Shown: in pieces, positions 1-20,000 of the stretch
How positions within the stretch are numbered: position 1 is the first letter of the stretch
Layout of the letters: the number at the start of each line of letters is the position of its first letter
Assembly (NCBI GenBank): GCA_013239625.1
Contig: MU053347.1
Coordinates: forward strand, 64,661 to 84,660
Length of the DNA stretch: 20,000 bases
Direction of reading: 5' to 3'
Source: Lama guanicoe
Lineage: Eukaryota
Notes under the pieces: model-generated
Seen by the model: the letters and a program-made list of their open reading frames with translations, nothing else
The model's database searches: none
What the model was told of the DNA's origin: nothing
Translations under genes and position numbers: made by a program

Positions 1-157
1 CCAGAAAATACTATGAAAAAACCAAATTCAACTGCAGTGTGGGAAACATGAGCAGGGCCCCTAAGCAGAATGACAAGCCCAAAGTAAGATGGCCCAATGT
101 TCAGATCAGAACCAGAACAACGACCACCTGGCCCCAGTTAAATGACCACCACCTCAC

Positions 158-403
158 CTGCAATAAACTGCTCGTACTCAATGTCAGGGATGTTTCTGTT
201 GAGGTTTGAGAGGTCAAAGGAGTCGGACCAGGGAATCCAGACCTGGTTGATGTCAGGGCTCTGCCAGTGGTAGAGGTGGCCCCAAGGGGATAGCACCAGT
301 ACCGGCTCCTCCATCTTCAGCAGGGTCTTCAGGAGGAAGGCAATGTCAGACGTTCCTACGGAGGCTGATGCCCTCTGGAGGGTTCAAGTCACACAGAAGG
401 TAC
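158..403 (-). pseudogene. POFUT2: POFUT2 exon 2, disabled copy (unprocessed pseudogene)
   Basis: Minus strand reads [18 protein letters not shown] and then, after a frameshift, [62 protein letters not shown]. This matches human POFUT2 [83 protein letters not shown]. Acceptor ctttgctccctgtcag|G (AG at 405-404) and donor G|gtgag (GT at 157-156) are retained. Length is 246 nt versus 251 expected; TGA at 348-346. Confidence 0.93.
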
Positions 404-671
404 CTGACAGGGAGCAAAGGAGAGCAGGTCTTCAGGGCCAGGCCTCTGCACAGGAATCCTGGCTTAGATAGAACAGATACAACGGGAACCCCTGCACAGC
501 CAATGGCCTAGACTCCAGACACATTCAGCAGCTTCTGGATTGTAAAGTGGAGGCACTGCCCACCCATCTCCATGTGGCCAATTACTTCAAGTCCGGGAAC
601 AGTTGCGGAAGACATCTTGACGTATGTCTAACACCACTAAGCACCTGACTAGCACCTGAGCACCCTTTCTC

Positions 672-1143
672 CAGGGGCTCTCAAACTTCTTGTTCTACAG
701 AACCCTATACACTCTTAACAATTACTGAGAACTCCAAAAGGCTGTTATTTATGTGAGTTAAATCTATCAATATTTCCTGTGTTAGAAGTTGAATAAGAAG
801 TTAGAAAAAGTGTATGAATTCACTTAAAAATATTAACAATCTACTGTATGTTACCATTAATACTCTTAAACAAAATATAATTCTATTTTTCAAAACAAAA
901 ATCATTAGTGAGAAGAATAGCAGTGATTTTAATTTCTGCAAATCTCTTTTGGACTGGTGAGAGCTGAATTCTCCTATGTGCCTCTGCATTCCCTGTATTG
1001 TGATATCACAGGCCAGGGTTTCCCTGGAAAACTCCACAGGAACTAGGGAGAGCAAGAGTGTGCAAAAGGCAGGTGACATCCCGACGTTTCTATGAAAATG
1101 GTCTTGCACCTCAGGGGCCTTGGATACACTTTGTTAACTGCTG
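672..1143 (-). mobile_element. hAT-Charlie DNA transposon fossil (Charlie1b-like), inside the POFUT2-copy intron 1
   Basis: Termini CAGGGGCTCTCAAAC...CTTTGTTAACTGCTG, and internal 'acactcttaacaattactgagaactccaaaaggctgttatttatgtg' resembles the Charlie1 consensus. AT-rich island in a GC-rich background. Confidence 0.75.
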
Positions 1144-1800
1144 CCCTATCCTAGGCGGGACTCTTCTACACAAGAGCCAGGCAAGGGTCCTGGATTCTGT
1201 AATGAGTTACCGCCGCCACCGCACCCCTCCCTTCTCTGTGTGTTTCTCACAACCTCCATTACTGCAGATGAGGATGTAATCCTCAGCCAGGGCCTCTAAT
1301 CCCAGAAGACTGCTAACTTCAAGAGAGAGGGTCCCATCTACCATCCCTACACCCCGCATAGTTTATTTTGAGTCAAGCCCTAGATAACTCCTTATCGGCA
1401 CTGACCCTTGTCTTATTCCTGAGGTTGACTGAAGGAACCAACTTCTGGATGAGGATGGAACTTTCCCTGCAGATAAACAAGGCTGATAAACCACCCCATT
1501 CCAACATCTGATTCTGGGGCTCTTCAAAACCCGGGTAAGGCCCCGCTTCATCTAAGAGGGGTCCTCCGCCTGCCCTTCCCGGGGGGTTCTGGGAGGCCGC
1601 GGCCACCAAGGTAGACCCAGAATCGTGGCCCCAGCCCCAGGGCCTGAGGGGGAGGAAAGCTTGGGGCTGTGCCCAAGCCCTGCCCCGCCCCGCCCCAACA
1701 CGCTCACCGGCACCACAGCCCTCCCCAGCCACAACCCAAACCGCGATCCCACCCCGGTTCATGTCCACCGGCCCCGCCGACGGCGCGGACGTACGTTTAC

Positions 1801-1905
1801 CATCTGTGGGACTCCGCCCCAGACAGGATGTCAGCCGCCGACAGACCAGGCGAGAACTAGTCGCCCGGCCAAGCAAGCCGCCATCCCCAGCAGCAAGCAC
1901 CGCAT
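1801..1905 (-). pseudogene. POFUT2: POFUT2 exon 1 coding remnant
   Basis: Minus strand ATG at 1905 gives MRCLLLG (cf. signal-peptide FLLLG). A shifted frame gives [19 protein letters not shown], matching human [21 protein letters not shown]. Phase-2 donor TG|gtaaac (GT at 1800-1799) matches the phase of the exon 2 acceptor. TAG at 1859-1857; the ATG frame stops at 1833-1831. Confidence 0.85.
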
Positions 1906-1984
1906 TGTCCCTGGCAGCTACACACTTCCGGAGCCCGCTCCCCGCCCCAGAAGCGCACCCAGGCCCGCGCGGCACGCGGCGCCT

Positions 1985-1998
1985 GTAACCATGGCAAC
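1985..1998. promoter_or_regulatory. RFX-type X-box motif
   Basis: GTAACCATGGCAAC, a near-palindromic match to the RFX consensus GTNRCCATRGYAAC, inside the CpG island. Confidence 0.6.
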
Positions 1999-4004
1999 GC
2001 CGCGGGGCCCTCCCCTAGCGCTTGCGTTGTTCGTCCTCCTGAGTCTAGATGTGCGAGGGCAGAACATGCAGAGCCAATGGGAGCCAGGGCGCTGCCAGGA
2101 CAGGGGTGGGGGAGCTTATGGGACAGATGGGCGGGGCCGCGGCGGGCAGGGCCGCGCGGACGTTCTCACTTGCAGGTGGCGCCGGCCGGAGGCTGGGGCG
2201 TTGCTGCCACCAGTGGGCGGGGCAGCGGGGCAGCGGTGCGGCGGGGCCGGGGCACCCTCACCTGTCCGTGTGTGGGGATCAGCCTGGGCTCCACGGCCTC
2301 CGCTTGCACCGGACGTGGACCCAGGCTAGCTGTGGGCAAGATAGAGGACTGAGCCCAGGCAAGCAGGGCTGGCCAGGTAGGGCACCTGAAATGCAGATCC
2401 GCCAGGCCAGCTGCCGGCCTTGAATACGCGCTGCAAGGCAGTTTCCAAGAAGACGGGATCTGTCATAAGAGGGGAGGTAGGGCTGGGGTGCCAGATGCCG
2501 GGTTGGGTGCAGTCTCAGAGGAGAGCCATGGTGAGAGGGCGCAGAGCTGCCCCTGTTTTGGCGGGGCTAAGAGTTTGGGGTATAGGTTGGGGGTGGTTTG
2601 TGCCTTCCTCTGTGGTCTCCCCAAGAACCTTCACTCCAGAGCAAGGGTCTCTGCTACCCCCACCCCTCACTGCACTCCCTGCCTTCCCCAGCACCACCTG
2701 GGGTGTGGTCATGTCGGGGCAGGGAAGGCCCAAGGAAGGGGCTTATTCAGGGGCAGGGGCCACTCTGCAGGGATGCTGGAACTGACAGCGATGTGGTGCT
2801 TCGGAACTCCCCTGGGATGGGTTTCTAACCAGTGGGATGGAAGGGCCTCTCCTTCCTGAGGTGCAGTTGGGGGAACTAGATCCATCATGAATGTCAGCCC
2901 TGAAAATGGAGGCTGGGCTACATCCATTCCTAGAATGACAAATCAGGCCCCTCCAGCCAAGGTGACTCAGAAAGTCATTCAGCAATGTTCGGGGTCCCCA
3001 GTTTAGGCTTTCAATTAGAGCTGAGCAGCTCAGGAGGCCATATCCCTGTCCGTGGCTCCAGGAGTAGGCTTTCTGCTTGGGGACAGGCTCCTCACAAATA
3101 CCTGTGTCTTTGTGGGTCACTCCCCTCTGACAAGCTGGGAGGCAGGGTGCAGTTGTGGGAAATTGTGTTTCCATGAGGAGAGGGCCACCAAGTGCTGGGG
3201 GCACAGGAGAGGGTGAGAAAGAGTCCCGCAGCCTCTCTGGAATCAAAAAACTGGCAAAGGTGAAAAACTGCATAATTTGTTTTATTGAACAGGCTGCTTA
3301 TGCACGTTTGGAGGGCCAGGTTCAAGGACTCTGCATCCCTCCAGGACAATAGCCTCAAGAGAAGAACAGACAGAGTAGGAGGAGTTGTGGGGTTTCTCCC
3401 AGGAATGAGGCAGAACAGGGATTTCTGCAGATTTTCAAGGAGACCCCGACCACTGAGCACGGGGTTACAACCCCACGTGACCCCTGTCGTGTTTGGCTTG
3501 GGCTCTGGGTCTGGCCTGATCATGTATTCTTCCAGCTGAGTTCCAGAAACTCAGAGGGTAGACTTAGAGGGGCTGCGCTTGGAACCCGGCGTGGAGACGG
3601 AGGGTCCTTTATCCTGAGTCCCCTCAGCCTAATCACTGTAGCTGAGTTCCAACACCACCCAGGCCCCCGGGTGGCCGTGGAGGGAGAGCAAGCCTGGCAG
3701 GCGACCTAGGGGTCCCACTGCTGTGTTCTTCCCTTGTCTTCGTTCTCTTTCACCTCGGAAGGTGTGATTGTCTTGTGTCATGGTGGCCACCGCAATGTCC
3801 CTCCCACCAATCTCTTTTCTCCATCAGGTGGGGTTCCCACCCCCGCTCAGCCTTCTCTCTGCATGGATGCTGAAGGACCAGGCCCACCTGAAGTTCTGAG
3901 CTTGAGCAGTAAGTTGGAAACAAAGAAACCAATGGAAACAAAGAAGCAAGTGATTGTGGCAAAGCTCCCCACCACAGAGAAGCTGCCCTGAGTGGAAGGG
4001 AGTG

Positions 4005-4143
4005 TGTGGGCATGCCCATTTGTTTCCTGTCTCCCAGTGCTCTTCGCTTTCTTATTGCAGACCTGCATGTTTACAACAAAATGATCTGCAAAACTGAAAA
4101 TATTTACTCTCTGGGTTTTACAGAAAAGGCTGACCAGCCTCTG
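4005..4143 (-). mobile_element. MER58-like hAT MITE fragment
   Basis: 'ctgcaaaactgaaaatatttactctctgggttttacagaaaaggctgaccagcctctg' resembles the MER58A terminus CCGCAAAGCCTAAAATATTTACTATCTGGCCCTTTACAGAAAAAGTTTGCCGACCCCTG. Confidence 0.6.
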
Positions 4144-4869
4144 GTTCCAGTACCGGTCAAGTGTGGAGTACCTTTCCAGTTTGGAAACATCTGGGCAGGC
4201 CCAGGTTTGCCAAATCCCTTAAGAGTAGTTCCGGAGTTTGCTTCTAAACATTTTTACGGCTGTATACTTCTGAGCTGAGGTTGTGCTGTGTAATTCTGAG
4301 CCAGGATTTTCTCAAACTGTTTCTCATTTCTTATACCGGACACCCCTAAATTCCAAGGGGAATGGGATGTTAAGGAAGCCATGGAGTTTAGGAAAAAGAT
4401 ACAGATTTCATTTCCATTTAAGCTTCGATGTATCTCCATCCTAGGCAGTATCGGTTATGTGGTATTGATAGGGGAACTAAATAGCAACCAAATTTATAGA
4501 AAATAGTGGGTCATTGGGTACACAAGTTCTTCTTTTCAACATTTTTGTAATGTTTGCAGTTTAAGATGACCATTCCTGAGAAACAGGCAGCCTCTTAGAA
4601 TGAAATAGCATTTTCCCTGAACCATACTCAATTTTTATTTTGTAGACAGCAGGAAGGGCAATCACACATCCAACACTTGGGGACCTCGAAGATAAAATGT
4701 AACTTTCTGAGAGTACACTCCCCCAGTCTCCCCTTGCTCTTTTCACTGTCCCATTGTCCCTGAAGGCTCTTTCGTATCTTCTGCTCATGACTCCAGTAAC
4801 TCTTCCTCCTCGTTCCTCAGCTGGTAAGTTTACTTTTCTACTTTGACCAGGCAAACTGAAGCCAACAGA

Positions 4870-7163
4870 AGAGAACTTTCACCAGCAACTCCCAGCACAT
4901 CCGCTCTCCTTCTGATGTCTGTGACCTCACTCTCGCTGCCCCACCTCTTATTACAGGTGACATCGAAATCCAGATCATCCAAAGGTCGCCAGGGGGGCAA
5001 TCCATTCAATCTTCTCCGGGCTGTCACTCCCATATCCATCCTCTCTGTCACTACCTCATCTATTTTGTCCTCCTGTGAGTTGGCTCCTATCAGAATATAA
5101 ACGTCCATCGTCTTAAAAGGAACAAATAGCACTCCTTGACTCTAATTCACCCCCACCAATTGCCACCCCATGTCTTTGTGGCAAATCTTTAATGAGTAGT
5201 TTAAACTCACTGTCTGCATATTCCCTTGAGCCATCGCCTTTTGCACCCACTCTGGCTTTTCCCCTGATCCCTTGCTCTATGGAAACTGCTCTGTCAGGGC
5301 CATCAGTGACTCCACGTTGCTAAACATAGTGGTCAGTTTTTAGTCTTCATCATGTGTGGCCCTTTGGCAGCATTTGACCCAGCTCTTCCATCCCTCCTCC
5401 CCCGTGTTCCTGCTTTACTTGGCCTCCAGCCCATCGCTCTGCTTTCGATCCACTGGCTGGTCTTTTGCCAACGTCTCCTCTTTTATCCATTTACTGCGAA
5501 TGTGCCCCGAAGTTGGGTCCTGGGTCTCACCACTAACTCTCTGCTATACATTTGGTGGAAGCAACCAGACTTGGAAATTGACATGCCATCAATTTCTCGA
5601 TTTGTCCAAAACTCTGATTGGCCCTTTCCATTTGGAACTCTCCCTGATACTCATATTCTTTTTCTTTCATTCATCTTGCTTTCACATTCATACATATGTT
5701 CTACTGTGTAAATTACTTTTCCAAATTTTGAATCAGTCCATACATATCATGTAAAATGCTCAGATCTCTATTATTTCCATTAAGATGCTTATTCTACCTT
5801 AGAACCTTTCTGCATTTCTGTATTTATGTCAATAAAGTGAATAGTATTTCTACAAGCCTCATAGTTAAACAGTGTGTTTGTTTGGGGCTATTATGTAACA
5901 TGAAATAATGATACATCAACATAGTCCTTTTTCATTTAATTTTATGTAACACCAAGATGAGGTTTTTGCACTGAAGACTGGTTTTATTGAAATTTTACCT
6001 ACGTTTTGGACAGTCAGTTTATGTGAAAGCTCTCATTTCTCCCCTTTTCTGATGTATTTTCCATTTGGCTATTATAACATACACCTTGGCATGAAATAAA
6101 ATTACAAATTCATTCACATAATAAAATTAATATATTTAAATTATATTCTTTAATGTTAAAAAGAAATAAAAAATAAACCCAGACTCCTCTACCTATTAGG
6201 CATTTCTATGGCAATATCTAATAGACTCCTTAACCATGACATTGAAGAACTGAGCTTATTCCAGCCCCTTCCCACCTGCTTAGCCCCATCTTGTCCCATC
6301 CCCTGTGGATGGAGAGGACATCCATCCCATTTTCCAGGTCAAGATGTTGGAACCATGTTCTTTCTCTCTCTTTCTCTTACACACACACACAGCAAATCCA
6401 GCTTGTTAGAAAATTCTGACTACTCTGTCTTCATGAACCACCTACTCCCTGTTCCCCACCCTCCTAGAAACCACCTTCAGCCCCTTGGACACCAAATAGC
6501 CTCCTTCTTCCATCTTTGCTTTTCTACAATCTCATCCACACAGAGTCAGAGGGAGCCTATAAAAGCATACATTGAGGGGGTGGGTTTAGCTCAGTGATAG
6601 AGCGCATGCTTAGCATGCATGAGATCCTGGGTTCAAACCACAGCACCTTCACTAAAATAAATAAATTACCCTCTGCCCCCCAAAAACCAAAACAAAAGCA
6701 TAAATTGGATATCACACATCCCATCAAAACTCACTAAAAGGGTCAACATTTCATTAGGAGCCAAAGTCGTCCAAATGTCTTCCAGGACTCGGCGTGCTCT
6801 GCCTCTCCGCCCACACTCTCCCCATCACTCTGGGCGCCTCTGGCTCCGGCTCTTCCTTCTTCCTCCGGATCTATGCTGCTTCAAGTTCATTACTCCGTGA
6901 GATCTGCCAGGATTTCCTTATTCCCTCCTGCCTGCCTCGCACCCTACCGCCATCACCTGAGTTTGCTCATATCACTCTTATTTATCCCCAAGCTCTTGCT
7001 ACCCCCAACATGCTGCCTGTTTCCTCTGCTAAAACTCTGAGCCCCCTGTGATGGGGAGTCGTGTCTATTTTGTTGACTAATAAAGCCCAAGGGCCTTGGG
7101 AATGGGTATAGTTACTAGATTCCCATATGTAGTAGGAGCTTATACAGATTTGCTGAATGAATG
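4870..7163 (+). mobile_element. Old LINE-2 (L2a-like) copy, interrupted at ~5555-6177 and 6575-6693
   Basis: Degenerate RT motif at ~5276-5380 (SMETAL..ISD.HVAK.SGQF...LAAFD, cf. L2 STETAL...DLSAAFD), pyrimidine-rich L2 body, and a 3' tail 'atttgctgaatgaatg' ending ~7163. Confidence 0.75.
6575..6693 (+). mobile_element. tRNA-Ala-derived SINE, camelid Vic-1 type
   Basis: GGGGGTGGGTTTAGCTCAGTGATAGAGCGCATGCTTAGCATGCATGAGATCCTGGGTTCAAACC (A and B boxes), followed by AAATAAATAAATTACC, a C-run and an A-rich tail. 14-nt target-site duplication aaaagcatacattg (6561-6574) / aaaagcataaattg (6694-6707), one mismatch. Confidence 0.88.
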
Positions 7164-7399
7164 CAGAGGTCCTTGTCCAATCCGATGGAGCACTTCTGTG
7201 TCCTGCTCAAAGAATAACTCTCCTTTCCTCCTGAGAGGGGGTGACCACTTCCTTGGTGATCAAAGGCAAGATCTATTATCTTTATGCTGTTAACCTTAGG
7301 CGGGGAGACTGGGGATCTTCATTTATATTTTAAAATTTGATTCACTCTGCAATTTGTCTTCTGTCTAAGTATCCTTTTGAGAAACCGTTTATGAGTGAT

Positions 7400-7530
7400 C
7401 ATTCTTCCATCAGATTGAACAGGATCCAGGGGGAAGTACCAACACTGTCCCATCGGCCATCCTGTGTGTCATGTCCTGTGACCCAGTGAATACTCAGCAC
7501 GTAAGTGAACCGACAGGAGTGAGTGAAGAG
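7400..7530 (+). mobile_element. L2 3' end fragment (L2b/c-like)
   Basis: 'ccatcagattgaa...cagtgaatactcagcacgtaagtgaac...gagtgagtgaa' resembles an L2 terminus; highly diverged. Confidence 0.4.
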
Positions 7531-8249
7531 ATGGGAGCATCTCATTATTGTGGTGGCTGCACTCTGCCCGATGCCTTGAGATTTGGGGTTTACAAGTGCG
7601 GAGGGGAGAGGCCAGGTCCTCTGTGCTCTTCCTGAGTGCCCTGGCCTTACCCATTCCCCCAGCCCCCTCTGGGCAGCCAACCCGAGGAGCTGGGCCACCG
7701 GCGATTGTGCTGATCACTAATCGACCTCACCCAAAGTCCGGGGGTTGGAGCGGCCAGCACAACTGGTTGTAGACTCTGGAGTCAGGTCCTTGGAGGAATT
7801 CCTCACTGAACGATGTTTTGGACCTTTCATTTTTCTCTATAGCCTCCAGCTGAAGAAACAGATCGCCTTAGATACATGAAAGGTGAAGACACCTACTATC
7901 CCCATGGAGCCCAGGTGGGGCTGTGAGTCTGCTCTTTGTACAGCCGGTGGGCTCGTGTTGCTTTGGGCATCCCTGTGCCTGAATTCCTGCAGTACACTCG
8001 GTGGTAAGAACGGGGGTGCCTGGCAGGGAGGGAAGCGTGTCGGGAGAGTGCACAGCTGGGGAGACTTTTACCTGCGGTGAGCGGGAGCTGGCTGATGCAT
8101 GGAATCTCGGTGCAGGGAACTCTCCACACTCAGAGAGGTTCCCACTCCCGCAGGGTCCCTTTGATCAGGGTGCTGGGTTGTCAGCAAAACAGGGTCCCTG
8201 TGAGGATCATGGTGCCTTCAGGCAGTGGGAAGTGAGGGGTCCAGTGGCA

Positions 8250-8355
8250 CTTACATTAACTGTGCACCCGAAGCCAACCCCCGTCTCTTTCAGCCTGTTT
8301 CCTAATCTGCAAAATTGGAATGATGTTAACCATCCCGCAGGTTCGTTGATGGGCT
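8250..8355 (+). mobile_element. MIR SINE core fragment
   Basis: 'cagcctgtttcctaatctgcaaaattggaatgatgttaaccatcccgcaggttcgttg' resembles the MIR core CCTCAGTTTCCTCATCTGTAAAATGGGGATAATA. Confidence 0.55.
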
Positions 8356-8429
8356 GGGACACACTAGACAGCCAGGAGCTGGAATTCCTCTGTCCCCTGA
8401 TTGTTATCCTTCTTTTCCACTATTTGCTC

Positions 8430-8680
8430 TCACAAGCTGTCTCTCTGTCTCTCTCTATTCACTTGTAACATTCTCTCCTGCTCTGGTTTCATTTGATTCC
8501 CACCCTCCTCCCAATCCCCAGATGAGTGAAATTAATTTCTGTGTGTCAGTTCCAAATTCCCGGGAAAGATGCTCTGTCTCCTCTGGATTGGTTGTCCAAC
8601 CCATCAGTTGCAGCCAGAGGAGTGACTCCCTCTGTGACCAGTGGAGGGGCTCTGCCCAGACCCCAGCCACCACTGTGGGA
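8430..8680 (-). mobile_element. Old MaLR LTR fragment (MLT1J/K-like)
   Basis: 'agttccaaattcccgggaaagatgctctg...ggttgtccaacccatcagttgcagccagagg' resembles an antisense MLT1K-type LTR. Confidence 0.45.
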
Positions 8681-11560
8681 GCACATAGCTCTCCGTGGAG
8701 GAGGTACTGGCTGTGACTTGGTGTCACTAAGTGTGAAGTTTTGTCTTCTCTTGCCCCACCTTCATCCTCCTAAACAAAGATGAAAATTAAACACTCCCGG
8801 GATTTGTATCATGGAACACTCAAGGTGGGGGCTAAGACGGCTGGATTCCCTGCTGAGTGTAAGGGGCTACAGTGACTCCCCAACGAGAGCCTGTAAAGGG
8901 AACCGCACCGGCCCCACAGGACACTTAGGGCACTGAGTCTGCGTGGCATTGAGCCAGGCTTCTGACTACAGCTTAGGGATCTGTTCTGACCGGTTAGTCT
9001 TTGAAACCAACCAGCTTTGGATTCCTCAATCCCTCCCTGAGGTTTTACCTGAACCACCAGCTTCTGTATCTCTGAAGACAGATGATGAGGACCCTTCACG
9101 TAAGGCATTTGCACAGCCCTGTGCGGGAATTTGTGCTGCACGGTCTGCCAGGTGAGCTGACCGAAGTTGGTATTTTACTGATCTTAGAAATAGTCTGGTT
9201 TCCTGATGCACTGTTTCACTGAACATGCAACAGAAGCCACCTGTGGCTGATAAAAGCAAAAAAAGGGACTTAATGAAAAGATACTGGGAGGGTGCATGGA
9301 GTGGCCCGGACCAGAGCCGACCCGGGGGCCGTAGGAGATGTGGGGGAGCTCCAGGCACCAGGCTGGGTAGGGTGCTACCAGGCCCCCTGCTGCCCCATCA
9401 GGGACCCCCCTCCTCCTGACCCTCCACCTCACTGCAGGTTCATGTCCCAGCAGGGCCAGGTCACACTGAAGCCACCGGCACACACCTCAATGGGGGAGTT
9501 GGCCCCGTCTCAGCTGAGGGCGTGCCTGGTGTGGGGAGATGCCCAGTTAGAGGAAGGCGGTTCCCCTACTGTTCCGAGTTAACGTGCAAGTCAGTGCCCG
9601 TCACTCAGGAGAGCCAGGCTGGTCGGACCTCATTGTGGTGACTAGGCCGTCTGAGTTCACTTACTACTTTTTAGGTTGGAAGGCCCAAGAGGGAGAAAAA
9701 GTGGAGGTTCTAGTACTTATTTTATATTTCCCATATACCAGGTGCGGTAAGCAAGCCACTTCAGACAAGGCCCAGAGCAACCACGTAAATAGTCCACGGA
9801 GCAAGTCGTGCAGTCAGGCCTCTGCAGCCACGAAACCCGTGTCATCATCAGCTCCGTAGTTACCAGTGGATGTTGTAGGGATTTATGGGACTGTGTGCTC
9901 CTGTGGGGGCTGTGATGTGTGTGTTTAAATCCACATCTTTAGAAACTCAGCTAGAACCACAGTCACTGATTGTCTGCACGGAGGCAGAGGAGGGGAGGCT
10001 TCCAGCCTCTGGTCCAGCTTGTGAGGAGCTCAGAAGCTGCTCCTTCTGTCCTGAAAACAATACCAGAGCTGAGGGAGCTGAAAACCCACTGCTCTTCTTA
10101 GATCCACAAGAAAACTGAGGGGGAAAGCTGCTCCCAACCCAGAGAGGCAGCCGGGCAGGCTTGGAGAGCACATCTCCCAGGGAAGGACCCGCTTTTGTAA
10201 GAACCCCGGGGGCAGGCAGATTTAACAGGTCCCTAATACTAGCTGTAGGCTCAGCGTGGGGAAGTCTGAGTGTGACAACTCCAGGGGGCCAGTCAGAGGG
10301 TTCCCCTTCTCTTTTTCATGCATTTTACCTCCAGGACCGTACCCTGTTCTAAGAGTGATGATCATAGGAAAACTCCTCATGCTTCCTGCCAGGAAAGGAA
10401 AAAATATCTCTATTGAAATACACCCAGAACATTCTCTTCCATTGTAGGCAGTTGTGTTTTGCTTTTTTTTTTTAATGAGAAATTATTTTACCAGAGCCTA
10501 ACCTACCTGGGGGAAGGGAAATCCCTTCTGTGTCACCCAAATTGGGGTGGGGGGGAAGAGACACACTTGTGGAGGTCACAGCTCAGGGCACAGGCTCAAT
10601 GAGAATTACTCACAGGACTACAGATGCCCTGCTCTGTCCCCCTCCCCCAACCCCTTACCTCCATGACAGGAGGGCCCCTGTGTAATGACAGGAATAAAAT
10701 TAAAAGAAGTAAATGTCTCAGGAGTGTCTAGGGAAAACCCAAAGTCAGGGGGGAGATGAAAACAAGGACACACAGGCGGCTTTAGCCTCTCACACGAATA
10801 GCTGTAGCAAACTACACACAGCCCAGCCCCAGTAGATAAACAGAAAACCTCACAGAAGAAACTATTTATTTTGGTTCTCTTACCCAGTGCATTCCATGGT
10901 GCATCCTCGCCTAGAATTGAGTGGAAGCAAGTCCATCTCAGAAGGGACATAACTGAAGAGGAATGGCTTTCCAGACCCTGATGGGCAGAGAAAGCACCAG
11001 CCTGGGATAGAGAAAGGTGAGGGGTGGGGTAGGGGGTGGGCTGTCTTCTTCCCCAAATAAGGAATCTTCTTGAGGCCAGCACAGTGGGAGGGAGGACCAT
11101 GGGGTGGAAGCAGCCAGACTTCTTCCTGAGAAGTGATAAGATGCCTACAAGGGACCATTCAGGTGCCCAAACTGGGTCCTGACGGTGGGAGCCAGTCGGT
11201 CTGCCTCAGAGCCCAGGACTGAGGTGGGCGCACAGCAGGCTGGTCTTACTTGGCTGGATCCATTTCAATTCTCCGAAGCCTTGTGTAAAACATGAAGCGT
11301 GGACGGCCTTGTGAGCACAGCTCTGCCCTCAAGACCGGTTTCAAATCCTCTCTTCCCAGAGAACAGCATCTCTGTGCCCATCCTGGGTGACCTCACAGAG
11401 ATCACCCTAGTGCCCCAGGCTAGTAACCGGGAACATGTACCTTCCTGCAGCCAACTCCAGACGTCCACTGATGCATCATATACTGGCAAAGATGTGAGTC
11501 CCTGTGCATTGGTCTAACAGCAGAGACTCTGCCACAGACCCAAGAGGTGGTGTGTGGGAC

Positions 11561-11742
11561 ATGCAGGGGTGCAGGAGTGTACGCAGCAGAAAGGTGTAAG
11601 TGGTGGCAGGGGTGAAGGGGCTTTGGGGGATGCAGGCAGTTCAGGGAATGTGGGGGTGCAGGCAGTGCAGAAATGCAGAGAGTGGCAGGGGTACAGAGGT
11701 ATAGGGAGTGTAGGGGTGCAGGGAGGTGCTCAGGCAAGTGCA
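11561..11742 (+). repeat. Degenerate G-rich ~8-bp simple repeat (GGGGTGCA)n
   Basis: Recurrent ggggtgcag / ggggtacag / ggagtgtag / gcagtgcag units immediately left of the large array. Confidence 0.7.
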
Positions 11743-11789
11743 CATCCTCACAGTCAGCCTGACCACGGGAGGCTAGTGCAATGGTTTGG

Positions 11790-13850
11790 GGCGGCTGAGG
11801 CGGCGGCGGCTGCGGGTGGGAGGCTGCCCGGGCAAGCCGGCCGATTTCTTCTCTTCCCTGCAGCCTGGCCTGGAGGGGCCTTGGCCGCCAGAGATTCGCC
11901 AGATGTTGGACTCCAGGTAAGCTTGCTCCTGGGAGGTGGGGCGGTTAGGTCAGCGGGCGGCGGCAGCGGCAGGGGGGCAGAGCGGGGCTGCCTCTGACGA
12001 ACTGGTGGAATAGCTGCCTTGTCCCGGCTGCCGGGCCTGGGAGCGGCGTCTGCTGCCCCAGGTCGCCGGACACACCTGTCCCACTCAGCTTCCTGAGTGG
12101 GGAGTGGAGGCGGTGTCGTTAAGGTGCGGGGCTCACGGGGGGGAGGGGGGCTGCCGCGGGGAAGCCGGTCAATTCGCCCCGCTCTCTCCCGCGGCGGAGC
12201 CTGGGAGCGGCCTCCGCTGCCCTAGAGGCGGGACGCCGGTCTCCAGGTGACCTTGCTCCTGAGAGGCGGGGGCGGCGGAGCCAGGCGGAGGGGACCGTTC
12301 CAGGGAGCTGCTCCATTTCTTCTCTCCCCCGCGGCCTGGTCTGGGGGCGACCTCTGCCGCCGGAGATTTGCCTGAGTTCCGACTCCAGGTGAGCTTGCTC
12401 CTGGGAGATGGTTGTGGTGCGGTCAGGAGCTGGTAAGTTGGTGGCTGCGGGGATAGGGAGGCTGCCCCGGGGTAGCTTGTGGATTAGCTCCATGTCTGCA
12501 CCTCATGGCCTGCATACGGCCTCTGCTGCCCCAGGTTCCGGGACACCCCTGTCCCACTTAGCCAACTTGGGGCGGGAGGCAGGGTAGTCAGGGTGCAGGG
12601 GTGGTGGGGGTCGGGGGCCTGCAGAGGGGAAGCGGGCCCATTTGCTCCCATCTTCCCCGCGGCTTGTCCTGGGGGCGGTCTCTGTTGCCCTGGGTTACGG
12701 GACACGTGTATCCTAGTCAGCCTGACCCTGGGAGGTGGGCGTTGTACGTTGGGGGTGGTGGCAGCAGCGGCGGGTTTTCCCATGAAGCCGGCCCATTTGC
12801 TCCCATTTCCCCTCATGATTTGCCCTGGGGGCGTTCCCTGTTGCCCCAAGTTCGCCGGACGTCCATCTCCAGGTCAGCCTGCTCGCTAGAGGAGGCCACC
12901 GTGAGGTTAGGGGGCAGGAGTGGTGGCTGCTGCGGGGGGATGGGTATGCCTTGGGGAGTTGGTGGATTGGCTTCAGTCTCCCCGATGGCCTGCTGTGGGA
13001 GTGGCCTCTCCTGCTCCAGATCAGCAGACACACCCGTCCCATTCAGCCTGCTGGGGGAGGGGCGCCCTGGGCATTGCCTTTAAGGTGCGGGGATGGCGAA
13101 GGCAGGGGTAGAGGACCTGCAGCGCGGAGCTTGTCAATTTGCTCCCCTCTTCCCCGCGGCCAATCCTGGGGGCGTCCTCTGCTGCCCAAGAAGCCGGATG
13201 CCCGTCTCCAGTTCAGCTTGCTCCTGGGAGGCGGACGCGATGAGGTCGAGGGCAGGTGCAACCGGCCGTCGCAGCTGCCTAATGGGGCCACTTCTTGTCC
13301 TTTCCCCTGACCTAGCCTGGGGACGACCTCTCCCGCCCAAGATTCGCCTGACACTCCACACCAGGTCAGGTTGCTCTTGGGAGGTGGGCACGGTGAGATC
13401 AGGGGTTGGAGAGGAGAGGGGTGCTATCTATTGCGAGCTGGAGGATAACCTCCCATCTCTCTGGAGGCCTGATGTGGGGGCGGCCTCTGCAGCCCTCGTT
13501 CCCAGGTCACCCTTCTCAGGGTCATATTGCCCCGGGGGTGAATTAAGGTGCGGGGCGGCGGGGTGATGGCGAGGGTATGAAGCCTGCCACTTGGGAGCTA
13601 GTTGTTTAGCTCCCATCTCCCCAGCAGCTTCGCCTGGTGGCAGCCTCTGTTGCCCCAGGTTGCAAAGCACAGTTTCCCTGACAGCTTAGCCACCAGAGGT
13701 GGGCACGATGTGCTGAAGGGCAGAGGCAGCCACCAAGGCAGCGACGGAGGGGGCTGTCCCTGGCCAGCTGGTCTATTTGTTCCCATCTCTAACTTTGCTG
13801 TCCTTCTCCAGTTTATCCTTCTCCTGGGAGTTGGGCACAGTGCATGCAGC
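11790..13850. repeat. GC-rich tandem array: ~13 diverged ~160-bp monomers with ~470-490-bp trimeric higher-order structure
   Basis: The motif chain 'ccatttgctccc...cctgggggcggcctctgctgcccc...ctccaggtgagcttgctcctgggaggtggg' recurs with the cctctgctgcccc anchor near 11880, 12048, 12211, 12351, 12520, 12679, 12835, 13005, 13176, 13327, 13484 and 13644, plus a truncated unit near 13800. Every third monomer is more similar. Confidence 0.88.
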
Positions 13851-14137
13851 CCAAGGTCTGGGCTCGCCCCTGGGGAGGGGCAGAGCTCTCTTCTTCTCCT
13901 TTGTCTTTATTCTTCAGCGAAGGGGTTACTTGACCCAATTCTTAATCCTGAGAATGTGTAGCCTGTGTTACGAAAGAGCTGCTGGACAGTGTGGTTTCTA
14001 GGTGGGTTTTCACATCAGCTGATGTCCAAGACAGGCAGGAAAGCTATTACTCAGAGCTTCTTAGTCTGGAGTTGGGGGATGGCCCCGCTGCCCTCACCAT
14101 ACTTTTTAAAAATGTGTTACTTTCCTCTTTTTCCTAG

Positions 14138-14241
14138 GTGACATTTATTGGGTCACAGATTGCTGGCACGCTCATCCCTGTTCTCAAACATCTTTTAAAC
14201 TTGGGTGAAGTGATAAGTAGGGGAAGATGATTTACTGAAAG
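14138..14241 (+). other. Candidate internal exon (104 nt, probably non-coding), origin unrecognised
   Basis: Strong acceptor 'actttcctctttttcctag|G' and strong donor 'AAAG|gtaaga'. All three frames contain a stop, and it does not resemble the MRAP2 transmembrane exon. Confidence 0.5.
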
Positions 14242-15216
14242 GTAAGAATACTTAAATTCGCATTAAAGCTACATTCTGTCAATCTTTCTAAAATGATTTT
14301 CCTCTGATTCTAAATCCACGACCTAGTGAATGTTGTACTCCTGTGTAAATCATTGATCTTCACATCACATTTGTTAAATGATCAATGAGATTTGTTAAGT
14401 AGATTATTCCTGAAAGGAAAAGCTCAGGCTTTTGAGAATTCCTTGTCTGATGTCACCCAGGGAGTCACAGTAGAAGACAGATCTGATATAAAAATCCCTC
14501 AGCTGCCTGAACTGCAAAGCTTCTGGGATTACCGATCCCTGAAATGCAGGTGACTCTTGATGATATTCTAGGGGATGATTTACATGATCAGATTCTTCCA
14601 GTCCTATAAATGGGTTCCGTGGCCCCAGCCCCGGGAGAACTGGACATAAGGGCCATATCGTGTGTAGAATTCAAGGTGTAAGAGCTGGAACCACTGAGAT
14701 TCCACACTCACTAAACACAGACTCCAGAGCCTAATTGTTGTCAGGTTCTGTTCTGGATTTCAGAGTTTGTTCAGGCATGATTCTTGCCCTTCAGGAGTCA
14801 CTGCCTGGGTGGAAGTATCCTTTACACAAATCTGGGAAGGATGGCAATAAAGTAGATGGTCTGTTATGTTTCTCAATGTGCCCAGTCTCGCTCTTCCAGG
14901 CACTCATGGGGCTAACGAGGGTCATGTTACTCACTCATTCACTGATTTATTACCCTTGAATTGATCATTTGTCCCACTTTAAGTGAAACAAGGGATCAGG
15001 AGCATGAGTTTTGTCCCCTGTTCTATCACTGATTGTATCTGTCAGTTGGGCGCCCTGCGTATGCATTGTGAAATGTTGGTATTTCTTGCCCAATGGGGCA
15101 GCACTGTCAGTTCTGAGAATCAGGGGAGTCTCCTGGGTAGGACAGCACACTGACACACATGGCACCACCCCACCCCGTGAGACAGCATTGTCGATGCTCA
15201 GGTGACCCGATGTAGA

Positions 15217-15387
15217 AGCGGTGTTAAACCTGAGAACGTTTAGTGATCTTGGCAGCTCTGAAAATACAGACTACCGGTCCCTACCTCTGGAGACGCTGAG
15301 TGACTGTACCCCAGAATTCTGCATTTTAAGAAGCACTTTAACTAATTCTGATGAAGATGATCTGAGTGTCCCATTGAGAAGCATTGT
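15217..15387 (+). mobile_element. MER5A-like hAT MITE
   Basis: 'gcggtgttaaacctgag...aaaatacagact...agaattctgcattttaagaagc...attctgatg...ttgagaagcattg' is collinear with the MER5A consensus. Confidence 0.65.
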
Positions 15388-15630
15388 TGTGCGATAGAGC
15401 AATATTGAGGATTCTCTGGGAACGATGTCTTTTCAGGATGGTCCAACGGCCCTCACTTGAGACTTTCGCCTTGGGTTTAATTGTATGAGTTCAGAAGTGA
15501 TGTCTCTCACTTCCAGTGCTTGTAAGCGTGCTCTGTGCAGAGACTTGCACTCAGTAGATGGCAAAAACTATGATTCTTCAGGTCACTGAGCTAGAGTGTG
15601 AACGATCTTTTATTTTGGTTTTCTTTATAG

Positions 15631-16020
15631 CAATGCAGAGTCTCCCGAGAAGAGATTCAGATTGAACAGATTTGTGTCAGACTTTGGAAGACCGCTTCTG
15701 CCCAAGGTGTTCTCTGGCAGCGCAATGATGAATCTAGGTCCCTCTTTCACTGCTACGTCAATGAGGTGGACCACTTGGACAAGGACAAAGCTAGTATCTC
15801 AACCATTGCCCTTGACAGTGATATTCGGCTCCAGGAAGCCATCAGATGCAGCAGGTGGCCAGAGGAGGAGCCAAACAGGCTTTTGAAATGTGACATCCCC
15901 AACTTCATCAACACGGACCAGAACTCTTCCTTTGGGGAAGATGATCTCCTGATTTTGGAACCACCATTTGTTCTAGAAGATAAGCCAGTTGCTCAGACCT
16001 CACACAAAGACTTGAATTGA
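15631..16020 (+). pseudogene. MRAP2: MRAP2 last coding exon, frameshifted partial copy
   Basis: After acceptor 'ttttggttttctttatag|C' it reads NAESPEKRFRLNRFVSDFGRPLLPKVFS, then a 1-nt deletion at 15715/15716, then QRNDESRSLFHCYVNEVDHLDKDKASISTIALDSDIRLQEAIRCSRWPEEEPNRLLKCDIPNFINTDQNSSFGEDDLLILEPPFVLEDKPVAQTSHKDLN*. This matches the human MRAP2 C-terminus (NAESSEKRFRMNSFVSDFGRPLEPDKVFSRQGNEESRSLFHCYINEV...IPNFVNTDQNYFGEDDLLISEPPIVLETKPLSQTSHKDLD). Confidence 0.9.
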
Positions 16021-17570
16021 GAAACGTGTTATGTCAAGTGTCTTTCTGAAGATGTGAAGTCTGTCTTTGTATGGCAGGAATTCCCCTTTCACAAAATTGT
16101 ATGTGTTTGTGTCTGAGAAAGAGAAATGGAGACAGACAGAAAGACGGAGACAGAAGAGCGCCCCCTCAGAAGAGAGCTAGTTAAGGTGAGTTTTGTGCCT
16201 TTAAAAAACATTTGGGGTTTTGTTGGGAACAAAGTATTTACACTGTCTCATTCTCCTCGTTGGAAACCTTGGCCCCATACTCAGTGTTAGCAGCCTTGAA
16301 CGGGGGCTGGCACGGTGCGTTTCATCTGGCGCTGCCACTTCCATGCTCTGCCTTTAGCATGTTGCTTTCCCTGTCAGGGCTACCATGCTTTTAACTGAAA
16401 GGAGAGGAGTCTGGAGTAGGTGATCCATCCCAGCTCTGCTGTTTTTCAAATTTCTGATTTCGTATTCGGATGAGGCTGGGAGACACCCAGAACAGTATAA
16501 ACCAGGCCCTACCTCCAGCCTATTGCTGGGGCATCCCTCAGGTCTGTGCCTTCTACTCAACCCTTTACTGAGCCCAGCTTTTGTCAGGAGCCCAAGTGCC
16601 TACCAAGATGGCAGGGGACGTCTCTCGTGGTCATGGTGGCCATCATTTCTTTTGGTTGTGCTGAAACAGCTCTTCTGAGATCCCCCGGCCAACCTTGCTC
16701 AAACCTGAGGACAACCCTGTTGTTTCTTTCCTAGGAGGATTATCAAAGCATGGTGCATTTTATGACAATCCTGTCCCCAGGAATGCACGGAAGGTTATAA
16801 GCTGAGTGAGGGGAGCTGCCTCTGTGTCCCTGTGTCCCTGAATCTCTATCTGCTCACAGTGCCCTGCCACCGGCTACTGAGCAAGAAAATGCTATTCACC
16901 ATGTTGTGTGTTTTGCAGACGTGTAGGTGATGGTCGTGTGGCTCGTGTGTGGGCTTTCAGCTGGGATGTTGAAGAGCTTATAAATACCTCACCAACATGT
17001 ATTCGAGGTGGCCTGGTGCCACACAGACTTCATTCGTGAAGGCATCAAGCCTGCACACTGGTTTGGAAACAACTTGGTTTTGATCAGTCACACTGCATGC
17101 ATGACTCGCTGCTAATATCTGGGTGGTTTTTCCATTTTAGATTTATTCACCCAGTGTCTTGCTTAAGCTGAAAAATTCATTTATTTCACTAGAATATTCT
17201 CTGATTCTTTGATTTCACACTTCCAGTTGTTTAATTCCTTTAAAAATTGTTCTGTGTTTATAATGCCTCCTTATTTCTATCATCTCTAGGTTCCCAGTGG
17301 CCTGAGCCATGCACCAGATTTTATTTAGGAACTGTTCCACCAAAAGAAATCCCCTCGCCATAATATCTTTAGAGGAAAATACTATTCTTTAAGACTCTAA
17401 CACTAAATCGTAGAACAAGCATGGAATATTTCTTGTAGTTAATACATGTTCATGCAAAAAAACTTGATATTTTCATTGAAGAATGTTGATTTTGATAACT
17501 TTCACTAATGTGAATATTATTATTCATAATTTAAGTAACCAAATAAAACCAGTTATTTATTATTAAGAAT
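16021..17570 (+). other. MRAP2: Probable MRAP2-derived 3' UTR
   Basis: Unique sequence following the stop codon that becomes AT-rich and ends near an AATAAA. The extent is inferred, not aligned. Confidence 0.5.
17542..17547 (+). terminator. Candidate polyadenylation signal
   Basis: AATAAA about 1.5 kb after the MRAP2 stop, in an AT-rich context. Confidence 0.5.
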
Positions 17571-17829
17571 GAAAACTATTTACATGGTGTCTCAATTAGA
17601 CAACTGAAATGTATTTAAAAGATGGAAAAATACCCGTGATGACACCATCTTTTTTATAAACTAAATATCAAGAACTGTGCAGGGTTAAGATTTGACCACC
17701 TGCAAGCTGCCAAGTTGGCATGAGGTAGTTTGTGGATGCTGCCAGAAGACAGGACACTCCCCCAGGATCAGAGTCAAAGGACTTCCTGCCAGCACAGCAG
17801 GCAGCCTGTGGTTCATGTTCATGTTGGTT

Positions 17830-18485
17830 CCTGAGTTCCTTTCCTATTGCTGTTGTAACAAAGGACCACAGACTCAGTGGCTTAAAGCAATACACATTCA
17901 TCTTCTCACTGTTCTAGGGTGCAGAAGTGCAAAGTCAATGTCCGTGGGCTAAAACCAACATATGGCCAAGGCTACATTCCACACCGAGGCTCTTGGGAGG
18001 GATTCATGTTCCTACCTTTCCCAGCTTGCAGAGGGGCTCACACTCCTTGGCCCAGGGCCCTGTTTCACTGTGACTTCTGCTGCCACTTCACATCTCTGTC
18101 TCTGACCAATCTGCTTCTGTCCTCTATGGACCTCCGTGATGACGTTTGCTTTCCCACAGTGATCTGCCATCCCAAGGTCCTTGACACTCACACCTGCAGT
18201 GTCCCTTTTGCCATGCACAGTGACATTCCCAGGTTCTAGGGATCAGACCATGGACATATTGGGGGCCATTATTCTACCAAATTCTTCCCTTTGGCCCCAC
18301 TGGTTCTTGTCCATCCCACATGCAAAATGCATCCACCTCATCCCAACACCCTCCAGAGTCTCATTTACTACACCATCAACTCAAAATCCAACATGTAGTC
18401 TAACTAATATCAGCTCAAAAGCCTAAATATTTTCATCCTCATCACCTAAGTCAGGCATGATTGAGACCCTGGGTGTGATCTTCTC
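17830..18485 (-). mobile_element. MaLR MLT1 (MLT1C/D-like) LTR (~17830-18278) plus adjoining internal fragment
   Basis: 'ttcctattgctgttgtaacaaaggaccacagactcagtggcttaaagcaatacacattcatcttctcactgttctag...ggacatattgggggccattattctacc' is a typical antisense MLT1 LTR, followed by 'cccacatgcaaaatgcatccacc...catcaactcaaaatcca' (MLT-int-like). Confidence 0.8.
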
Positions 18486-19370
18486 TGCTCAAAATCCTGC
18501 AATGGCTTCTCATTTCACTCAGTGAAGAAGCGAGAGTCCTTATGGTGACCTTACAGCTTTCCTCCCCCTCCCCAGGCTGAGCTCATCTCCGGTTTTCTCC
18601 CTGGCTCACTCCGTTCCAGCCACATTGGCCTCCCTGCTGGCCCTTGGGGACATCAGACATGTACCCACATGCCTGTTGCCCTGGCTGGTCTCTGTCCAAC
18701 TCATATGCTGAAGTCCTAAGCTCCAGGACTACAGAACATGACCCCATTTGGTAATAGGGTTGTTGCAGAGGTCATTGGTTAAGAAGAGGTCATTAGGGTG
18801 GGCCTTAATCCAGTATGACTTGTGTCCTGATAAAAAGGGGCAATGTGGACACAGAGACACGTGTACATGGGAGATGACGTGATGAAATGTGGAGAGAAGA
18901 CGGTCGTCTCCAAGCCAAGGAGAGAGGCCTGGACCAGCGTCTCCCTCCCAGCCCTCAGGAGGAACCAGCCCTGCTGACACCCTGCCTGCAGACTCCCCGC
19001 CCCCAGGGCTGTGAGACAGTGAGCCTCCGTGGTTCCCGTCACCCAGTGTGCGGTGCTGTGTTAGAGGAAGCTCAGCAACTAGCACCCCCTTCTCAAGGTC
19101 CTCAGTGAGGCCAGCTCTGGCCATCTCATTTTAAACTGGAAACTGCCTTCCCCTTGTCTCTGCCCCAGAAACCCCCTCTCCCTGATCATATTATTTCTAT
19201 CACTTTCTAGAATACCATATATTTCACATGACTGTGACGACTGTAGTTTATATTCTGCTCTTCCTCAGTCCTACAGGGAAAAGGATCCTTATTTGTTCAC
19301 TGACGGACCTCAGGTGGCTTGACCAGTACCCGTGGCACAGCAGTCAATACAAATTGGCCGGATGGAAGGA
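18486..19370 (+). mobile_element. L2a-like 3' fragment split by an MLT1 LTR
   Basis: 'ctgctcaaaatcctgcaatggcttctcatttcactcag', 'ttccagccacattggcctccctgctg', and the terminal 'ttgttcactga...tggcacagcagtcaatacaaattggccggatggaagga'. Confidence 0.65.
18674..19085 (+). mobile_element. MLT1B-like solo LTR
   Basis: 'tcatatgctgaagtcctaagctccagg...agggtgggccttaatccagtatgacttgtgtcctgataaaaagggg...caagccaaggagagaggcctgg...aaccagccctgctgacacc...ctgtgagacagt' is collinear with MLT1B. Confidence 0.82.
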
Positions 19371-19377
19371 GGGATCG

Positions 19378-19480
19378 TTCCTCACATTCACAGGTGAGTG
19401 AACGAAGATTTCAGGGGATTGAGTGTTTCGCTCAGGCCCAGAGCTGGTAAGTGTCAGGCCAAGGTGGGTTTCAGGTACCT
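19378..19480 (-). mobile_element. MIR fragment
   Basis: 'ctcacattcacaggtgagtgaac...gctcaggcccagagctggtaagtg' resembles the reverse MIR core. Confidence 0.45.
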
Positions 19481-19597
19481 ATGAACCTGAGGGAGGCTTG
19501 AGTGATTCCCTTTCCATTGATTAGTATTTCTCAGGTGTCTCTTTTTCTGGCTCTAACTTTTGACTTCTTTCTGTTATTCTACTAAGCTTTCAACCAG

Positions 19598-20000
19598 TTT
19601 TTTTATTTTTAATATTTTTATTGATGTATAATCATTTTACAGTGTTGTGTTAAATTCCAGTGTTCAGCAGAATTTTTCAGTCATTCATGGACATATACAC
19701 ACTCATTGTCATATTTTTTTCTCTGTGATTTATCATAACATTTTGTGTATATTTCCCTGTGCTATACAGTGTAATCCTGTTTATCTATTCTACAATTTTG
19801 AAATCCCAGTCTATCCCTTCCCACCCTCTACCCCCCTGGTAACCACAAGTCTGTATTCTCTGTCCATGAGACTGTATTTATGTTTTTTATTGTTTGTTTT
19901 TGTTTTTTAGATTCCACATATGAGCGATCTCATATGGTATTTTTCTTTCACTTTCTGGCTTACTTCACTTAGAATGACATTCTCCAGGAGCGGAGCATCC
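19598..20000 (-). mobile_element. Young LINE-1 3' end (camelid-type), antisense, running off the window
   Basis: T-rich tail, then 'tttccctgtgctatacagt', 'ccctggtaaccacaagtctg', 'tttagattccacatatgagcgatctcatatggtatt' and 'ctggcttacttcacttagaatgacattctccagg', typical of the reverse complement of an artiodactyl L1 3' UTR/ORF2 end. Confidence 0.88.

What the first reader, a model, noticed from the sequence alone, without database searches (positions are those of the whole stretch)
158..17570. Mosaic locus: intron-containing fragments of two unlinked genes (POFUT2 and MRAP2) within 14 kb
Seen: both fragments keep splice sites and flanking genomic sequence, so they were copied as DNA rather than retroposed, and both are disabled. 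Known: human POFUT2 is at 21q22.3 and MRAP2 at 6q14. Inference: this is a lineage-specific mosaic segmental-duplication hub like primate pericentromeric or subtelomeric duplicon patchworks, with at least one junction between ~2300 and ~14000.
Basis: partly seen in the sequence, partly recalled or inferred. Interest (0 to 1): 0.7.

Follow-up and report, generated by a model that had tools for sequence, protein, structure and literature searches.

The report
Camelid multi-copy POFUT2–MRAP2 chimeric duplicon
This is one decayed copy of a patchwork DNA block, made from the front end of one gene and the tail end of another, that was copied to many places in camel-family genomes and probably makes spliced RNA but no working protein.

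Summary
Observation confirmed: POFUT2 exons 1–2 (minus strand, broken) and the last MRAP2 exon with its 3′ region (plus strand, frameshifted) lie 13.7 kb apart with splice sites kept. It is neither a misassembly nor either working gene; intact camel POFUT2 and MRAP2 exist separately. It is also not a one-off hub. Predicted camel and alpaca gene models overlap to tile the whole stretch, and at least 20 Bactrian loci on 8 contigs carry the middle part. The MRAP2 copies share one net 4-base loss across both camelid lineages, so the block is older than about 16 million years. Frames differ between copies and the MRAP2 frame is no better conserved than its neighbours, so the RNA is probably non-coding. 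No read-level evidence was obtained; breakpoints are unmapped. This scan noted related POFUT2-bearing camelid blocks before on other DNA (with TRAPPC9, ANO6); MRAP2 was in none of those notes. No paper on it turned up in my searches. New member of a known kind.

The parts
158..403 (-). POFUT2 exon 2 copy, AG/GT kept, 5-base loss near 345-348 private to this copy among the models compared
   Evidence: 48/62 identical to camel POFUT2, 60/63 to the closest camelid POFUT2-like models
404..1800 (-). POFUT2 intron 1 copy (inferred from position between the two exons)
   Evidence: splice sites; camelid POFUT2-like models match parts of it
1801..1925 (-). POFUT2 exon 1 copy, stop at 1857-1859 and frame change; upstream limit approximate
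1500..2450 (.). CpG island / captured POFUT2 promoter; holds the window's only ETS-type motif (1924), the only plus-strand match to the X-box pattern (1985), a CCAAT box (2072) and four of five GC boxes; motif patterns are recalled
   Evidence: GC 0.69, CpG o/e 0.67 against 0.25 in 2500-11700
2118..2402 (+). first plus-strand segment of predicted transcripts (C. ferus LOC116661730), spliced to the 7414 exon
   Evidence: P0218, P0222: 71% over 95 aa
2450..11730 (+). middle block of unknown source with plus-strand exons used by camelid models: ..4956, 7414-7500, 7843-8000, 8294-8340, 10888-11016, 11360-11493, all GT-ended and (except the first) AG-started in this copy
11734..13843 (+). GC-rich tandem array, 12 near-full and 2 partial units of about 157 bp, 58-64% alike, with a three-unit period near 480 bp; units hold mini-exons (11864-11916, 12200-12388) used by camelid models
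   Evidence: CpG o/e 0.51
14138..14241 (+). AG/GT-bounded exon used by camelid models, just after the GC drop near 13950-14000 that may mark the junction into MRAP2-derived DNA
15631..16020 (+). MRAP2 last coding exon copy; net 4 bases shorter than the parent before residue motif SRSLF, shared with 6 camelid models; 129 open codons, parent stop position kept
16021..17570 (+). probable MRAP2 3' UTR copy ending at AATAAA 17542 (identity with the parent UTR is inferred, not aligned)
   Evidence: related mammalian read-through translations match its start (P0033)

Best explanation
The window is one decayed copy of a camelid mosaic segmental duplication. Shown: the 5' end of POFUT2 (promoter island, exons 1-2), a middle block, a GC-rich mini-exon array and the last exon of MRAP2 are joined in the same order in camel and alpaca gene models, at many loci, while both parent genes stay intact elsewhere. 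Inferred: the pieces were joined at DNA level in a camelid ancestor more than 16 million years ago and then copied as a unit to dozens of sites. Inferred: the captured POFUT2 CpG island fires in both directions, giving short POFUT2-like RNAs one way and, the other way, an alternatively spliced RNA that runs through cryptic exons and ends in the captured MRAP2 exon and its poly(A) signal. That RNA is most likely non-coding and evolving near neutrally; annotation pipelines call it dozens of 'uncharacterized', 'POFUT2-like' and 'MRAP2-like' proteins.
For: Tiling by models: P0098 links 9471-9358, 2505-2368 and POFUT2 exon 2; P0218/P0222 link the island to 7408-8002; P0211 links 4915 to the MRAP2 exon; P0002, P0030, P0023, P0031 link 11435 or the array to the MRAP2 exon. 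In Bactrian camel the POFUT2-like LOC141579766 and the MRAP2 chimera LOC141579767 have consecutive ids and accessions on one 71.4 Mb contig. At least 20 Bactrian LOC ids on 8 contig lengths carry the middle part. Intact parents: P0038, P0203, P0204. MRAP2 copies are one group, 100/99, with a shared net 4-base loss. 0 of 54 camelid POFUT2-like models carry the exon-3 start motif. Exons are read in two or three frames in different models; MRAP2-frame identity 80-90% is like alternative-frame 79-86% and other exons 86-90%.
Against: No reads were laid, so neither the junctions in this copy nor its transcription are shown directly. The models are predictions; I did not see their RNA support, and multi-mapping reads can create models at silent copies. 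No single model covers island to MRAP2 exon; the chain is pieced from several copies and species. The 12200 exon has a weak acceptor here. The source of the middle block is unknown, so the number of junctions is unknown. Conservation was compared at protein level between different loci, not by dN/dS.
Confidence: 0.7

Rival explanations
1. Same amplified mosaic block, but transcription is noise or absent at most copies, this one included; the models come from multi-mapping reads and the array or another site, not the POFUT2 island, starts what RNA there is.
For: Only 2 of 264 mapped proteins join the island to the middle block; the array is itself CpG-rich (o/e 0.51-0.64); this copy has stops in the long camel frame at two exons.
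Against: Splice sites of the model exons are intact here at about 10% protein-level divergence; the island keeps CpG o/e 0.67 and its promoter motifs; many isoforms per locus in four camelid species.
Confidence: 0.17
2. A young protein-coding gene family: some copies make a chimeric protein with a new N-terminus and the MRAP2 C-terminal 100 residues, without the transmembrane part.
For: 129 open codons to the parent stop position here; 6 camelid models read the same frame; 19 of 512 exon combinations of this copy give a Met-started frame into it.
Against: Open frame expected in about 40% of neutral simulations at this divergence, substitutions only; annotated copies are selected for open frames; P0023 stops early, P0002 reads past the stop, P0211 is frameshifted; exon chains used by P0002 and P0031 stop after 45-48 codons in this copy; no Pfam family in 7 models.
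Confidence: 0.08
3. The window is the working MRAP2 locus with a sequencing error and a POFUT2 fragment inserted in its long last intron.
For: Only the last MRAP2 exon is in the window and the parent's last intron is long (recalled).
Against: Camel MRAP2 (P0038) is 90/100 identical to whales but only 78/100 to the window; the window groups with the copies, 100/99; the frameshift is shared with 6 models from camels and alpaca.
Confidence: 0.02
4. Misassembly joined unrelated contigs.
For: No public run holds more than 28% of the sampled words of 7301-17300; no reads were laid.
Against: Independent camel and alpaca annotations show the same order of parts; no N in the window. A low word share is also expected where assembled contigs collapse many similar copies.
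Confidence: 0.03

Closest known systems
Primate core duplicons and mosaic segmental duplications (LCR16a/NPIP; passages of PMC9132208 seen)
   Same: Block of about 20 kb, many copies, spread between chromosomes, transcribed gene models inside, joined to other duplicated pieces.
   Different: Camelid; built from POFUT2 and MRAP2; no sign of a kept reading frame or positive selection; variable flanks only suggested by unchecked notes of this scan.
NPEPPSP1-TBC1D3 fusion (PMC12871316, abstract seen)
   Same: A partial gene duplication brings its promoter next to another duplicated piece and drives a spliced fusion RNA.
   Different: There the promoter reads in its own sense direction into a coding gene at one locus; here the reading is away from POFUT2, into cryptic exons, in a unit amplified many times.
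Pseudogene-rich repetitive blocks of alpaca chromosomes 11, 17 and 36 (PMC13751797; abstract, first part of the discussion, passages and the xlsx supplement seen)
   Same: Camelid multi-copy gene fragments attributed to segmental duplication and decay.
   Different: Those hold ATF5, FMN2, NEK10, uS3m, ACTB, ABHD17A pieces and are reported absent or reduced in camels; POFUT2 and MRAP2 occur 0 times in the text, and this family is abundant in camels.
MRAP2 and POFUT2 (parent genes)
   Same: Exon sequence, splice sites, stop position.
   Different: No MRAP domain or transmembrane exon; POFUT2 ends after exon 2 in the family; both broken in this copy.

Membership tests
Segmental duplication (over 1 kb, typically over 90% identical; PMC9132208) | Genomic DNA with introns copied, over 1 kb | tested here: met
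   Splice sites and intron or flank matches in camelid models across 15 kb
Segmental duplication | Copies over about 90% identical in DNA | tested here: inconclusive
   No DNA of other copies obtained; 85-90% protein identity corresponds to about 93-95% DNA in a neutral simulation
Mosaic duplication block | Pieces from two or more unlinked parents, parents intact elsewhere | tested here: met
   Intact camel MRAP2 and POFUT2 records on contigs of different length
Core duplicon | Many interspersed copies on several chromosomes | tested here: met
   At least 20 Bactrian LOC ids on 8 contig lengths of 25-164 Mb; chromosome identity inferred from length
Core duplicon | Shared core with different flanking duplications at different copies | not testable with these tools
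   Needs genome alignments; only unchecked notes of this scan point to TRAPPC9 and ANO6 neighbours
Core duplicon | Core is transcribed | tested here: inconclusive
   Many spliced predicted isoforms; no reads laid
Core duplicon (NPIP type) | Embedded coding family under positive selection | tested here: inconclusive
   Frames vary between copies and no frame is better kept; dN/dS not computable without DNA
Pericentromeric or subtelomeric duplicon patchwork | Position near centromere or telomere | not testable with these tools
   No genome held
Processed pseudogene | Introns removed | tested here: not met
   POFUT2 intron 1 and the MRAP2 acceptor are present
MRAP family protein | MRAP domain (PF15183) with transmembrane helix | tested here: not met
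   0 Pfam families for the window frame, P0002 and P0031; no match to the N-terminal half of MRAP2 in the window

The most novel reading that the evidence does not exclude
Camelids have their own core duplicon: a transcribed POFUT2-promoter plus mini-exon-array cassette that spread over many chromosomes, captured different 3' ends, and in some copies gave rise to a new protein carrying the MRAP2 C-terminal tail without its membrane anchor, able to modulate melanocortin or other receptor signalling in energy balance (role of the tail recalled, not tested).
Probability: 0.08. Interest if true: 0.8.

Novelty: new member of a known kind. Interest (0 to 1): 0.42.

Why it matters
Interspersed, transcribed duplication cores are best known from primates (recalled). 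A camelid family of this kind, older than the camel-alpaca split and present at 20 or more loci, gives an independent case for asking whether a captured CpG-island promoter favours spread. In practice it explains dozens of 'POFUT2-like', 'MRAP2-like' and 'uncharacterized' camelid protein records and warns that variant calls, expression counts and selection scans on camel MRAP2 and POFUT2 can be confounded by copies.

Tried and rejected
No whole genome was held, so tiles could not be mapped. No read-level data were obtained, which leaves junction support, copy depth and splicing of this copy open. Two metagenome scans, with the MRAP2 frame and with P0219, confirmed 0 of 101 and 0 of 243 pattern matches. 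Pfam on 178 stop-free frames of 50 aa or more (array-internal frames, frames at one short repeat and the last 500 bases left out) found only O-FucT in 1 of 178; weak, as it also misses the MRAP2 exon. Rfam gave one tRNA-like hit. PDB has no match to the MRAP2 tail. ESM Atlas gave no usable hit for P0055. Tandem Repeats Finder missed the array; it was found. One search had two exon ends off by one base; one search replaces its splice results. Paper searches: MRAP2+camel+duplication (3 papers, none relevant by listing); POFUT2+camel+copy number (0); POFUT2+alpaca (1, unrelated by listing); searches listed none on this family. Term searches found POFUT2 and MRAP2 0 times in PMC13751797, PMC12127551 and bioRxiv 2025.08.28.672513, 'fucosyl' 0 times in PMC6598621 and PMC6618069. 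Subscription papers (including the VicPac4 assembly paper, not found in the library), bioRxiv supplements and the slide supplement of PMC13751797 were not seen and could list these loci. The satellite consensus cells in that paper's table were cut at 400 letters and were not compared with the window.
Full report
Observation. The window is mammalian DNA without N; no genome is held for it. On the minus strand, 158-403 is a copy of POFUT2 exon 2 with AG and GT ends; its downstream frame matches human POFUT2 in PDB 4AP5 (E 2e-26), and a 5-base loss near 345-348 shifts the frame. Exon 1 ends at 1801, with a stop at 1857-1859 and a frame change. On the plus strand, 15631-16020 is the last coding exon of MRAP2, after an AG acceptor, with a frameshift near 15716 and an AATAAA at 17542.

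Not the working genes. The databases hold intact camel MRAP2 (P0038) and POFUT2 (P0203, P0204) on contigs of different length. Camel MRAP2 is 90/100 identical to whale MRAP2 over the last 100 residues but 78/100 to the window. Camel POFUT2 is 59/62 identical to cattle over the exon-2 segment but 48/62 to the window. All best hits are camelid: 90/100 to an alpaca MRAP2-like model, 60/63 to alpaca and wild-camel POFUT2-like models. The species cannot be fixed from this.

A many-copy family. Searches with the two fragments returned camelid 'MRAP2', 'MRAP2-like', 'POFUT2-like' and 'uncharacterized' models. Of 267 stored proteins 264 map to the window; 65 of them join two or more of its blocks. Counted by hand, at least 20 Bactrian LOC ids carry the middle part, on 8 contig lengths (24.9, 70.6, 71.1, 71.4, 93.9, 113.8, 149.7, 164.1 Mb). 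This is a lower bound: clusters are listed to 15 members, and 40 of 84 were read for the largest. Bactrian POFUT2-like records occur on five of these same lengths, with accession numbers interleaved with those of the uncharacterized models. LOC141579766 (POFUT2-like) and LOC141579767 (MRAP2 chimera) are consecutive in id and accession on the 71.4 Mb contig. That accession order follows position is my background knowledge.

The joins are old and real. Overlapping models tile the stretch. P0098 (Bactrian) joins 9471-9358, 2505-2368 and POFUT2 exon 2 on the minus strand. P0218 and P0222 (wild camel) start at 2118-2402 in the CpG island and splice to 7408-8002. P0055 and P0064 run from the middle block through the array to 14205. 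P0211 (dromedary) runs from 4915 into the MRAP2 exon. P0002, P0030, P0023 and P0031 (both camels and alpaca) join 11435 or the array to the MRAP2 exon. The window and 8 camelid MRAP2-exon copies form one side of a branch, 100/99. The window and the 6 models that read the exon from its first base have 34 codons before SRSLF, where the parents have one base plus 35 codons: a shared net loss of 4 bases. The block therefore predates the Old World-New World split, given as 16.3 million years in PMC12127551 (passage). The tree does not resolve which true MRAP2 is sister to the copies, so the upper age rests only on finding no such copy outside camelids among the hits. The window and 20 POFUT2-like models form one side of a branch at 93/94, bootstrap not settled. 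None of 54 camelid POFUT2-like models carries the exon-3 start motif, so the family's POFUT2 piece probably ends in intron 2, left of the window.

(a) 11734-13843 is a tandem array of 12 near-full and 2 partial units of about 157 bp, 58-64% alike, with a three-unit period near 480 bp; units hold AG/GT mini-exons used by the models. (b) A plus-strand exon chain (..4956, 7414-7500, 7843-8000, 8294-8340, 10888-11016, 11360-11493, 11864-11916, 12200-12388, 14138-14241, 15631-) keeps its GT donors and, apart from a weak site at 12200, clear acceptors in this copy. (c) The island at 1500-2450 keeps CpG o/e 0.67 against 0.25 in the middle block and holds ETS-type, X-box, CCAAT and GC-box motifs (patterns recalled, no shuffle control). 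In human, LINC00205 lies near POFUT2 (passages in PMC8960578 and PMC8578789); that it is head-to-head is recalled.

Mechanism. Shown: order of parts, many copies, shared lesion, intact parents. Inferred: DNA-level joining in a camelid ancestor, then amplification; the captured island acts in both directions; the plus-strand RNA picks up cryptic exons and uses the captured MRAP2 acceptor and poly(A) signal as its end. Against: only 2 mapped models join the island to the middle block, no single model spans island to MRAP2 exon, the models are predictions whose RNA support I did not see, and no reads were laid.

Coding or not. The frame 15631-16020 is open for 129 codons without a Met; 19 of 512 exon combinations give a Met-started frame into it, but the chains used by P0002 and P0031 stop after 45-48 codons here. 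In neutral simulation, 78% protein identity means about 12% DNA change, and about 40% of runs stay stop-free, indels ignored. Among stored proteins the 7843, 11360 and 11864 exons are read in two, two and three frames. Identity of the window to the models is 80-90% in the MRAP2 frame, 79-86% in the shifted frame and 86-90% in five other exons; these are different loci, so the comparison is rough. P0023 ends early, P0002 reads past the stop, P0211 is frameshifted. No Pfam family matches 7 models. Non-coding is the better reading; a coding subgroup is not excluded.

Open points. The breakpoints are unmapped; the GC drop near 13950-14000 is a candidate for the MRAP2-side junction. The middle block may be POFUT2's own upstream flank or a third source; its only hit without a camelid name is an unnamed 74-residue record, P0219, 53% over 45 residues at 7855-7989. 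Chromosomal position is untested.

Comparison and novelty. It works like a primate mosaic duplication with promoter capture (PMC9132208, passages; PMC12871316, abstract). It meets the tests for DNA-level, mosaic and many-copy, but variable flanks, transcription and selection are untested or inconclusive, so 'core duplicon' stays a hypothesis. PMC13751797 describes other pseudogene-rich alpaca blocks and does not name these genes. Ten paper searches found nothing on this family. Earlier notes of this scan on the same genome report amplified TRAPPC9-POFUT2, KLHL2-ANO6 and USP3-COL12A1-MAPK1 blocks, a spliced GC-rich array, and a dead ANO6 copy left of this window; I reached my reading before seeing them and treat them as leads.

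Verdict. Real, camelid-wide, partly present in public annotation, not found described in the papers I could search; a new member of a known kind. Interest 0.42.

Noticed in passing
middle block, within 2450-11730: One tRNA-like Rfam match (43.6 bits), probably a tRNA-derived camelid SINE (label recalled).
   Followed up: no
window 17690-19070: Stretches that look like old MaLR-type solo LTR remnants (MLT1; label recalled, not tested); probably flank copied along with the MRAP2 3' end.
   Followed up: no
window 19590-20000: T-rich start and sequence resembling the 3' end of an L1 element on the minus strand (recalled; GC 0.34).
   Followed up: no
window 11540-11735: Purine-rich decayed short repeat just before the array (families D8 and D10); may be the array's left junction.
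   Followed up: no
P0249, P0250 and P0038: POFUT2-like records share a longest-contig length (99,165,517) with true camel MRAP2, so a family copy may sit on the parent's chromosome; distance unknown.
   Followed up: no
window 7790-7989, P0219 cluster: Unnamed 74-residue records on up to 31 contigs match the 7843 exon region at 53-73%; possibly the source locus of the middle block in another mammal. A metagenome scan found no locus.
   Followed up: partly
P0088-P0125, P0234-P0264: Camelid POFUT2-like models end after exon 2 in several recurrent new tails (GFTW 11, GTLCS 11, GL 10 of 54), pointing to further captured last exons left of the window.
   Followed up: partly
window 12684-12698: A second X-box-like match, on the opposite pattern orientation, inside the array.
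   Followed up: no

What the first reader, a model, noticed from the sequence alone, without database searches (positions are those of the whole stretch)
11790..13850. Unrecognised ~160-bp GC-rich tandem array with trimeric higher-order repeat
Seen: ~13 monomers spaced ~140-171 bp apart, in three cycling types. Type A has 'agattcgcc..actccaggtragcttgctcctgggag' (GT at 11917, 12389, 12873, 13365; spacing 472, 484, 492). Type B has 'gtggattagc...gacacacctgtcccactcagc' (~12005, 12480, 12962, 13440). Type C has 'caatt(t/c)gctccc..ttccccgcggc'. CpG is densest in the left units and more decayed to the right. I cannot match it to a named satellite or transposon. Inference: an old, short, CpG-island-like satellite that may act as a regulatory or duplication core element.
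Basis: seen in the sequence. Interest (0 to 1): 0.75.

Follow-up and report, generated by a model that had tools for sequence, protein, structure and literature searches.

The report
Spliced old repeat in camelid duplicon
An old, worn row of about 13 GC-rich repeats lies inside a gene-like block that camels and alpacas carry in many copies, and gene predictions splice several of its units as small exons; it is probably raw material of a young non-coding gene family, not a satellite or a working protein gene.

Summary
The array is real: 12 full monomers of 143-171 bp, one truncated and one partial (11742-13884), 53-74% alike. The period of three is significant (p=0.0008) but rests on the B units; A and C do not separate. 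It is not a satellite. It is a frozen local repeat inside a camelid mosaic duplication, between a dead POFUT2 5' end (with CpG island) and a frameshifted copy of MRAP2's last exon. Eighty camelid RefSeq predicted proteins (at least 28 Bactrian loci, plus dromedary, wild camel, alpaca) map here as spliced exons. All use monomer A1; others use C1-A2, A3, C3 and C4-A5, often at equivalent positions in the unit; B units are almost never used. The same exon is read in three frames and this copy has stops, so the RNA is probably non-coding. No read-level evidence was obtained, and no non-camelid relative or paper was found. The scan noted what is probably another copy earlier (e1-7859016). Verdict: an exonised old tandem repeat in an apparently undescribed camelid duplicon family; moderately interesting.

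The parts
11742..11834 (+). partial monomer (C0, 3' half only)
   Evidence: monomer profile hit, E 1.6e-5
11835..13884 (+). tandem array: monomers start at 11835 (A1), 12001 (B1), 12163 (C1), 12306 (A2), 12474 (B2), 12631 (C2), 12786 (A3, C-like), 12957 (B3), 13128 (C3), 13283 (A4), 13436 (B4), 13596 (C4), 13764 (A5, truncated)
11864..11916 (+). A1 mini-exon, 53 nt: pyrimidine tract with AG at 11862-63, donor CAG|GTAAGC at 11917
   Evidence: A1 used by 80 of 80 mapped models; junction 11494->11864 in 71, donor 11917 in 59
12200..12388 (+). exon spanning C1 and A2; start varies 12200-12208 among copies; donor CAG|GTGAGC at 12389
   Evidence: 11917->12200/12204/12208 in 42 junctions; donor 12389 in 34
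12828..12905 (+). A3 exon (starts ~12828 or 12851; donors 12873 or 12906), rare
   Evidence: P0040, P0052, P0086, P0114
13160..13211 (+). C3 exon (starts ~13160 or 13191); the homologous donor reads TT in this copy, while the camel models translate as an intact GT
   Evidence: 12389->13191 in 19 junctions
13685..13855 (+). exon spanning C4 and A5; acceptor at 13685, donor at 13856
   Evidence: acceptor 13685 in 22 junctions, 13856->14138 in 7
11360..11493 (+). exon just upstream of the array (second acceptor at 11451)
   Evidence: donor 11494 in 73 junctions
3828..11016 (+). further upstream exons of the same models: ~3828-3913, 4124-4204, ~4915-4956, 7414-7500(7615), 7843-7882/8003, 8294-8340, ~9036-9165, 10888-11016
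14138..14205 (+). exon downstream of the array (mapped coding part only)
   Evidence: acceptor 14138 in 9 junctions
15631..16020 (+). copy of MRAP2 exon 4 only, with its acceptor. A small net deletion near 15715 shifts the frame, so only the last 98 codons read as MRAP2 in the long open frame. AATAAA at 17542.
   Evidence: exon layout from PMC8946000 section 3.3
1500..2400 (.). CpG island (GC 0.69, o/e 0.66) at the 5' end of the POFUT2 copy; probable promoter of the plus-strand transcript (inferred)
158..1992 (-). POFUT2 pseudogene: exon 2 at 158-403 with a frameshift; probable exon 1 at ~1801-1992 with a stop (exon 1 assigned from position, donor site and recalled sequence)
   Evidence: Pfam O-FucT E 2.5e-7; PDB 4ap5 E 1.3e-26; translations

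Best explanation
An old GC-rich tandem repeat (unit ~160 bp, partly amplified as a three-unit block, then left to decay) was caught in a camelid mosaic segmental duplication, between a dead POFUT2 5' end and an MRAP2 last exon. The block was then copied to dozens of loci with the array frozen. A plus-strand transcript, probably from the POFUT2-copy CpG island (inferred), crosses the array. The unit carries a 5' splice site (GT kept in 7 of 12 monomers) and a pyrimidine tract ending in CGCGG, one or two changes from a 3' splice site. Point changes switched sites on in some units and off in others; A1's TGCAG fits two CpG deaminations (inferred). Each genomic copy therefore splices its own mix of mini-exons, mostly into non-coding or weakly coding RNA and sometimes into the MRAP2 fragment. 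Shown: array, neighbours, multi-copy predicted models, site positions. Inferred: promoter, direction of change, real splicing in cells, lack of protein function.
For: A splice-blind protein-to-DNA alignment of 80 camelid RefSeq models put 398 of 402 junction 5' ends within 3 nt of GT (18 of 21 distinct ends; background 0.33) and 378 of 402 3' ends within 3 nt of AG (17 of 23; background 0.42). Donors of A1, A2, A3 and C3 share one alignment column; B1-B3 lack that GT and B units are used by 1 of 80 models. One C. ferus locus splices A1, A3 and C3 in turn (P0086). The acceptor column reads CGCGG in 4 monomers and ends in AG in 2 (A1, C4). Copy number: 28 Bactrian LOC ids on 14 sequences of different length, 8 dromedary, 4 wild-camel and alpaca models on 5 sequences (my count; lower bounds). 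Non-coding signs: A1 is read in three frames (26, 12 and 4 of the proteins held); this copy has stops in upstream exons; two candidate isoforms stop after 48 and 45 codons; MRAP2-derived blocks are no better conserved (0.84, n=4) than array (0.85) or upstream blocks (0.91). All 12 HMM hits among 1.84 billion proteins are camelid.
Against: The splice evidence is second-hand: it comes from predicted RefSeq proteins whose RNA support I did not see, and no reads were laid. Isoforms and near-identical loci are not independent, and 79 of the 80 models were found with queries that contain array sequence. Of the 9 camelid MRAP2-like copies found from the MRAP2 side, only 2 clearly use array exons and 2 more show short array matches. 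24 acceptor ends have no AG in this copy. No model was traced into the CpG island. No mammalian genome could be searched, so the origin of the array and its absence outside camelids are not shown.
Confidence: 0.66

Rival explanations
1. The array is itself a tandem promoter and first-exon cassette: each CpG-rich unit can start transcription and ends in a 5' splice site, and it lends a promoter to downstream fragments such as MRAP2 exon 4.
For: The donor GT is the shared state (7 of 12) while the acceptor looks derived. The left 640 bp meets CpG-island values. Donors 11917 and 12389 join the MRAP2 acceptor in 4 models.
Against: 73 of 80 models enter the array from an upstream exon, and none of the 80 starts in it. 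Whole-array CpG o/e is 0.50. There is no start-site data, and models starting inside the array might have been missed by my queries.
Confidence: 0.12
2. It is an inert decayed minisatellite, and the exon models are annotation noise from weak transcription and multi-mapping reads.
For: Frames are inconsistent and there is no sign of protein constraint. No Pfam family passes its cut-off for 5 models. A1 has no stable RNA fold (z +2.2). No read-level proof was obtained.
Against: The same junctions recur in annotations of four species, on canonical sites at equivalent monomer positions. Biologically this differs from the best explanation mainly in how much spliced RNA is made.
Confidence: 0.12
3. 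The array is a remnant of a catalogued element, such as the monomer region of an old L1 5' UTR, an LTR/ERV internal repeat or a gamma-satellite-like family.
For: Unit size and GC content resemble L1 promoter monomers and GC-rich satellites (recalled). A stretch at ~9990-10900 looks like an old L1 5' piece (recalled, untested).
Against: That stretch lies upstream of the array and about 800 bp away. No L1 or ERV domain was found in the 9 nearby ORFs scanned (weak for old elements). No Rfam hit. The alpaca satellite catalogue lists only 1.8-8.5-kb units.
Confidence: 0.06
4. Some copies encode a working chimeric protein: array exons spliced in phase 0 to the shifted MRAP2 exon give a soluble product ending in MRAP2's last 98 residues, which could modulate energy-balance receptors.
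For: Models P0001, P0006, P0037 and P0046 have this layout. The shifted frame is open in the window and 9 other predicted proteins. The isolated exon-4 domain of human MRAP2 dimerises and binds PKR2 in vitro (PMC8946000 section 3.3).
Against: The window's tail is 79% identical to camel MRAP2, whereas camel versus whale MRAP2 is 90%, which suggests relaxed selection. Much of the PKR2-binding stretch (residues 78-131) is out of frame, and there is no transmembrane helix. Open frames are what the predictor selects for. This copy's two tested isoforms stop early.
Confidence: 0.04

Closest known systems
Primate mosaic segmental duplications and core duplicons, e.g. LCR16a/NPIP (PMC7419210, passages seen)
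   Same: Lineage-restricted, spread over many chromosomes, patchwork of gene pieces, transcribed, with fusion transcripts that seldom keep an ORF.
   Different: No conserved ORF or positive selection is shown here, nor that this segment seeds the duplications. The exons come from an old tandem repeat.
FIRRE lncRNA repeat RRD (PMC4820808, passages and supplement seen)
   Same: A local repeat of similar size (152 bp, 10 copies in human) that supplies exons to a multi-exon non-coding RNA.
   Different: RRD belongs to one X-linked locus and has a tested role (nuclear retention, hnRNPU binding). Here the units are head to tail, only parts of them are exonic, and the whole locus is multi-copy. Sequence homology could not be tested.
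Alpaca satellites VpaSat01-20 and pseudogene-rich blocks on chromosomes 11, 17, 36 (PMC13751797)
   Same: Camelid repeat-rich blocks holding many fragmented gene copies.
   Different: Listed units are 1.8-8.5 kb. The blocks named (NEK10, ATF5, FMN2, ABHD17A and others) are reported absent in camels. The sections read do not name MRAP2 or POFUT2, and this family is annotated in camels as well as alpaca.
Exonisation of repeats by point mutation, as for antisense Alu elements (recalled)
   Same: A repeat consensus one or two changes from a splice site yields alternative exons in some copies.
   Different: The source is a tandem array, not a retroposon, so equivalent sites recur every ~160 bp.

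Membership tests
Satellite DNA with higher-order repeat | Long array of many units | tested here: not met
   13 units plus a partial one, ~2.1 kb
Satellite DNA with higher-order repeat | Multimer copies much more alike than monomers within a multimer | tested here: not met
   core identity 0.66 at lag 3 versus 0.57-0.61 at other lags except 6; A-C (0.656) is close to A-A (0.665)
Satellite DNA with higher-order repeat | Monomers cluster by position in the multimer | tested here: inconclusive
   mod-3 p=0.0008; B clusters weakly, A and C do not separate
CpG island | GC >0.5-0.55 and CpG o/e >0.6-0.65 (recalled thresholds) | tested here: inconclusive
   whole array 0.65/0.50 fails; left ~640 bp 0.70/0.66 passes
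CpG island | Unmethylated, open chromatin | not testable with these tools
   no methylation or ATAC data
Mosaic segmental duplication | Intron-bearing pieces of unlinked genes side by side | tested here: met
   POFUT2 exons with intron and MRAP2 exon 4 with its acceptor; that the two genes are normally unlinked is recalled
Mosaic segmental duplication | Many dispersed copies | tested here: met
   at least 28 Bactrian loci on 14 sequences, by protein models; DNA of the other copies not seen
Core duplicon | Shared seed of blocks with differing flanks | not testable with these tools
   no genome held; no longer fusion protein found, weak evidence
Core duplicon | Transcriptionally active | tested here: inconclusive
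   multi-isoform RefSeq models in four species; no reads seen
Core duplicon | Encodes a lineage-specific protein family, often under positive selection | tested here: not met
   three frames for one exon and stops in this copy; dN/dS not computed
MRAP family (PF15183) | N-terminal and transmembrane region from exons 2-3 | tested here: not met
   only exon 4 matches the window; no Pfam hit
FIRRE RRD | Sequence homology to RRD and FIRRE synteny | not testable with these tools
   the supplement gives lengths and primers, not the consensus
L1 5' UTR monomer array | Monomers at the 5' end directly followed by L1 ORF1 | tested here: inconclusive
   no L1 domain in 9 nearby ORFs; no Dfam/Repbase available

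The most novel reading that the evidence does not exclude
The POFUT2-promoter / array / MRAP2-tail segment is a camelid core duplicon with a function. Its array acts as a combinatorial splice cassette whose units are switched on and off by CpG decay in each copy, giving a family of dozens of regulatory RNAs. A few copies make a soluble MRAP2-tail protein that tunes melanocortin, ghrelin or prokineticin receptor signalling in animals adapted to fasting and fat storage.
Probability: 0.06. Interest if true: 0.85.

Novelty: new member of a known kind. Interest (0 to 1): 0.4.

Why it matters
It points to an apparently undescribed camelid family of at least 28 loci that databases list as 'uncharacterized protein' or 'MRAP2-like', which can mislead annotation, read mapping and MRAP2 studies in camelids. 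It also offers a natural series in which one frozen repeat array, copied many times, gains and loses splice sites by point change, so exon birth can be followed copy by copy. Any physiological role is unshown.

Tried and rejected
Own-genome search: no genome held. Tandem Repeats Finder misses the array. Rfam: nothing in the array at E<=1. Pfam: nothing above cut-off for the window ORFs in or near the array or for 5 models; the DUF6083 hit at E 0.044 was dismissed. An exact 25-base motif gave 1 match in metagenome contigs, L001, a bacterial-looking stretch sharing only those 25 bases, rejected as chance, and 0 in viral contigs. Longer fusion proteins: none among 8000 candidates, weak evidence. 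CTCF-like motif not enriched. Stable RNA fold of A1 rejected (198 of 200 shuffles fold as well). Short alignment blocks under 6 residues were dropped before junction counts as noise. Literature: nothing on this family in searches for MRAP2+camel+duplication, alpaca+VicPac4 (18), camel multi-copy family (41), SAC-SAT (43), core duplicon/lncRNA/camelid (51), MRAP2+alpaca (66) and exonisation of tandem repeats (76); only listings were seen unless stated, and subscription journals are largely missing. bioRxiv 2025.08.28.672513 (part 1 of 2 read; supplement not seen) and PMC9190059 (abstract) added nothing. For PMC13751797 the satellite consensus cells were cut at 400 letters and were not aligned to the array, and the slide supplement was unreadable; a 160-bp sub-unit inside a longer satellite is therefore not excluded.

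Full report
Observation. The sequence holds a real array. Window seeds and a monomer profile find 12 full units of 143-171 bp, a truncated thirteenth and a partial unit in front, from 11742 to 13884. Shared 6-mers peak at one, two, three and six unit lengths, with z 7-12 against 100 shuffles. Pairwise identity is 53-74%. Grouping by position modulo 3 is significant (p=0.0008), modulo 2, 4 and 5 is not. The signal is mostly 'every third unit is B': B versus the rest ranks 1 of 495 labelings, A versus C 14 of 70. A3 falls outside the A1/A2/A4 group and no branch is strongly supported. CpG declines weakly to the right, and only the left third has CpG-island values.

Surroundings. The ORF at 15631-16017 is a copy of the last exon of MRAP2. 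Its best relatives are 9 alpaca, dromedary or unnamed MRAP2-like proteins, ahead of true MRAP2 (31 hits among 38 candidates). Only exon 4 is present, with a small net deletion that shifts the frame (exon layout from PMC8946000 section 3.3). At the other end, 158-403 on the minus strand is POFUT2 exon 2 with a frameshift, and the probable exon 1 has a stop and lies in a CpG island at 1500-2400. The window is thus a camelid mosaic of dead gene pieces; the species was not determined. Earlier unchecked scan notes describe the adjoining DNA as an ANO6-POFUT2 block of over fifty copies. I checked the POFUT2 part, not that copy number.

Copies elsewhere. Searching with the array-derived part of one alpaca model gave 10 hits among 993 candidates, all camelid 'uncharacterized' proteins. 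A profile search of 1.84 billion representatives gave 12 hits, all camelid. The cluster lists name 28 Bactrian LOC ids on 14 sequences of different length, 8 dromedary and 4 wild-camel ids, and alpaca models on 5 sequences (my count; one cluster of 84 was listed only in part). Absence of non-camelid proteins says little about non-coding DNA in other mammals.

Splicing. I aligned 80 of these models (P0001, P0006, P0037-P0114) to the window with a method that allows long jumps but knows no splice signals. After dropping blocks under 6 residues, 398 of 402 junction 5' ends lay within 3 nt of GT and 378 of 402 3' ends within 3 nt of AG; by distinct end, 18 of 21 and 17 of 23, against backgrounds of 0.33 and 0.42. 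The models run from exons at 3.8-11.5 kb into the array. Monomer use was A1 80, C1 51, A2 39, C3 23, C4 23, A5 22, A4 7, A3 5, C2 4, C0 2, B1 1, B2-B4 0. The donors of A1, A2, A3 and C3 occupy one column of the monomer alignment, and B1-B3 lack that GT. Four junctions lead from array donors to the MRAP2 exon. These are predicted proteins: isoforms and close loci are not independent, 79 of 80 were found with array-containing queries, and no reads were laid.

Mechanism. The donor GT is kept in 7 of 12 monomers, so it is probably ancestral. The acceptor column reads CGCGG in four monomers and ends in AG in only two; A1's TGCAG is what two CpG deaminations of CGCGG would give (direction inferred). 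Copies differ: the C3 donor reads TT here but translates as GT in camel models, and 24 acceptor ends lack AG in this copy. The simplest reading is exonisation of an old repeat, proceeding differently in each copy of the block. Monomers differ by about 35%, whereas copies of the block match at about 85-91% in translation, roughly 6% in DNA if neutral (rough estimate). The array is therefore much older than the spread and has not been homogenised.

Coding or not. A1 is read in three frames in different models. This copy has stops in two upstream exons, and two candidate isoforms end after 48 and 45 codons. MRAP2-derived blocks are no better kept than the other exons. The 98-residue tail is 79% identical to camel MRAP2 and 84-91% to nine sister copies, while camel and whale MRAP2 share 90%. 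A non-coding or weakly coding RNA is most likely. A soluble MRAP2-tail protein from a few copies is not excluded but unlikely.

Comparison. It works like the fusion-transcript-rich duplicons of primates (PMC7419210, passages) and like lncRNA local repeats that supply exons (FIRRE RRD, PMC4820808, passages and supplement), but membership of either is not shown. It fails the tests for a satellite with higher-order repeat. The 2026 alpaca satellite catalogue (PMC13751797: abstract, most of the results, first part of the discussion, spreadsheet with cut cells) lists no unit of this size. Seven searches found nothing on the family. Dfam, Repbase and mammalian genomes could not be searched, so 'uncatalogued' remains open. 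An earlier scan note, e1-7859016, describes a spliced GC-rich array in a camelid amplicon on another piece of this genome; it is probably a sister copy and is not independent support. My sequence look-ups did not retrieve it.

Verdict. Observation largely right, interpretation partly right. New member of a known kind; interest 0.4.

Noticed in passing
window 158-1992 (minus) and 1500-2400: POFUT2 pseudogene 5' end with its CpG island. The plus-strand transcript models diverge from it. In human a lncRNA (LINC00205, recalled) diverges from the POFUT2 promoter, which may be the ancestor of the upstream exons.
   Followed up: partly
window 15631-17550: MRAP2 exon-4 copy; the same frame shift appears in the window and 9 other predicted camelid proteins, so it predates the spread. 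GenBank dromedary models name these copies simply 'MRAP2'.
   Followed up: partly
window 15061-15430: Several dromedary models use further exons here in front of the MRAP2 exon.
   Followed up: no
LOC141578400: One Bactrian family member is listed with a sequence of the same length (99,165,517) as that bearing true MRAP2; it might mark the source region.
   Followed up: no
window ~9990-10900: Looks like an old L1 5' piece in sense orientation (recalled, untested); it supplies the acceptor of exon 10888-11016.
   Followed up: no
window 11560-11735: Short G-rich degenerate repeats (units of about 9 and 25 bp) directly in front of the array.
   Followed up: no
window, between 6 and 7 kb: One tRNA-like Rfam hit, probably a camelid tRNA-derived SINE (recalled).
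   Followed up: no
window 7411-7500 and ~14120-14200: These two exons resemble old L2/MIR pieces (recalled, untested), in line with a non-coding transcript.
   Followed up: no
window 19600-19960: AT-rich stretch resembling an L1 3' end in reverse orientation (recalled).
   Followed up: no
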